Origin: Halomicronema sp. CCY15110
Lineage (GTDB): Bacteria > Cyanobacteriota > Cyanobacteriia > Phormidesmidales > Phormidesmidaceae
Assembly (NCBI RefSeq): GCF_016888165.1
Contig: NZ_JACSWC010000299.1
Span: forward strand, 46,193 to 110,192
Direction of reading: 5' to 3'
Length of the DNA: 64,000 nt
Under the pieces are notes generated by a model. It did no database searches. It saw only the letters and a list, made by a program, of their open reading frames with translations, and had not been told where the DNA came from. The position numbers and the translations under genes are program-made. Below, piece by piece: positions 1-64,000 of this stretch (position 1 is the first letter of the stretch; each line of letters starts with the position of its first letter).

Positions 1-1
1 A

Positions 2-1039
2 ATCGAACGGAACTGCTGCGACTTGGGAAACCCGGTAGATGAGTTGGTCTGAGGGTAAGCACGCTAACACACGATTCAGGGTCTTAATTACAGGAAAGAA
101 TTGATATGAGTAAGCTAGGAGGGTATTCATATTATGGAGACCAATAGCCCAATCGTTTTGCAAGCCATAGGTTAATTGCTTAGAAATGCCTGGTAGCGCT
201 AAGAGCGTAATTTTGCCCAGGCCTAAGCGATGGTTAGATGAACCCATAAGAAACCCAATCGACCTGAGCAGCCAGGCATCAGGACGCATGATTATCACGC
301 TGACCGCTACGCTGAAAAACACGCTGACCGCCACGCCGAAAAACGCGCCGCTTGCCACGCCGAAAAACACGCCGAAAAACGCGCCGCCCGCCACGCCAAA
401 CGTCACGCCAAGTACTACGCCTGTCGCTACGCTGCCCGCCACGCTTAACGCCACGCCACCTGTCACACCTCCCACCGCGCCTGCAAACACGCCGACCGTC
501 ATCACTCCCGCCACCACTCCCGCCACCACTCCCGCCACGCCTTCCGCCACGAATCCTGACACGCTTCCTACCACGCCGCCCGCCACGCCAAACGTCACGC
601 CACCTACTACGCCGAACGCTACGCCGCCTGCAACGCCGAACGCCACGTTTCCCATCACGCCGCCCACCACGCCGCCCGTCACAGCGAACGCCACACCAAA
701 AAATACGCAGAACGCCATGATTCCCCAATTGATGGGGATGCGGAGCTGCTCAAGACCGATCACCACGCTCAAAGGTGTCACCACCGTAAGTAATAGCCCA
801 TGCAGCAGCAGTTGTCGTTGCACTGGGTTGTGGCGAAGAATTTCCCAGCCCTTGCGCCAGTTCATTTCTTTGTTTGGAATATAGCCCCTGCCAAAGGTAT
901 TGACATACCACCGCAACGCCTGCGGAAAGTAGAACACCCAGTACAGCAACCGTAGATAGTCCAGCGGGTTCCATAAGGAGAGGGGGCGCTTGAGTTTGGG
1001 GGCGAGGTCGAGTCGCGGGACTGCGGTGGGGCGAGGCAT
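2..1039 (-). CDS. Glycine-zipper-repeat membrane protein, 3' end beyond window start. Minus frame is open from stop-bounded position 1075 down to position 2. Candidate ATG at 1037-1039 (minus).
   Basis: Manual translation of the minus frame with codon low-ends at 2 mod 3. The frame upstream closes at 1076-1078 (TAG), which is the same stop that ends track ORF 1076..1270. No stop down to the window edge. N-term reads MPRPTAVPRLDLAPKLKRPLSLWNPLDYLRLLYWVFYFPQALRWY, followed by hydrophobic helices. Then ~35 tandem GVxGGVxF glycine-zipper-like units encoded by the 300-720 repeat, then a non-repetitive C-terminal part. Not in the ORF track because it is truncated at the edge. Confidence 0.5.
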   Translation of the reverse strand, partial: MPRPTAVPRLDLAPKLKRPLSLWNPLDYLRLLYWVFYFPQALRWYVNTFGRGYIPNKEMNWRKGWEILRHNPVQRQLLLHGLLLTVVTPLSVVIGLEQLRIPINWGIMAFCVFFGVAFAVTGGVVGGVMGNVAFGVAGGVAFGVVGGVTFGVAGGVVGSVSGFVAEGVAGVVAGVVAGVMTVGVFAGAVGGVTGGVALSVAGSVATGVVLGVTFGVAGGAFFGVFFGVASGAFFGVAVSVFFSVAVSVIIMRPDAWLLRSIGFLMGSSNHRLGLGKITLLALPGISKQLTYGLQNDWAIGLHNMNTLLAYSYQFFPVIKTLNRVLACLPSDQLIYRVSQVAAVPFD

Positions 1040-1097
1040 GGTGGGGAGTGGCTGGGTAGCAGGGTAGTTGGGTGGCTAGATGATTGGGTGCGAAGGC

Positions 1098-2384
1098 CTA
1101 GGTTTGGCGGTATTGGTTGTAGAGAGTGTGGCAGGCTTGGGTGAGGGCTTGGGGATTGCCGTTGGCGTCGTTGATGAGCTGGTCAATTTCGCGCTCGGAA
1201 AACTGAATCGTGCTGTTGGCCAAGCGGACGGCAATATAGGCACGGGCGGTATCTGGTGCCCAAGGGGCAATGGGCTGCTCTTGACAAATATTTTCGAAGG
1301 GGGAAACGGTGAGTTCTTGATTTCGGTCTGGAAACAACATGTCTAAAGACACTCTGGCTGCGATCACAATTTTTAGCGGCGCATCTTGGGTGTCGGCAAT
1401 GCCACGTAGCTGTTCTCGAATATTACGGGTAAATCCTGCTTGGGCAAAGCGTTCCACTTCATCCAGCAACAGCAAATAGGAATGGTTGGCTTTTTCTCGG
1501 TTCAGCTTGCGCACTAAGGCGCGGCCATTCAGCGTTTCGATCTTGATCGCGGTGCAGAGATCTTCAAAGAATTCCGCTTCCGTAAACACGTTGGTGAGGT
1601 CAAGAAAGATAGGAGTGCGATCAACAGTTAACCGTTCCGGGGCTTGGCGCATGAGGGCGCGCAGGAGCGAAGACTTCCCCGAATTATGCTCGCCAATCAG
1701 GGCCACGTTATGGTTCGTGTTCAGCAACTCGAACAGGGTATTGAGCAGCCGTTCACGGTCAAAAAACTGCTCAGGCTGTTCAATGCCGCCGTGCAGCGGA
1801 AAAAACGGATTGGTGGCGTCCTCGGGATTGTCGGCAAGGGCCGGGAATGACGGCTGACTGTCGGGCTTGGCGCGATCGGTTGCCTCATTTTCTGAGACCG
1901 CCTCTAAATTCAGCTCACCGAGAAAATTGGCGCGACGCGTGTAATAGTCCTTTCGCTGCTGCTCGTTACTGGCCAACCGTTCCAGAATAAGGGTCGCCAG
2001 CTGTTCGGGCGTTTTCTGATCCAATTCAATGAAGCCAGAGGCAGGGCTGAGCCCATCGGCAGTGGCATAGTCAAAGCGGCAGGGCATTACCCGTTCGCCG
2101 TCAGCTTTCGTCAGCAAGCCGTAGATCTGCACCCATTCCCAGCCAGTCCAGCGTTTCTGGTCGTAGTCTGGGCACAGCACCGGCACAATCAGAGCAGACT
2201 GTTCGCTGTAGAGTCGCGGCAAATAGAGGCCCAGGTCATAACGAGCAAATTCCGCCTCGCAATACTTGTCGTAGAGAATCTGCGCTTCGCCAAAATAGTC
2301 GGCCAGTAGTGCCGCTACCTGTTCGACAAAGTCGCGCTTTTCTCCTGCAAAGGAAAAGGCCACCCGAAATCGCTTGGTGCTCAT
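1098..2384 (-). CDS. TIR-like domain fused to a P-loop NTPase (AAA/STAND-like ATPase)
   Basis: N-term FRVAFSFAGEKRDFVEQVAALL...SALIVPVLCPDYDQKRWTGWEW has a TIR-like pattern (FxFxGE ... W..E). Walker A is ALIGEHNSGKSSLL and Walker B is YLLLLDEVE. The gene ends 58 bp upstream of the glycine-zipper ORF on the same strand. Confidence 0.7.
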   Translation of the reverse strand: MSTKRFRVAFSFAGEKRDFVEQVAALLADYFGEAQILYDKYCEAEFARYDLGLYLPRLYSEQSALIVPVLCPDYDQKRWTGWEWVQIYGLLTKADGERVMPCRFDYATADGLSPASGFIELDQKTPEQLATLILERLASNEQQRKDYYTRRANFLGELNLEAVSENEATDRAKPDSQPSFPALADNPEDATNPFFPLHGGIEQPEQFFDRERLLNTLFELLNTNHNVALIGEHNSGKSSLLRALMRQAPERLTVDRTPIFLDLTNVFTEAEFFEDLCTAIKIETLNGRALVRKLNREKANHSYLLLLDEVERFAQAGFTRNIREQLRGIADTQDAPLKIVIAARVSLDMLFPDRNQELTVSPFENICQEQPIAPWAPDTARAYIAVRLANSTIQFSEREIDQLINDANGNPQALTQACHTLYNQYRQT

Positions 2385-2554
2385 CGAATCACGCTGTGCA
2401 AGTCAACAACTCTCCCCTCAGTTTTAACCCGTGGATAAAGAATTCCGACACGGAGGGCCGATATCAACACCGCCTTAGCCCAAGTTGGCCCGCGATCGCT
2501 CGCCTCCCACCCCTGCTTTACAGCCTCGCTCAATTTTCGCCACACTAGAGAAAA

Positions 2555-4111
2555 ATGGGTGATGGGAAATCGATGAATACAGACGTAGTCGTCATTGGCA
2601 GTGGCATCGGGGGCCTGAGCTGCGCGGCCTTGCTGGCACGGTATGGGCTGGAGGTCGTCGTCTGCGAAAGCCACACGATCCCCGGTGGAGCGGCCCACGG
2701 ATTTGAGCGGGACGGGTTCACCTTTGACTCCGGGCCATCGCTGTATTCCGGCCTGTCCTACAGCCCCTCCCACAATCCCCTGCGCCACGTGTTCGATGCC
2801 ATTGGCGAAGCCCCCGAATGGCACACCTACGACACCTGGGGCTGCTGCCTGCCCGAAGGCACCTTTGAGACCCAGGTGGGAGCCGAACAATTTTGCGAGG
2901 TACTGGGAAAATTGCGGGGCAGCGAGGCGATCGCCCAGTGGCGCAATCTCCAAACCTTTATGCAGCCCTATGGTGAAGCGGCTGTCGCCTTGCCTCCAGC
3001 AGCGCTGCGCTTCGACTGGGGAGCCGTCCAAACCGTAGCGCCGTTCGCCTTGCCGATGCTGCGTCACGCTCCCTGCATGTTGGATCTCACGGGGCCGTTT
3101 ACCCGCCTGATGGATCGGGTGGTGAGCGATCGCTTTCTCCGCCACTGGCTGGATCTGCTGTGCTTTTTGCTGTCGGGCCTCCCCGCGTCCGGCACCAGCG
3201 CCGCCGAGATGGCCTTCATGTTTGCCGACTGGTATCGCCCCGGTGTCGCGCTGGATTATCCCGTGGGCGGCAGTGCGGCCCTGGTGAATGCTCTGGTGCG
3301 CGGGCTGGAGAAACATGGCGGCACCCTGCGCCTTGGTGCCCACGTCGAGGAAATTTTGGTGACGGGCGATCGCGCTTCTGGAGTGCGCCTGCGATCCGGC
3401 GAAACCCTCCACGCCAAACGCGCCGTAGTTGCCAACGCCTCCATTTGGGACACGTTGAAGTTGCTGCCGGATCATCCCGCCACGCGATCGCTCCGTCGCC
3501 AGCGCCAAGCCCTGCCCCCCTGCGACAGCTTCATGCATCTGCACCTGGGCATTGACGCCGCCGGACTCCCCGACGATTTGGCCTGTCACCACATCGTCGT
3601 CAACGATTGGGATTTGGGCGTCACCGCACCGCAAAACGTAGTACTCATCTCCATCCCCTCCCGCCTTGACCGCACCCTCGCCCCATCCGGCAAAGACACA
3701 ATCCACGTCTACACCCCCGGCAACGAACCCTATGACCTCTGGCAGGGGCTCGATCGCCGCAGCGACGCCTACCACCAGCTCAAGACGGCCCGCTCCCAAG
3801 TGATATGGCAGGCGCTGGAGCGGGTGATTCCCGACATTCGCGATCGCGCCGAAGTTTCCCTCGTCGGCACGCCCCTCACCCACGAGCGCTTTTTGCGACG
3901 ACATCGCGGCAGTTATGGCCCCGCGATCGCGGCTGGCAAGGCCCTCTTCCCCGGCCCCACCACGCCCCTTGACGGGTTGCTTTGTTGTGGCGACTCCACC
4001 TTTCCCGGTATTGGTCTGCCAGCGGTGGCCGCCAGCGGTTGGCTCACCGCCAATACCCTTGTGCCCGTCCACGACCAAATAAAGCTACTAGAAACTATCG
4101 GGCTGCGTTAA
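2555..4111 (+). CDS. FAD-dependent oxidoreductase, phytoene desaturase/carotenoid isomerase (CrtISO/CrtH-like) family
   Basis: N-terminal dinucleotide-binding motif VVVIGSGIGGLSCAALLARYGLEVVVCESHTIPGG. Length 518 aa. Confidence 0.75.
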   Translation: MGDGKSMNTDVVVIGSGIGGLSCAALLARYGLEVVVCESHTIPGGAAHGFERDGFTFDSGPSLYSGLSYSPSHNPLRHVFDAIGEAPEWHTYDTWGCCLPEGTFETQVGAEQFCEVLGKLRGSEAIAQWRNLQTFMQPYGEAAVALPPAALRFDWGAVQTVAPFALPMLRHAPCMLDLTGPFTRLMDRVVSDRFLRHWLDLLCFLLSGLPASGTSAAEMAFMFADWYRPGVALDYPVGGSAALVNALVRGLEKHGGTLRLGAHVEEILVTGDRASGVRLRSGETLHAKRAVVANASIWDTLKLLPDHPATRSLRRQRQALPPCDSFMHLHLGIDAAGLPDDLACHHIVVNDWDLGVTAPQNVVLISIPSRLDRTLAPSGKDTIHVYTPGNEPYDLWQGLDRRSDAYHQLKTARSQVIWQALERVIPDIRDRAEVSLVGTPLTHERFLRRHRGSYGPAIAAGKALFPGPTTPLDGLLCCGDSTFPGIGLPAVAASGWLTANTLVPVHDQIKLLETIGLR

Positions 4112-4187
4112 GTTGTCTGACCTGGCGGCTAGTTTCTCCGGGCGATCGCTCAGACGGGGCGAAACATGAGTCGAAGGTTCTCAGCAT

Positions 4188-5267
4188 TTGACCATGTCCT
4201 CTTCTTTCTCTGCTTCGGAGCCTGCCACTCCTGTCATTCCTGTCACCGCCGGGGCGATCGCCACCGCCCCGGTGGACTTGTCGGAGTGGCAGCGCTTTCT
4301 CCAGTCCCAACCTTTGAATGCTGAGGCCATCGCCAGCCTGGATGAGCCAGCTTGCGATCTGGACGCCACACCGTCAGCCTCAATGTGGCGGCTGCTGGGC
4401 CAAACGCTCGGGAGCCTGTCTAGTAGTTGGCCTCTCGGCCTCTTAGCTGGGGCCGTCGCCGCTGGGAACCTGACGCTGCTAGCCTTTGATCACCTATTGA
4501 CGTTGCCGACAGAGCCTGACTGTGACGCTTGGGCGAGCCTCGACTTGGCGCGTGACCAATTAACCTGCTGGCAAACGGCGATCGCAAACGGCGACACTCA
4601 GGCAAAGCAAATGGCCCTGGCCGAGGTGAGCCGCTGGCCCGTCAGCCATCCCCTCTTTAGCGAAGGGCAAAACTTATTGGAGGACTGGTCGCACACCGCG
4701 CTGCAAGAAGCCCAGCAGGCCGCCACCGACGACAATTGGGCCACGGCGATCGCCCTGGTCGCACAAGTGCCTGGGCAGAGCCCGCACTTTCAGGCCGCCC
4801 AGGCACTGCAAGCCCAGCTACAAACTCAACAACAGAAATTAGCCCAGGCGCTTAACACTCAAGCTCAGTCGGCCCTCGCAGTGGCGGACTGGGCGACCGC
4901 TTACCAGGCTCTATCACAGCTACAGCAACTCGATCACGCTGCCGTCCCCTTAGATTCACCCCAGCAACTAGCGCAGCAAATCACCGCCGAACGCGAAGCT
5001 GTCCGATTGTGGAATGAAGCCCAGCGGTTATGGGATTCTGGCCTGGTCACCAATCGCGACACGGCGATCGCGATCGCCTATCAAATCGATTCCCGTACCC
5101 ATCGCTGGCAAGCCATTCAACCCGTCGTGAGTCGTTGGCGCGAGGCCCAGCTGACCCTGGCGCAGACCGACACCGCCCCCACTGCAACCCCCATGTCTCC
5201 GCCCCAACTGGTTTCGTTCCCTTACCAACCGCACTTTAGCGGGAGTCTTCAGCCCGTTCAGTATTAG
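4188..5267 (+). CDS. Hypothetical Ala/Gln-rich protein
   Basis: Long ORF with low-complexity A/Q-rich, coiled-coil-like sequence. No recognisable domain. Confidence 0.4.
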   Translation: MTMSSSFSASEPATPVIPVTAGAIATAPVDLSEWQRFLQSQPLNAEAIASLDEPACDLDATPSASMWRLLGQTLGSLSSSWPLGLLAGAVAAGNLTLLAFDHLLTLPTEPDCDAWASLDLARDQLTCWQTAIANGDTQAKQMALAEVSRWPVSHPLFSEGQNLLEDWSHTALQEAQQAATDDNWATAIALVAQVPGQSPHFQAAQALQAQLQTQQQKLAQALNTQAQSALAVADWATAYQALSQLQQLDHAAVPLDSPQQLAQQITAEREAVRLWNEAQRLWDSGLVTNRDTAIAIAYQIDSRTHRWQAIQPVVSRWREAQLTLAQTDTAPTATPMSPPQLVSFPYQPHFSGSLQPVQY

Positions 5268-5898
5268 TGCTCTGGTGGGGCGGCAACACTTCTGCCCGCG
5301 TCGGCCCCAGGTAGCGCGTCAGATAGGGCGAAAAGACCTCATAAATCAGCGTCAACGGCTTGCCATTGTGCCAAAACAAATAGTGCCGTCCCCAAAAAGG
5401 GCCGCGCTCGCCAAAAGCCACTTCCAGCGGTTGTGAATGGCCGTAATGAATGCCCCGAATGTCGCGGTACAGTTCGGCGCGGATGCGGGTGAGACTGGCC
5501 CAAATAGGCAGCGATCGATTTTGCAAATACTCATCCACATGGCTGGCTTCCCACCAAGAGGTGGCATAGGCGAGCCGCTGGCCCGAGGCAGTCCGCAACC
5601 AAACCTGGCGACGCAATCGAGGCCCAGGCACCGCATCAATGATCTGCGGCGCATCGTCAGGCTCCATACCAATCGCCGACATATCAATCACATCCACTTC
5701 AGTACGCTCGCGGGTGAGCAACTGCAAGTGCCGCGTCGGCGAGCCATCCCCCAGCAGCAAAATCTGCCAAGCGGGCGAGAGCTGATCGTGTGGCAACCCT
5801 CGTTTGACTACGGTGCCGCCGCCCTGCCAGAGAACGTCTAGGGCCAACCACGTAGAAGAACCAGAAATCACTTGGGAGGGTCTGACAACCGAAGTCAA
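5236..5898 (-). CDS. Chorismate lyase-like protein (UbiC/DUF98 family)
   Basis: Motif WQILLLGDGSPTRHLQLLT resembles cyanobacterial chorismate pyruvate-lyase family proteins. Length 220 aa. Confidence 0.55.
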   Translation of the reverse strand: MTSVVRPSQVISGSSTWLALDVLWQGGGTVVKRGLPHDQLSPAWQILLLGDGSPTRHLQLLTRERTEVDVIDMSAIGMEPDDAPQIIDAVPGPRLRRQVWLRTASGQRLAYATSWWEASHVDEYLQNRSLPIWASLTRIRAELYRDIRGIHYGHSQPLEVAFGERGPFWGRHYLFWHNGKPLTLIYEVFSPYLTRYLGPTRAEVLPPHQSTNTERAEDSR

Positions 5899-6401
5899 AA
5901 TGTTTACAAAAGTTAAGCTTCTTTCACATCATAGTACCTGCTTTCCCGCTGGGACCGCAGCCGCGCCCCAATCTCGTCCTGGTTGGGCCGCCGCCCGCCC
6001 CAGCCAAGCCCCAAAAACGAGAGAATCCCAACGGTGCGCCGTTCGCAACTGAATGCGGCGGCCACGATGCCATTGCGCGATCGCTGCCAGCCGTTGGGAT
6101 GGCCCATTGACTCAGTCAGATCTCTCTCCAGCGGTAGCATAGGGCCACAGTCAGCCACCCATCAGCCGCCTAATCGTTGCAATCCATCAATATGTGATGC
6201 ATTCATGCATCCGGTCGAATTTCTTTGGGTAATATTGAATTCTGAAACCACGTGAGTGCTTCCAGCAGTCAGATTGGGCACCTTAAAGCTTGGTTAGGGT
6301 GATATCCCGCTGCTAACGGCAGTTTCTGGTTTGGACAATTCACAACAGAACTGGCGTCAGGGCGGACAAAATTCAGTTACTAATACATCCAGTTTGGATA
6401 T

Positions 6402-7178
6402 ATGCCATCTCCCGTTCAGACTTATCAATTACTGGCAACTAAAACCGACCACCAAGGGGTGCAGGTTGGGTTTATCGATCGCACCGAAGATGTCACGCAT
6501 TTTTTGACCGCGACGGGGTTAGATAAACCGCACCTGACCTTAGTCATTGTGGGCGGTGCCAGTGGCTTGGATAATGACCAGCAGACCCAGCTAGACGGGC
6601 TCTTTCATCGCGTCCTAGCGCCCCTAGCGGAAGAAATGCAGCTCTATGTTGTGGATGGCGGCACGGATGCAGGCGTCATGCGACTGATGGGACAGGCCCG
6701 CACAGCTATTAACGGGACTTTTCCGCTGATTGGGGTGGCCCCGCGATCGCTGGTCAGCTTGCCCGACCAACCCGCGACTCATCCCGACGCCTCCACCCTA
6801 GAACCGAACCATACGCACTGCCTGCTGGTCCCTGGCGAACAGTGGGGCGATGAATCTCGCTGGATTGCCGAGATTGCCACCCATTTGTCGGGCGAGCACG
6901 AGTCCATGACTATCTTGATCAATGGCGGTTCCGTGACCGTCAGCGATGCCTACGCCAGTGTGGCCGCTGGGCGGGAAATTGTGATTGTGGCGGGTACCGG
7001 ACGCATTGCCGACGACATTGTGCAAGCGCTACGCTACAAAGTCGTCGAAGGCAGAACCATTGAAGATCCCCGGCTCGCCAAACTAATTGACACCTCGGAC
7101 GACTTACTGACTGCGATCGATTTAGACAACCGTCCTGCCGATTTCATCCAAGATCTCAAAACTTTGCTCATGACCTAA
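6402..7178 (+). CDS. Rossmann-like SLOG/LOG-family domain protein (putative nucleotide/ligand-binding)
   Basis: Gly-rich strand-loop motifs LTLVIVGGASGLDND, YVVDGGTDAGVMRLMGQA and TILINGGSVTV are reminiscent of LOG/SLOG Rossmann folds. Lies 142 bp upstream of the TIR-WD40 gene on the same strand. Confidence 0.45.
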   Translation: MPSPVQTYQLLATKTDHQGVQVGFIDRTEDVTHFLTATGLDKPHLTLVIVGGASGLDNDQQTQLDGLFHRVLAPLAEEMQLYVVDGGTDAGVMRLMGQARTAINGTFPLIGVAPRSLVSLPDQPATHPDASTLEPNHTHCLLVPGEQWGDESRWIAEIATHLSGEHESMTILINGGSVTVSDAYASVAAGREIVIVAGTGRIADDIVQALRYKVVEGRTIEDPRLAKLIDTSDDLLTAIDLDNRPADFIQDLKTLLMT

Positions 7179-7320
7179 GCCTGCCAGGCATCATTGGCCA
7201 TTTGCCCACGGTTCAGTCAGAGCCACCCAGTCGGGCAAATTTCCTTCGATATGATAGGAGGCAAGGAGTTCCCGCCATGGGCCAGATTGGGATCGTGGTC
7301 CGTGGCCTCAGCAATCAGGA

Positions 7321-10300
7321 GTGCCCATGCCAGATGATGCGTTAGACGCGCTACTCAAAGGTGAACCGAGGAAGCGGCAGTCGCGCCTGCCAGGGCTCAA
7401 GGTGGCAGATATTTTAACCATGCCATCCGAACAGCAATCGCTAGTGAATTGGTTGCTGCGTCATTATGAAGCGAATGCTGAAACCATTGCCCAGAAGATC
7501 AATCAACCGCTGCCGCAAGTGCAATCGAGCCTGGATAACCTGATCCAGCAGGGATTACTTAAAACGATCAACCGTCAAGGCGCTACTCTTTATCGCGTCA
7601 AGCTAGCGCCGAAGTCGGGCCGACAAATGCCGACGGATGTCTGGCAGGTATTGGATCAAGACACTAAGCAGGCGAATGTCTTCATCTCTTACTCGCGGCG
7701 CAACAAGGAATTTGTGCAAGAACTGCACGGCGCGTTGGAGGCCACCAAACGCGAAGTCTGGGTCGATTGGGAAAATATTCCCGTCGCGGTGGACTGGTGG
7801 CAGGAAATTCAACTGGGCATTGAATTAGCCGATACCTTCGTCTTTGTGCTGAGTCCTGACTCTGTGTCCTCTAAGGTGTGTGGCCAGGAAATAGAAGAAG
7901 CTCTGAAGCACAACAAACGCCTGGTGCCCGTCATCTGCCAGGATGTGCAACCGGATCAGGTACATCCCGAACTGGCCCGCCTCAACTGGATTTTCTTACG
8001 CGCTCAAGACGACTTTCAACAAGGATTCAAAAACCTATTAGAAGCCCTAGACCAAGATTTAGACTACGTTCGCACCCATACACGCCTTCTCGTTCGGGCA
8101 CTGGAATGGGATCGCAACGGCCAGGATGGTAGCTATCTGCTGCGGGGAGCCGATCTCGATCGCGCCAACCACTACCTCGCCCAAGGCAAAGATCAGGAAC
8201 CGCGTCCCACTGCCCTGCACCATCAATATGTTATCGCCAGTGGCGAAGTCGAAGCCGCTGTCAGGGATCTCGAACTGAGACGCCAAAAGGCGGCGATGGC
8301 AGGGCAACAGCGGTGGTTGCAACTCGTCACGGCAATTTCGGTTTTGGCCGTGGCGATGGGCATCACTAGTTGGGGTCTATCGCGGCAGGCCCAAAGCGCC
8401 CAAAAGCGGGCTGAGCAAGCTCAACTCCGAGCCCTGAACCAGTCGGCGCAGGCGTTATTCCTGTCCGACCAACGGTTTGACGCCCTCTTGTCGGCGACCC
8501 AAGCGGGACAGCTCTTCCAATCTTTAGAGCCCGAATGGCAGACGCCTGAGCTGCGATCGCAAGTGCTCAGTGCGCTCCAGCAGTCGCTGTTCTGGATTCA
8601 AGAGCGCAATCGTTTAGAGGGACATACCGGCACCGTTTGGCAGGTCGCCTTTAGCCCCGATGAGCAAAAACTAGCTTCGGTCAGTGCCGATGGCGACATT
8701 CGCCTGTGGGGACTCGATGGCCAGCTCTTAAACGTGCTGGAATGTGACGGCTCCCCCTTGCTGGATGTCGCTTTTTCGGCCGATGGCGATCGCCTCGTGG
8801 CGGTTGATGATGACGGCTCGATACACTTATGGAGTTCGAATGGCATCCTACAGGGCACCTGGCAGGCCCACCAACAGCCCACCCGAGCCGTCGCCTTTGC
8901 GCCATCAGGCACCCAAATCGCCACTGCCAGCGAAGATGCCACCGTCAAAGTTTGGTCCACAGAGGGCGACTTAGTAGCCACCCTAGAGGGCGATATCGGG
9001 GGCTTTCAGGCGCTCTTGTGGACGGCTGACGACCAAATTATCGCCGGCGACGAACAAGGCAATATCTACGTTTGGGACGCTACCGGAGTCTTGATTAGCC
9101 AGTTCTCCAGTTCCTCTGAGGCGCTGATTGCCCTGGCCTTGAGTCCCGATGGGGCCACCCTAGCAGCCGTCGGGGACGATCGCCAGGTCAGGCTACACAA
9201 TCTCGCCGATCAGTCCCTGATCCGCACATTCCCCGCCCACAACGGTGCCATCTACAACGTGCAGTTCACCCCCGATGGCGAACAGCTAATCACCGTAGGT
9301 GACGATAAGGTCATTCGCCTGTGGCAGCTAGACGGTACGGCATCGGCTAACCTCGTCGGCCACACGGGCTTGATTGCGGCGCTCGCCATTAGCCCTGATG
9401 GCTTGATGATCGCCACCTCTGGCGGCGATCACGCCATTCGATTATGGGATTTACAGCGCGATAACCTGCACCTGCTGCTGGGTCATCAAGACTCCGTTAA
9501 TAGTGTGGCGATCGCCCCGACCGAAGACCTGATTGTCACGGGCGGGCGCGATGGCACGGTGCGTCTCTGGCAGGAATCGGGCACGCCCCTCAACACGCTA
9601 ACCGGCCACGACAGAGCCGTCAATGCGGTGGCCTTTAGCCCCGATGGTGAACTCGTAGCCTCTGCGGGGGCCGATGGCACCGTGCGCCTCTGGCAAGATG
9701 TCCAGTCCAACACCCCGACCGCTCAAGTCCTGACAGGGCACGTGGGAGCCGTCAACAATGTCGCCTTTAGCCCCGATGGTGAGCTCGTGGCTTCCGTCGG
9801 CGAAGACCACACTCTCCGCTTGTGGCGACCCGATGGCCGCTTAGTGACCACCATCGAAGAAGCTCACCGAGATGGAGCCTTTGGCGTCGCCTTTAGTCCC
9901 GATGGGCAACAAATTGTGACCAGCGGCTGGGATCACCTGGCGAAAATCTGGCCCGTTGCCGACATCGACCAGGCCAAGCCGCAAATTTTAGCCGGCCACC
10001 AAGGGTGGGTGCTCGATGCTCAGTTCAGTCCGGATGGAGCCCTGATCGCCACCGCCAGTTACGACAATTCAGTACGGCTTTGGCAGGCCAGTACGGGCGA
10101 ACCGTTGACCACCCTGCAGGGCCATAGGGATGGAGTGTTATCGGTGGCATTTACCCCCAGTGGCCAAAACATTGTTACCGCGAGCAACGACAACTCCATT
10201 CGCATTTGGGACCTAGAGGGTCGAACCGTCTCGACCCTTTCCGGGCATACCCAAGGCGTGAACGCAGTCGCAGTCGACCCCAAAGAGGGCTATGTGGTGT

Positions 10301-10503
10301 CCGCCAGCAGTGATGGCCGGGGCCTGATTTGGGAACGTGATGGCATTGAAGATATTGCCACCTCGCTAGCGAGTAGCTGTGACTGGCTAGCGGATTACCT
10401 CGCCCACAACCGCCAAGATGACCCGACGCTGCAGACGCTCTGCCAGGCACCAGAGGCCGATACAGCAGTCGGTACGGCGACAACCGTCACAGACACACCC
10501 TGA
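7321..10503 (+). CDS. Winged-helix + TIR domain + WD40-repeat protein
   Basis: TIR motif ANVFISYSRRNKEFVQEL...WVDWENIPVAVDWWQEIQLGIE...VFVLSPDSVSSKVCGQEIEEA. A hydrophobic segment near residue 330 follows. After it come more than 12 WD40 repeats (GH...WD patterns such as LEGHTGTVWQVAFSPD ... IRLWD). N-terminal HTH-like region SEQQSLVNWLLRHYEANAETIAQKINQPLPQVQSSLDNLIQQGLL. Confidence 0.8.
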   Translation: MPMPDDALDALLKGEPRKRQSRLPGLKVADILTMPSEQQSLVNWLLRHYEANAETIAQKINQPLPQVQSSLDNLIQQGLLKTINRQGATLYRVKLAPKSGRQMPTDVWQVLDQDTKQANVFISYSRRNKEFVQELHGALEATKREVWVDWENIPVAVDWWQEIQLGIELADTFVFVLSPDSVSSKVCGQEIEEALKHNKRLVPVICQDVQPDQVHPELARLNWIFLRAQDDFQQGFKNLLEALDQDLDYVRTHTRLLVRALEWDRNGQDGSYLLRGADLDRANHYLAQGKDQEPRPTALHHQYVIASGEVEAAVRDLELRRQKAAMAGQQRWLQLVTAISVLAVAMGITSWGLSRQAQSAQKRAEQAQLRALNQSAQALFLSDQRFDALLSATQAGQLFQSLEPEWQTPELRSQVLSALQQSLFWIQERNRLEGHTGTVWQVAFSPDEQKLASVSADGDIRLWGLDGQLLNVLECDGSPLLDVAFSADGDRLVAVDDDGSIHLWSSNGILQGTWQAHQQPTRAVAFAPSGTQIATASEDATVKVWSTEGDLVATLEGDIGGFQALLWTADDQIIAGDEQGNIYVWDATGVLISQFSSSSEALIALALSPDGATLAAVGDDRQVRLHNLADQSLIRTFPAHNGAIYNVQFTPDGEQLITVGDDKVIRLWQLDGTASANLVGHTGLIAALAISPDGLMIATSGGDHAIRLWDLQRDNLHLLLGHQDSVNSVAIAPTEDLIVTGGRDGTVRLWQESGTPLNTLTGHDRAVNAVAFSPDGELVASAGADGTVRLWQDVQSNTPTAQVLTGHVGAVNNVAFSPDGELVASVGEDHTLRLWRPDGRLVTTIEEAHRDGAFGVAFSPDGQQIVTSGWDHLAKIWPVADIDQAKPQILAGHQGWVLDAQFSPDGALIATASYDNSVRLWQASTGEPLTTLQGHRDGVLSVAFTPSGQNIVTASNDNSIRIWDLEGRTVSTLSGHTQGVNAVAVDPKEGYVVSASSDGRGLIWERDGIEDIATSLASSCDWLADYLAHNRQDDPTLQTLCQAPEADTAVGTATTVTDTP

Positions 10504-11140
10504 ACTCTGTCTGAGCGATCGCGCTGAACGGCTAAAAACCTGCCCTCAATCCTCATGATCACCGGTTCTCCCCTGGGCATGAGGGACGGGGGAAGCGAGG
10601 CGCGGGGCGATCTGGCCTGTTGCGATCGCCCCGCGCCGATCAAAATTGCGAAGAACTCAGCGCCAAAACCGGCCCAGGCATTTTTATGTCGTCGCGTTTT
10701 ATTGACTTATGTAACGAAGACTCATTTATTTGTGACCGACAACTCTCGAAAAACCCGAAAATCCACTGAAGCCAATACTTTTCGGGAGTGTTGCAAACTG
10801 TATCAAGCTTAACAACTCGTAAATTGTGTTGCCCCGAGAGCAGTGTATAAAATTCTGGAGGGCTTAATTCAGGAGCTGCAATGACTTGCAAATAACGCTC
10901 TCGGTTATAGCAAGCATTTAATTCCAAAGGACTGTCTCTCTTGTTACATCGATTTTTCTCCTCTTTGCTGCAAAGCAGTCTTTGTGTCAAAGGTTGAAGA
11001 AATGTCAAGAAAATAAGAGTCGACTGTTGCCTCTCTTTAAGATCCTCTCATATACGCTTTTAGGCAGCGTGAGCTGACTAACTGGCGATTCCAGTCAAGA
11101 AAGAACAAACCAAACTCATCTATTTAGGAGACTGAGTCTA

Positions 11141-11659
11141 ATGTTTGACGTTTATTCCAAGGTTGTTTCCCAAGCTGACGCTCGTGGCGACTTCCTGTCC
11201 ATGGATCAGATCGATGCGCTCCAGAAAACAGTTGCTGATGGCAACAAGCGTCTGGACTCCGTTAACCGGATCACCAGCAGCGCTTCCAAGATCGTCTCTG
11301 ATGCCGCTCGGGCTTTGTTTGCTGAGCAGCCTCAGTTGATCGCTCCTGGTGGCAACGCTTACACCAACCGCCGCATGGCTGCTTGCTTGCGCGACATGGA
11401 AATCATCTTGCGCTACATCACCTACGCGGTGTTCACCGGCGACTCTTCCGTGCTGAACGATCGCTGCTTGAATGGTTTGCGTGAGACCTACGTTGCTCTG
11501 GGTGTTCCCGGTGCTTCCGTTGCCGCTGGCGTTGAGAAGATGAAGGCTTCTGCCATTGCGATCGTGAACGATCCTGCGAACATCACCCAAGGTGATTGCT
11601 CCAGCCTCGTTTCCGAAATCGGCAGCTACTTCGACCTCGCTGCTGCTGCGGTTGCCTAG
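11141..11659 (+). CDS. cpcB: C-phycocyanin beta subunit
   Basis: [20 protein letters not shown]...[19 protein letters not shown] is canonical CpcB sequence. 172 aa. RBS aggag lies 8 nt upstream. Confidence 0.95.
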
Positions 11660-11743
11660 TCTTAGGCCGTTTTCTGTGCTTAGCGCACGACTTTTCTCAA
11701 ATTACCAAGACCAAACTTGTACATCTTTTAGGAGATAGTTCCA

Positions 11744-12232
11744 ATGAAAACTCCTCTGACTGAAGCAGTTGCTGCTGCTGATTCCCAGGGCCGCTTTTTG
11801 AGCAACACTGAAATGCAGTCTGCTTTTGGCCGCTTGGACAAAGCTGCTTCTGGTTTAGAAGCTGCTAAGACCTTGACTGCCAAGGCTGATTCCTTAGTTT
11901 CTGGTGCAGCTCAAGCGGTTTACAACAAATTCCCTTACACCACCCAAATGCAAGGCCCCAACTACGCTGCTGATCAGCGTGGTAAGGACAAGTGTGCTCG
12001 TGACATCGGCTACTACCTGCGCATGGTCACCTATTGCTGCATCTCTGGTGGTACTGGCCCCATGGATGAGTACCTCATCGCGGGTTTGGATGAAATCAAC
12101 AGCACGTTTGAATTGTCCCCCAGCTGGTACGTGGAAGCGCTCGGCAACATCAAGGCGAGCCACGGTTTGAGTGGTGACCCTGCTGTAATCGCTAACTCCT
12201 ACCTCGACTACGCAATCAACGCTCTCAGCTAG
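11744..12232 (+). CDS. cpcA: C-phycocyanin alpha subunit
   Basis: [20 protein letters not shown]...[16 protein letters not shown] is canonical CpcA. 162 aa. RBS aggag is present. Confidence 0.95.
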
Positions 12233-12337
12233 GTTGCCCTAAATTGCCCGGAGGGGCAGACAGTTGTTAGCGCATTGTTAGCAGTTGTTTGCCTGTCTGG
12301 GCATTGTTGTATCTGAATTGCCTAAGGAGAACGGCCA

Positions 12338-13162
12338 ATGGCAGTCACAACTGCGGCAGGACGTCTGGGAGTGTCTCCCTTTGAGGAGAACCAAAAGGTA
12401 GAGCTACGACAAAACTGGACGAAGACAACTGATATTGATGCAGTCATTTGGGCTGCGTATCGTCAGGTGTTTGGCAACCAGTACATCATGGCGAATGAGC
12501 GGCTCGTGAGTGCAGAATCGTTATTGCGACAGGGTGACATTTCAGTGCGCGACTTTGTGCGGGCATTGGCATTGTCTGATCTGTATCGCGAAAAGTTTTT
12601 TGCTTCGGGGCCGCAAAATCGCTTTATTGAGTTGAACTTTAAGCATTTGCTAGGGCGGGCACCCTACGGGCAGGATGAAATTCAGGCCCACGGGGCGATT
12701 TACCACAGTCAAGGCTATGAAGCAGAAATCAATTCTTACATTGATTCTGCCGAATATGCAGAAAACTTTGGTGAACACACTGTGCCCTCTAGCCGTGGCT
12801 ATTTGACTCAGCGGAGTCAAAAAACGGTTGGCTTCACTCGATTCTTTAAGTTGTATCGGGGATATGCGACGAGCGATCGCTCTCAACAAGCGGGAGTGCG
12901 GGCTCGTCTGGTACAAGAGATCGCCAGAAACTCTTCATCCCCCGTGTCAGACGGTAGCACAGGTGTTGCACTTGTGGGTACCGGCGGCGGCAGCCGAGAG
13001 AAGCTCTACCGTGTGCGCACGGCTCAAGCAGCGGCCCCTGGCCAACTGCCCCGAGTGCGTCGCAGCAATACCGAATATCTGGTGCCTTACGAGCAGCTGT
13101 CTCGTAAGCTCCAGCAAATCAACCGTGCCGGTGGTCGGGTAACAAGCGTTACCGAGGCTTAA
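12338..13162 (+). CDS. cpcC: Phycobilisome rod linker polypeptide (CpcC-type, PBS-linker domain + CpcD-like C-terminal domain)
   Basis: RQVFGNQYIMANERL...LIRALALSDLYREKFF PBS linker domain. C-terminal KLYRVRT...RVTSVTEA CpcD-like domain. Confidence 0.9.
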   Translation: MAVTTAAGRLGVSPFEENQKVELRQNWTKTTDIDAVIWAAYRQVFGNQYIMANERLVSAESLLRQGDISVRDFVRALALSDLYREKFFASGPQNRFIELNFKHLLGRAPYGQDEIQAHGAIYHSQGYEAEINSYIDSAEYAENFGEHTVPSSRGYLTQRSQKTVGFTRFFKLYRGYATSDRSQQAGVRARLVQEIARNSSSPVSDGSTGVALVGTGGGSREKLYRVRTAQAAAPGQLPRVRRSNTEYLVPYEQLSRKLQQINRAGGRVTSVTEA

Positions 13163-13267
13163 ACCAGCACTCAAATCGGCAAACTGCCTCGGCGGAGCCT
13201 GAGACTTTTTACGGAAAGGTCTTATCGCTCTTCCGGGTCAGTTTGCGTATCCTGTTGTTTATGGAGG

Positions 13268-14146
13268 ATGAATCCTATGCCGATTACTACGGCAGCATCC
13301 CGCTTGGGAACCGTTCCTTTTGAGGAAACGGGAAGGGTTGAATTACGCTCTAACTGGTCTGATGATGACGCCGAATTTGTCATCCGGGCAGTTTATCGTC
13401 ACTTGCTCGGCAATGACTATCTCATGAAGTCTGAGCGCCTAACCAGTGCTGAGTCATTGTTGCGCAATGGTTATATTTCGGTGCGCGAATTTGTGCGGGC
13501 CGTCGCTAAGTCTGACTTGTATAAAACCAAGTTTTTTCATAACAGCTTTCAAACGCGCGTGATTGAGCTGCAGTTTAAGCATTTGCTGGGCCGCGCTCCT
13601 TACAACGAGTTGGAAGTGATTGAGCACCTCGATCGCTATGAGAACGAAGGCTACGACGCCGATGTCGATTCCTTCATCGATAGCGAAGAATATGCGGCTA
13701 ACTTTGGCGAAAATGTGGTGCCCTATTACCGCAGCTTCGTCTATCAGGCGGGGCAGCAGAGCAAGGGCTTTACGCGCATGTTCCAGCTGTATCGTGGTTA
13801 CGCCACGAGCGATCGCGCCCAAATGGGTGGCGGTTTATCAAAGCTCGCCGAAGAGTTGGGCCGCAACCAATCCTCTTCGATCAAGCCGCCCAGTTCGGTC
13901 GGGTCTTCTACCACCCGTAAAGGCAGCGTTACCCCCAAGCAAGCCTTGGGCGGCACGACTCCCTTTGGCGGTCAAGATAGCAAAATGTATCGCGTCGAAG
14001 TTGTGGGCATGGCCGGGCCAGGGTATCCCCGCATCCGCCGCACCAACACAGCTTTCTTGGTGCCCTACGAGCAGCTCTCTAGCAAACTCCAGCAGATCAA
14101 CCGCATGGGGGGTCGGGTGTCGAGCGTGACCGCCGCTAGCCGGTAG
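13268..14146 (+). CDS. cpcC2: Phycobilisome rod linker polypeptide (second CpcC paralogue)
   Basis: Paralogous to the previous linker ([19 protein letters not shown]...[10 protein letters not shown]; C-term KMYRVEVVG...RVSSVTAA). Confidence 0.9.
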
Positions 14147-14160
14147 TTGATTGCCGGTTA

Positions 14161-14194
14161 CCCTGAAAATCAGGGTGGGCTATGTCCGCCCTGA
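14161..14194 (+). promoter_or_regulatory. Overlapping stem-loops (ccctgaAAAtcaggg and tcaggg-N13-ccctga) in the cpcC2-cpcD intercistronic spacer. Probable transcript-processing/attenuating structure of the cpc operon.
   Basis: Read directly from the sequence. cpc operons are known to produce segmented transcripts. Confidence 0.4.
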
Positions 14195-14297
14195 TTTGTG
14201 ACTTAATTCCACTGTTTAGTACTGAGAAGAACAGCTTGCAGCGAACTCCTTAACTTACAGTGGAGATGCTGTTTTATTGCGTAGGAGATATCTCGAC

Positions 14298-14534
14298 ATG
14301 ATGGGTCAACATGCCTTCGGGACTGCGACCGCTTCCCCATCTAAGGGGCGCATGTTTTTGTACGAAGTGACAGGCATGCGCCAAAATCAAGAAACTGACA
14401 AGAATGGCTATCCCATTCGTCAGAGCGGCAGCACTTTCATCAAAGTGCCCTACAGCCGCATGAACCAAGAGATGCAGCGCATCACTCGTATGGGTGGTGA
14501 AATTGTCAGCATCAAGCCATTAACTGGCGAATAG
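14298..14534 (+). CDS. cpcD: Phycobilisome rod-capping small linker CpcD
   Basis: MMGQHAF...RMFLYEVTGMRQNQETDK...RMGGEIVSIKPL CpcD-type domain. Start chosen at ATG 14298, preceded by RBS aggag. The track ORF start at 14277 is over-extended. Confidence 0.8.
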   Translation: MMGQHAFGTATASPSKGRMFLYEVTGMRQNQETDKNGYPIRQSGSTFIKVPYSRMNQEMQRITRMGGEIVSIKPLTGE

Positions 14535-14718
14535 GTAACGGTTGGTGACCTACACCAATCTTTACTAACTCACCCTTTGGGGTTCTCAATCTTATTTTTG
14601 AGACGCCATTATGGGGATCTAGGGAGCCGAAAAACCAGTGTACAAACACCGTTTTCTCGGATTCTTTGAATTCCATAAGGGCGTCTCTTTATTTTGTCTT
14701 TAACTGCCTTTTTCTCTG

Positions 14719-15537
14719 ATGACGGATATTGAAATCACAAGCGAATCGCTGACTAAAGAAGAGGCGATCGCCAACCTGCAGCAAACCGCTGACCCCAGCT
14801 TGCGATATTACGCAGCTTGGTGGCTCGGACGCTTTCGCGTCAGTGAGCCCATCGTGATTCAAGCATTAGAAGCCGCCCTCGAAGATACTGACAGTCGCTC
14901 GCCCGATGGGGGCTATCCGCTACGGCGCAACGCTGCCCGCGCCCTGGGTAAATTGGGTAACCCCCGTGTGGTGCCAGCCTTGACCCGTTGCCTCGGCAGC
15001 GACGATTATTATGTGCGCGAGGCGGCGGCCCAAGCCTTGGCCGAACTGGGCGACGTGCAATGTGCGCCGCAGCTATTAGCGCTACTAGCCGGGGGAATTG
15101 AAGTCGCGACTCAGGTGCCGGGCAAGCCGCATCTCACCCAACCGTATGCCGCCATCATTGAGGCGCTGGGCATGTTGCAGGTCACAGATGCTGTCTCTTT
15201 AATTGCACCTTTCGTTGAGCATGATTTTGCCACCGTCAAAAATGCGGCGGCCCGGGCCCTCTATCAACTCACCGGCAATACTCAGTATGCCGATCGTTTG
15301 ATCACGACGTTGCAAGGCCACAGCCTGCAATTACGCCGCTCGGCCCTGATGGATTTGGGGGCCATTGGCTATTTGCCCGCGGCGGAAGCGATCGCCGCCG
15401 CCCTGACGGAAAATAGCTTGAAACTGATTGCCATGAAGGGACTCATGGATAATCATCTACCCTCAGATCAGGCGACTCCGCCGGAGCTGACACCCCGCGC
15501 GATTGAAGTGATGCAGCTCATGGACGGATTGCTTTAA
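14719..15537 (+). CDS. cpcE: Phycocyanobilin lyase alpha subunit (HEAT-repeat)
   Basis: LRYYAAWWLGRFRVSEP...RRNAARALGKLGNPRVVPAL...VREAAAQALAELGD HEAT/E-Z repeats. Position after cpcD. Confidence 0.9.
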   Translation: MTDIEITSESLTKEEAIANLQQTADPSLRYYAAWWLGRFRVSEPIVIQALEAALEDTDSRSPDGGYPLRRNAARALGKLGNPRVVPALTRCLGSDDYYVREAAAQALAELGDVQCAPQLLALLAGGIEVATQVPGKPHLTQPYAAIIEALGMLQVTDAVSLIAPFVEHDFATVKNAAARALYQLTGNTQYADRLITTLQGHSLQLRRSALMDLGAIGYLPAAEAIAAALTENSLKLIAMKGLMDNHLPSDQATPPELTPRAIEVMQLMDGLL

Positions 15538-15651
15538 TTTGAGGTCTGCCGCCGCCGTCGGGGGAGCGCCTCCTGGCATATCCAGAAAATTCCAGATCGT
15601 TAACGGCTGCACCCTCAGCTCTACCCTTTCCATTCTCCACTCATCATCCCC

Positions 15652-16290
15652 ATGCTTGTGACCGATTCCGCGAACGTTCAATCTTTAATTGATGCTGTTG
15701 ACACGGCTGACTCTGCCACTGCATTGATTGGGGCGGTGCGATCGCTGGCGGCAGCCCAATCGCCAGCAGCCGTGACGACGCTGATCACTGTCCTCGGGTT
15801 CAATAATCCGGGGGCGGCAGTGGCGGCAGTGGATGGCTTAGTCGCCTTGGGTCAAGCTGCCGTTCCGGCTTTGCTAGAGCAGCTAGACGGGTATAACTAC
15901 GGAGCCAGAGCCTGGGCCATCCGAGCCTTGTCAATGATTGGTGATCCCCGTGCCCTTGACGTGTTGATCGAAACAGCGCGGGGGGATTTTGCCCTCAGTG
16001 TGCGGCGAGCTGCCGCTAAGGGGCTGGGCGGCATTGATTGGGACGGGTTACCCGATGAGCGTCGAATCCCGGCACAGACCTTAGCGATCGACACGTTGCT
16101 AGGTGCTTTGAACGATCCAGAATGGGTGGTGCGTTATGCCGCGATCGTGGGGCTCTCCGGTCTGCTAGCAGTGCGGCCTCAGCCGGATGCAGCGGTGGAG
16201 AATGTCAGAGACCGACTGGCTAGTTGCAGCCGTGACGATGCCGAAGTTGTGGTGCGGGCTCGTGCCCAAATGGCGTTGATGCCGCAGTGA
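15652..16290 (+). CDS. cpcF: Phycocyanobilin lyase beta subunit
   Basis: HEAT-repeat protein of 212 aa that follows cpcE (AWAIRALSMIGDPRALDVL...RAAAKGLGG). Confidence 0.85.
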   Translation: MLVTDSANVQSLIDAVDTADSATALIGAVRSLAAAQSPAAVTTLITVLGFNNPGAAVAAVDGLVALGQAAVPALLEQLDGYNYGARAWAIRALSMIGDPRALDVLIETARGDFALSVRRAAAKGLGGIDWDGLPDERRIPAQTLAIDTLLGALNDPEWVVRYAAIVGLSGLLAVRPQPDAAVENVRDRLASCSRDDAEVVVRARAQMALMPQ

Positions 16291-16300
16291 CGTGAGGCCA

Positions 16301-17497
16301 TCACCCCGGTGTGAGCAGGAGGTACTGCTGTCGTTGCAGCGATCGCACATCATCTAATGTGCAGTCTACCGTCGCCAAAATATCCTCGACCGTTTGTTGG
16401 CCAGCGGCTTTACCCGAGGCCACGAGAAACTCCCAGGGAGCTTGCTCCAGCGTCACCAGCTGGTAGTCCTGGTTGAAAAATTGGGGACTGTGTTGCCAAC
16501 TTTCCAAACAGGGGCTCGGCTCAGGAATGGCCTTCAGCAAGGTGGCGTCGTCTTGCCAAGTTTGTTTGAGTAACGGGGGCCGCGCCAAAAAGAATTCGTA
16601 GTGGGTGACATTACCGGGGTCGAGCAGTTCGATCAGCCGATACCGCTCGCGATCGCTCAATCCCTGCGCCCGTTCCATCAGCTCCGGGGCACTGCCGACC
16701 AGGCGACTCAGATCCCAGGCCTGGGGGTTCGACAAGCCCACAAACTCCAAGCCAGACGCATCAATCAGATCAAACACAGTATTGATGTTGTAGTCGATTT
16801 CCTGAGGATGAACGTACATATCGGCAAAGCATTCATCCCGCTGATTTTCCAACGACCACCGCTCTTGCTCCCGCTGGCGGAGGCGATTATTTTCCGGTAA
16901 GTTGGCGAAAATCTGGCGACCGATCGCCACCCCATCGGTATAGTCGCCTTGGCGATCGCCTTGCAGCAGCGCGATCGCCTCCTGCATTAGCTTGATCTCC
17001 CAGCGGCCCAACTCCCCATAGACAAATACATGGAGCAAACCACCGGGAGCCAGCTTTTTCGCTAATGCCTGAATGCCGCCGACGGGATCGGGCGTGTGGT
17101 GCAGCACCCCGACGCAGTTGATCAGGTCAAATTCTCCCGCTAGTTGCTCCGCATCAAACAAGCTCAGGTGATGGAACTCGGCCCGCGTGGCTCCCGATTT
17201 TTGGCAGCGTTCTTTCGCGACGGCTAGCGCTCCGGCACTCAGATCGATGCCCGTCACCGCCGCCTCGGGGTTGAGATGCACCAAATATTCCGTACCGACG
17301 CCCGTGCCGCAACCCGCATCCAGAATGCGCACGTCTTCGCGGGGCGGTTTTTGTCCGGTGCAAAACGCATAGGCCGTGAGCCAGTTCCAGCGCCAGTTGT
17401 AGCCGGGGGGCGGTTCGTCTAACAGCGGTTCTGGCGGGAAAGGGTAGGTGTCGTAGAGTTTGGCAACGGCGGCACTGATTTGCTGGGAGTCTGACAT
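16301..17497 (-). CDS. Class I SAM-dependent methyltransferase with C-terminal extension
   Basis: Motif I VRILDAGCGTGVGTEYL. Acidic post-I residue IDLS. Confidence 0.7.
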   Translation of the reverse strand: MSDSQQISAAVAKLYDTYPFPPEPLLDEPPPGYNWRWNWLTAYAFCTGQKPPREDVRILDAGCGTGVGTEYLVHLNPEAAVTGIDLSAGALAVAKERCQKSGATRAEFHHLSLFDAEQLAGEFDLINCVGVLHHTPDPVGGIQALAKKLAPGGLLHVFVYGELGRWEIKLMQEAIALLQGDRQGDYTDGVAIGRQIFANLPENNRLRQREQERWSLENQRDECFADMYVHPQEIDYNINTVFDLIDASGLEFVGLSNPQAWDLSRLVGSAPELMERAQGLSDRERYRLIELLDPGNVTHYEFFLARPPLLKQTWQDDATLLKAIPEPSPCLESWQHSPQFFNQDYQLVTLEQAPWEFLVASGKAAGQQTVEDILATVDCTLDDVRSLQRQQYLLLTPG

Positions 17498-18072
17498 GGA
17501 TTGGCAATTCCTGGTGACGTGGCCTGTGGCCTGGAAGGATGTCGCGGGTTTTCGCCCCGCTCGCCCGGCGTGGCAGCCCCTGACAAATTTATCAGACGGT
17601 GACGACTGATACCGTCAGTTTACAAAGCTTCAGGCGTTACTCTGGCGGGGGCAACTGCGGTTTCGCGCTGCCGGTTGGGAGCGGTGTCATTAACGGGGCT
17701 GGACGCGATCGCCCCCATCGACCGATTCGGGATAAGCAATCTCGGTATCACCTGCTGTAAGGCCAATGGTCACTTCTGCGATCATGCTGGACGATACGGC
17801 TACACTATTTTCGGACAATGCGGGAGTAGGCCGAACAGGAAGGTGATGTCGTGCGCATGCTCAAAGAACTCGACATTCTGCCCGAACAATTGCTGGCTGA
17901 GACCGCAGAGCTGGACGATAATATTCGTGCCTAGGCGAATAAATATCACGCAGCGGGCGGGCCATCGACGGTGCTGCAAATGACGATGAACTATTAAGAC
18001 GCGATCGCCAAGACTACTGATAGTTGATGATGGTCTTATCAGCTAGCTGGTCGCGCCTCATCTGATAGTCGG

Positions 18073-18648
18073 CTACTGCATCTGGTAAACGTTCCACTCT
18101 TGAATATTGAGCGGATTTAAAACGTTAGTAGCCTTTTCCACTTGTGTTTGAGTGCCTTCTAACATCAGCAAAAACTGACCATCGGTAACCCGATCTTGGT
18201 AGAGTTTGGCTTGTTTTTCCGGCACTCCCCAGCCGGCTAAGCCACCAATCAGGCCACCGCCCGCTGCGCCAGCAACCCCGCCGATGACTGCGGTGGCAAG
18301 GGCATTAGCAGCCACTGTGCCAAACAGCAAGACTTGACCAGCCCCAGGCAATAAAGCTAACGCCGTCGTCGCGACGCCTAACGCCTCTAGAGCCCCGAGC
18401 ACAGCCCCGCCCACTCCGCCGACTGCGGCCCCAGTGCGAGCGGCAGCACCTGACTTATTGCCAACTGTTTCTTGAACCTGAACGCCTGACATAGGGGCAT
18501 CGTTTTCTTGATCTTGCTTGGCTACGACAGACATTTGCTGTAGCGGAAAGCTATTGGCCTGTAAGGCGTCGATGGCAGCTTCTAACTGGGCTTTAGAGGC
18601 AAAAACGCCGACTGCATGTTGAATTGATTCGTGACCTTTCATGGGCAT
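18073..18648 (-). CDS. General stress protein (YflT-like N-domain + Gly-zipper membrane segment, DUF1269-like)
   Basis: N-term AVGVFASKAQLEAAIDALQANSFPLQQMSVVAKQ matches the YflT-type pattern. Central GAAVGGVGGAVLGALEALG glycine zipper. Confidence 0.55.
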   Translation of the reverse strand: MPMKGHESIQHAVGVFASKAQLEAAIDALQANSFPLQQMSVVAKQDQENDAPMSGVQVQETVGNKSGAAARTGAAVGGVGGAVLGALEALGVATTALALLPGAGQVLLFGTVAANALATAVIGGVAGAAGGGLIGGLAGWGVPEKQAKLYQDRVTDGQFLLMLEGTQTQVEKATNVLNPLNIQEWNVYQMQ

Positions 18649-18738
18649 TGATATATTTAATTCATCCTTTTCAATCTCATTGATTAGGTATTTTTCCGCA
18701 TCCCTCTAACAAAGGATTCTGAGCGATCGCGCCCGCAA

Positions 18739-19026
18739 CTATCGGGACGTCAGGCCTCCCGTTGCCGGTTCTGGCAGCCCAGGGACATCAATAATCACGT
18801 CTCGCAGCATCTGCATCTGCACCTGCTGCATCCCCGGAATGGCTTGGTTGCGATCGCGCAAATGTTCCGGTGCCCGCTGGAGCTGCACAAATACATCCGC
18901 AAAGCGGTACTGCTCGTCATAGCTCTGCTGGGTCAGTTTGAAAGAATCGTACGCACTCAGCATCGCCACCACCTGGCCCCGCAGACGCAGGAGGTCGCGG
19001 ATGAGCTTGCGATCGAGGGCGGTCAT
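18739..19026 (-). CDS. Hypothetical protein
   Basis: ORF only. No recognisable motif. Confidence 0.3.
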   Translation of the reverse strand: MTALDRKLIRDLLRLRGQVVAMLSAYDSFKLTQQSYDEQYRFADVFVQLQRAPEHLRDRNQAIPGMQQVQMQMLRDVIIDVPGLPEPATGGLTSR

Positions 19027-19384
19027 GGAGGCGTGGATGGAGATATGGGGCGGTGAGGGTGAGAATCGACGGGGCGATGGCGGAGGGAGAGGCAGTCATT
19101 TTTTCGTGTTAGGAACCTGGGGGGATGCTGATTGCCGGGATAAAAGAAATTCATCCCAGTCTCCGTTATGCGACGGCTGTTAGCCCCCGTGGAAAAGTCC
19201 CGATCAGCCCGATGATTAATCTCCTGAGAACTCGAAAAAACGCCTGATTTCTCGGCGCGACGGCAGCGCGCCAGGATGAGTGCAGGGGCCGGGAACTATG
19301 CTGAAAACCCTGGAGCCGCTTCCGGAATGCCCGGTGGCTGATTTGTAGACTGATACCTGAAGCAAACTGACGCTTTACCGTGCC

Positions 19385-20548
19385 ATGAGGTTATCAACCA
19401 TGCTTAACTTTCCCTCCCTGCTCCGCTACGGGCGATCGCTGCGCTGGCTGGGGTTACTGCTCGCAACTGGTTTCAGCGTGGTGAGCCTGTCCCTGGGGTC
19501 GGCGAGTGCGCAAGACAGTAACCGCAATCCGGGGAGTGATTCGGCCTTCTGCGTTGCCGATACCGAGCCGCTATCCGAGCCGGTGCAGGGGCGCAGCTAC
19601 GGCGACCCACACATCAATACCTACGATGGGCTGCACTACAGCTTTCAGCTGGTGGGCGAATTCATCTTGACCCAAGCCGAGGATGCGGGCTTTGAAGTGC
19701 AAGCCCGGCAGAAAGCCGTGGCGGGTCGAAGTGGCGTTTCGTTAAATTCGGCGGTCGCCATGCGCGTGTGTGGTCATCGGGTCGCGATCTACGCTCAGGA
19801 TATTCCCAATGGCGGCTCCACACCCGTGTGGATTGACGGCATTCCCAGCCCCTTTGAAGTGGACGCTTTGCCGCTACCCGGGGGCGGTGAAATTCAGCGC
19901 AACGGGGGTGATAATTACGCGATTATTTGGCCCAGCGGCGACCAAGTCATCATTCGCTCCATTCGCGCCGGGGGAGACACCTTTCTCAATATCATGCCGA
20001 CCTTGCGCCGCGCTCAACCCGCTGACTGGGAGGGCCTATTGGGTAATTTCAATGGCTCGACTGACGATGATTTAATGGGCCGCGGTGGCTCCATTGTGCC
20101 CGCTCAGTCCACCTATAGTTTGGCGACCAATGTGATTGACCGAGCGCTCCCGGCAGTGATCCCCGTTCGCACGATCGAAGATAGCTATTTTGACATGCTG
20201 TACCGACAGTTTGGCGATAGTTGGCGCATCCAGCCGTCCGAGTCGCTGTTTGATTATCCTTTGGGACAGTCCACCGCTGATTTCACCGATACCGCCTTCC
20301 CCCGCCAATTGGTGACGTTGAATGGCGTGGCCCCGGCCCGGATTGACGCGGCGTTAACGACCTGCCAAGACGCCGGAGTCGATGAGGCGTTGTTGGATGG
20401 TTGCGTTTTTGATGTGGCGGCAACGGGTGACAACAGCTTTGCCAATGCGGCGGCGAATGCGATCGCCAACGCGGTGGTACAAGAGCTCACCGATCGCGTC
20501 ATTGATGAAGTGCTGGACAGTCTGCCGATCCCCAGATTCCCGTTCTAG
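19385..20548 (+). CDS. Secreted von Willebrand factor type D (VWD) domain protein
   Basis: N-terminal signal peptide (LLLATGFSVVSLSLGSASA). GDPHINTYDGLHYSFQLVGEFIL matches the VWD GDPH..T.DG..Y.F signature. Confidence 0.6.
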   Translation: MRLSTMLNFPSLLRYGRSLRWLGLLLATGFSVVSLSLGSASAQDSNRNPGSDSAFCVADTEPLSEPVQGRSYGDPHINTYDGLHYSFQLVGEFILTQAEDAGFEVQARQKAVAGRSGVSLNSAVAMRVCGHRVAIYAQDIPNGGSTPVWIDGIPSPFEVDALPLPGGGEIQRNGGDNYAIIWPSGDQVIIRSIRAGGDTFLNIMPTLRRAQPADWEGLLGNFNGSTDDDLMGRGGSIVPAQSTYSLATNVIDRALPAVIPVRTIEDSYFDMLYRQFGDSWRIQPSESLFDYPLGQSTADFTDTAFPRQLVTLNGVAPARIDAALTTCQDAGVDEALLDGCVFDVAATGDNSFANAAANAIANAVVQELTDRVIDEVLDSLPIPRFPF

Positions 20549-20631
20549 AAGAAGCTAGCCGCGCTCGACGGGGCTGGCGCAGCATCCACATTGAAGTCGC
20601 TGCGCCCAATTAACGGCGAACCAATCGCTGC

Positions 20632-20698
20632 TTTCGACTCCGCTCAATCAGCTAGGTTGCCTGCAAGGTCAACCGTTGAGGGTTGAGCGGAGTCGAAA
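20632..20698. terminator. 16-bp perfect inverted repeat (tttcgactccgctcaa / ttgagcggagtcgaaa) forming a long stem-loop between the convergent VWD gene and rnpB. Possible bidirectional terminator.
   Basis: Arms at 20632-20647 and 20683-20698, read directly from the sequence. Confidence 0.4.
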
Positions 20699-20815
20699 CC
20701 CGTCTACGAATAATGGTGCCTGTCCACTTACCAGGCCCCGTCCCCCTATCCCTTGAAAATTCCCCAGCGCTATGGCTAGGGGCGATTGGGGGCAAAACAA
20801 GGGCATGACAGCAAT

Positions 20816-21193
20816 AATCGGGAAGAGTCAGACATAAGCCGGGTTCTGTTCTCTCAGACGAGCTGAGAGGGCGATTATCTATCTGGGACGGCTGTTACCA
20901 ACCGCCTCTTGCGGTACACCTACAGCGAGACAGGAAAAAGACCAACCCTTGTCTCTGCGACCTTGCTCCCGACCGGGGTTTACCGAGCCAGCACCTCTCG
21001 ATGCTGCTGGTGCGCTCTTACCGCACCTTTGCACCCTTACCTGTGAGCGATCGCTCCATCGGCGGTATGTTTCTGTGGCACTATCCTCACGGTCACCCGC
21101 ACTGGGCGTTACCCAGCAAGTCTGGTCTTTCGGGAGCCCGGACTTTCCTCGGGCCAGCCATGCCAACCCGTAATCGCCTCGCTAGCTCTTCCC
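20816..21193 (-). ncRNA. rnpB: RNase P RNA (type A)
   Basis: Minus strand contains GGAAAGUCCGGGCUCC (P4, rc of 21131-21147), GGUAAGAGCGCACCAGC and ACAGAACCCGGCUUAU. The 5' GGGAAGAG pairs with 3' CUCUUCCC to form P1. Overlapped by spurious ORFs 20879..21166 and 20949..21207. Confidence 0.85.
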
Positions 21194-21409
21194 TATCCTT
21201 AGTCTAGAAGCAATCTCAGCGTTCAGAAAGCCGGACTTAGGAGACACTGTCAGCAATTTTCGCCGGCGAGCCCGTTGTCGCAATAGTCTGTCACGGGGGC
21301 CGGGATTTCCGATCGGTTTATTGCAAGTGACTGCCATTAAGGCTATGATTCCATAGAAGAATTACTCTCAGCTGTCTCGGTTGTCTGAGGTGGCCGAGGG
21401 TCCTAAGCC

Positions 21410-22228
21410 TTGGAGCATATCAGGTTAGTGCAGTTGGTTTTCCCTTTTCAGGCCAAGCGATCGGTCGTCATTTCCGCCACAGTCGTTGCGCTTTCCGCGA
21501 TCGCCCATAGCGCCATCTTCTGGGTGCCAATGCCCCAACCCCAAGCCACAGAATCGGTGGCGACAGGCACCGGGCCGGACGAATCAGCCCCACATGACGA
21601 GATTGACGTGGTGATGTTGCCACAGTCCGAACCTCCCCCACCGCCGCCGGAATCAACGACCGAGGCAGCGCCTTCGCCCCCGTCTCAGCGAGCAGCATCC
21701 CCCGCGCCTGCCCCCTTGTTGCCAACAGATGTCATCGTGGAGCCCGTCGCGCCGCCCCCAACGGCGGCTAACTTGCCCCCGCAACCGATTGATCCACCCG
21801 CGATCGAAGACCTACCCGTAGCGGACGGGGATAACACTCCAGCCTTTGCCCCACCCACCCATGACGGTCCTTTGTTGAGTTATGGTGAGCAATTTCCCCA
21901 TTTTGAGGGAGCTACGAGTGGCTGTTTGGGCCTGGGGGAATGCCGCCAAGTGACGGGGGTCGGGACCTATCGTGAGGTCGCGGATTCGCTCATTGCTGGG
22001 TTGGAAAACCAAGGTTACGGGGTCGATCTGCGGGATGACCTTGAAGATACCGGGCGCAATGTGTACGAACTGACCCCGCCCGGTGACGGGGCGGCGAAGC
22101 AATTTTTGCTCGTGTTTCAGGGCGCAGAGATTGGCTCCGCGATTTATGTCATGAGTCCAGAAATTATGACCCTTGACCAGTTAAAGTCCCTCGCGGCGCA
22201 GGTGGCAGATCCTCGTCAAGCGGTGTGA
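21410..22228 (+). CDS. Proline-rich membrane-anchored protein, hypothetical
   Basis: N-terminal TM helix, long PPPPP/APSPP tract, globular C-terminus. Its stop lies 1 nt before the start of the downstream permease gene. Confidence 0.45.
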   Translation: MEHIRLVQLVFPFQAKRSVVISATVVALSAIAHSAIFWVPMPQPQATESVATGTGPDESAPHDEIDVVMLPQSEPPPPPPESTTEAAPSPPSQRAASPAPAPLLPTDVIVEPVAPPPTAANLPPQPIDPPAIEDLPVADGDNTPAFAPPTHDGPLLSYGEQFPHFEGATSGCLGLGECRQVTGVGTYREVADSLIAGLENQGYGVDLRDDLEDTGRNVYELTPPGDGAAKQFLLVFQGAEIGSAIYVMSPEIMTLDQLKSLAAQVADPRQAV

Positions 22229-22229
22229 T

Positions 22230-23942
22230 ATGGCTGATCTGACGATTCCTAAAATGCGGGGACGGTCTGCTCAGCGACCCCGGTCATCACTGCGGGTATC
22301 GGGGTGGTCGCTGGGGGTTTTGCTGATTGCGCTATTGATTTCGACGCCGCTGCTCTCTGTCCTGTTTAGCGCCCTCTATGCGGGTGAAGAGTCTACGGGC
22401 GAAGTCTGGCAGCACCTCGCGTCCACAGTGCTGCCGAGCTACATCTTCAATTCCCTAGGGCTGATGGTAGGCGTGGGCCTTGGCGTGCTGATATTGGGCG
22501 TCAGTACCGCCTGGTTAGTGACCATGTGTCGTTTTCCGGGCAGCCGCATTTTTGAATGGGCGCTGTTGTTGCCGCTGGCCGCCCCCTCCTATCTGCTGGC
22601 CTATACGTACACCGATTTTTTGGAGTATTACGGCCCGGTGCAAATGGGGTTGCGAACCTTGTTTGGTTGGGAAAGCGCCAATGATTATTGGTTTCCCAAT
22701 GTGCGATCGCTGCCAGGGGCGATCGTCCTGTTCAGCCTGGTGCTGTATCCCTACGTTTACATGTTGGCGCGGGTAGCCTTTCAGGAACAGTCACTGTGCA
22801 CGCTGGAAGCCAGTCGCTCACTCGGGTGCAATCCCTGGCGGAGCTTCCGTACGGTGGCGCTGCCGTTGGCTCGTCCGGCGATCGCGGCCGGGACGGCCCT
22901 CGCGCTGATGGAAACCTTGAACGACTTTGGCACCGTGGAATATTTCAGCGTACCCACCTTTACCACGGGCATCTATCGCACCTGGTTTGGCATGGGAGAA
23001 CGACTCGCGGCTACCCAACTCGCCAGTGTGTTGCTGCTCTTCATTGCCGTCCTGATCGTGTTGGAACGGTTTTCGCGGCGACAGGCCCGGTATTACCAAG
23101 GGTCAGGCAGTCAGTCCAGTGTGTCGCAGTTTCAACTGAGGGGAGTGCGGGCGATCGCGGCAATGTTGACCTGTACGCTGCCCATTGCCCTGGGGCTGCT
23201 GCTGCCCGCTGCCCTGCTGGCATGGATGACCCTCACGAATTGGCAGAAATCGCTCAATCGCGAATTTTTGGAACTGGCCAGTCACAGTCTGGTTTTGGCG
23301 GGGGTGACGGCCGGGTTAGGCATTGTGCTGGCCTTGATTTTGGCTTATGGAGCCCGGCTGCAACCGGGACCAGGCGTGCGGTTTGGGGTGCAGGTGGCAG
23401 CTTTAGGCTATGCCGTACCGGGGGCGGTGATTGCCGTCGGCATTCTTGTGCCCGTCGGTCGGTTAGATAACGCCATTGCCCACCTGGCAGACCAGTGGTT
23501 AGGGATTTCCACTGGCCTGCTGTTGAGCGGCACGGTGGCGGCGCTGGTGTTTGCTTATTTGGTCAGATTTTTGGCGATCGCCATCAGCACCGTACAAGCT
23601 GGACTCACGAAAATTCGCCCGACCCTGGACGACGCCTCCCGCTGTCTGGGCAACACCCCCACGCAAACCTTGACCCAGATACACGCCCCGTTGCTCAGCG
23701 GCAGTTTGCTCACGGCAGCGGTGCTGGTGTTTGTAGATGTGATGAAAGAACTGCCCGCCACCATGGTGATTCGCCCGTTCAACTTCGACACGCTGGCAGT
23801 GCGAGTATTTCAATACGCCTCGGACGAGCGGTTGGTGGATGCGGCCGCTCCGGCTCTCGCCATTCTCGTGGTCGGCATCGTGCCGGTGATTTTGCTCAGC
23901 TACCGCATCACCCGAAGTCGCCGCTATACGGATGCAGACTAG
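22230..23942 (+). CDS. Iron(III) ABC transporter permease (FutB/FbpB-like, duplicated permease domains)
   Basis: 570 aa with two binding-protein-dependent permease modules (EAS...G...P signature regions in both halves). Confidence 0.8.
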   Translation: MADLTIPKMRGRSAQRPRSSLRVSGWSLGVLLIALLISTPLLSVLFSALYAGEESTGEVWQHLASTVLPSYIFNSLGLMVGVGLGVLILGVSTAWLVTMCRFPGSRIFEWALLLPLAAPSYLLAYTYTDFLEYYGPVQMGLRTLFGWESANDYWFPNVRSLPGAIVLFSLVLYPYVYMLARVAFQEQSLCTLEASRSLGCNPWRSFRTVALPLARPAIAAGTALALMETLNDFGTVEYFSVPTFTTGIYRTWFGMGERLAATQLASVLLLFIAVLIVLERFSRRQARYYQGSGSQSSVSQFQLRGVRAIAAMLTCTLPIALGLLLPAALLAWMTLTNWQKSLNREFLELASHSLVLAGVTAGLGIVLALILAYGARLQPGPGVRFGVQVAALGYAVPGAVIAVGILVPVGRLDNAIAHLADQWLGISTGLLLSGTVAALVFAYLVRFLAIAISTVQAGLTKIRPTLDDASRCLGNTPTQTLTQIHAPLLSGSLLTAAVLVFVDVMKELPATMVIRPFNFDTLAVRVFQYASDERLVDAAAPALAILVVGIVPVILLSYRITRSRRYTDAD

Positions 23943-24250
23943 CGGGTTCGTTTACCAGGGCATTCCATAACTTTGCCATGGGCCTTGTTCGCCATAAAGT
24001 TTCCAACACCTCATTCACGACTCATACGGTTTTAGGCTTGCCATGTCCCGTATGCACATTCGGCTTATGGCAGTACATAGCCCAACAAGCTTCAAAGAAT
24101 ATCAGCTCTGATGTGGGACATTTCAAAACTAAATTGGGATGAAATAGCCCTACCTCACGAAGTACTTTCCCCAGCATCATCAGTATCTGTTGCACTTCAA
24201 ATTTGAATTGGCGCATTATCGATCAGCATCCTTGATAAAGGCTCAAAAAT

Positions 24251-25366
24251 CTAAGCAGTCATTCCCATTTTTCGTAACCAACGATAATGAGATAATAATC
24301 CTGACCGAAAAGAACGATGCTGGTTATATCTCACTCCATATTCTCGACAAGTCTGCTCCACGACTTTAGAAATTTCAGGATAGTTGACATGGCAGATATT
24401 AGGAAATAAATGGTGCTCGACCTGAAAATTCAAACCACCCAGAAGCCATGTCATTACATGGTTATTTCGAGAGAAGTTTACTGTTGTTTCGATCTGATGC
24501 ACTGCCCACTCTTTCTCAATGAGATTCAACTCGACAATTGGTGATGGAAAATCGGCGGCTTCGACCACATGCGCTAGTTGAAATACTACGCTCAGCACTA
24601 GCCCTAAGGTAATAGCGACTAATCCATAGCTGGCTAAAACTTGCCATAGCGTGTGAACGGATAATGGAATCGCAAAGGCAAGCACGAAGAATACTAGTTT
24701 ACCGCCCAAAAATATGGCTAGATTGCTGGATTTAGGACGTGGATAGCGGCGATCGCCAATTTTGCCCGAGATCAGAGAATAAAAATCGTCATAGAAATGC
24801 CACTTAATCGCTAACAATCCATACAGCAACCACAAATAATAGTGTTGCCAACGGTGGAAGGCGAAGTGCGAATGAGAAGGAGCAAGTCGCCCAAAAATCC
24901 CCACATTCAGATCCATGTCATGATCAGCAATGTTGGTATAGGTATGATGGAAGAAATTGTGCTTCCAATGCCAAATATAAGAACTACCGCCAATCAGATC
25001 TAAACTCATTGCCATGAGCTGATTCACCCATCGCACATCAGAATAGGCGTGATGGGCACCATCATGTTGAATCCCAAAACCAATGCTTGCTGTAACGGCA
25101 CCAAGCATGATGCACAAAGGAATGACCTGCCACCAGGTCTGAGCAACCCAAACTAATAGAGCATATAACCCGAAAAAACTCAGCAACAAGATAATGGTTT
25201 TTGCATACATTTGCGGACAATCCCGCACCTTGCGATCTGGATTTTGAAAAAAATCGTCAACCCTTCGTCTTAATTCCGTCTGAAACCCACTATTCTTAGT
25301 AAACTTTATTTTTTTTGCAACCTCTTCTCCAAGAACCACAGACTGATGAGATTTATCGACTTGCAT
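24251..25366 (-). CDS. Acyl-lipid fatty acid desaturase (front-end/Delta6-like His-box pattern)
   Basis: Three His boxes: HDGAHH, HNFFHHTYTN and QVEHHLFPNICH. Multiple TM helices. The gene is distinctly AT-richer than its surroundings. Confidence 0.85.
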   Translation of the reverse strand: MQVDKSHQSVVLGEEVAKKIKFTKNSGFQTELRRRVDDFFQNPDRKVRDCPQMYAKTIILLLSFFGLYALLVWVAQTWWQVIPLCIMLGAVTASIGFGIQHDGAHHAYSDVRWVNQLMAMSLDLIGGSSYIWHWKHNFFHHTYTNIADHDMDLNVGIFGRLAPSHSHFAFHRWQHYYLWLLYGLLAIKWHFYDDFYSLISGKIGDRRYPRPKSSNLAIFLGGKLVFFVLAFAIPLSVHTLWQVLASYGLVAITLGLVLSVVFQLAHVVEAADFPSPIVELNLIEKEWAVHQIETTVNFSRNNHVMTWLLGGLNFQVEHHLFPNICHVNYPEISKVVEQTCREYGVRYNQHRSFRSGLLSHYRWLRKMGMTA

Positions 25367-25653
25367 CTTTTACTGTACCTAGCTCTCAACTATTGATATC
25401 TTGAGTCAGCGTCCAAGCATCTCTTCTCCCTAAATTATTTAAGCAAACGCGACGTCACAACATGGCATTGATCTGTTTTAGAAGCTTACGCTCGAGTGCA
25501 TATCATCCGGTTTCAGTTTTGAAATGCCACAGATGAAAATCTGGCTATCGCCAGTTAGACATTACCTATCGGGACTCTGCTCCCAATTCCGATGTGTGGT
25601 ATTCCAAAACCAAATTGGTATCACCCAGCCAGTCACTGTCCTCAGTCGAAATG

Positions 25654-26046
25654 TTACTTTCCCGCTAATCCCTCAGGCTCTAGCGCAAGTAAAAAATCGG
25701 GAATCTCTAAAACGTGCCAATACACCAGGGCAGTGACGATAACGGTATACAGCGTCGAACTCCCAAACCCAATCAGCAAATCTCGTTGAGGATGCCGCCG
25801 CTCGTCGGCCAAGAAGATATCCGTGGCGCCAAACTGCATCATGACCATTCCCAAAACGTTCGATAGCCAATAGCCCGCGAGCGTACCGGGCACAAACCAA
25901 CTGGGGTGCAGCCAGCTAATCGCATAGCCGACCACGATCGCGATCGGCAGATTAAAAAACACATCATTCCACCAGGACAGGGGCGACAGCATATAGCCGA
26001 CGCCAACGAGCAGACCCCCACGCAAGTTTTGTTTGAGCGACTTCAT
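25654..26046 (-). CDS. Small integral membrane protein, hypothetical
   Basis: 130 aa with several hydrophobic helices. Confidence 0.4.
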   Translation of the reverse strand: MKSLKQNLRGGLLVGVGYMLSPLSWWNDVFFNLPIAIVVGYAISWLHPSWFVPGTLAGYWLSNVLGMVMMQFGATDIFLADERRHPQRDLLIGFGSSTLYTVIVTALVYWHVLEIPDFLLALEPEGLAGK

Positions 26047-26218
26047 CGCGATCGCGGTTCCGGTTTTCCTTAGTTACCTTACCAATTGGTTGGCCACAGC
26101 GGAGATGCTTCAGGCGATGACCGACATTCATTCAACAACGGCGAAATCAGACCACATTCAAAAAGGGACTGGGTGAACCAGTCCCTTTTCTGCAAAAGCT
26201 TTATCGGAGTTCTGTGGG

Positions 26219-26581
26219 CTAAATGCCTTCTTCGTCCACGGTGATTTCTTCAGTGGCTTCAGGCGTCGTTCCCCCCTGCTGCTGCAACGCCTCTTGTCGA
26301 CGCTGCAAAAAGTCTTGGGCCTCATCGCCCAACACCCGATTTTGGTACTCAAAAAACTCTTGGGCGTTCATGCTAGGGGCGGCCATGGCATCGAGAATGA
26401 GGTCGTAGGGACTGGAGGAGTCGCCAAAGAGATCTGCGCCGTTATCATCCGTACCGACGCTGCCAAACGCTTCAGCATCAGCAGTTTGAGCCGAGGCGTG
26501 GCCCATGACGATACCGCCACCAAAGGCCAGCAAAGAGCCAGCGACCAAGCCTGTCAGAATTTGTTTCATCGAAAACATCAT
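26219..26581 (-). CDS. Small secreted acidic protein, hypothetical
   Basis: Signal-peptide-like N-terminus (LLAFGGGIVMGHASA). Confidence 0.35.
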   Translation of the reverse strand: MMFSMKQILTGLVAGSLLAFGGGIVMGHASAQTADAEAFGSVGTDDNGADLFGDSSSPYDLILDAMAAPSMNAQEFFEYQNRVLGDEAQDFLQRRQEALQQQGGTTPEATEEITVDEEGI

Positions 26582-26666
26582 GGTTCACTCCTACAACACC
26601 AGCGGTGCAATGCGGTACGACCTACGCCCTACCTTAACAAAGAATTTTGTCGGGCGATCGCCCGCC

Positions 26667-27587
26667 TTATGCGATTCTACGACGTAGCAAAGGCTGGATA
26701 AGTGCCAGCGACATACCGCAAAAGCCGATTAACACTGCCAGCGCCACCGCCATGGTGACGCCGCCAAAGGGCGCATTCATGACGACGCTACCGAGGCCCC
26801 AGTTGCCTGGGTGCAAATAGATATACCGAATCGGCTCGATCGCATAACTGAGCGGGTTCAAGCTAGCCACCACCTGCAACCACGGTGGCATAAAGGAAAG
26901 CGGCACCAACGCCGTGCTGGAAAACAGCAGCGGTAGGTTGGTCACAAAGATCACGGCAATCAACTCGATGTGTCCCGGTAGGGCAAAGGACAAACCGAGG
27001 CTCAACGCCGTGACGCCCAACACCAGGGTCAGCACAATGAGCACCACCAACGCCAACCCAGCGGGATCGGGCAGGCCCGCCCCCAGAACCGCACTCAAGC
27101 CAATAATCGCCGCCGTTTGCACCATGCTCATGGCGGCAATAAAGATGGCTGACGCCGCCACAATGGAGTAGCGAGAAGCCAACGGGGCGACTAAGAACCG
27201 ATTCAAAAAGCCAAACTCCCGGTCAAACATGACGGGCAGACCGGCATTCAACGCGCCGCCAAACGCGGTAAATACGATGATGCCAGCGCCCAAAAACTGC
27301 CCATAGTTGCGACTCTCGCCGAACAAGCCCTCGGGCACATTTTGAAACAAGGCCCCAAACAGAATCAGCCACATGACGGGTTGCACGACGCCCGCCACCA
27401 AGGTGGACGGGCGGCGCTGGAGCTGAATGAACAGCCGCCGCGTCATAGCACCCGTCTCTTGCCAAAACTCGGGAGAAAATAAGCCAGGAGTCGCCGTCGG
27501 GGCCTCATCGCGGCGCTGCGCCTTCCACTGCCGCAATTCGGGATTATCCAGCGACGATTGGGGTTTAGGGGTCAGAGTGGTGCTCAT
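26667..27587 (-). CDS. ABC-2 type transporter permease
   Basis: Six predicted TM helices. ABC-2 architecture. Directly downstream of the ATPase gene. Confidence 0.7.
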   Translation of the reverse strand: MSTTLTPKPQSSLDNPELRQWKAQRRDEAPTATPGLFSPEFWQETGAMTRRLFIQLQRRPSTLVAGVVQPVMWLILFGALFQNVPEGLFGESRNYGQFLGAGIIVFTAFGGALNAGLPVMFDREFGFLNRFLVAPLASRYSIVAASAIFIAAMSMVQTAAIIGLSAVLGAGLPDPAGLALVVLIVLTLVLGVTALSLGLSFALPGHIELIAVIFVTNLPLLFSSTALVPLSFMPPWLQVVASLNPLSYAIEPIRYIYLHPGNWGLGSVVMNAPFGGVTMAVALAVLIGFCGMSLALIQPLLRRRIA

Positions 27588-27684
27588 AGGAGTCTCTAAA
27601 ACTTGGGGTGAAGTCGTCGATTGTCAATACTGTCCGCCATCTGCCTGTATCTTAGCGGGGCGTTAGCGGCCAGGGGCGAGATCG

Positions 27685-28731
27685 TTAGCTGCCTTTCATG
27701 GCCTGTTTGCGTTCCGCTTTGAGGTCACGGCGGCCGGCGGCGGCAATTTCGGCATCCATCAGGGTGCGGCCCGTAGCGGCCAGATACACATCATCCAAAC
27801 TGGGCCGCGACTGAGAAATGCCAAACATGGGTAAGCTGGCCTCTTTCAACGCCTGCTGCACGGTCATCAAGGCATCGGATTGGGCGGTGACGACCAGATT
27901 CAGGGAGTTACCCTGGGCTTCGTTGACGATCACCTCTTCCACGCAAGAGAGGTCCTGCAGCAGGGTTTTGGCCTGGTCGGCTTCCGCATCGGGGGTGAAT
28001 TCGCGAATGCGCAGGGTAATGCGATCGCCCCCCACCCGGTCTTTCAACTCACTCGGGGTACCGACGGCAATGACTTTGCCCTGGTCGATAATGGCGACGC
28101 GATCGGATAAGGCGTCCACCTCTTCTAAATAATGGCTGGTGAGCAGAACGGTGGTGCCCGCCTCGCGCAACTGGCGTAAAAATTGCCAAACTGCCGAACG
28201 GGTTTCGATATCCAACCCGACGGTGGGTTCGTCCAGCACGAGCACATCGGGCTGATGGAGCAGCCCCATGGCTAAATCCAACCGCTTTTTCAGACCACCG
28301 GAGTAGGTGCCCGACTTTTTATCGGCCCAGTCGGTCAGCTCTAGCAGGTCGATCATTTGCGCAATGCGATCGCGGGCCACTTTGGCCGGCATATGATATA
28401 GCGCTGCTTGCAGTTGCAGCAGTTCGCGCCCGGTCAACACCTTATCCAACGCCACATCTTGAGCGATGTAGCCCAGCCGTTGACGGGCCAAAGGTGGGTT
28501 GTCGAGCACCGAGTCGCCACTGATTTCGACCTTGCCCGCATCGGGAGTGCTCAACGTGCAGAGGCAACGAATGGTCGTGGTTTTACCCGCACCGTTCGGC
28601 CCTAGCAACCCGAAGATTTCTCCGGGCTCGATGGTGAACGAGACGTCCCTGACGGCTGCGACATCGCCGTAGCACTTTTTTAATCCTTCGACTAACACCG
28701 CTGGCGGCATAGGCTCACCCATTGGTTCCAC
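27685..28731 (-). CDS. ABC transporter ATP-binding protein (DrrA-like) with C-terminal extension
   Basis: Walker A GPNGAGKTTT, signature SGGLKKRL, Walker B LVLDEPT. Confidence 0.85.
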   Translation of the reverse strand: MEPMGEPMPPAVLVEGLKKCYGDVAAVRDVSFTIEPGEIFGLLGPNGAGKTTTIRCLCTLSTPDAGKVEISGDSVLDNPPLARQRLGYIAQDVALDKVLTGRELLQLQAALYHMPAKVARDRIAQMIDLLELTDWADKKSGTYSGGLKKRLDLAMGLLHQPDVLVLDEPTVGLDIETRSAVWQFLRQLREAGTTVLLTSHYLEEVDALSDRVAIIDQGKVIAVGTPSELKDRVGGDRITLRIREFTPDAEADQAKTLLQDLSCVEEVIVNEAQGNSLNLVVTAQSDALMTVQQALKEASLPMFGISQSRPSLDDVYLAATGRTLMDAEIAAAGRRDLKAERKQAMKGS

Positions 28732-29126
28732 TGCAAGGTTACGTTACACAGCCTATTCTACCGAAGTCAGCCGTTCTGTTTCAGCGTTGACGGCACCAGT
28801 CAGGAGCGCTCAAGGTCGCGAAAGCCAAGCGGCCAAGGATTCGCCCCCCCTGATTGGAACATCATGAATGGTTGAGGTGGTCGGGCTAACCACTCCAGCG
28901 TTGCCCAACCGCAGGGGTGAGCGCTACCAGTGTCGCTGCCGCGCCATGGACAACTTTACACATTCAGCAAAGCGACCCTTGAGCCCTCCCAATAGGATTT
29001 ATGCTGAGTTGAGCACTCAACAGATCATGTAAGACGAATGAACGATCGCGCTACCCCTGTTTTTTCCTCCGCATCCCAGTCTGCGGGGTGATCGTCGGCG
29101 AATTAACTTGAGCAGGAGACAGGGAG

Positions 29127-30806
29127 ATGCATATCTATAAAACGGCAGAACCCTACGATGCGATCGTGGTGGGATCGGGGGCCAACGGCGGCGTTGCGGC
29201 CAAAGAATTGGGCGAGCGCGGCTTGCGGGTGCTCGTGCTGGAAGCGGGGCGGGATATTGATCCCCAGCGCGATCCCCATCATCCCGTTCGCGATACGGCG
29301 CGGCGGGTCATCAACATTGCGAGCCAAAAGCACACCCACCAGGCGACCCACCCCGGCTATTGGAAGGCGAATCCCGACTTTTTTGTGGATGAGCGGGAGC
29401 ACCCCTACACCACTCCCGAGCACAAACCGTTTTATTGGATTCGGGGACGGCAGGTCGGGGGGCGCAGCCACACCTGGGGTGGCATCACCCTACGACTGTC
29501 GGACTATGAATTCAAAGCGGCGCAGCGGGACGGATTTGGGGAAGACTGGCCGATCGCCCAGGCCGACCTCGCGCCTTACTACAGCCAGTTGGAGAAATAT
29601 TTTCAAGTGCAGGGCCAGCGCGATGGGCTGTCGCAGTTGCCCGATGGCGATTATCGCCCCCCCGCCCCGTTCACCCCTGCCGAAGCCGACTTACAAAGTC
29701 TGGTCAGTCAACACTGGGCCGATCGCCAACTGATCCACTCGCGCGGCTTTGCCCTCCATCATCCGACCCCCGAACAGCCCTGGTCACGGGCGGCAAGTCC
29801 CGGCTCCTCGCTGAAAACTGCCCTGGCCACGGGCAATGTGGAGCTGCGGCCCAATGCGATCGTCAGTCACCTGACGTTTGATGCTGACAGTCATCACGCC
29901 AGCGGGGTCGCCTTCATTGACCGCCTGACCCATGAGACCCATGAAGTGCGGGGACGGGTGGTGATGCTCTGTGCCTCCGCGATCGAGACGGTGCGAATTT
30001 TGCTGCATTCCACCGCTGAGCATCAGCCCCACGGCTTGGCGAACGACGCGGATCTGCTGGGGCGCTACCTGATGGATCATATTTCCGCAACGCAGTTTTT
30101 CTGGTTGCCGGGGGTGCCCATGCCACCGGAGCCGTTGCCCCTCTCGGGCAGTGAAAGCTTTTTTATCCCGCGCTTTTGCAATTTGGACAACTCGCAAAGT
30201 GAGTCATTTTTGCGAGGCTATGGTCTGTGGGGCGGCATCCAGCGCATTGCGGTGCCTTCTGTTTTACAGAAAGTGGGCGAAGGGGCGATCGGCTTTATGA
30301 TCGGCCATGGCGAAGTGCTGCCCCAGGCCGAAAATCGCGTTAGCCTCAGCCCCGATGTCGTAGACGCTTGGGGCATTCCCGCCGCTCATATCGACTGTGC
30401 CTGGTCGGATAACGAGCAGCAAATGGTGGCCCACATGCGGCAAGAAATTCAGGCCACGGTGGAGGCGGCTGGGGGGCAGTGCTATGCGCTGACGGACCTG
30501 TATCACATGCCCGCCGTGGCCCCGTTGATGCGGCGGGTGGAGAAAAGCCTTACCCCCGCTGGCCCCCCCGGCTACTACATCCACGAAGTCGGCGGCGCGC
30601 GCATGGGCACCTCGCCCCAAAACTCGGTGGTGAATGCCGATAACCAATGTTGGGAAGCGCCGAACGTGCTGGTCACCGACGGCGCCTGTTGGACCTCGTC
30701 GGGGTGGCAGAGTCCCACCCTGACGGAAATGGCGATCACGGCGCGGGCCTGCGATCGCGTCACCCAAAAGCTCCGCCACGGGTTGGCCCTACAACTGGCT
30801 GGCTGA
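29127..30806 (+). CDS. GMC family FAD-dependent oxidoreductase
   Basis: N-term YDAIVVGSGANGGVAAKELGERGLRVLVLEAG. C-terminal GMC region. Confidence 0.85.
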   Translation: MHIYKTAEPYDAIVVGSGANGGVAAKELGERGLRVLVLEAGRDIDPQRDPHHPVRDTARRVINIASQKHTHQATHPGYWKANPDFFVDEREHPYTTPEHKPFYWIRGRQVGGRSHTWGGITLRLSDYEFKAAQRDGFGEDWPIAQADLAPYYSQLEKYFQVQGQRDGLSQLPDGDYRPPAPFTPAEADLQSLVSQHWADRQLIHSRGFALHHPTPEQPWSRAASPGSSLKTALATGNVELRPNAIVSHLTFDADSHHASGVAFIDRLTHETHEVRGRVVMLCASAIETVRILLHSTAEHQPHGLANDADLLGRYLMDHISATQFFWLPGVPMPPEPLPLSGSESFFIPRFCNLDNSQSESFLRGYGLWGGIQRIAVPSVLQKVGEGAIGFMIGHGEVLPQAENRVSLSPDVVDAWGIPAAHIDCAWSDNEQQMVAHMRQEIQATVEAAGGQCYALTDLYHMPAVAPLMRRVEKSLTPAGPPGYYIHEVGGARMGTSPQNSVVNADNQCWEAPNVLVTDGACWTSSGWQSPTLTEMAITARACDRVTQKLRHGLALQLAG

Positions 30807-30941
30807 AACCCTGCCCTGATGACCGATTTCAGACGCCCTGTGAAGGTGGCTTGGCCCAGAAGTGTTACTGAAAATCCAACAGACTTCAAACGAAGCAGCG
30901 CACAGCTACTCAAATTGACTGTGCTATTTTTTCCCTTACCC

Positions 30942-33059
30942 TTAGCTCAATAGCTTGCGCGCCTGCTCCTGCATCGTGCCCGATACGTATGTCGAAGGTG
31001 ATATATCTTGAACTTCAACCCTAGTGACTTTGACTCCCCACGGTTCAGTAGCTTCATCAAGAATATCTAACAGTGCTTGATTCAATTCATTCCTACTACC
31101 GAAGACGTGCGACAAAGATATTTTGCCGATTTCCGATCTCAATGCCGCGACGACCACCTCACGAATGGCATCACTAACATTTTCAATTTCGTAGTAAGTA
31201 CGCTCTAGATCCATGATTTTCCAATACACTACAGCGTCGATATCCAACGGAAAGTTGTCATGTGTAGTAATTGAAAGTGGCAGCACATCTAGCATGCGTT
31301 CCCGAATACTTTCTTCCCAGACAATCGTGTCTAAAAAAGGAACTATGAAATTTAGACCTGGTCTAAGCTTTCTGTGGTATCGGCCCAAGCGCTCGACTAA
31401 TGCTTGATTGCTCTGATTGACTATTCTTATAGCACCAACTGTGTAGCCACCAATGACTATGAGGGCTAAGATGGGAAATAGAGAGGGAGCCATGGCCGCA
31501 TTTGGAGTGGCGTAAAGAAGGATAAAAGCAAAAAAGCCAATGATCACATATGGAATTATCCATTTTTTAAGGAATAACGTATTATTAGTTTTTCTCCGTG
31601 AATTTTCTGCTTCCGTATTTTGATCTGCGCTCTTTTTAATGAATTCGATAACTTGAACAAAATTCTTAGTATATCTTTCTGCCCAAACAAAATTATTCTC
31701 GTATTTTCTTTTCCAATTAAGTGCTATTTTCAAGTCAAGATCTCTCATGAGGGCAGCCTTTCCTTCTTCATATGCTTGGGCACGATCTGACAAACGTATA
31801 TAGTCTCGTGCTGCCTCAGCTTCTTCATCCATCCAACTCTGAAGACGGCCCCAAATACGCATGAGGCTTTCTTGTGAAATATCAATGATGGTGTCTTCCT
31901 GCAGATCGTTGACTAAAGGTGGCATTAGATACGAAACACCTCGCTCTCGAAAACGATTAATGATCGGAATAAGCTCTGATTTGTTTTTTCTAGTGACTGA
32001 ACCGAGTTCTGCCACAGAACAAGGGCGACGGATTTCTCGATTATCAACACCACGTTCTGTTAATCTCTTAAAGATTGTTTCAATTATTTTCCGAGATTCC
32101 TGATTAGAGAAGCTCAGATAAATTTGATCGGCATGAAGAGAGAGGGCCTGGGCCATGCCGCCGATCTCCTCGTAATGTTCCAGATCCAGCGGGACGTCTG
32201 GAGTGTGCTGATCTTCCCAGTGGTCCCAGGTGCGCATGAGGGCATGCTGCAAAATCGGCAACTGATCGGGGTTATCCCCGGTGTCGTTCAGCAACCGATT
32301 TACCAGGCGCGGCGTAATGGTCGCGCCGCCCACCGCCACTGGCCCCTCAATGGCTCGCCGCAACTGATCCCGCGTCAGTCGAGGAATCAGATACTGGCTA
32401 TCGTTCAGGGTTTCCGGCAGGTCACGAAACTGGGCACAGTCGCCCAAAAAGTCCGATCGCATGGTCAGCACCACAAAAATCGGCACCGTCCGCTGGTTCA
32501 CCGCGGCGAGCAGCAGCTTCACAAAGGCGGCCGCCTCATCTTCCGCCTCTAAGTAATGGCCCCCGGCCGCCGCCTGCGCTTTAAACCGAAACAGTTCCTC
32601 AAACTGGTCGACCACGACTAGCAGGCTTTCATCTGGGGCCAGGCGAGCTTGCTGGGTTACCTCCACCAGGCCCAGGCTGCCCCGCCGCAGGGTACTCTCC
32701 GTCAGGGCTCGGCGAATCACGGCTTCATCATGAGCTGCTGACACCCCAAACACATCAGGATCGTTCAACGCCGTGGCCAACTTGTACATCGGCGCACTGC
32801 CCGGCCGCAACACGGCGATGCGCCAGCTAGAGGTGGCTCCCGGCAAAAAGCCGCTGTAAAGCGAGGGCAGCAACCCCGCCCGCACCAGGGAAGATTTGCC
32901 ACTGCCAGAGGTGCCGACCACTCCCAAAAAGCGGGTACGATGCAGGCGCCGGATGAGCTCGTCAGACTGCCCTTCGCGGCCAAAAAACAGATGTTCCTCA
33001 TCCAGTTCAAAGGGCCGCAGACCGGGGAAGGGATTGGTGCGATTAGGTGTGACTACCAT
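30942..33059 (-). CDS. STAND-type P-loop NTPase fused to two TM helices and an SPFH/band-7 (stomatin/HflK-like) domain
   Basis: N-term NPFPGLRPFELDEEHLFFGREGQSDEL...FLGVVGTSGSGKSSLVRAGLLPSL (Walker A) and Walker B LLVVVDQFEE. TM helices WIIPYVIIGFFAFILLYATP and LFPILALIVIGGYTVGAI. C-term GLNFIVPFLDTIVW...ITTHDNFPLDIDAVVYWKI...VVVAALRSEIGKISLSHVF...WGVKVTRVEVQDI is an SPFH domain. The NTPase half is GC-rich. The TM/SPFH half (approx 30942-32100) is markedly AT-rich. Confidence 0.75.
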   Translation of the reverse strand: MVVTPNRTNPFPGLRPFELDEEHLFFGREGQSDELIRRLHRTRFLGVVGTSGSGKSSLVRAGLLPSLYSGFLPGATSSWRIAVLRPGSAPMYKLATALNDPDVFGVSAAHDEAVIRRALTESTLRRGSLGLVEVTQQARLAPDESLLVVVDQFEELFRFKAQAAAGGHYLEAEDEAAAFVKLLLAAVNQRTVPIFVVLTMRSDFLGDCAQFRDLPETLNDSQYLIPRLTRDQLRRAIEGPVAVGGATITPRLVNRLLNDTGDNPDQLPILQHALMRTWDHWEDQHTPDVPLDLEHYEEIGGMAQALSLHADQIYLSFSNQESRKIIETIFKRLTERGVDNREIRRPCSVAELGSVTRKNKSELIPIINRFRERGVSYLMPPLVNDLQEDTIIDISQESLMRIWGRLQSWMDEEAEAARDYIRLSDRAQAYEEGKAALMRDLDLKIALNWKRKYENNFVWAERYTKNFVQVIEFIKKSADQNTEAENSRRKTNNTLFLKKWIIPYVIIGFFAFILLYATPNAAMAPSLFPILALIVIGGYTVGAIRIVNQSNQALVERLGRYHRKLRPGLNFIVPFLDTIVWEESIRERMLDVLPLSITTHDNFPLDIDAVVYWKIMDLERTYYEIENVSDAIREVVVAALRSEIGKISLSHVFGSRNELNQALLDILDEATEPWGVKVTRVEVQDISPSTYVSGTMQEQARKLLS

Positions 33060-33062
33060 CGG

Positions 33063-34556
33063 TTATACTGACCCTCCGGCATGGCCTAACGAAGCGACAA
33101 ACTCGGCCAACAGCGTGGGCTGAAAGCCCTGATCGCCAGGAATCATTAACACCTCTGGATCAGAAAACTTTTGCTTGCCGGGGGCCGCCACATACACCGC
33201 CTTTGCCAGCAACGGTTTCGAGCGACCGTACAGCGTCTTTTTCAAGGCATTCAGGCGACGCTTGAGCCACAGGGCACTGGCCTCGCCGTAGTAAATTAGC
33301 ACCGCCTCACACTGCTGAATCAACGCCTCCGAGCGGCTGAGGGTGCCCTGCTCGTAGTCCGGCAGCATCACCTGAAAATGCTGCTCTAACCACTCATACA
33401 GCGGCTCAATTGCCGGATTGTCTAGATCGCGCTCATCGCAGTCCAAATAAATCTGCACGCGGCCATCGGGGGCCCGGTCCAGGGGCCGCGCCACCGGCGG
33501 CGTCAAGCGGGTATAGATGATATCTTTCAACGCTTCCACATTGGTGCGGATAAAATCGGGGTCGCTCTGGAGTTCGGTCACGAAGTCATCCGGGGTGATG
33601 GCATCGGTATCGGGGGGCAGCCACAGCAACCGCGAAAAGTCGGACCGTCCTTGCCCACATTGGGCCGCTAGCGCCACCTGGTCTCGGGTGCGCAGGGTCG
33701 CCAACTGGCGATAAATCTGTTCCTGAGTGGGCGACTGCCCCGCCGGTGGCTGACTCGGGTTGGGACTCAGCAGATGCACCGACAAGTGGGCGCGGGTCAG
33801 CGCTTCACACACTGTTTGCGCAAACGCCCCCGGCTCACTGGGCAACGGCTGATCCGGCAGCACCTGATGGCCCGCCTGTTCTAACTCCCGCCGAATGCAC
33901 TCGCGATCGACTTGCAAATCGGGGGTGGTGTCGGCCAGATAAATCACCTTGCGGTCAGCGGGCACCGCTCCCAGCAAAGGTGCCGCCAGGGCCGGCGGCC
34001 CGAGCTGAGCATCGAGAATGTCCAGGGTTTGATGAATGTCGTAGGCTAAGTCATTCAACTTGGCGTAAAACTTCCGCTCCTGCTCTGGCCCATAGACCCG
34101 GTCAAACTCTTGGGGCCGACCGGCATCATCAATTTCGTAAAATTCATACCCCAAGAAATTTGCCACCACCGCTGGGTGCTGCTCGATGGGCAGGTAAGTT
34201 TTGATCACCTTAAACAACCGTGTTTTGGTCTCTCCGGCCCGCAAGCCGCCCTGCTGATCCGCCGCCTGACAAAACCCCTGGAGCTCTCTCATACACCAGT
34301 CCGATTGCAAATAGCGCGGCGACAGCACCGACACCAGCAGTGCCGACTGAGTGAGGGCCTCAAAAATGGCCTCATCGAGATCTTCGTTGCCCCAGAGTCG
34401 GCGATCGCGCCAAATTCGCGATTCTTTGCCCCGCAGCTGCGACAAACGAATCTCCAAGGCTTTGTGGAAGGCGGATATCCAACCCGCTTCGTCGGGGTTT
34501 AACGATTGGTTATCAATGTGGGTGAAGCTGATAAAGACATCCTGCGCGAAAGTCAT
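33063..34556 (-). CDS. TIR domain protein (N-terminal TIR plus two further TIR-like/Rossmann-like repeats)
   Basis: DVFISFTHIDN...WISAFHKALEIRLSQLRGKESRIWRD...LLVSVLSPRYLQSDWCMRELQGF is a canonical TIR. Two further repeats with a similar strand pattern (KVIYLADT..., RVQIYLDCDE...AVLIYYGEAS). Its stop lies 3 nt upstream of the NTPase-SPFH gene start. Confidence 0.75.
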   Translation of the reverse strand: MTFAQDVFISFTHIDNQSLNPDEAGWISAFHKALEIRLSQLRGKESRIWRDRRLWGNEDLDEAIFEALTQSALLVSVLSPRYLQSDWCMRELQGFCQAADQQGGLRAGETKTRLFKVIKTYLPIEQHPAVVANFLGYEFYEIDDAGRPQEFDRVYGPEQERKFYAKLNDLAYDIHQTLDILDAQLGPPALAAPLLGAVPADRKVIYLADTTPDLQVDRECIRRELEQAGHQVLPDQPLPSEPGAFAQTVCEALTRAHLSVHLLSPNPSQPPAGQSPTQEQIYRQLATLRTRDQVALAAQCGQGRSDFSRLLWLPPDTDAITPDDFVTELQSDPDFIRTNVEALKDIIYTRLTPPVARPLDRAPDGRVQIYLDCDERDLDNPAIEPLYEWLEQHFQVMLPDYEQGTLSRSEALIQQCEAVLIYYGEASALWLKRRLNALKKTLYGRSKPLLAKAVYVAAPGKQKFSDPEVLMIPGDQGFQPTLLAEFVASLGHAGGSV

Positions 34557-34889
34557 ATGGCAGCTAACTCAGAGGGGCTCAGTTGAGAAACACGACGATC
34601 GCGATGGGGATGACGTCATTCCCATTGAAAATAACAAGAATTGCTTGAGTCACCAAATAATTTTGTCGGGTTTACCCCTGGCCGCCTGGCTTCTCCCCGG
34701 CCAGCGATCGGTATCCGACGACGACAGGGGGCGCTCAGCATGGATGCCAGCGGTTTACTGAGTGGGTCATGGCCATTTCGCTGGCGATCGCCCCACCAAT
34801 CCCAAGCAAATTTGGATCAGGTCGTTGGGGATCAACAACAGCCGATAGAATGATTTGGATCTGTATCCTGCCTTGGTTAGGAAAAGCCT

Positions 34890-37800
34890 ATGCCGCGCCG
34901 CGAAGACCTGAAAAAAATTCTCCTAATTGGTTCTGGCCCGATTGTGATTGGTCAAGCCTGCGAATTTGACTATTCCGGGACTCAGGCTTGCAAAGCGCTG
35001 CGCGAAGAAGGCTACGAAGTGGTGCTGGTGAACTCCAATCCGGCCACGATCATGACCGACCCCGAGACCGCCGATCGCACCTACATTGAGCCGCTAACGC
35101 CAGAGTTTGTGGCGAAGGTCATCGAGCAGGAACGCCCCGACGCCATGTTGCCCACCATGGGCGGCCAGACCGCCCTCAACATTGCCGTAGATTTGGCCAG
35201 AAGTGGGGTGCTCGATCGCTACGGCGTCGAGCTAATTGGGGCCAAGCTGGAAGCGATCGAAAAGGCCGAAGACCGCAAGCTCTTCAAAGATGCGATGGAA
35301 AAAATCGGCGTGGCGGTGTGCCCTTCGGGGCTGGCCGAAACCCTCAGCGACGCCAAAGAGGTGGCCAAGCACATCAACTCTTTTCCCCTCATTATTCGAC
35401 CCGCCTTCACCATGGGCGGGGCGGGCGGCGGCATCGCCTACAACCAGGAAGAACTCGAACGGATTGCCCAATCCGGACTGGATGCCAGCCCCGTGTCGCA
35501 AATCATCATCGAGCAATCCCTCCTCGGTTGGAAAGAGTACGAACTAGAGGTGATGCGCGATCTAGCCGATAACGTCGTGATCATCTGCTCCATCGAAAAC
35601 CTTGACCCCATGGGGGTACATACCGGCGATTCCATCACCGTGGCCCCGGCTCAAACCCTGACTGACAAGGAATACCAGCGACTGCGCGATGCGTCCATTC
35701 GCATCATCCGGGAAATTGGCGTGGAAACCGGGGGCTCCAACATTCAGTTCGCGGTGAACCCCACCAATGGCGAGTTCATCGTGATTGAGATGAACCCGCG
35801 CGTGTCTCGCAGTTCGGCGCTGGCCTCTAAAGCCACGGGTTTCCCCATTGCCAAGTTTGCCGCCAAGCTGGCCGTTGGTTATTCGCTGGATGAAATCAAC
35901 AACGACATTACCCAAAAAACCCCGGCCAGTTTTGAGCCCACCATTGACTATGTGGTGACCAAAATCCCCCGGTTTGCGTTCGAAAAATTCCCCGGCACCC
36001 AGGCGGTGCTGACGACGCAGATGAAGTCGGTTGGGGAAGCGATGGCGATTGGCCGCACCTTTCAGGAATCTTTCCAAAAGGCGTTTCGATCGCTAGAAAC
36101 GGGCCGCGCGGGTTGGGGCTGCGATCGCCGCGAAACCTTGCCCAATCTCTCGACCCTGCGATCGCGCTTGCGCACCCCCAGCCCCGATCGCATCTTTTCC
36201 GTGCGCCACGCCCTGCAGCTGGGCATCGACATTAGCGAAATCTACTCGTTGACGGGCATTGATCCCTGGTTTTTGCACAAGCTGGCGGATCTGCTCGCCA
36301 CCGAAAAATGGCTCAAGCGTCACGACCTCAAGACCTTGACAGCGCCACAAATGTATCGCCTCAAGCAGCAAGGCTTTAGCGATCGCCAGATTGCCTTTGC
36401 CAAAAACACCACCGAAGATGCCGTGCGCGCCCTGCGACAAGGCCTCGGGGTGAATCCCGTCTACAAAACTGTAGACACCTGCGCCGCCGAATTTGAAGCC
36501 TACACCCCCTACTACTACTCCACTTACGAGGAAGAGACCGAAGTACAGCCCAGCGATCGCCGTAAAGTCATGATTCTCGGTGGTGGCCCCAATCGCATTG
36601 GCCAGGGCATCGAGTTTGACTACTGCTGCTGCCACGCGTCCTTTGCACTGCAAGACGACGACTTCGAGACCATTATGGTCAACTCCAACCCCGAGACGGT
36701 TTCCACCGACTACGACACCAGCGATCGCCTCTACTTTGAGCCCCTGACCAAAGAGGACGTGCTGAATATTATCGAAGCCGAACATCCCGAAGGCATCATC
36801 ATCCAGTTTGGCGGTCAAACCCCGCTGAAACTGGCCGTGCCGCTGCAAGAGTATCTGCAAAACCAAGCCGCCATCGCCGCCGCCGACACCCAGCCAGCCA
36901 CCCACCCCGTCACCCAAATTTGGGGCACCTCCCCCGACTCCATCGACACGGCAGAAGATCGCGAGCGTTTTGAGCAAATTTTGCACGAGTTGGCGATCTT
37001 GCAGCCCGCCAACGGCATTGCCCGCAGCACCGCCGAAGCCCTCCAGATTGCTCGCAAAATCGACTATCCCGTGGTGGTGCGGCCCAGCTACGTCCTCGGG
37101 GGTCGGGCGATGGAGATCGTCTACTCCGATCGCGAGCTCGAACACTACATGACCTATGCCGTGCAGGTTGAGCCCGATCATCCCATTCTGGTTGACAAGT
37201 TTTTAGAAGAAGCCGTGGAAGTCGATGTGGATGCGATCGCCGATGCCACCGGCGACGTGGTCATTGGCGGCATTATGGAACACATCGAGCAAGCCGGGAT
37301 TCACTCCGGCGACTCCGCCTGCTCCCTACCCACCATCACCCTGCCCGACGCCGCCCTCGCCACCATCCGCGAGTGGACAGTCAAACTCGCTCAGCGCTTG
37401 CAAGTCATCGGGTTGATGAACATTCAATTTGCAGTCAAAGGCGAGCAAGTCTACATACTCGAAGCGAATCCCCGCGCTTCGCGGACCGTGCCTTTCGTCT
37501 CCAAGGCCACGGGGGTACCGCTGGCCAAAATTGCCGTACAGGTCATGTCGGGCAAAACCCTGGCCGAGCTAAGCGTCACCAAGGAAGTCATTCCCCAACA
37601 TATTTCGGTTAAAGAAGCGGTGCTGCCCTTCGATCGCTTCCTCGGCACCGACACCATCCTGGGCCCAGAAATGCGTTCTACCGGGGAAGTCATGGGCATT
37701 GATGTGGACTTTGGCAAAGCTTTTGCCAAGGCCGAACTGGGGGCCAACCAAAAGCTACCGCAGCAGGGGACGGTCTTTCTCTCGATGAACGATCGCGACA

Positions 37801-38156
37801 AAGAAGCCGTGGTGCCCATTGCCAAGGATTTGGCTGATCTCGGCTTTCAGCTGTTGGCGACCAGCGGCACTCAGGCCGTGCTGCAAAATCATGGCCTGAC
37901 GGTGGCTACTGTCCTCAAAGTTCACGAAGGCCGCCCCCACGTCGTTGACCAAATCAAAAATGGGCAAATTCAGCTCATCATTAACACGCCGCTGGGCGAT
38001 AAAGCCCAGCAGGATGATCATGAAATTCGGCGCACAGCACTCGCCTACAAAGTCCCGACCATCACTACCATCGCGGCGGCTCGCGCCACAGCGGCGGCTC
38101 TGCGATCGCTGCAAAACGAGTCCCTCAGCGTCAAAGCTTTGCAAGACTATTTGTAA
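34890..38156 (+). CDS. carB: Carbamoyl-phosphate synthase large subunit
   Basis: 1088 aa. [47 protein letters not shown] and duplicated ATP-grasp modules. Confidence 0.95.
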
Positions 38157-38426
38157 AGCCTCAGGAATGAGGAGCAAATAACATCCAGATTGTTAGGGCA
38201 GGCATCTTGCCTGCCTGGGGACAGCCGAGACGGCTGTTCCAACTGATTAAATTCTCATTCCTTAGCAAAGGGTTTACAGCGCCTAGACAAAAGCTCAGCC
38301 GCAAAGTTCTGACGCCTGACCAGGAACAGTCTCCATACTCATCGGCCCAGCTACCCAACCACCCAGCTACCCATTCACTTCCCACAACCGGCATGTGGTT
38401 TTCTCGCTGCTCCCTCTCGCCACTCC

Positions 38427-39161
38427 CTAAGGGTAAGGCGGAGTTGGGTAGGCACGATCGCGAGGTAAGGTCATTTTCGAACGTTGCGATCGCCGATATA
38501 ACAGCTCTAACTGCCCCCCCGCCTCTTGTATGAAGGCTCGCTGGCGGCGATATTGGCTCTGAAAATAGTTGGCAAAAATGAGGGTGGCGATCGCGATGAC
38601 CAGCCCCACCGCCGTGGTCAACAGCGCTTCCCCAATGCCGGCAATCACCGCCAACGAGCTATCCCCACCGGCACCGCCCAACTCCAGGGCAGAGAGCGCC
38701 TGCACCAACCCCAAAATCGTGCCCAGCAAACCCAGCAGCGGGGCAATGCCCACAATGGTGTTGAACGCCGTGGCAAACCGTTGCAGCAGCGGCAGTTCTC
38801 CCTGGGCGGCACTCTCCAGCGCCAGCCGAAATTCTTCGGGGGTGGCGTTGGGCAGGGTCAGCGCCGCCAAAAAGATGCGAGCCAAGGGCAGATCCGTATT
38901 TTTTTTCAGGTGCGTCACCACAATTTGGGGCTGCTGTCCGTAGGTTTCCAATACCGTACGGATCAGTTGGCGCTGGCGTTTGCCAATGCGCTGCCAAAAC
39001 CACAGCCGCTCGAAAATCAGCGTCATCGCCACGAGGGATGTCGCTAACAACGGGATGGTGACCCAACTGTCCCACAACGTGTTGGTAATATCCACGCTCT
39101 GCCATCGGTAAATGCCGCCCATCATCATAGCGATATCAGGGGCGATCGCAACGCCCCTCAT
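38427..39161 (-). CDS. MotA/TolQ/ExbB proton-channel family protein
   Basis: C-terminal FNTIVGIAPLLGLLGTILGLVQAL motif. Start moved to an internal Met to avoid overlap with the upstream gene. No exbD partner seen. Confidence 0.6.
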   Translation of the reverse strand: MRGVAIAPDIAMMMGGIYRWQSVDITNTLWDSWVTIPLLATSLVAMTLIFERLWFWQRIGKRQRQLIRTVLETYGQQPQIVVTHLKKNTDLPLARIFLAALTLPNATPEEFRLALESAAQGELPLLQRFATAFNTIVGIAPLLGLLGTILGLVQALSALELGGAGGDSSLAVIAGIGEALLTTAVGLVIAIATLIFANYFQSQYRRQRAFIQEAGGQLELLYRRSQRSKMTLPRDRAYPTPPYP

Positions 39162-39174
39162 CGGCCTCGCCCCC

Positions 39175-39987
39175 CTAGCGGGATGGGAGGCCAGCCATCG
39201 ATGTCGCACTGTCGGACACGGGCAACACATTCAACGCCTTGAGGCACTGACGTAAATTCACCGCATCTTCTAACAAGCACACATGCCCGCTCTCTGGCAG
39301 GGCGTAAATCTGGGCCTGGGGCAGCGCTTGTTGCAGCAACTGTGCTTCGGCAGGGGAGGGCAACAGGCGATCGCGCCCGCTCGCCAGCAGGCTAGTCGGC
39401 ACGTGCAGCCGCGTTAACGCCTCCCGGTTCACCTCAAAGCGATTGAGTAGATTGATCCGCCAAGCCACACAGGCTTGCGAAATGGGTCGCACAGTGCGAA
39501 CAAACAAGTCCCGCTTATCCTGGCTAATACGGTCTAAATTGGCTAACAGCGGCAGGGCAACCGCCCCGGAAGTTTGAAATAACCACTCGGGAATAGTGCT
39601 GGTATATTGCGTCAGCCATCGCATCCACGCCGAGCGGCCCAGGGCCGAAGCTGGATTGATTAGCACCAGATGGGTCAAGCGAGCCGGAGCCATCAGCGCC
39701 ACCTGCAAGGCCAAACAACCGCCAAAGGACTCGCCGCAGACATAGATGGGGCGATCGCCTCCCGCTTCTTGCATTAAGTGAATCACCGCTTGCGCCAACG
39801 CAGACCAGTCTTGACGGTTGTCTGGGGGAATCGTCAAACACCGCACATCAAAATCGTGCGCCAATGTCTGCACCTGAGAAACAAAGAGCTGACCCGTGCC
39901 ATCGAGCCCCGGCAGCAGCAACAGTAGCGGCTTGTCGAGTTGAGGCAAAACAGGCGCAAATAAACTAGGCGTAACGGATGACTTCAT
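39175..39987 (-). CDS. Alpha/beta hydrolase fold protein
   Basis: Nucleophile elbow VCGESFGG. Length 270 aa. Confidence 0.7.
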   Translation of the reverse strand: MKSSVTPSLFAPVLPQLDKPLLLLLPGLDGTGQLFVSQVQTLAHDFDVRCLTIPPDNRQDWSALAQAVIHLMQEAGGDRPIYVCGESFGGCLALQVALMAPARLTHLVLINPASALGRSAWMRWLTQYTSTIPEWLFQTSGAVALPLLANLDRISQDKRDLFVRTVRPISQACVAWRINLLNRFEVNREALTRLHVPTSLLASGRDRLLPSPAEAQLLQQALPQAQIYALPESGHVCLLEDAVNLRQCLKALNVLPVSDSATSMAGLPSR

Positions 39988-40018
39988 TAACCTCAGAGAG
40001 CATCGCTAAAGCAAACTA

Positions 40019-40840
40019 TCACTGCAATAAACCGTGAACCGCCGACCAGCAGCGATCAGTCAGGGTCTGGGCATGTTGTGTCCCTTGCCGACCTTGATAC
40101 TGTTCGCGATCGCGGGGTGTCACCCAAATCGGCTCACCCACCCGGACTTCTACCTGGCGGTAAAACACCAGCGGATGCCCGCCCTCACGCTGAAACATCG
40201 GCTCACTCGGGTCGAATAATCCCAATAACCGGAGGGGAATCGGTGACTCAAAGCCCATCTCGTCAGACACGAGGGCCACAGGCAGCAGCGCCAACGGCTC
40301 CACCGGGACTCGCAACGCCAAATGCGCAAATCCCCGATGAAACGGCTGCAACTGCCGAGGCGAGTGCAACTGCACCATCGACTGTGCCCCTTCGGGAAAG
40401 ATGCCAATCATTTCTCGCTGCCGCAAGCGCCGATATCCCTGCCGAAAAAAGCGTCGCGGCGTATCTAACGGAAAAGCACCAAACTGATGCACCATGTCCC
40501 GCAACCCCGGAACGTGCTCCATATATTGATGGCATACAAACCCAATGGAGCGATCTAACCCGGCCATTAAGATGGGGACGTCAAGAGCACTGCGGTGATT
40601 GCTAACGACCAGTGTGGGAACCCCTTCGGGAATGTTGCGCTGCCCCGACACCGTCAGCTTAACGCCCGTCAAGTGAACCACGCCTCGGGATAAATCCAAT
40701 GGCCCAGGCATCTCTAAAAAAGGAACAGTTGGTATAGAGAGAGCGGTCATTAAGAGCCCACAAACCTTATAGCGTCGTTTACATTCCTTAATGTAGCAAT
40801 TTTCGCGTCGCCTGCTGGTGCATCGCAAGACAGATATCAC
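40019..40840 (-). CDS. plsC: 1-acyl-sn-glycerol-3-phosphate acyltransferase family protein
   Basis: HX4D motif VVSNHRSALDVPIL. FPEG motif IGIFPEGA. Confidence 0.7.
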   Translation of the reverse strand: MISVLRCTSRRRENCYIKECKRRYKVCGLLMTALSIPTVPFLEMPGPLDLSRGVVHLTGVKLTVSGQRNIPEGVPTLVVSNHRSALDVPILMAGLDRSIGFVCHQYMEHVPGLRDMVHQFGAFPLDTPRRFFRQGYRRLRQREMIGIFPEGAQSMVQLHSPRQLQPFHRGFAHLALRVPVEPLALLPVALVSDEMGFESPIPLRLLGLFDPSEPMFQREGGHPLVFYRQVEVRVGEPIWVTPRDREQYQGRQGTQHAQTLTDRCWSAVHGLLQ

Positions 40841-41207
40841 GACTGCCTTGAAGGGATCAATGTTGAACGTGAGCTATCGTTCCCCGCACTGAGTTTCCCA
40901 CACTGTGAGCATAGTCTGGGGAACTTCCCAACTGGTTTTCTAGTCTTTTGGTTGAGTAATGGCGCTAATCGTAGTCACGAGGACTGGCCGATTGATGCCG
41001 ACGACCGGCGATCAAGGTTGCCTGAGTTCCCCCTTCTCGATATCGGCGACGGTAGAGCCACTCGCGATCGCGGCAACCACCCCCGTGCCGTCAACGCGGC
41101 TGTTCTAAGTGATTTTATCGCTGACTTCCCATCGAGCAAATTCGCGATCGCGCCATGCATCTTCCACCCCTGTGTTCATTCTTTTTTCTCGTCTTCGGAG
41201 TTTTTCT

Positions 41208-42446
41208 ATGTCTAATGCTTTTCGTTGGCAGTCCGGAACCGCTTTGTTGTTAGCTTTGGGCTTAGGCGTTGGGACAATTGTGCCCACCATCACCGCTGCC
41301 CCTGTGGTAGCTCAAACACAAACCCAGGTTCAATTTAGCGATGTGCCATCAGGGCACTGGGCCAGTGAATTTATCGTGAGTTTGGCTGCCCAAGACATCA
41401 TTGCTGGCTTCCCCGATGGCACCTTCCGCCCCGAAGCCCCCGTCACGCGGGCTCAATATGCAGCGATGCTGCGCCAAGCCTTCAACCAGTCTTCAGTGCG
41501 GGGTGCGACCACTTTTGTGGATGTGCCTGCTGGCTACTGGGCCACTGAGGCCATCCGTGAGGCCAATATGATGGGTTTTCTATCCGGCTATCCCGGCAAC
41601 GAATTCCGACCCAATCTGAACATTCCTCGGGCCCAAGTCCTCGTTTCTCTGGCGAATGGCCTGAATTACACCGCGACCAATACCAACAGCGTGCAGATTT
41701 ATCGCGATGCCGCCCAGATTCCTGACTATGCCGTTACTAGCATCGCCGCCGCTACTGAGCAGCGCATGGTGGTGAATTATCCCGACCTGCAAGCACTCCA
41801 GCCCAATCAAACGGCCACCCGCGCCGATGTCGCTGCCTTTATCTATCAAGCACTTGCGAGCCAAGGTCAGGTCGCGATGATCGACTCGCCTTACATTGTG
41901 GGACAGTCCATCGTGGTGAATGACTCAACCGTTCCAGCGGGTACAGTCCTCAGCGTAAGTTACGAAGAAAGTGACACCGTTGTGGTGCTGCCCGAAGAAA
42001 CCACCGACTTAACGCTTGAGGTGACCCAAGCAGTGACCAATACCAGTGGCAACATTTTGATTCCCGTCGGGAGTCAGATTGTCGGAGAACTGCGGCCCAG
42101 TGGCGAAGGCACCCAGTTTGTGGCGCAAGAACTCGTGCTCCCAGAGGGCGATCGCTTCACCTTGAACGCCACCTCACAAACGGTCACCACTACCGAAACC
42201 ATTAGCCGGGGGGCCACCCTGGGCGAAACCCTCTTGGGGGCTGCCATTGGCTCCGGGGCTGCCGCTGCGATCGCGGGCCTCACGGGTGATCAGCGCGTCG
42301 AGACCTTGGAAGTATTGGCCGGCACTGCCACTGGAGCCACCATTGCCCGCTTACTGGGGCGGGATCAAATTGAGGTGATCACAGTTAACCCCAGCGAAGA
42401 TCTAAGCTTGGTATTGAATGCACCGCTGACATTATCGGCGCAGTAG
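41208..42446 (+). CDS. S-layer homology (SLH) domain protein
   Basis: Signal peptide. Three SLH repeats (FSDVPSGHWASEFIVSLAAQDIIAGFPDGTFRPEAPVTRAQYAAML etc.). Start set at ATG 41208, preceded by ggag. Confidence 0.75.
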   Translation: MSNAFRWQSGTALLLALGLGVGTIVPTITAAPVVAQTQTQVQFSDVPSGHWASEFIVSLAAQDIIAGFPDGTFRPEAPVTRAQYAAMLRQAFNQSSVRGATTFVDVPAGYWATEAIREANMMGFLSGYPGNEFRPNLNIPRAQVLVSLANGLNYTATNTNSVQIYRDAAQIPDYAVTSIAAATEQRMVVNYPDLQALQPNQTATRADVAAFIYQALASQGQVAMIDSPYIVGQSIVVNDSTVPAGTVLSVSYEESDTVVVLPEETTDLTLEVTQAVTNTSGNILIPVGSQIVGELRPSGEGTQFVAQELVLPEGDRFTLNATSQTVTTTETISRGATLGETLLGAAIGSGAAAAIAGLTGDQRVETLEVLAGTATGATIARLLGRDQIEVITVNPSEDLSLVLNAPLTLSAQ

Positions 42447-42565
42447 ACCGACAACGATAGCGGGCTGCCAGGAATCTCCCTGATCGCCCGCTAACGCTTT
42501 TCCAATCGAGCCCCAAAACAAAACCTCTGAGACAGTTTCAAAGTCTCAGAGGTTTAATGCTTTTA

Positions 42566-42638
42566 TACCCCCAGGGGAATTCGAATCCCCGTCGCCTCCG
42601 TGAAAGGGAGGTGTCCTAGGCCTCTAGACGATGGGGGC
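42566..42638 (-). tRNA. tRNA-Glu (anticodon UUC), no encoded CCA
   Basis: Minus-strand sequence GCCCCCATCGTCTAGAGGCCTAGGACACCTCCCTTTCACGGAGGCGACGGGGATTCGAATTCCCCTGGGGGTA. 7-bp acceptor stem GCCCCCA/TGGGGGT. T-loop GGGGATTCGAATTCCCC. Anticodon loop CTTTCAC. Confidence 0.85.
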
Positions 42639-42758
42639 CTGTGTTGTTCGACACTGATCAATATAAACAAATGCTGTACCCGTGTCAAACAAATAAGCTG
42701 AGCTCAGACCGACTATCTAAAGCCAGGTAAAACCAGGTCTCTCAGCCCAGGGTATATG

Positions 42759-43058
42759 TTACTTCAAACCGCTAGCATTGCGTAGCCTGATGACCTGACG
42801 GCGCATTTCGGGGGAAGCTTCCAGCTCAGTCACTTCGTTTACCTTGACATCAGCATGCAAGGGTTCAAGATAGTTATCGCTGCCGTAGGAGTACGCATCG
42901 ATGAGAATCTGCAAAAGCTGATCGCGATCGCACTGAGCCAGTTCCTCTTCAATCAGGCGAAACTTAAGTGTTACCTCACACTCATAGATTCCCACCTGCG
43001 GCGTCGATGGTTGGACTGCCGAATGCACATTTGTGGAACAGAGTTTCATCTTTGTCAT
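42759..43058 (-). CDS. Hypothetical protein
   Basis: ORF only. Confidence 0.3.
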   Translation of the reverse strand: MTKMKLCSTNVHSAVQPSTPQVGIYECEVTLKFRLIEEELAQCDRDQLLQILIDAYSYGSDNYLEPLHADVKVNEVTELEASPEMRRQVIRLRNASGLK

Positions 43059-43884
43059 GCCGCTTAATCAGAACAGTAGTGACTTTATGGACGGAATGCC
43101 TCATCGTTATTCAGCCTATTCGCGTTTGATGAGGGCATCGCCTAAGTGCTTAACTCCATAGAACCAATTTTTTCTGGAAAAGGGCGCATTGGGATGGCGA
43201 TTTTACTGGATTAATAAATTCCCTTTCTATTAGCTTTAAACAAACGTCTGATCTCCCAGAATACACTGATGAAACCAGTTCAAAATGACCAAAACTCTTT
43301 ACAAGAAGGAGTCTTGGGGGTTATCTAGCCACCCCTCATCTCACCCATGAAATGGGTATGATAATGGCGTCGAATCAGCCCCATTTATCCGCAAAAAGAC
43401 TTAAATCAAGTCCACCTTCTCAGTTTTTTCACACACAAAGGCTTGATTAAATCGAAGTACTGAAACAGATTTCGTGTAAATAGTTTCAGTGCATCAGCAT
43501 TTACACTAGCAACGGGGTGGGTAGTAGCTTGAAATCGATCACTCTAAAATCTCAGTAGAATCTCGCACCTACGATTGGATAGCAGTCGGTGACCGGGAAA
43601 TGTAGTTGGTGCAGTTATCGATGCGGCAAAGGTAATCACTGCATGCGGCCCCAGGGGACATTCATCATTAGGAGATACAGAAAGCCCAGGTAAGTCTCAT
43701 CTGAGAGCTTCGGATGTCCTGACATATCTTCTGAAACTGCCGATTTTGAGGAGATTGACGCCTCAATGCTCCCAGTGGTGAAAGACGGGCGTTGCTTAAG
43801 AATCCTTTAGGTTCAGCGGTTGCCTGACTTTGCTGCATCACTCAACCGATCTTGCGAATCCAGTATTTGACAGCGGATAGACCA

Positions 43885-45759
43885 TTAGTTTGCTGGATTA
43901 GTGGATGAGACTTGCCACCAGCGGACGGTTTCATCGGCGGCGGTGCTGAACAGGGTCTGGCCATCCGGCGCGAATCGCAAATCACTGATCGTCCAGCCGT
44001 GATGCAGCACTGTGACCCGGTGGCGGTTGGCCGAGGCCCATTGCCAGAGGCGAATGGTGCCATCGCGACTGCCGATCGCCAGCCAGGTTTCATCCGCACT
44101 GAGGGCGATCGCGCTGACGGCATCCTGACATCGTTCGAGTTCTGCGTGCTGCCCAAAATCGAGGAGCGACCACACCACGACGCGCCCGGTGCGATCGCCG
44201 GTGATGAGGGCGGGGTCGCTGGCGCTCAGGGTCACCGCTCGTAGCGGGGCTTTGGCCGTCCAAGTATGCAGTAATTGACCGCTGGGGAGTGCCCACAGTC
44301 TCAAGGTGCCCGCTTCGCCCACACTGGCCAGGCGCGTGCCGTCGGGACTCAGCGCGAGATCGTTGACTCGGCCCGCATGACGCCTGAGATCGAAGCTGCG
44401 GGTTCCCTGGTTCAGATCCCAAAGCGAGATGCGGCCGGCGACATCAGCCACCGCCAACGTTTTGCCATCGGGGGTGAGGGCGATCGCGGTAATTTGCCCA
44501 CCGGGCTGTCGCAACGATTGTTGCAATCGATAGGTGGTCAAATCCCATTGCAAAATCTGGCCGTCTTGCCCAGCGGTGATCAGGCGATCGCCCGCTGGCT
44601 GAAACGCTACTGCCGTGACGGCATCCCGGTGACCCGCGCCGAAGCCCAGCCGGGGGGCCAGGGTTTGTAGCACTTCGCCAGTTTGCCGATCCCAAAGCTG
44701 TACGGTGTGATCGCTGTTGGCGGTGGCTATGGCTCGACCATCGGGACTCAGGGCCAGGGCGTTCACCGTGCGCCCTGGGGTCGGCCAGGTGTGGGTACAG
44801 CGCCAGGTGGTTGTCTGAGGGGCCAGCAGCGAGTTGGGCCGCGATCGCGGTGGCCCCAGTCCGGCGGGTGCCAGCTCTGCCAAAACGGCGTCAGCCGTGG
44901 CGTAACGACTGCGGAGCGATCGCGCCACCAGGCGATCAAGCACTCGCCCTAGGGCCTCGCCCACGGGGGTCGGCGCAAAGTCACGCCACACCCACCGATC
45001 TGCCGCCACGGAGTAAAGATCAAAGGGATGTTGCCCCGTCAATAAATGCAGGCAAGTGATGCCCAAGCCGTAGAGATCGCTGGCGGGCACGGCTTTGCCC
45101 AGGGCTTGCTCGGGGGCGGCGTAACCGGCGCTGCCGATAATAGTGCCCGTGCGTTCCAGTTCCGTGGCAGTGGGGGCGGTGCGGGCAGCGCCAAAATCGA
45201 CGAGGATCGGCGGCCCCTCGGGAGGCAGCAAAATATTTTCGGGCTTGATGTCGCGATGGATGATGCCCTGTTGGTGAATGAATTGCAGCACGGGCAACAG
45301 CGCCATCAGCAGCGATCGCACCTGCGGTTCATCAAAGACTCCGTCGGCCTGCAAGACCTGCTCCAAATTGCGTCCGGCGATGTAGGACTGCACCAGACAA
45401 AGGTCGCGGCTCGATTCCAGAATGGCGATGAGTTGAGGAATCTGGGGGTGTCGTCCCAGCGTGGCGAGGCGTTTGGCCTCGGCCAAGTCCCGCTCACGGC
45501 TGCCCTGCGATCGCACAATTTGTTTGATCACGCATTGCTGCGGCGGCGACTCGCCTTCATCCCACGCTAAAAACGTGCGCCCAAAGCCCCCCCGCCCCAG
45601 TTCCTTCACAGGCCGAAAGCGCTGACCCAATCGCAACCGCGCCCCGCAGGACTGGCAGCGATCGCGATCGTCCCCATTTTCCGGGTGGGGGCATTGGGGA
45701 TTGATGCAGAGGGTGACCACGACAGTGTGCGCCATGCATGGCGGTATCAGTGCTCTCAA
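43885..45759 (-). CDS. Ser/Thr protein kinase with N-terminal zinc ribbon and C-terminal WD40 repeats
   Basis: CxxC...CxxC N-term. Kinase motifs GRGGFGRTF, HRDIKPENILL, DFG, APE. C-terminal WD40 repeats (IRLWD, LWDL etc.). Confidence 0.85.
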   Translation of the reverse strand: MRALIPPCMAHTVVVTLCINPQCPHPENGDDRDRCQSCGARLRLGQRFRPVKELGRGGFGRTFLAWDEGESPPQQCVIKQIVRSQGSRERDLAEAKRLATLGRHPQIPQLIAILESSRDLCLVQSYIAGRNLEQVLQADGVFDEPQVRSLLMALLPVLQFIHQQGIIHRDIKPENILLPPEGPPILVDFGAARTAPTATELERTGTIIGSAGYAAPEQALGKAVPASDLYGLGITCLHLLTGQHPFDLYSVAADRWVWRDFAPTPVGEALGRVLDRLVARSLRSRYATADAVLAELAPAGLGPPRSRPNSLLAPQTTTWRCTHTWPTPGRTVNALALSPDGRAIATANSDHTVQLWDRQTGEVLQTLAPRLGFGAGHRDAVTAVAFQPAGDRLITAGQDGQILQWDLTTYRLQQSLRQPGGQITAIALTPDGKTLAVADVAGRISLWDLNQGTRSFDLRRHAGRVNDLALSPDGTRLASVGEAGTLRLWALPSGQLLHTWTAKAPLRAVTLSASDPALITGDRTGRVVVWSLLDFGQHAELERCQDAVSAIALSADETWLAIGSRDGTIRLWQWASANRHRVTVLHHGWTISDLRFAPDGQTLFSTAADETVRWWQVSSTNPAN

Positions 45760-45809
45760 TCTACCGAAATTGGTCGCGATCGTTCACTGCATCCAACCGT
45801 TCTCAACCG

Positions 45810-46580
45810 TTAAGGGGCGACCTTGGCCGTCGTACCGCGCAGGAGATCCATGATTTCGTCGCAATGGTGGTGAAACGGGTCAGTCCGGCGGACGGCATAG
45901 GCGCGGTGCGGCCCCAGGTGGATGCTCACTTCTGCGGCGATCGTGCCAGGACGCGCTGAGAGCACGTAGATGCGCTGGGAGAGAAACACGGCCTCGCTGA
46001 CATCGTGAGTAATCATCAAAATGCTGATGCCCAGGCGATCCCATAGTTCCAGTAAAAATTCCTGCATACTTTCTTTGGTCTGCACGTCTAAAGCGCCAAA
46101 GGGTTCGTCCATCAGCAAGATTTTGGGATGGTTAGCCAGGGCGCGGGCGATCGCTACCCGCTGTTTCATACCGCCGGACAGTTCCTTGGGCAGCGATCGC
46201 GAAAACTGCGCCAGCCCCACCACATCCAGATAGCGCGACGCTTCTTCGCGCCGCTGCTTGGCCGCCATACCTTGCAGCTTCAGGCCAAATTCCACATTCT
46301 CCTGCACCGTCATCCAGGGATAGAGGGTGTAGCTCTGGAACACCATGCCGCGATCGGCCCCCGGCCCAATCACCGGCTGCCCATCCACGGTGATTTCCCC
46401 CGCTGTGGGCATCTCTAGCCCCGCCACCAGTCGCAGCAAAGTGGACTTGCCGGAACCCGACGCGCCGACGGCACACACAAATTCCCCCGTTTCAACGTGC
46501 ATGTTGATGTCTTTGAGGGCGACGAGCGGGCCTTGGGGCGTGTTGAACTGTTTGTGGACTTTGGCGATTTCCAGGTGCAT
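45810..46580 (-). CDS. ABC transporter ATP-binding protein (NitT/TauT nitrate/sulfonate/bicarbonate family), part of the guanidine-associated transporter
   Basis: Walker A GASGSGKSTLL, signature SGGMKQRV, Walker B LLMDEPF. Confidence 0.85.
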   Translation of the reverse strand: MHLEIAKVHKQFNTPQGPLVALKDINMHVETGEFVCAVGASGSGKSTLLRLVAGLEMPTAGEITVDGQPVIGPGADRGMVFQSYTLYPWMTVQENVEFGLKLQGMAAKQRREEASRYLDVVGLAQFSRSLPKELSGGMKQRVAIARALANHPKILLMDEPFGALDVQTKESMQEFLLELWDRLGISILMITHDVSEAVFLSQRIYVLSARPGTIAAEVSIHLGPHRAYAVRRTDPFHHHCDEIMDLLRGTTAKVAP

Positions 46581-46582
46581 GG

Positions 46583-46640
46583 GTTTGGGGTGAGGGTAGC
46601 TGGGTAGCTGGGTTGTTGGGTAGCAGGGTGTGAGGGTGCT
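46583..46640. repeat. Array of degenerate octamer repeats (TGGGTAGC-like), left arm of an inverted pair flanking the four-helix-bundle gene
   Basis: ggtgagggtagctgggtagctgggttgttgggtagcagggtgtgagggtg, read directly. Confidence 0.6.
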
Positions 46641-46693
46641 TGGGTGGAAAAGGGGGAATTCTGGAAGTGTCTGTCTACACAGGGTGCGGGTGT

Positions 46694-47077
46694 ATGGGTA
46701 AGGGAATAGTCAGGGTGTATCGGGATTTGGAGGTGTATCAGACAGCATTTGCGGCAGCGATGGAGATTTTTGAGGCTTCTAAACGGTTTCCAGTGGAAGA
46801 GCGGTATTCGTTGACGGATCAGATTCGACGGTCTTCACGTTCTGTTTGTGCAAATTTGGGAGAAGCATGGCGGAAGCGACGTTATCGGGCCGCTTTCGTA
46901 GCAAAGCTGTATGACTGTCAAGCCGAGGCGACCGAGACCCAAATTTGGCTAGAGTTCTCTGTCAAATGCCAATATCTTGAACCGGAATTAGCTCGCAACC
47001 TCTATCGTGCCTACGACCAAGTGCTGGGTCAGCTTGCCAATATGGTCAAAAACGCCTCTCAATGGACAGTCCAGTAG
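46694..47077 (+). CDS. Four-helix-bundle protein (23S rRNA intervening-sequence protein family)
   Basis: IVRVYRDLEVYQTAFAAAMEIFEASKRFPVEERYSLTDQIRRSSRSVCANLGEAWRKRRY is the family pattern. Antisense to the surrounding ABC operon. Start set at internal ATG 46694. Confidence 0.7.
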   Translation: MGKGIVRVYRDLEVYQTAFAAAMEIFEASKRFPVEERYSLTDQIRRSSRSVCANLGEAWRKRRYRAAFVAKLYDCQAEATETQIWLEFSVKCQYLEPELARNLYRAYDQVLGQLANMVKNASQWTVQ

Positions 47078-47170
47078 TTGTTTACCCTCACACTCTCACA
47101 CTCAACTACCCAGCCACCCAACTACCCTCACACCCTTCCACTCCTACTTCACCGCACCTACTTCACCGCC
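47078..47170. repeat. Inverted copy of the octamer-repeat array (GCTACCCA/CACCCTCA units), right arm
   Basis: ccctcacactctcacactcaactacccagccacccaactaccctcacaccc is the reverse complement of the left arm. Confidence 0.6.
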
Positions 47171-48129
47171 CACTGACAGGTCATCCGCATGGCAGCTTGC
47201 AGAGAGAGATCGAGGATGAATCCGATGAGGCCCAGCACCAGTAAGCAGGCGAAGATGTCGTCGGTTTGAAAGAATTTTTGGGAGATGGCGATGCGCTTGC
47301 CGAGGCCGCTGTCGGCGGCGACGAGTTCGGCGACGATGACCAGGTTCCAGGAGGCGGCCATGTTGACGCGCAGGGTGTCAAAGAGGCTGGGGATAACGTA
47401 GGGGGTGATGACTTGCATCAGTACCTGGCGGCGATCGCCCCCCAAGGTATAAGTCGTCTCAATCAGCTCTTTGGGCACAAACTTGACCGCATCCATAATC
47501 ATCAGCGTGTTGAAAAACACGGTACCGATAAAAATCAGCGCAATTTTCGGTTCTTCACCCAGGCCCAAATAAATGATCAAAAGGGGAATAAAGGCCGGAG
47601 CGGGCATGTAACGAACGATGCCGACGAGGGGTTCTAGCAGCGATCGCACGCTGCGAAACGCCCCCATGCCAATACCCAGCGGAATCGCCACCAGCGCCGC
47701 CAGCAAAAAGCCCGCCGACACCCGCAAAAAGCTCGCCAGCGTGTCGGTCAGCAAATAGCCCTCTTGCCACAAGGTCACCAGGGACGCGATGACCATGCCG
47801 GGCGTCGGTAGAAACTTGTTGTCAATCCAGCCGGTGCTCGCGATCGCCCACCACAGCAACAACGGCACCAACACCGACATCACCATCAGCACCCATTTCA
47901 GCCGGATTGGGATGTCCTCAGCAATGCGCCAAAACACCGTCGGCTTCAGGCTAGGGGCCGCTGTAGACGACTCTGTATACGTGGGTGGAGAGGAGACGAC
48001 TGTCATGATGAGACCTGCGAGAGAGCGGCTAATTGAGAATGCCCGGTTTTGAGGAAGAGTGTGAGAGTAGCTGGGTAGTAGGGTGGCTGGGTAGCAGAGT
48101 GGCTGGGTAGCGGGCTGTGAATCCCTCAC
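47158..48129 (-). CDS. ABC transporter permease (NitT/TauT family)
   Basis: Permease signature region with conserved G..P spacing. 323 aa, 6 TM helices. Confidence 0.8.
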   Translation of the reverse strand: MRDSQPATQPLCYPATLLPSYSHTLPQNRAFSISRSLAGLIMTVVSSPPTYTESSTAAPSLKPTVFWRIAEDIPIRLKWVLMVMSVLVPLLLWWAIASTGWIDNKFLPTPGMVIASLVTLWQEGYLLTDTLASFLRVSAGFLLAALVAIPLGIGMGAFRSVRSLLEPLVGIVRYMPAPAFIPLLIIYLGLGEEPKIALIFIGTVFFNTLMIMDAVKFVPKELIETTYTLGGDRRQVLMQVITPYVIPSLFDTLRVNMAASWNLVIVAELVAADSGLGKRIAISQKFFQTDDIFACLLVLGLIGFILDLSLQAAMRMTCQWAVK

Positions 48130-48170
48130 ACCCTCACACCCTCACACCCTGCCACCCAAGCCCTAAGGGC
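48040..48170. repeat. Octamer-repeat array in both orientations (GGGTAGTAGGGTGGCTGGGTAGC... then CCCTCACACCCTCACACCCTCACACCC)
   Basis: Read directly. Intergenic between permease and binding-protein genes. Confidence 0.6.
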
Positions 48171-48191
48171 AGGCTTCGCCAACACACTCCC

Positions 48192-49247
48192 CTACGCATT
48201 CGCCTCGGCATAGGCCGTCACAAACTGGTCATCCAACACGGCTTCCAGATCCGGCGCTTCGGGAATGAAGCCGACTTCGACCATGAAGTTCGCCATCTCT
48301 TCAGCGGCGTAGGGCATATGCACCATGCTGTCGCCAGGGCTGAAGGCTTCCAGGTTTTCTTCGAGGGTGAAGAAGCGGGTGCCTTCCAGGTACTTTTCGA
48401 AGTCAGCGGCATCCACGCTGGCGCGATCGGCCATGATTTCGTAGGCGCGTTCCTGGTTTTCGTCAATAAAGGTGAGGATGTCGAACCAGGTGTTGACCAA
48501 GGCTTGCACCACTTCTGGCTGCTCGTCGATCAGGGTTTGGGTCACCACGAGCAGGTCAGGGATGGCACCGGGGAAGTCGGCAGAACTGGTGAGTTCTTTG
48601 CTGCCTTCACGGGTCAGCGCCGTTTCCCAGAAGGGTACCCAACCCGCAAAGGCGTCGGCTTGTCCAGCGGCAAAGGCGGCAGCGGCAGCGCCGGTTTCCA
48701 GGTTTTCAATATTCACATCATCGCGGGATTGGCCCGCTTCTTCCAGGGCCAGGGTCAGCAAAAAGTCGCCAACGACGCCTTCTTCCAGCGCCACGGATGC
48801 GCCGACGAGGTCAGCAACCGTCTCGATTTCCGCCGACACGATGACTTTGTCATTACCCGCCGAGTTGTCGTTCACCGCCACGGCGACTTCGCCATTCACG
48901 GCTTCTCCGGCGAAGGAAATGGTGTCGTTGAGGGTTTGGCAGTTGGCGTCGAGTTGTCCAGAGGCGAGCGCTTGCATGGATTCTAAATAGCCGTCGAACC
49001 AAATGAGTTCCACGTTGACGCCGTTGGCGTCGAAGAGTCCTTCTTGTTCGGCGATCGCCCAAGGCCACCAACCAGCCCAACTGCTGTAGCCCATCACAAT
49101 GGGCGTTTCATTGATGAATTCGACGGCTTCGCCAGCGGTATCAGTATCGGTCGGGGCGTCGGCAGTGTCTTGAGCGCACCCGATGGTGACAAATAGGGTA
49201 CAAAAGAACGCCAGTAACACTGGCAAGAGAGAGCGACGTTTCATCAT
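48192..49247 (-). CDS. ABC transporter substrate-binding lipoprotein (NMT1/NitT/TauT family), putative guanidine-binding
   Basis: Signal/lipobox (LLAFFCTLFVTIGC). 351 aa periplasmic binding protein that precedes permease and ATPase. Confidence 0.75.
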   Translation of the reverse strand: MMKRRSLLPVLLAFFCTLFVTIGCAQDTADAPTDTDTAGEAVEFINETPIVMGYSSWAGWWPWAIAEQEGLFDANGVNVELIWFDGYLESMQALASGQLDANCQTLNDTISFAGEAVNGEVAVAVNDNSAGNDKVIVSAEIETVADLVGASVALEEGVVGDFLLTLALEEAGQSRDDVNIENLETGAAAAAFAAGQADAFAGWVPFWETALTREGSKELTSSADFPGAIPDLLVVTQTLIDEQPEVVQALVNTWFDILTFIDENQERAYEIMADRASVDAADFEKYLEGTRFFTLEENLEAFSPGDSMVHMPYAAEEMANFMVEVGFIPEAPDLEAVLDDQFVTAYAEANA

Positions 49248-49287
49248 GGTGTTGAGACAGTGAACAAACTAGACAGCAAACACTTGA

Positions 49288-49977
49288 TCAGGCAGAAGTC
49301 AGTTCTGGAGACTTCACGGCAGAGCGCACCCAGTCAAACCAGAGCGCTAATCCTTCCCCAGACTTGGCCGACACCGGGATCACGGTGACGTGGGGATTGA
49401 TCTGGCGCACGTTGGCTTCGATCAGCGCTAGATCCACATCTAAATAGGGAGCGAGATCAATTTTTGTAATCAGAAGCACATCTGCTTCGCGAAACATGAC
49501 GGGATACTTCAGCGGTTTGTCTTCGCCCTCGGTGACGCTAAGCAGGGCAACTTTGGCGTGTTCTCCCACTCCAAACTCAGCGGGACAGACGAGATTGCCC
49601 ACATTTTCGACAATCACCATATCGAGGTCTTGGGGCGCATAGTCATGGCTCAGGGTGTGAATGCCGCCAGCGACCATGCGGGCGTCGAGGTGGCAGGCGC
49701 GGCCCGTGTTGATGGCGATCACGGGAACGTCGTATTGGCGGAGGCGATCGGCATCGAGTTCGGTGGTCATGTCGCCTTCGATCACGGCCAGGTTGAGGTC
49801 AGTCGTCAGGGCCGCCAGGGTCTTTTCTAGCAGGGCGGTTTTGCCCGCACCGGGGCTGCTCATCAGGTTTATGCAGGTGATGCCCCAGGCGTCGAAGTGG
49901 GTGCGGTTGTGGTCAGCGCCTTCCTGGTTGGCGTGGAGGAGGTTGATGCCGAGGGTGTCGTCGATGATTTGGTGCAT
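49288..49977 (-). CDS. hypB: HypB-like GTPase (Ni-insertion accessory protein, GhaB-like)
   Basis: [15 protein letters not shown]-loop. HypB/UreG family layout. Start moved to the internal MHQ Met to remove the 64-bp overlap with the upstream gene. The track ORF start at 50097 is over-extended. Confidence 0.75.
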
Positions 49978-50033
49978 GGTTTTAAAAGGGTTGGGGCGCA
50001 CGGCCGTGCGCCCGTACAGGATGCGTGAATGGG

Positions 50034-51392
50034 TCAGAAAAATTTCAGGTAGCGTTGGTGTTCCCAGTCGGAGATGTGGGTGTGGTAGTCCTCCCATTCT
50101 TGGCGTTTGAAATCGGTGTAGGTGCGATACATCAGCGGCCCCATCACCGCCTGGCTCAGCGGGTCACGCTCGAAGGCGTCAACCGCTTCTGACAGGGTGC
50201 GGGGCAGCAGATCGATGCCCATCGCATCCAGTTCCGGCAGGGTGTAGTTGTACATGTTTTCGGTGTGGGGATCGCCGGGGTCGAGTTCCTGTTCGATGCC
50301 CTCCAGTCCCGCTGCGAGCATCATCGCCGCCCCCAGGTACAGGTTGGTGGAAATATCGGCGGCGCGACACTCCACCCGTCCCCCCGCGAGGGGAATGCGG
50401 AGCATGTTGGTGCGGTTGTTGTTGCCGTAGCAAATGTAGACCGGGGCCCAGGTGAAGCCGGACATGCTGCCTTTGCGGATCAGGCGTTTGTAGCTATTGA
50501 CCGTGGGGCAGGTGACGGCGCAGATGGCTTTGGCATGGCGCAGGACGCCCGCGATGAACTGATAGCCGAGTTTCGAGAGCTGGCAGCCACGGGGATCACT
50601 GGGGTCTTCAAACAGGTTTTTGCCCGTCTCCAGATCGGCGAGGGACATGTTGTAGTGCGCGCCGCTGCCGGTGCGGTTGGCGAAAGGCTTAGGCATGAAG
50701 CTGGCGAAGTAGCCGTGTTTGCGCACAATTTCCTTCACCATGAGGCGAAAAAAGGTGAGGCGATCGCCCATGGTCAGCGCATCCGCGTAGGCAAAGTCGG
50801 TCTCAAACTGGCCGTTGGCATCTTCATGGTCAAAGGAATACACGTCCCAGCCGAGGTGGTTCATGGTGTCCACCAGTTCGGTAAGCCAGCCATAGTTGTC
50901 GAGCAGGCCGGTGAGGTCGTAGCAGGGCTTGGCCAGGGTGTCGCGATCGCTGATCGGCTCAAACCCCTGCTCGGTTTCTTTAAACACAAAGAATTCCGTC
51001 TCAATGCCCAGGTTGAACTTAAAGCCCAGGCTGGCGGCTTTGTCCAACATCCGCTTCAGAATGATGCGGGAACACGCCTCGAAGGGTTGACCGGACAGGT
51101 ACAGATCGCTGGCGAACCAGACCACTTCCTTATTCCACGGCAGGATGGTGGCGGACTGGGCATCGGGCATCGCCGCCACTTCTTCGTCGCTGATGTCCTG
51201 GGGCACGCCGTCCAGGGCCGCCCCGGTGAACAGTTCGGAGCCCTGCATCATTTGGCCCAGGTGGCTCAGGGGCACCATTTTGGCTTTCGACATGCCGTGA
51301 ATATCGACGTAGCTGGCGAGGGCATATTTGACGCCCTGGGATTCCAGCGAAGATTTGAGGGTGGCGATTTCGGCAATGGTGTCGGTGGTCAT
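50034..51392 (-). CDS. Glutamine synthetase family protein (type I-like catalytic domain, 452 aa)
   Basis: [11 protein letters not shown] beta-grasp/catalytic region. GS-like ATP-binding regions throughout. Confidence 0.85.
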
Positions 51393-51515
51393 GGGTGGGT
51401 GGAGAAGGGGATGGCAGCGATGGTCGGTGAAACATTCGGGTGCGGTAGGGGCGAGGCATTCTCGTTTGAAATGTTGTGGTTGAGGCTTAAAAGTTACTGC
51501 GAGAATGCCTCGCCC

Positions 51516-51896
51516 CTACGGGATGGGGGAATTGGGCGATCGCGCAGTCTGGGCATATTGCACGCGATCGATTTTGAGTTCCCGACCGGAGCGAATATCG
51601 TCGAGGGGCGATCGGCAGGTGGGGCAGGCATATTGCTGCCCGATTTCGGGACGGTATTCGGCCTGGCAGGGGTGGCAAAAGGCGATCAGCGGCGTTTCTT
51701 GAATCACCAGTTCGGCCCCATCGAGAAAGGTGCCCCGCGTCTGCACCTCAAAGGCGAACTGCAAGCTGGCGGGTTCGACGCAGGTGAACTTGCCCACAGT
51801 GAGAAACACCTTTTCTACGGGCGGGCGATCGGGCTGCGACTCCCACCAGTCTCGCAGGGTGATGACGAGGGCCTTGGTCATGTCGGTTTCGTGCAT
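51516..51896 (-). CDS. hypA: HypA-like Ni-insertion protein (GhaA-like)
   Basis: MHE N-terminus. Zinc finger CHPC...CPTC. Length approx 126 aa. Confidence 0.8.
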   Translation of the reverse strand: MHETDMTKALVITLRDWWESQPDRPPVEKVFLTVGKFTCVEPASLQFAFEVQTRGTFLDGAELVIQETPLIAFCHPCQAEYRPEIGQQYACPTCRSPLDDIRSGRELKIDRVQYAQTARSPNSPIP

Positions 51897-52180
51897 GGCG
51901 GCGGTAGGAGTGTGAGGGTGAATGGGTGGTTGGGTAGGGGGTGGCTGGGTAGGGGGTGGGAGAGTGAGTGAAGTGGGTGGGGTGAAGGGTAGGTGAGCTT
52001 GGTGTGTGATGGAAGCCTTACGCAATCAGGCTGAAATCCTCGATTTCTCGTTTCCAAGGTTGGGATTTACAAAAAAATCAGATCACTTCCGAACGATTTT
52101 TCCATTCGCCTACATCACCCACTCCACCTATTACCACCCTGCTACCCCCACACCCTGCCACCCTCACACACTTCTACTCC
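51897..52180. repeat. Two octamer-repeat arrays (G-rich then C-rich orientation) flanking an approx 110 bp spacer between hypA-like and gdmH
   Basis: gtgagggtgaatgggtggttgggtagggggtggctgggtagggggtggg ... and ccaccctgctacccccacaccctgccaccctcacaca, read directly. Confidence 0.55.
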
Positions 52181-53346
52181 CACGCCTGATCAACGTTCAT
52201 ATTCGCCTCGTCGCTGATATAGTCCGGCTTCTCCTGGCGAGGTAGCTGACCGGAGACGACCAGATGGGCCATGGTGTCGCAGATGACGCGGGTGGCCATG
52301 AGAGCAGTCATGTCACTGACATCGTAGGGGGGCGAGACTTCCACGATTTCGATGCCGCAAACGGTGGTTTCCTGCACGATGCGTTTGAGCAGGTGCAGGG
52401 CTTCGCGGGGCATCAGGCCGCCGGGTTCGGGCCAGCCGGTGCCGGGGACAAAGCCCGCATCAATGCAGTCAATGTCGAAGCTGATCCACACGCAGTCGGT
52501 ACCGTCGGTGGCTTTTTCAATGGCAAAATCAGCCGCCGCATCTAGGCCCATTTCCATAATGTCGGTGACGGTGAGGATGTTGGTGCCGCGCTCGCGACAG
52601 ACTTTGACGCCCTGCCGGGGGACTTGCCAGCCACCGATGCCGAGCTGCACGAGATTTTCGGCGGGCGCGTTGGCCATGTTGGTGGCGTGGAACCAAGGGC
52701 AGGTGTGCATCCGTTCGTCGAGGTCGGTTTCCTGGGTGTCGACGTGGCGATCGAAGTGGATGATGCCGACTTTTTTATCCCCTAAATGACGGCAGACGCC
52801 GCGCACGGTGGGGAAGCCGATGGAGTGGTCGCCACCCATAATGATCGGGAAGGCCCCGGAGCTGAAAATGTGGGCAATGCCTTTGGAAATTTGGTCAAAG
52901 GATTTTTCATTATTGGCGGGAATGGTGAACACGTCGCCCACATCGCAGAGGGTGATTTGCTCCCGCAGATCGACCCCGAGCTCAAAGTTGTAGGGGGTGT
53001 AGAGGGCGGAGATTTTGCGGATGCCCTGGGGGCCAAAGCGGGTGCCGGGGCGGTAGGTGGTGCCAGAGTCGTGGGGCACGCCGACGATCGCGACATCGTA
53101 GTTCCCCACCTTCCGCACATCTTCTAAATAGGGCGCTTTGAGGAAGGTGTTGATGCCCGCGTAGTGGGGCAACTCGCCGCGTGAAAAGGTGGGAATGGTG
53201 CGATCGCGAATGCTCTCTGCCGCCTCTAGCCCGTAGGTCAAACCTTGGTCAACTTCTTGTTGCCAGCCCGTCATGGGCAAGCGCGCTTCCTTTTGCAACG
53301 CCTCATTGGCCTCACTGGGGCGGCGAAAGGTGGGTTCATCCGTCAT
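52174..53346 (-). CDS. gdmH: Ureohydrolase (arginase/agmatinase family), putative Ni-dependent guanidine hydrolase
   Basis: Agmatinase-family motifs GGDHSI, DAH-type metal ligands (HFDRHVD, SFDIDCID). Start at MTDEP ATG 53346 with RBS aaggag (gives 390 aa). Sits downstream of a guanidine-I riboswitch and upstream of hypA/hypB-like genes. Confidence 0.7.
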   Translation of the reverse strand: MTDEPTFRRPSEANEALQKEARLPMTGWQQEVDQGLTYGLEAAESIRDRTIPTFSRGELPHYAGINTFLKAPYLEDVRKVGNYDVAIVGVPHDSGTTYRPGTRFGPQGIRKISALYTPYNFELGVDLREQITLCDVGDVFTIPANNEKSFDQISKGIAHIFSSGAFPIIMGGDHSIGFPTVRGVCRHLGDKKVGIIHFDRHVDTQETDLDERMHTCPWFHATNMANAPAENLVQLGIGGWQVPRQGVKVCRERGTNILTVTDIMEMGLDAAADFAIEKATDGTDCVWISFDIDCIDAGFVPGTGWPEPGGLMPREALHLLKRIVQETTVCGIEIVEVSPPYDVSDMTALMATRVICDTMAHLVVSGQLPRQEKPDYISDEANMNVDQAWE

Positions 53347-53390
53347 CACAATCTCCTTTGACAGGTCATTTGCCAGCGTATTCAGCACCA

Positions 53391-53444
53391 AAACGAAAGC
53401 CCGAGAGGGCGACAGAGACAAGATCTCTATCTAACCTCCCGGGC
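53391..53444 (-). terminator. Intrinsic terminator of the riboswitch expression platform (GCCCGGGAGG ... CCCUCUCGGGC + UUUCGUUUU)
   Basis: The stem's 5' arm overlaps the conserved 3' end of the aptamer. A U-tract follows. Read from the minus strand. Confidence 0.6.
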
Positions 53445-53568
53445 TTTTATCCCGCCGTGTACTGGCAAAAAGTCTGAGGCATGCTTAGCCAAACCTTGAA
53501 CCAGCCGCTTCTCTCGGACCAGACATTCAAACCGTGCAAGCCAGCCTGAATCGGAACCCTAGAAGCTA
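53435..53568 (-). promoter_or_regulatory. Guanidine-I riboswitch (ykkC class)
   Basis: Minus strand reads CUAGGGUUCCG ... CUGGUCCGAGAG ... ACACGGCGGGAUAAAAGCCCGGGAGG. This matches the ykkC conserved blocks in order and spacing. Confidence 0.85.
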
Positions 53569-54040
53569 ACCATAACCCCCTCAGTACGGGGAATTGAAAA
53601 CTGAATATCTGCATTAATACCAAGCGAACTGTGAGCGGACCGTAGCTGAGGCTACGGAAGTTTTATTTGGTCGGCAGCGATCGCCGCGCGATCGCGTGCT
53701 CACGACTCTGGCGGCCCAGCGGCTGAGTTTATGAATCTTTTTGAAGTTTGACGCGGCGCTGGGGCGGGGCGGCGGGCGGCTGTATCGAGCGGAGAGGGTA
53801 AGCGCCAGCCCTTGCCAGTCAAGGCTTTTGGTGGCCTTGGTGCAGATGTGGCAAGGGGCGATCGCGGGGGTGAGTGAGCCGGGCAGGGCGGGCGGTTGCC
53901 CGATCGCCACAGGACTGAGGGCGCGATCGCCGCAGACACAACAATGAAGGGTAGAATAATCATCCTGTGACTACGCGACCCCCTTGTCCAGCTTAAGTTT
54001 GTCCCTCTGTAATTAGCGTTAACGCTTCTGCTTCAACGAC

Positions 54041-55213
54041 ATGCTCAATCCCAACCTCGATGAAATTCAACTGCATCCAGAGGAGTACGAGCGCTTTTCC
54101 AGGCACCTGATTCTGCCCGAAGTGGGTCTGGAAGGGCAAAAGCGCCTGAAGGCGGCTAGCGTACTCTGCATTGGTACCGGCGGTCTCGGCTCGCCCCTAC
54201 TGCTATATTTGGCCGCAGCGGGCATTGGCCGCATCGGCATCGTCGATTTCGATATTGTGGATAAGTCGAACCTGCAACGACAGGTCATCCACGGCACCTC
54301 GTGGGTCGGCAAGCCCAAAATCGAATCGGCTAAAGATCGCATTCAGGAAATCAACCCCTTTTGCCAGGTCGATCTCTATGAAACGCGCCTCTCGTCGGAG
54401 AATGCTCTCGACATTATCGAACCCTACGACGTGGTGGTCGATGGCACCGACAACTTCCCCACCCGCTATCTGGTCAACGACGCCTGTGTGCTGCTAAACA
54501 AGCCCAACGTCTACGGTTCGATCTTCCGGTTTGAGGGTCAGGCCACCGTATTCAACTACGAAGATGGCCCCAACTATCGCGACCTCTACCCCGAGCCGCC
54601 GCCACCCGGCATGGTACCTTCCTGCGCGGAAGGCGGCGTCCTCGGCATTTTGCCGGGCATCATCGGCGTCATCCAAGCGACGGAAACGGTGAAAATCATC
54701 ATCGGCAAAGGCCGCACCCTCAGCGGTCGCCTGTTGCTGTACAACTCTCTGGATATGACCTTCCGGGAATTGAAACTACGGCCTAATCCGGTGCGCCCCG
54801 TCATTGAAGAGCTGATCGACTATGAGCAGTTCTGCGGCATTCCCCAAGCGAAGGCGGCTGAGGAAGCGGAGCAGTCCGCCGTGCCAGAAATGAGCGTGAA
54901 AGAGCTGAAGGCCCTGCTCGATGCGAAAGGCGACAACGTCCTGCTGCTAGATGTGCGGAACCCCCATGAGTGGGAGATCGCCCAGATTCCCGGGGCGGTG
55001 CTGGTGCCCCTACCCGACATCGAAAAGGGTGAGGGTGTGGACAAGGTGAAGTCACTGCTCAACGGTCACGAGCTGGTAGTTCACTGTCGATCGGGAGTGC
55101 GATCGGCCAAGGCCCTCGGCATCCTGAAAGAAAGCGGCATCACTGGCACCAACGTCGCGGGCGGCATCCTCGCCTGGAGCGAAGAAATCGACCCCTCCGT
55201 CCCGCAGTATTAA
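54041..55213 (+). CDS. moeB: Molybdopterin-synthase adenylyltransferase MoeB/MoeZ (ThiF/E1-like + rhodanese domain)
   Basis: RFSRHLILPEVGLEGQKRLKAASVLCIGTGGLGSPLLLYLAAAGIG nucleotide-binding motif. CxxC pairs. C-terminal rhodanese domain with CRSGVRS active-site loop. Confidence 0.9.
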   Translation: MLNPNLDEIQLHPEEYERFSRHLILPEVGLEGQKRLKAASVLCIGTGGLGSPLLLYLAAAGIGRIGIVDFDIVDKSNLQRQVIHGTSWVGKPKIESAKDRIQEINPFCQVDLYETRLSSENALDIIEPYDVVVDGTDNFPTRYLVNDACVLLNKPNVYGSIFRFEGQATVFNYEDGPNYRDLYPEPPPPGMVPSCAEGGVLGILPGIIGVIQATETVKIIIGKGRTLSGRLLLYNSLDMTFRELKLRPNPVRPVIEELIDYEQFCGIPQAKAAEEAEQSAVPEMSVKELKALLDAKGDNVLLLDVRNPHEWEIAQIPGAVLVPLPDIEKGEGVDKVKSLLNGHELVVHCRSGVRSAKALGILKESGITGTNVAGGILAWSEEIDPSVPQY

Positions 55214-55215
55214 CT
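55127..55215. repeat. Direct repeat copy 1 (intact moeB 3' end)
   Basis: aaagaaagcggcatcactggcaccaacgtcgcgggcggcatcctcgcctggagcgaagaaatcgacccctccgtcccgcagtattaact is repeated at 55874-55960. Confidence 0.75.
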
Positions 55216-55298
55216 CAGCCGGGTCAATTCAACGACAGTTAGGGTAGGCAGTGCTTACCCTAACTGTTAGGTTTAGGCATACGCGAAGCGAGGTAGAC

Positions 55299-55520
55299 AT
55301 GCCTACTGCGATTCAAGAAATCTATAGTCGCGTTTTGTCGACGTTATCCCCTACTGAGCGTCTACAACTGGCAACTCTGATCCTCAATAGCTTGGTTCAG
55401 GAAAATGCTGCCATAGATGACAGCGACACCTGGACAGAACAAGATCAACTCGATCTAACGACCTTTTCTTTGCAGTACGCGATGACTGCGTTTTCTGAAG
55501 ATAGCGAGATTGCTGAGTGA
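55299..55520 (+). CDS. Putative antitoxin
   Basis: Small acidic protein immediately upstream of the MazF-like gene, overlapping it by 4 nt (ATGA). Start uncertain (track start 55251, internal ATG 55299). Confidence 0.45.
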   Translation: MPTAIQEIYSRVLSTLSPTERLQLATLILNSLVQENAAIDDSDTWTEQDQLDLTTFSLQYAMTAFSEDSEIAE

Positions 55521-55846
55521 GTTATCAGCCAGGTGATGTCGTAACGGTTGATTTCCCTGGTGTGACGGGCGTGAAGCGTCGCCCAGCAGTGGTTTTATCT
55601 TCCCACGAATATCATGCCATTCGCCCCGACATCATCCTTGGCCTAATCACCTCTCAGACCAAGAATTTGGGCGTCACGGATTGCGTGCTTCAGGACTGGC
55701 AGGCAGCGGGATTGCGAGTGCCATCCATTTTTCGCAGCTTCATTGTGACATTGCCCCGCTCAGCCAATTTGAGTGTGGTTGGGCACTTGTCGTCACAGGA
55801 CTGGCAAGGCATCATTGCTTGTGTAAAAGTTGCTCTAGCTGAATAG
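55517..55846 (+). CDS. MazF/PemK-family toxin (type II TA endoribonuclease)
   Basis: GDVVTVDFPGVTGVKRRPAVVLSS...IILGLITSQ is the PemK/MazF signature. Confidence 0.75.
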   Translation: MSYQPGDVVTVDFPGVTGVKRRPAVVLSSHEYHAIRPDIILGLITSQTKNLGVTDCVLQDWQAAGLRVPSIFRSFIVTLPRSANLSVVGHLSSQDWQGIIACVKVALAE

Positions 55847-55873
55847 CCAGCGCTAACTCATACATTATCCTCA

Positions 55874-55960
55874 AAGAAAGCGGCATCACTGGCACCAACG
55901 TCGCAGGCGGCACCTCGCCTGGAGCGAAGAAATCGCCCCCTCCGTCCCGCAATATTAACT
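55874..55960. repeat. Direct repeat copy 2 (decayed duplicate of the moeB 3' end, 1-nt deletion and substitutions)
   Basis: aaagaaagcggcatcactggcaccaacgtcgcaggcggcacctcgcctggagcgaagaaatcgccccctccgtcccgcaatattaact. Confidence 0.75.
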
Positions 55961-56132
55961 TGACCTAATTAGTTCAGTGATTAGAAGGGTGGGTATTTGC
56001 TCACCCTGTTTCTTATTAGCAAGCCCCTCAACTCAAAATGTCATCCCAGGGTGTTGAAGAGTGAAACATTTCGGGAAATATTGTGGAAATAATTAAATTT
56101 TCACCTTCCAAAACTAAGCAGGAGACGCAGAT

Positions 56133-57107
56133 ATGATTGATGGGATAGACCAACTTATTGCACTTTATGGAAACCCACATAAATTTGTGAAAGCTTTTTT
56201 AGAAAGCACTTTGTTCATGCCGCCAGAGATCGTTCAGCAAAGAAATCAAGAAATGATCGAAGCTTATAAAGCTGGCGGCAAGTTTCCTATCCGGTATTCT
56301 CCATCTCATCATGAGGCTTTGGGCGTTAGAAATAAAGCAGAAGCTATTGTCTTAACAAGAGAAAATGAAACTCACTTGCCTGCTTATCCATCTTTCAATA
56401 TCAAAATTGACAACGATGGAAATCATGAGAATAGACGTTCTATAAAAAGATATCTTGGCCAAACTATTAGTACAGGCAAACATAGCACAGTAAAGAATTA
56501 CATTATTTCCCACGTATGGGGACTGGCTTCTCACCCACTGTTCTTCTCTTCTTTATGGAATATTGTATTGATCCCAGCTCATTTTAATTATTTAATGGAT
56601 AAGGACCCAGAATCGCATCCTGTGGTGAAGACAGTCAAAGAATCAATCCAGCAAAAATGTATTTCTATGTATCGGTTTTGTGAGCAGCTTGCTCCCGAAA
56701 TCTCAGAAATTGAAGAATTTAGAAGTCTGTTCTTTGTGAAACACAGCCAGGAGGATGAACCGCAATATAGCATTGCATTTTTAACGAGAGAAGGTGTCGA
56801 GCGACAACAAAAAGAGATTTCTATATCTGAAGACGAACAGGTTCTGCTTGAAAGGCTTCTAAGTAAGATGGGCAAGAAATTCTTCATTGACTATTACGAG
56901 TCTTACGCAAGCGGCGAAGACTTAATGAAAGTAATTCCGATCGGTCTTTATACTTACAGCTCGATTCAAACAAGAATTAGTACAATGAGGCGAATCTTTC
57001 GCGAAAATCTCAATCTTAAGGCTTTAGTCTATATTCTGAGCAAGGATCAGTCGAAACTCGATGACGCATCTATTGAGTTGGCGAAAGATTTAGTTGAATT
57101 AGACTGA
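56133..57107 (+). CDS. Hypothetical protein in a low-GC islet; possible HNH-like nuclease motif
   Basis: Region approx 56000-57110 is clearly AT-rich versus the flanks. Motif SHVWGLASHPLFFSSLWNIVLIPAHFN has an H...N...H spacing compatible with an HNH fold (weak). Confidence 0.45.
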   Translation: MIDGIDQLIALYGNPHKFVKAFLESTLFMPPEIVQQRNQEMIEAYKAGGKFPIRYSPSHHEALGVRNKAEAIVLTRENETHLPAYPSFNIKIDNDGNHENRRSIKRYLGQTISTGKHSTVKNYIISHVWGLASHPLFFSSLWNIVLIPAHFNYLMDKDPESHPVVKTVKESIQQKCISMYRFCEQLAPEISEIEEFRSLFFVKHSQEDEPQYSIAFLTREGVERQQKEISISEDEQVLLERLLSKMGKKFFIDYYESYASGEDLMKVIPIGLYTYSSIQTRISTMRRIFRENLNLKALVYILSKDQSKLDDASIELAKDLVELD

Positions 57108-57501
57108 TAAAAGTGAATGTCTCTGTCGAGGTTTATGGCAGCATACTTATGAAAGAATATTGTCTCTTTAAATGTAACTTAAAAATGGGAAGCGATCGCT
57201 ATCTCCGAGTTGCAGGATGATGACGATATCGCGTTCACCTCTACCCTTTAAGAAGTCAACCTTCGCCAGAGATGTCGCAAGGCGTTACACGAAGCACACT
57301 ACAGCTTCGTTATAATCCGACTAAGGCTGGATAGCCTTACTTTTATGACTGAACTTTTAGAGCAGGCGATCGCGCAACTCAGGAACCTGGATGCGGATAG
57401 GCAAGCTGCGATCGCCCCACTCCCCACAAACTCAACTACTGGCAGCGATCGCGATGTTGCATAATTTTGCTGCACTTCACCGTTGAGCCAGGAACGAAAA
57501 G

Positions 57502-58080
57502 ATGACCAAGCGATGCGAATGGTGCGGCGACGACCCGCTCTACGTCTCCTACCATGATCATGAATGGGGCATCCCGATTCATGACGATCGGCTGTTGTTT
57601 GAGTTCTTGATTCTAGAGGGGGCGCAGGCGGGGTTGAGTTGGCTCACCATCCTGAAGAAACGCGAGAACTATCGCAAGGCATTTCACAACTTCGACTGTG
57701 AACAGATTGCCAGCTACACAGAAGCAGACGTGGCACGTTTACTTTCCGATTCCGGCATTGTCCGCAATCGACTCAAGATCGAATCAGCCATCAAGAACGC
57801 CCGCGCCGTCCTGAGTATTCAAGCGGAATTTGGCTCACTGGACGCTTATCTCTGGCGCTACGTCGATGGCATTCCCCAGCAAAATGCGTGGCAATCCATG
57901 GCGAAAGTTCCAGTCAAAACAGAACTCTCGGACATGATGAGCAAAGATTTGAAAAAACGAGGATGCAACTTCGTCGGTTCAACGATCTGCTATGCATTTA
58001 TGCAAGCAGTGGGCATGGTGAACGACCACACAACCGACTGCTTTCGTTACGAAGAAATTAAGGAATTGACCAAACCGTGA
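57502..58080 (+). CDS. tag: DNA-3-methyladenine glycosylase I
   Basis: CEWCGDDPLYVSYHDHEWGIPIHDDRLLFEFLILEGAQAGLSWLTIL is the Tag signature, including the Zn-binding Cys/His. Confidence 0.85.
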   Translation: MTKRCEWCGDDPLYVSYHDHEWGIPIHDDRLLFEFLILEGAQAGLSWLTILKKRENYRKAFHNFDCEQIASYTEADVARLLSDSGIVRNRLKIESAIKNARAVLSIQAEFGSLDAYLWRYVDGIPQQNAWQSMAKVPVKTELSDMMSKDLKKRGCNFVGSTICYAFMQAVGMVNDHTTDCFRYEEIKELTKP

Positions 58081-58134
58081 ATGGACGATCGCGATCGCGA
58101 CTCATTACCCCCAACAGCCACCGGAATCGTGAAT

Positions 58135-59397
58135 TTAAATAAGAGTATCTAACAGGGCAATCAGGCGATCGCATTCTTCTAGGGTGTTGTAATGCACCAT
58201 GCTCACCCGCACCACCCCATTTTGGGACATGAGGCCGAGATCTTCAATCAGCCGGAGAGCGTAGAAGTGGCCGTAGCGAATGCCAATCTGGTGAGGATCA
58301 ATACGAGGCGGCAACATATCGCTGGACATCCCCTCTACGACGAAGGAAATCGTGGGAACTCGCTGGTCAGCATCAGCTTCAGGACAGCCGATAACACGAA
58401 CCTTGGGCTTACTGCGAAGAAAGGTGAGGAGGCGATCGCTCAAAGCTTGCTCATGCCGCTGAATCAGGTCAAAAGCCTGCTTGATTTGGGCTGAGGGTGG
58501 CTGGGCTGCCACCGTCGGCTCATGGTGCTGGGCCAACGCCTGAAAATAGTCGGGAATTGCCGTGAGACTGTAACTCAACTCATAACTTGTGCCCCCTGGC
58601 TGAAACTTGTAAGGAATGGCCGTTGGTTCGATAAAAAAGTGGTTGTAACTTGGCAACGTCAGTAAATGTTCGCGTTTGCCGTACAGCATGGCTAAGTGAG
58701 GGCCATACACCTTGTACAAACTAAAGGCGTAAAAATCTACGTCCAGGGCTTGTACATCCACTTGGCGATGGGGCGCGTAGGCGACACCATCGACGCAAAT
58801 TAATGCCCCGTGGGCATGAACGCAATCGGCGATCGCCCGAATCGGGTTAATCGTGCCCAACACGTTAGAGGTGTGAGTCACGGCCACTAGCCGCGTCCGG
58901 GACGTCAGCAACGCGGTCAAATCTGCCAATCGCAATTCAAGGGAAGCCGTATCGACCTGCCAAATTTTGACAATGACGCCCTGCTGCTGCAGTTCCATCC
59001 ACGGGGTTATGTTGGCCTCGTGGTCACTGTTGGTCACGATGATTTCATCGCCCGGTTGCAGCGTCTGCCCCCAGCAGTAGGCCAACATGCGGAACAAGGC
59101 TGAGGTGCTAGGGCCAAGAACGACCGTGTCGGGGTCGGGGGCATGAATGAGTTGAGCGATCGCGGCCGTGCCCTGAGCCACCCGGTCAGAAGCGACTTGG
59201 GACACCTCGTAAGATGCCCCGAGCTGCACGTTTGAGTCGTATAGGAACTTGGTAATCCGCTCCACCACCGGACGCAAAATCTGTGACCCACCAGCATTAT
59301 CAAAAAATGTCCAGCCTTGATCAAGAGCCGGAAAGTGAGACCGCACAAAATCAAGATCTAGGGGCTTTGGGGCCGTGAGAAAAGGATGAGGCATCAA
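58135..59397 (-). CDS. Aminotransferase class V (PLP-dependent, cysteine desulfurase/kynureninase-like)
   Basis: 420 aa class-V fold. Lys-containing SLYKVYGP region. Confidence 0.75.
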   Translation of the reverse strand: MMPHPFLTAPKPLDLDFVRSHFPALDQGWTFFDNAGGSQILRPVVERITKFLYDSNVQLGASYEVSQVASDRVAQGTAAIAQLIHAPDPDTVVLGPSTSALFRMLAYCWGQTLQPGDEIIVTNSDHEANITPWMELQQQGVIVKIWQVDTASLELRLADLTALLTSRTRLVAVTHTSNVLGTINPIRAIADCVHAHGALICVDGVAYAPHRQVDVQALDVDFYAFSLYKVYGPHLAMLYGKREHLLTLPSYNHFFIEPTAIPYKFQPGGTSYELSYSLTAIPDYFQALAQHHEPTVAAQPPSAQIKQAFDLIQRHEQALSDRLLTFLRSKPKVRVIGCPEADADQRVPTISFVVEGMSSDMLPPRIDPHQIGIRYGHFYALRLIEDLGLMSQNGVVRVSMVHYNTLEECDRLIALLDTLI

Positions 59398-59860
59398 GCT
59401 TGCAGACTATATCGTCAGCCTTCAATAGAAAAACAGGGTTTCAGAAAAACAGCATTTCACGGCGGATCCGCGATCGGTAGAATCGCCAGTGACTGAGGCC
59501 ATTTTACCGATGTCTTTTGAATTAAAGGTATCGCCACTACCTGGAGATTGAGATCGGCTCCCCCCGGCTCTTACAACCCTTTTACATTCCTTAACAATAC
59601 CTAACAGACACCCATAAAGTAGCGATGCAGCGCTCTTGACATCATCATGATGCTCAAAGGGTTTCGGTCCCAGAAAATCCAGACACTGAGCTAAGGCTGC
59701 TCTTGCTAGGAGCTTTAAGATGCCTAGTCAACAGCCACCCCTGTAGTGGGTCGGTTAGTCGTATCGTTTGAGCGAAGCCGCTTGAGTAAATTGGAGTCCT
59801 CCCCAACAGGTTCTTGCGTTTTTTATGCAGTTTCGCTGGCTTCGTACCCAGGCTAACCGT

Positions 59861-61234
59861 TCAAAGTTGACGCTGCATCAGCTCACTTCGAGCACTCGAT
59901 AACTCATCAGGTGGGGCAGCGGTCGGCCTAAATAACTGACTGAACTCAAGAGACACCGATGTAAATGCGATCGTCATCATAATGGTCTGAAAGCTATTTT
60001 GATTAGCCAATGAGCTCTCACTCATATTAATCATCAGGGTGTAAAAAATAAATGCGATCGGCCAAACATGGGGCCACGAAAAATCATTTTTGAGAATAGC
60101 CAGACCCTTGACAAAATATATCCACATCGCCAGCATAAGCAGGGCCAAACCAACAATCCCAATTTCTATAGCGAGATCCAGATAGCCATTGTGTGCATTG
60201 GGTAAATCCCATCTGACAGCGTTTCGCACATAAAATGACTCGCCATAAATTCCGTGCCAAAATCCGTCAAACCCATAGCCAAACCACAACCTTTCTTGAA
60301 TCTTTTCCAACATGACATCCCAGATGTCAGTACGGCCGGTCAACGTAGGATCCTTTCCTAACCAGCTGAGAACTGTGTTTGTAATCGTTTCTTGCCAGGT
60401 AACGATAAAGAAATAAAGACTCGCCAAAGCCATCAAAGACCAAGCAAACAACTGTCCCCGCAGCCGTAAGACCTGAATAGCATGCACGAGAAAAATAAGG
60501 AGCGATGTATATACCAGAGACGATGAAGACCTAGAGCCCACAACCATCATGAAGCTCGCAGCAAATCCTAAGTAAGCCAGCTTTTTATTAACGCAAAATC
60601 TCGTTTTTGAGTAAATGAGAAAGGTAAAGGTGCTCATGGTCATGACTGGCCCGAAAATATTCTTATGGCTGTAAATCCCTCTAAATGCCCCAGCGTGTTT
60701 ACCAAAATCAATTCCATATCCTGGAATGAGCATGAACAGGAAACTGGTCACCAGCACAACACTGAAAAACGTAATCAGCAGATTGAACTGCTCCTTTAAG
60801 CTGTAACGGCAGACAATATAGGAGCCAAACATAACCGTCCCCCCCATGCCAATCGCTGCCTTCATTGTCTCATCTGGTTTCTCAGACCAAATAACAGACA
60901 AGCCAATAAACATCAGAAATACCCAGTAAAGATAGTTGTTAGAGATAATTGCTAGCAACCGATCTTTAATCACGTTCCACTTTAAGACGAATAAACAAGT
61001 AGTAATGAGGTAGTTTAGCAACCATAGTAGAGTCAGGAAGCTGTAATCATGGTTTCCTCCTCCACCATCACCTTCTGAAGCACCACCAGTCATTATGAGA
61101 GTTACAATCCCTCTAGAAAATAGGATTAGATAGGCAAGGATCAACCACTTTTCAAGTTTGGCAAATAAATCAGTCTTTGCAAAATTGAAGGCCGGCCTTG
61201 TGACGTCTTGAACGAATGTAATTGCAGGAATCAT
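59861..61234 (-). CDS. O-antigen ligase/Wzy-like polysaccharide polymerase family membrane protein
   Basis: More than 10 TM helices. Wzy_C-type motif AHNGYLDLAIEIGIVGLALLMLAMWIYF. Low-GC gene. Confidence 0.7.
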   Translation of the reverse strand: MIPAITFVQDVTRPAFNFAKTDLFAKLEKWLILAYLILFSRGIVTLIMTGGASEGDGGGGNHDYSFLTLLWLLNYLITTCLFVLKWNVIKDRLLAIISNNYLYWVFLMFIGLSVIWSEKPDETMKAAIGMGGTVMFGSYIVCRYSLKEQFNLLITFFSVVLVTSFLFMLIPGYGIDFGKHAGAFRGIYSHKNIFGPVMTMSTFTFLIYSKTRFCVNKKLAYLGFAASFMMVVGSRSSSSLVYTSLLIFLVHAIQVLRLRGQLFAWSLMALASLYFFIVTWQETITNTVLSWLGKDPTLTGRTDIWDVMLEKIQERLWFGYGFDGFWHGIYGESFYVRNAVRWDLPNAHNGYLDLAIEIGIVGLALLMLAMWIYFVKGLAILKNDFSWPHVWPIAFIFYTLMINMSESSLANQNSFQTIMMTIAFTSVSLEFSQLFRPTAAPPDELSSARSELMQRQL

Positions 61235-61571
61235 TTTTGAATATTAGGATGCTAAAAAATAGCAGGAATATGAGCTTTGTCTTGAACTTCTAAAGGTGCT
61301 ATGAACTGAATATTGCGGATGCAGCTAGTGGATTTGCGAACCAATAGTCGAACGATCTAGAGGAGATTCCTCAGTTGGGATTAAGCTTTGGAGACAGCAT
61401 GGGACAATCAAATTCACTAACCAATCGCCCCATCATCGACTTAACTGACGATGAAAGCTTGAAGAGCTCAGGATGACATCGCAAGTCATTCTTGCCACTA
61501 ATTAAAGGGGTTTTAGTTGCCTATAGTCTGCCCTCGACACATCGTAGAAACCTGATTTCTTACCACTGATT

Positions 61572-62981
61572 CTAATGTTGAGTTTTGGCTAACTCTCGCT
61601 GTTTAGTGGTCTTGACCAAGGGGGAAGATAACACTTGAGTGCCAATAACAATACCTAAGGCCACAACCGCCCCCGCAAATACACCAACAGCGAGATACTT
61701 TTTGGTAGCACCGCCATCAGACGTCAATGGCGGACTTGCAGGTTCAATTACTGTGGTGTTGTAAGTGGCTTCGTTCTCTTGGACTTCTAGCTCTTGGACT
61801 CGCGTTAATAGGGCACTGTAGGTATCTTCGGCGACTGTGACGCGGCGCTCTAGGGCACGTTTTTGAGCACTCAGGGAAGGAATGCTGGATAGCCGCTGCT
61901 GATAGGTTGCTTGGGCGTTGCGCAAGGTCGTTAACTGCTGTTGCAAGCCAATGTAAGAAACCTCTGTATTCACAAAGTCTTGAATTAACACCTGCGCAAT
62001 ATCGTCGCCTGCGGCTCCTGCCCCTTGAATTCTGCTTAGAGAGATTCCTGAACCACCGCCTGCTAATGCAATTTGTTCTTGTAAGAACGCTTCTAATGAA
62101 TCCTTCCGAGACTGTAGCTGCCTCATGACTGGGCTACTGGGCTTGAACTGGGAGCCCTCGGCGGCCATTTCTCTTTCAACTTCTTGTAAATCCAGAAGCG
62201 CTTCTTGAACACCCGGATTCTGACGAATTGTGCCCACCAAAAACGCTTGGTCAGCGGTTAGGCCAATTTTACTTTGGAGAGCGTTGGCTTGGGCACGGGT
62301 GCCTTCCAAGGTTGATTGAACAGCGGCGGCCTCTCCGGCCAACCGCTCAACCTGATTAACCAGGGAAGTCGCTTCTTCCTCAAGAACGCCAATATTATTC
62401 TGCTCTAAAAAGTCGCGTAGCTCAGTTTCAGCTTGTTGAACAGCGAGCTCTGATTGCGGCAGCTGAGCCAGCAAAAACTCCTTCGCTTCGCTAGCCTCGG
62501 CGCGGTTTTGGGTAATTGAGTATTCTCGGTATCGATCAATAATCGTATTAACTACAGCGGCGGCTGTGTCGGGGTCGGCGCTGACGTAGTTAAGCTGGAG
62601 AACGTCGGTACCACTAACAATCCCGACTTCTAAGCTGCCACGTAGGGCATCGGGAGCAAGCAAGTCGCCATCTTCGCCCTGCAGCCCCAAAATTTCGATG
62701 GTTTCTTGCAGGACTGGCCGCGACTGAATAATCTCCATCTGTGTGGTCAACGGAGTTTGATCATTCAGCAAAGACTCCAGCCGATCGCCGCCGGCACCGG
62801 CAAAGTCGTTTAACACCGAAGCGTTGTTCTGTTTGGTAAACAGCAATTTGGCATCGGCGGTATAGGTTGGTTCAACCCTGGTCGAGGCAAAGACTGACAG
62901 AGCCACACAGGCCGTAAATGCACCGATCGCTAACAGCCCAGATTCACGAATAGAACGATTCATTTGTCTAATCTGCTGCAT
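61572..62981 (-). CDS. Polysaccharide chain-length determinant (Wzz/GumC/PCP family) protein
   Basis: N-terminal TM helix, long coiled-coil periplasmic region, C-terminal TM helix (YLAVGVFAGAVVALGIVIG). No kinase domain. Confidence 0.7.
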   Translation of the reverse strand: MQQIRQMNRSIRESGLLAIGAFTACVALSVFASTRVEPTYTADAKLLFTKQNNASVLNDFAGAGGDRLESLLNDQTPLTTQMEIIQSRPVLQETIEILGLQGEDGDLLAPDALRGSLEVGIVSGTDVLQLNYVSADPDTAAAVVNTIIDRYREYSITQNRAEASEAKEFLLAQLPQSELAVQQAETELRDFLEQNNIGVLEEEATSLVNQVERLAGEAAAVQSTLEGTRAQANALQSKIGLTADQAFLVGTIRQNPGVQEALLDLQEVEREMAAEGSQFKPSSPVMRQLQSRKDSLEAFLQEQIALAGGGSGISLSRIQGAGAAGDDIAQVLIQDFVNTEVSYIGLQQQLTTLRNAQATYQQRLSSIPSLSAQKRALERRVTVAEDTYSALLTRVQELEVQENEATYNTTVIEPASPPLTSDGGATKKYLAVGVFAGAVVALGIVIGTQVLSSPLVKTTKQRELAKTQH

Positions 62982-63576
62982 GTCTAGACCTCTTGACTCT
63001 TAAACAATTGCATAGTTCAGCCTGTGACCGCTTAAACCCTTGAGGCATCCAGTAAAACCCATGAAAATTGGTCTTGGCCACCCGATCGCTCGGCAGTACT
63101 AGGCAGTAGATGAATCTTAACCATCATTTTGGGGTGACTCAAGACTTTCAATTTCTCTTATCGAATCATGTTAACCGCTTGCTTATGTCTGGAGGGAATG
63201 CCTATCGTGACACTGAGAGTGACTGCCAGGGAGTTCGCTTTTTTGGGTCAACTTGCCAGTGCTAGAAGCAGCCTAGGCTGAGGCCAGTCATCCGCGATCG
63301 CTCGCAGACATATCCGTGAAATTCAGGAATAAACTGCCCATTAAGATTGATTTCACAGTGTAATCCTAGAAATAAAAGGTGAATTGCCGAACCCCAGATC
63401 GACTCTATTCTCGGACACTTCACACTTGAGAAGCGAAGTTAAAGCTTATGTAAAGTCCAGGTGCCGCTGACTCCGTAATAATAAGGACGAAATTGGTGGG
63501 GCGGCGCGCTCCTAAATGGCCAAGCTGGTTGAGGGAGCTTGGTGAGTACGTTGATCTACGGTGGAGAGGGTGCCTT

Positions 63577-63900
63577 TTAGTAAGCGCGGCGGCGATCGCC
63601 AAACTGCTGTTGGTAAGCCACATAAATCGCTTCTAAAAACTGCTCGGCGGGCATTTCAGCTTGGGGCAGTTCTGAGAGTTCGATCATGGCTTGCAGCTGT
63701 TGCGCCAACTGGACACTCAGCTGTTTGCGGGCGGCGGTGGTCATGACCTGGCGGCGTAATAGATAGGCGCGCAGGGTGGCAAAGTCATCGGGCAAGAGGT
63801 TGCCAATCTGGGCCTGCTCCATCAAATCAGCGGCCAAGGTTTGGGCGGCCGGTGAAATCTTGACCTGGGCCTCACCGACTACTGTTTCTGACTGCACCAC
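63577..63900 (-). CDS. Hypothetical protein
   Basis: ORF only. Confidence 0.3.
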   Translation of the reverse strand: MVQSETVVGEAQVKISPAAQTLAADLMEQAQIGNLLPDDFATLRAYLLRRQVMTTAARKQLSVQLAQQLQAMIELSELPQAEMPAEQFLEAIYVAYQQQFGDRRRAY

Positions 63901-64000
63901 CAGAGTGCCGGCCAGCCAATCGCCGAGGCGTTTTTCTTGATGGCTAAAGATGATGCAGAAAAAGCCGAGGAAGAGAATGTCATCGACGGGGCGTAAGAGG

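Follow-up and report, generated by a model that had tools for sequence, protein, structure and literature searches.

The analysed stretch of DNA (the window, 64 kb of the genome of the filamentous cyanobacterium Halomicronema sp. CCY15110) contains an intact moeB gene which is followed by a toxin-antitoxin (TA) pair, a second copy of the moeB end, an AT-rich gene and the gene tag. The features at this locus, all on the forward (+) strand, are the following:

54041..55213, +, moeB, the intact putative target gene, coding for an adenylyltransferase/sulfurtransferase with ThiF and rhodanese domains
55121..55215, +, repeat copy 1, 95 nt, the functional last 31 codons, stop codon and 1 further nt of moeB
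55235..55267, +, hairpin in the gap from the moeB stop to the antitoxin gene, a 16-bp perfect inverted repeat with no U-tract
55299..55520, +, predicted antitoxin gene, 73 aa, not of the MazE/AbrB type
55517..55846, +, MazF/PemK-family toxin gene, 109 aa, whose GTG start overlaps the antitoxin stop
55847..55866, +, spacer of 20 nt, the novel junction from the cassette end to copy 2
55867..55960, +, repeat copy 2, 94 nt, a pseudo-3' end of moeB, frameshifted and apparently a non-coding scar
55986..56017, +, terminator-like hairpin with a T-rich tail, detected by a terminator scan, which opens the block common to locus L085
56133..57107, +, AT-rich gene of an uncharacterised family (324 aa), probably an independent occupant of the slot
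57345..57422, +, remnant of the antitoxin gene of a second, ParE-type TA cassette, the first 26 codons (22/26 identical, E 7e-13)
57408..57452, +, motif of about 45 nt upstream of tag, the right edge of the variable slot
57502..58080, +, tag (3-methyladenine DNA glycosylase I; PF03352, 9.2e-85), the conserved right flank

The product of moeB matches the NCBIfam model PRK07411 MoeB with 794 bits (cut-off 633) and the Pfam families ThiF (8.6e-81) and Rhodanese (7e-15), and shows 93-96% amino acid identity to the MoeB proteins of the related loci L001-L006. A preliminary description of the locus had reported a decayed duplication of about 88 bp at the end of this gene. The duplication is real and decayed, and with 95 and 94 nt it is slightly longer than stated. 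The two copies are about 5% diverged and show 5 differences, 4 substitutions and a 1-nt deletion. Three of the substitutions are synonymous third-position changes (CTG>CTC, GCG>GCA and CAG>CAA), the fourth is non-synonymous (GAC>GCC, Asp>Ala), and the deleted T shifts the frame of copy 2. Copy 2 is not part of an unrelated gene, as no plausible open reading frame covers positions 55867-55960. The high identity ends 1 base past the moeB stop codon (TAA), and the 65 nt beyond each copy are at best remotely alike (local score matched by 84 of 2000 shuffles). No other repeat of this kind is present in the window.

The insert between the copies has a length of 651 bp, and the two TA genes are the only genes in it. 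The toxin matches PF02452 with 40.3 bits (cut-off 23.1, E 4.1e-10, residues 5-105). Because a phmmer search of MazF against the PDB sequences yielded no relative at E <= 0.01, confirmation of the family required a fold search. Using Foldseek, the AF2 model of the toxin (pLDDT 84) gave 131 PDB matches at E <= 0.001. The best 50 of these 131 matches all belonged to MazF or to MazF-family toxins (YdcE and MoxT among them), the top ten had TM values of 0.78-0.85, and the MazF proteins from E. coli, B. subtilis, M. tuberculosis and S. aureus were matched with E values of about 1e-6. Judged by this model, the toxin is predicted to have the CcdB/MazF SH3-like barrel fold. An exact-sequence look-up of the window MazF returned no record; its approximately 970 homologs are mainly cyanobacterial, and one with 72% identity is located on a Planktothrix plasmid.

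For the antitoxin, profile searches revealed no MazE/AbrB match, and the matches to PF09720 Unstab_antitox (18.2 bits, cut-off 23.3) and to TIGR02574 were both sub-threshold. The L110 cassette has a homologous antitoxin (E 6e-7) with a sub-threshold match to DUF2281. In L081 and L098, a gene of 73 aa is likewise predicted at this position, and the antitoxin gene is kept together with the toxin gene in L081, L098, L083, L105 and L110. The toxin gene of the L098 allele is interrupted by an in-frame stop. Since MazE/AbrB matches are absent and the other profile matches stay below their cut-offs, the window toxin is a PemK-family protein with a non-canonical predicted antitoxin. The pair resembles chromosomal mazEF/pemIK (kis-kid) in the MazF/PemK fold and Pfam family, in the small upstream antitoxin gene and in the 4-nt gene overlap, but differs in that its predicted antitoxin is not of the AbrB/MazE type. 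The earlier assignment to a MazF-type pair is borne out by PF02452 and by the fold, but the overlap reads GTGA and not ATGA.

The proposed insertion is supported by comparison with related loci. Among 80 species-level moeB loci, not one contains a second moeB end, and in none of them is a window-type MazF gene or the 324-aa gene located downstream of moeB; a further site without the cassette and the duplicate is provided by L085, a haplotype from the same population as the cassette-bearing L098. In L001 the gene order is moeB, a different AT-rich gene and tag. The TA pair and the duplicate are present together in L098, L099 and L100, with copy 2 counterparts of about 155-175 nt after the MazF gene. 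All cassette haplotypes whose sequence extends far enough include the pseudo-moeB end, and the duplication was never seen in relatives without the TA genes. L081 shows the order moeB, hairpin and TA pair at 96.4% identity to the window, and its contig ends 15 nt short of copy 2. A donor-state locus (moeB, hairpin and TA pair without the scar) was not found among the loci, nor was an empty site in any relative more than 98% identical to the window strain.

The flanks of L098 and L085 are 99.3% (left) and 99.5% (right) identical, but the two loci are unlike throughout from about the last 8 nt of moeB to the right flank. This combination of nearly identical flanks and entirely different interiors indicates that they are alternative alleles of one metagenomic population. 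Contigs of this population are of two types: the first contains mazEF, the pseudo-moeB end and an Abi_C gene or a TPR/VapBC gene, the second a 145-aa gene and the 324-aa gene. Occupants of the TA/defence type were identified by matches to Abi_C (8.6e-22), PIN (3.3e-8) and ParE_like (4e-16). Because contigs of the same population with flanks of more than 99% identity carry alternative cargo, the 3' flank of moeB appears to be a strain-variable slot for accessory genes; the slot belongs to a clade of Halomicronema/Leptolyngbya-like cyanobacteria. The copies 2 of L100 and L098 differ only in the last 40 nt or so, and different cargo follows. As they split just before this cargo, copy 2 itself would be an anchor for recombination.

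The origin of the two copies is reflected in their sequence. All TA-bearing haplotypes (window, L081, L098 and L100) share the last moeB codons CAGTATTAAC, unlike the TA-less loci L085 and L001 with CAATACTAAG. Three of the five differences between the window copies are synonymous, and copy 2 has the L085 state at these sites, so the differences would fit better with two lineages' moeB ends having been joined than with duplication in situ and subsequent decay. According to a hand calculation, which takes only a quarter of the sites in the constrained copy to be free to change, the probability of 3 or more of the 5 changes lying there is about 0.06. The copies of L098 are 13-14% diverged. Given 94 nt and 5% divergence in the window versus about 155-175 nt and 13-14% in L098, the two loci may go back to different events, or else conversion or recombination may have trimmed and refreshed the copy in the window.

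The hairpin at 55235-55267 (MFE -28.4 kcal/mol, z -4.1) is kept in all TA haplotypes and is akin to the moeB terminator of L003 (score reached by 0 of 2000 shuffles). The motif occurs solely 3' of moeB, once in the window and in L003 and L081, and this restriction rules out a dispersed element of the REP/MITE type. In L098, copy 2 is followed by a GGAAGC terminator which is the same as that after moeB in the TA-less loci L085, L001 and L004, and copy 1 by a different hairpin which is specific to the TA haplotypes. If copy 2 is the displaced resident end, a native-type terminator is expected after it, and L098 agrees with this expectation. The window hairpin at 55986-56017 (MFE -20.1 kcal/mol) corresponds to L085 5841-5910 (score reached by 0 of 2000 shuffles). 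The spacer at 55847-55866 is akin to its counterpart stretch in L098 and about 110 nt shorter, and the novel junction shows no evident microhomology.

Downstream of copy 2, the GC content decreases to 36-40% in the region of the 324-aa gene, compared with 55-61% in moeB, in line with the low GC reported before. The 324-aa protein has 57 homologs, none of them annotated, and no match in Pfam, NCBIfam or the PDB sequences; PADLOC gave one weak match (CARF3--CARF, E 0.0069). Its AF2 model (pLDDT 89) has no significant structural neighbour in a fold search, and the weak HNH-like motif suspected earlier finds no counterpart in any of these searches. Window positions 55976-57415 are 87.6% identical to L085 5845-7244, a stretch without the TA pair. 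As L085-L090 have the 324-aa gene at this locus but lack the TA pair, and L098-L100 have the TA pair but lack the 324-aa gene, the gene is probably separate from the TA insertion and an independent occupant of the slot, contrary to its former inclusion in the TA islet. A two-gene system of the 145-aa and 324-aa genes was rejected, because unrelated open reading frames precede the 324-aa gene in L085 and L092. The ParE-type TA cassette, present as a remnant in the window, is intact in L085, L098 and L100; its partner toxin in L100 matches PF24732 ParE_like with 4e-16, and the motif of about 45 nt lies on both sides of the cassette in L085 and L098. The right flank with tag is common to L001 (3565-4209, 84.5% identical).

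MazEF pairs of the same subfamily were also analyzed at other sites. In L110, L111 and L113, which belong to an unrelated lineage, such a pair is located after a radical-SAM gene, of which a piece of 108 nt is repeated 10-20 nt past the MazF stop. From the sequences, this case appears to be an independent analogue of the moeB duplication. In L103-L105 the cassette is bracketed by repeats of about 100 nt within a TA array; an integron reading of these arrays was set aside, since the repeats are HIP1-rich spacers. Flanking repeats were found in about 2-3 of about 12 independent cassette contexts, and the background of direct-repeat pairs of this sort is 11 in 831 kb. They were rejected as a universal hallmark of the cassette, being absent in L083, L107, L108 and L115-L121.

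The preliminary description had assumed a site-specific insertion. In the sense of an integrase acting on att sites, this finds no support: a Pfam analysis of the larger open reading frames of the window from 43.8 to 63 kb detected no integrase or transposase, and neither these nor a tyrosine or serine recombinase were found in the haplotypes L081, L085, L098, L100, L110 and L113. Furthermore, the repeats are long (94 to about 175 nt), imperfect (86-95% identical) and of different length in different lineages, unlike a short, fixed and identical att core. An attC-like site was not seen by inspection, copy 2 being a moeB fragment and not an imperfect palindrome, and no intI gene is present among the screened open reading frames. 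A single tRNA-Glu gene is located at 42.6 kb and is unrelated to the locus.

With a probability of roughly 0.6, we interpret the locus as an insertion of the TA cassette with long target duplication, independent of a mobility gene, at the variable moeB slot. A mazEF-type cassette would have entered right after the moeB stop codon, leaving moeB intact and a second moeB 3' end, now decaying, downstream of the toxin gene. The likeliest mechanism would be homologous recombination of the host anchored in the conserved 3' end of moeB, either by a single crossover involving a circularised piece of donor DNA that consists of the moeB 3' end, the hairpin and mazEF, or by homology-facilitated illegitimate recombination with a linear fragment. 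By both routes copy 1, the hairpin and the TA pair would come from the donor, and copy 2 would be the displaced resident end. The five differences are too few to decide between donor and resident. At a later stage, strains may have swapped the genes that lie right of the scar by recombination, with moeB or pseudo-moeB as the left anchor and the conserved flank as the right one; such occupants would be the 324-aa gene in the window, an Abi_C gene or a TPR gene with vapBC elsewhere, and the ParE-type TA pair. Being an addiction module, MazEF would counteract the loss of this segment.

Several other explanations have to be considered. Integrative elements such as ICESt1 and ICESt3 at fda occupy the 3' end of a gene, and CIMEs are their integrase-less derivatives. 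As with ICEs and CIMEs at the 3' ends of protein-coding or tRNA genes, the reading frame of moeB is restored by the insert and the displaced end forms a direct repeat. The insert could therefore be a remnant of an element which targeted the moeB end and supplied a replacement, and from which the integrase and the cargo were deleted, the TA pair surviving between attL and attR. TA modules are typical stabilisers of islands, and the Planktothrix plasmid homolog indicates that the family rides on mobile DNA. We regard this explanation as unlikely, because an integrase is lacking in the window (43.8-63 kb), in L081, L098, L100 and L085 and in the independent loci L110 and L113, because the lineage-variable repeats are much longer than an att core, and because the 20-50 nt from the toxin stop to copy 2 leave no space for remnants in an insert of only 651 bp. 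A recombinase may have acted in trans. It is still less probable that the MazEF cassette is a dedicated mobile unit or integron-type cassette which ends 10-20 nt past the toxin stop and uses its own or a partner's machinery. Copy 2 does begin 10-50 nt past the MazF stop at two unrelated target genes, and both the bracketing repeats in L103-L105 and the frequency of flanking repeats relative to the background point in this direction; but MazF has an RNase fold with no DNA-recombination domain, neither attC-like structures nor intI were detected among the screened sequences, HIP1-rich spacers make up the L105 repeats, the window, L098 and L110 have no conserved sequence in common at their junctions, and most homologous cassettes (e.g. 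L083, L108 and L115-L119) are free of repeats.

A local rearrangement, in which slippage or unequal crossing-over duplicated the moeB end in tandem and the TA pair landed between the copies by chance, or in which a break was repaired by template switching, would produce the same end structure, and insertions that landed by chance between repeats have been considered for restriction-modification insertions (PMC2853133). This is improbable in our view: the duplication occurs without the TA pair in 0 of 80 loci, the sequences past the two stop codons are unlike each other, copy 2 of L098 has a different, native-type terminator, three synonymous differences lie in the constrained copy, and the pattern recurs at the radical-SAM gene. 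Chance similarity or an assembly artefact, to which the end of the L081 contig just short of copy 2 might point, has a negligible probability in view of 94 nt with 95% identity that are unique within 64 kb and of three independent metagenome assemblies that show the same architecture with diverged sequence.

Insertion with long target duplication has been described for restriction-modification gene complexes (Nobusato et al. 2000, Gene 259:99; Furuta, Abe & Kobayashi 2010, PMC2853133). These insertions have target duplications of 30-420 bp, no mobility genes and repeats which often extend across the stop codon (PMC2853133; PMC3874152), and one case of 88 bp is from the cyanobacterium Microcystis (PMC2853133). 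Like the moeB cassette, they consist of a small post-segregational-killing unit with no transposase or integrase, the host gene survives, and the flanking repeats match a single copy in empty-site genomes. When the criteria of Furuta et al. (2010) are applied, the moeB locus has direct repeats of more than 30 bp (95/94 nt in the window, 155 nt in L098/L100), a single copy at the empty site (80 of 80 moeB loci and L085) and an insert below 20 kb that is not linked to mobility genes (651 bp; open reading frames from 43.8-63 kb). It differs in its cargo, a type II TA pair instead of a restriction-modification system, so that the mode of insertion is shared but not the membership of that set, and in having diverged repeat copies whose length varies by lineage. 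In a limited full-text search we found no paper describing this mode of insertion for a TA pair. Cassette-like variation is cited in PMC2853133 (ref. 38). Hotspots of variable genes, e.g. the E. coli hsd-mrr 'immigration control region', resemble the moeB slot in the conserved flanks (>99%) and the alternative TA, Abi and nuclease-like cargo; the moeB slot belongs to another locus (moeB-tag or moeB-TauE) and another phylum, and in contrast to these hotspots its pseudo-moeB scars reveal how it was filled.

Taken together, the locus is a clear and fairly ordinary case of addiction genes which entered a chromosome without a transposase or integrase. The long-target-duplication mode has so far been known from genome comparison alone and for restriction-modification systems, and the moeB locus is a TA example with unusually good support from empty sites, same-population alleles with >99% identical flanks, scars of different ages and an independent parallel. 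It suggests that the 3' end of a conserved gene can serve as a reusable homology anchor for a small TA/defence islet, and it flags the uncharacterised 324-aa family as sharing such slots. The case is useful and well documented, and current views are not overturned. By analogy, the MazEF subfamily, and perhaps small TA cassettes generally, might spread by a specific, undescribed 3'-end insertion route which places the toxin stop 10-50 nt from a long target duplication and is the same as that proposed for restriction-modification systems, a combination which we hold to be rather doubtful. If this were true, the moeB slot, where one population has at least 3 alleles and the pseudo-gene scars are nested, would be a natural system for dissecting the mechanism.

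The last 95 nt of moeB (55121-55215, copy 1) are repeated downstream at 55867-55960 (copy 2), where four bases are exchanged and one T is missing; a toxin-antitoxin (TA) cassette, mazEF, is located between the copies. The region contains the following features:

54041-55213: moeB, 390 aa, with ThiF and rhodanese domains (NCBIfam PRK07411, 794 bits against a cut-off of 633)
55235-55267: hairpin 1 after copy 1, perfect over 16 bp, -28 kcal/mol, z -4.1, without a U-tract
55299-55520: antitoxin ORF, 73 aa, between the copies
55517-55846: MazF/PemK toxin ORF, 109 aa (PF02452, 40.3 bits against a cut-off of 23.1)
55986-56017: terminator-like hairpin after copy 2
56133-57107: ORF of 324 aa in a stretch of 36-40% GC, after the terminator-like hairpin

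Three of the differences between the copies are synonymous third-position exchanges (CTG/CTC, GCG/GCA and CAG/CAA), the GAC/GCC difference replaces Asp by Ala, and the deleted T disrupts the reading frame of copy 2, which is not part of any credible ORF. The high identity stops one base past the stop codon, and the 65 nt after each copy show at most a remote likeness, as 84 of 2000 shuffles attained the local score. No second repeat of comparable kind was found across the 64 kb window. The preliminary description had located these elements correctly to within a few bases, but the repeat comprises 94-95 nt instead of 88, and the antitoxin and toxin genes overlap by GTGA and not by ATGA. Elsewhere, at 1026-1105, 46582-46645 and 48053-48124, the window contains intergenic short tandem arrays with an 8-nt GGGT-rich unit (e.g. 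GGGTAGCT/GGGTGGCT).

Both the Pfam match and the fold of its AlphaFold model (pLDDT 84) identify the 109-aa protein as a MazF/PemK toxin; the model matched solved structures of MazF from E. coli, B. subtilis, M. tuberculosis and S. aureus with E values of about 1e-6 and TM scores of 0.78-0.85. The 73-aa gene is kept upstream of the toxin gene in every relative examined, and a distant cassette encodes an antitoxin homologous to its product. An assignment of this protein as a MazE/AbrB antitoxin was rejected; families named 'addiction module component' matched below threshold only. In comparison with the 96%-identical metagenome contig L081, the antitoxin stretch 55342-55541 is the most diverged part (87-88% versus 95-100% around it), and two unrelated contigs, L082 and L084, break within the antitoxin gene of their own cassettes. 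Both observations hint at an exchange of antitoxin alleles or at confusion between multiple copies. A Planktothrix plasmid carries a MazF with 72% identity, which makes plasmids plausible vehicles.

The nearest relatives by MoeB are Halomicronema/Leptolyngbya-type cyanobacteria. Among 80 species-representative moeB loci, none had a second moeB end, and neither the MazF of the window cassette nor the 324-aa gene occurred downstream of moeB in any of them. The closest relatives preserve synteny across the upstream arginase-family gene and moeB; the DNA 3' of moeB is different in each. Metagenome contigs provided occupied sites. L081 (96.4% identical) has the TA cassette at the moeB site and stops 15 nt short of copy 2; L098-L100 match the window at about 90% identity from moeB over the hairpin to mazEF, and there too a pseudo-moeB end comes next. 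The joint occurrence of cassette and pseudo-end in L098-L100 and the missing duplicate at all 80 empty sites bear out the earlier proposal of a TA insertion at a gene terminus.

The flanks of this site are conserved between alleles with different cargo. L098 and the TA-less haplotype L085 share 99.3% identity over 3.7 kb on the left, up to about the last 8 nt of moeB, and 99.5% over 2.4 kb on the right. L098 contains the hairpin, mazEF, the pseudo-moeB end and an Abi_C gene, L100 contains mazEF, the pseudo-moeB end, a TPR protein gene and a vapBC pair, and L085-L090 contain a 145-aa ORF and the 324-aa gene without TA pair and without duplicate. A ParE-type TA pair is common to the end of the slot in all three haplotypes. 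The differing cargo between conserved flanks indicates that the 3' flank of moeB is a strain-variable slot for TA and defence-type genes. In L001, the closest species-level relative, moeB is followed by another AT-rich gene of 291 aa (2534-3409, weak DUF6745 match) and then by the tag that forms the right flank of the slot; the occupation of this interval by the 291-aa ORF further supports a hotspot. At 57345-57422 the window retains the first 26 antitoxin codons of the ParE-type cassette, which is intact in L085, L098 and L100, and the remainder is deleted. In L085 and L098 this cassette is bracketed by direct repeats, each about 50 nt long, that resemble the sequence upstream of the tag in the window (57408-57452) and in L001; these may represent another small target duplication.

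Judged from the haplotypes, the 324-aa gene and the mazEF cassette are independent occupants of the moeB slot, and the single islet that had been thought to join them was not confirmed. The homology of the window to locus L091 is confined to 56036-57107, which indicates that the 324-aa gene moves as a solo unit. Further members of its family are present in L085 (6001-6975), L096 (6001-6975) and L097, and all 57 relatives are without annotation. As at moeB, mazEF and the 324-aa gene also alternate in a slot after an AAA_16 gene in two other cyanobacteria, whose orthologous loci (cation ATPase/AAA_16 gene) share 73-79% nucleotide identity: L083 contains mazEF (3780-4342) and L096 the 324-aa gene. 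Although the AlphaFold model of the 324-aa protein is confident (pLDDT 89), a Foldseek search revealed no significant structural neighbour in the PDB, the best match being the HNH restriction enzyme ScoMcrA with an E value of 1.3. The invariant motif of the family, SHVWG...P.FF.SLWNIVL.P...DK, would be consistent with a nuclease-type site, but the family does not conserve the second histidine that HNH calls for, so the HNH reading of the preliminary description is unproven. Slots entered by the solo AT-rich gene also hold TA or Abi genes, and from its company alone we would guess it to be a new gene of the defence or selfish type.

The junctions carry traces of the exchange. All TA haplotypes have in common the last moeB codons 'CAGTATTAAC', the spacer and the hairpin, and the TA-less loci L085, L001 and L004 have the moeB end 'CAATACTAAG' or a similar one, followed by a GGAAGC-stem terminator. 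In L098 and L100 copy 2 comprises about 155-175 nt and is just 86-88% identical to copy 1; in L098 it is followed by a native-type GGAAGC terminator. Such a pattern would be expected had a donor supplied copy 1, hairpin and TA genes, with copy 2 as the displaced end of the resident gene. Copy 2 of L098 and L100 diverges in about the last 40 nt only and then leads into different cargo, so later swaps seem to have used the pseudo-end as an anchor for recombination. Copy 2 of the window is shorter and much fresher, and the hairpin behind it is not of the GGAAGC type but is the one preceding the 324-aa gene in L085. An in-frame TAG at 4166-4168 interrupts the MazF gene of L098 next to an intact antitoxin gene; one of the alleles in this population has thus lost a working toxin.

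For the window itself, duplication in situ followed by decay has to be weighed against a joining of the moeB ends of two lineages. Copy 2 agrees with L085 at all three synonymous differences, and three changes fall in the constrained copy versus two in the unconstrained one, a distribution with a probability of about 0.06 under duplication and decay (binomial estimate with a rough quarter-of-sites assumption). The joining of two ends would fit these differences better. A site-specific mechanism, as originally suggested, was not demonstrable: no integrase or transposase was found among the ORFs at 43.8-63 kb of the window, nor in any of the related haplotypes, no attC-like structure is present, and the repeat is long and variable. 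That the locus is the remnant of an integrative element which has lost its integrase is unlikely, since the length and variability of the repeat and the distance of just 20-50 nt between the toxin stop and copy 2 argue against it. At the level of sequence, the comparison of these loci demonstrates an insertion beside an intact gene with a long and variable target duplication and without a mobility gene, combined with allelic exchange at conserved flanks. Host homologous recombination anchored in moeB probably mediated this event, either by Campbell-type integration of a circularised fragment with the moeB end and the cassette or by homology-facilitated illegitimate recombination.

A similar arrangement was found in L110, L111 and L113, which belong to an unrelated GC-rich, non-cyanobacterial lineage. 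There, a radical-SAM gene precedes a MazEF of the same subfamily (65% identity), and a 108-nt piece of the radical-SAM gene recurs 10-20 nt past the MazF stop (1145-1252 and 2645-2752 in L110; 2835-2891 and 4330-4386 in L113, where the repeat later suffered a 22-nt deletion). A large restriction-helicase-like gene comes next in L113. In L103-L105 the cassette is part of a TA array with HIP1-rich repeats of about 100 nt between the cassettes. The array of L105 (2960-5150) consists of a YefM/YoeB-like pair, mazEF and a third pair, and the roughly 100-nt repeats separating them are rich in the cyanobacterial HIP1 octamer GCGATCGC; L103 and L104 have similar repeats. Most other homologous cassettes are without a flanking repeat. 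Because only 11 pairs of direct repeats (at least 50 nt, 0.3-3 kb apart) occur in 831 kb of cyanobacterial DNA, the association of cassette and flanking repeat looks enriched, far from universal as it is.

Insertion with long target duplication was reportedly described by Nobusato in 2000 for restriction-modification gene complexes. Furuta et al. (2010) reported restriction-modification insertions with repeats of 30-420 bp and without mobility genes; the repeats often extend across a start or stop codon, and an example from Microcystis comprises 88 bp (PMC2853133). A later review still gives this mode for restriction-modification systems only (PMC3874152), and our full-text literature search, limited in coverage, retrieved no case with a TA system. 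The moeB locus shares the structural features of this class but differs in its cargo, a TA pair instead of a restriction-modification system. Taken together, the moeB case is well documented and mechanistically suggestive, and apart from the cargo it fits an insertion mode that has already been described.
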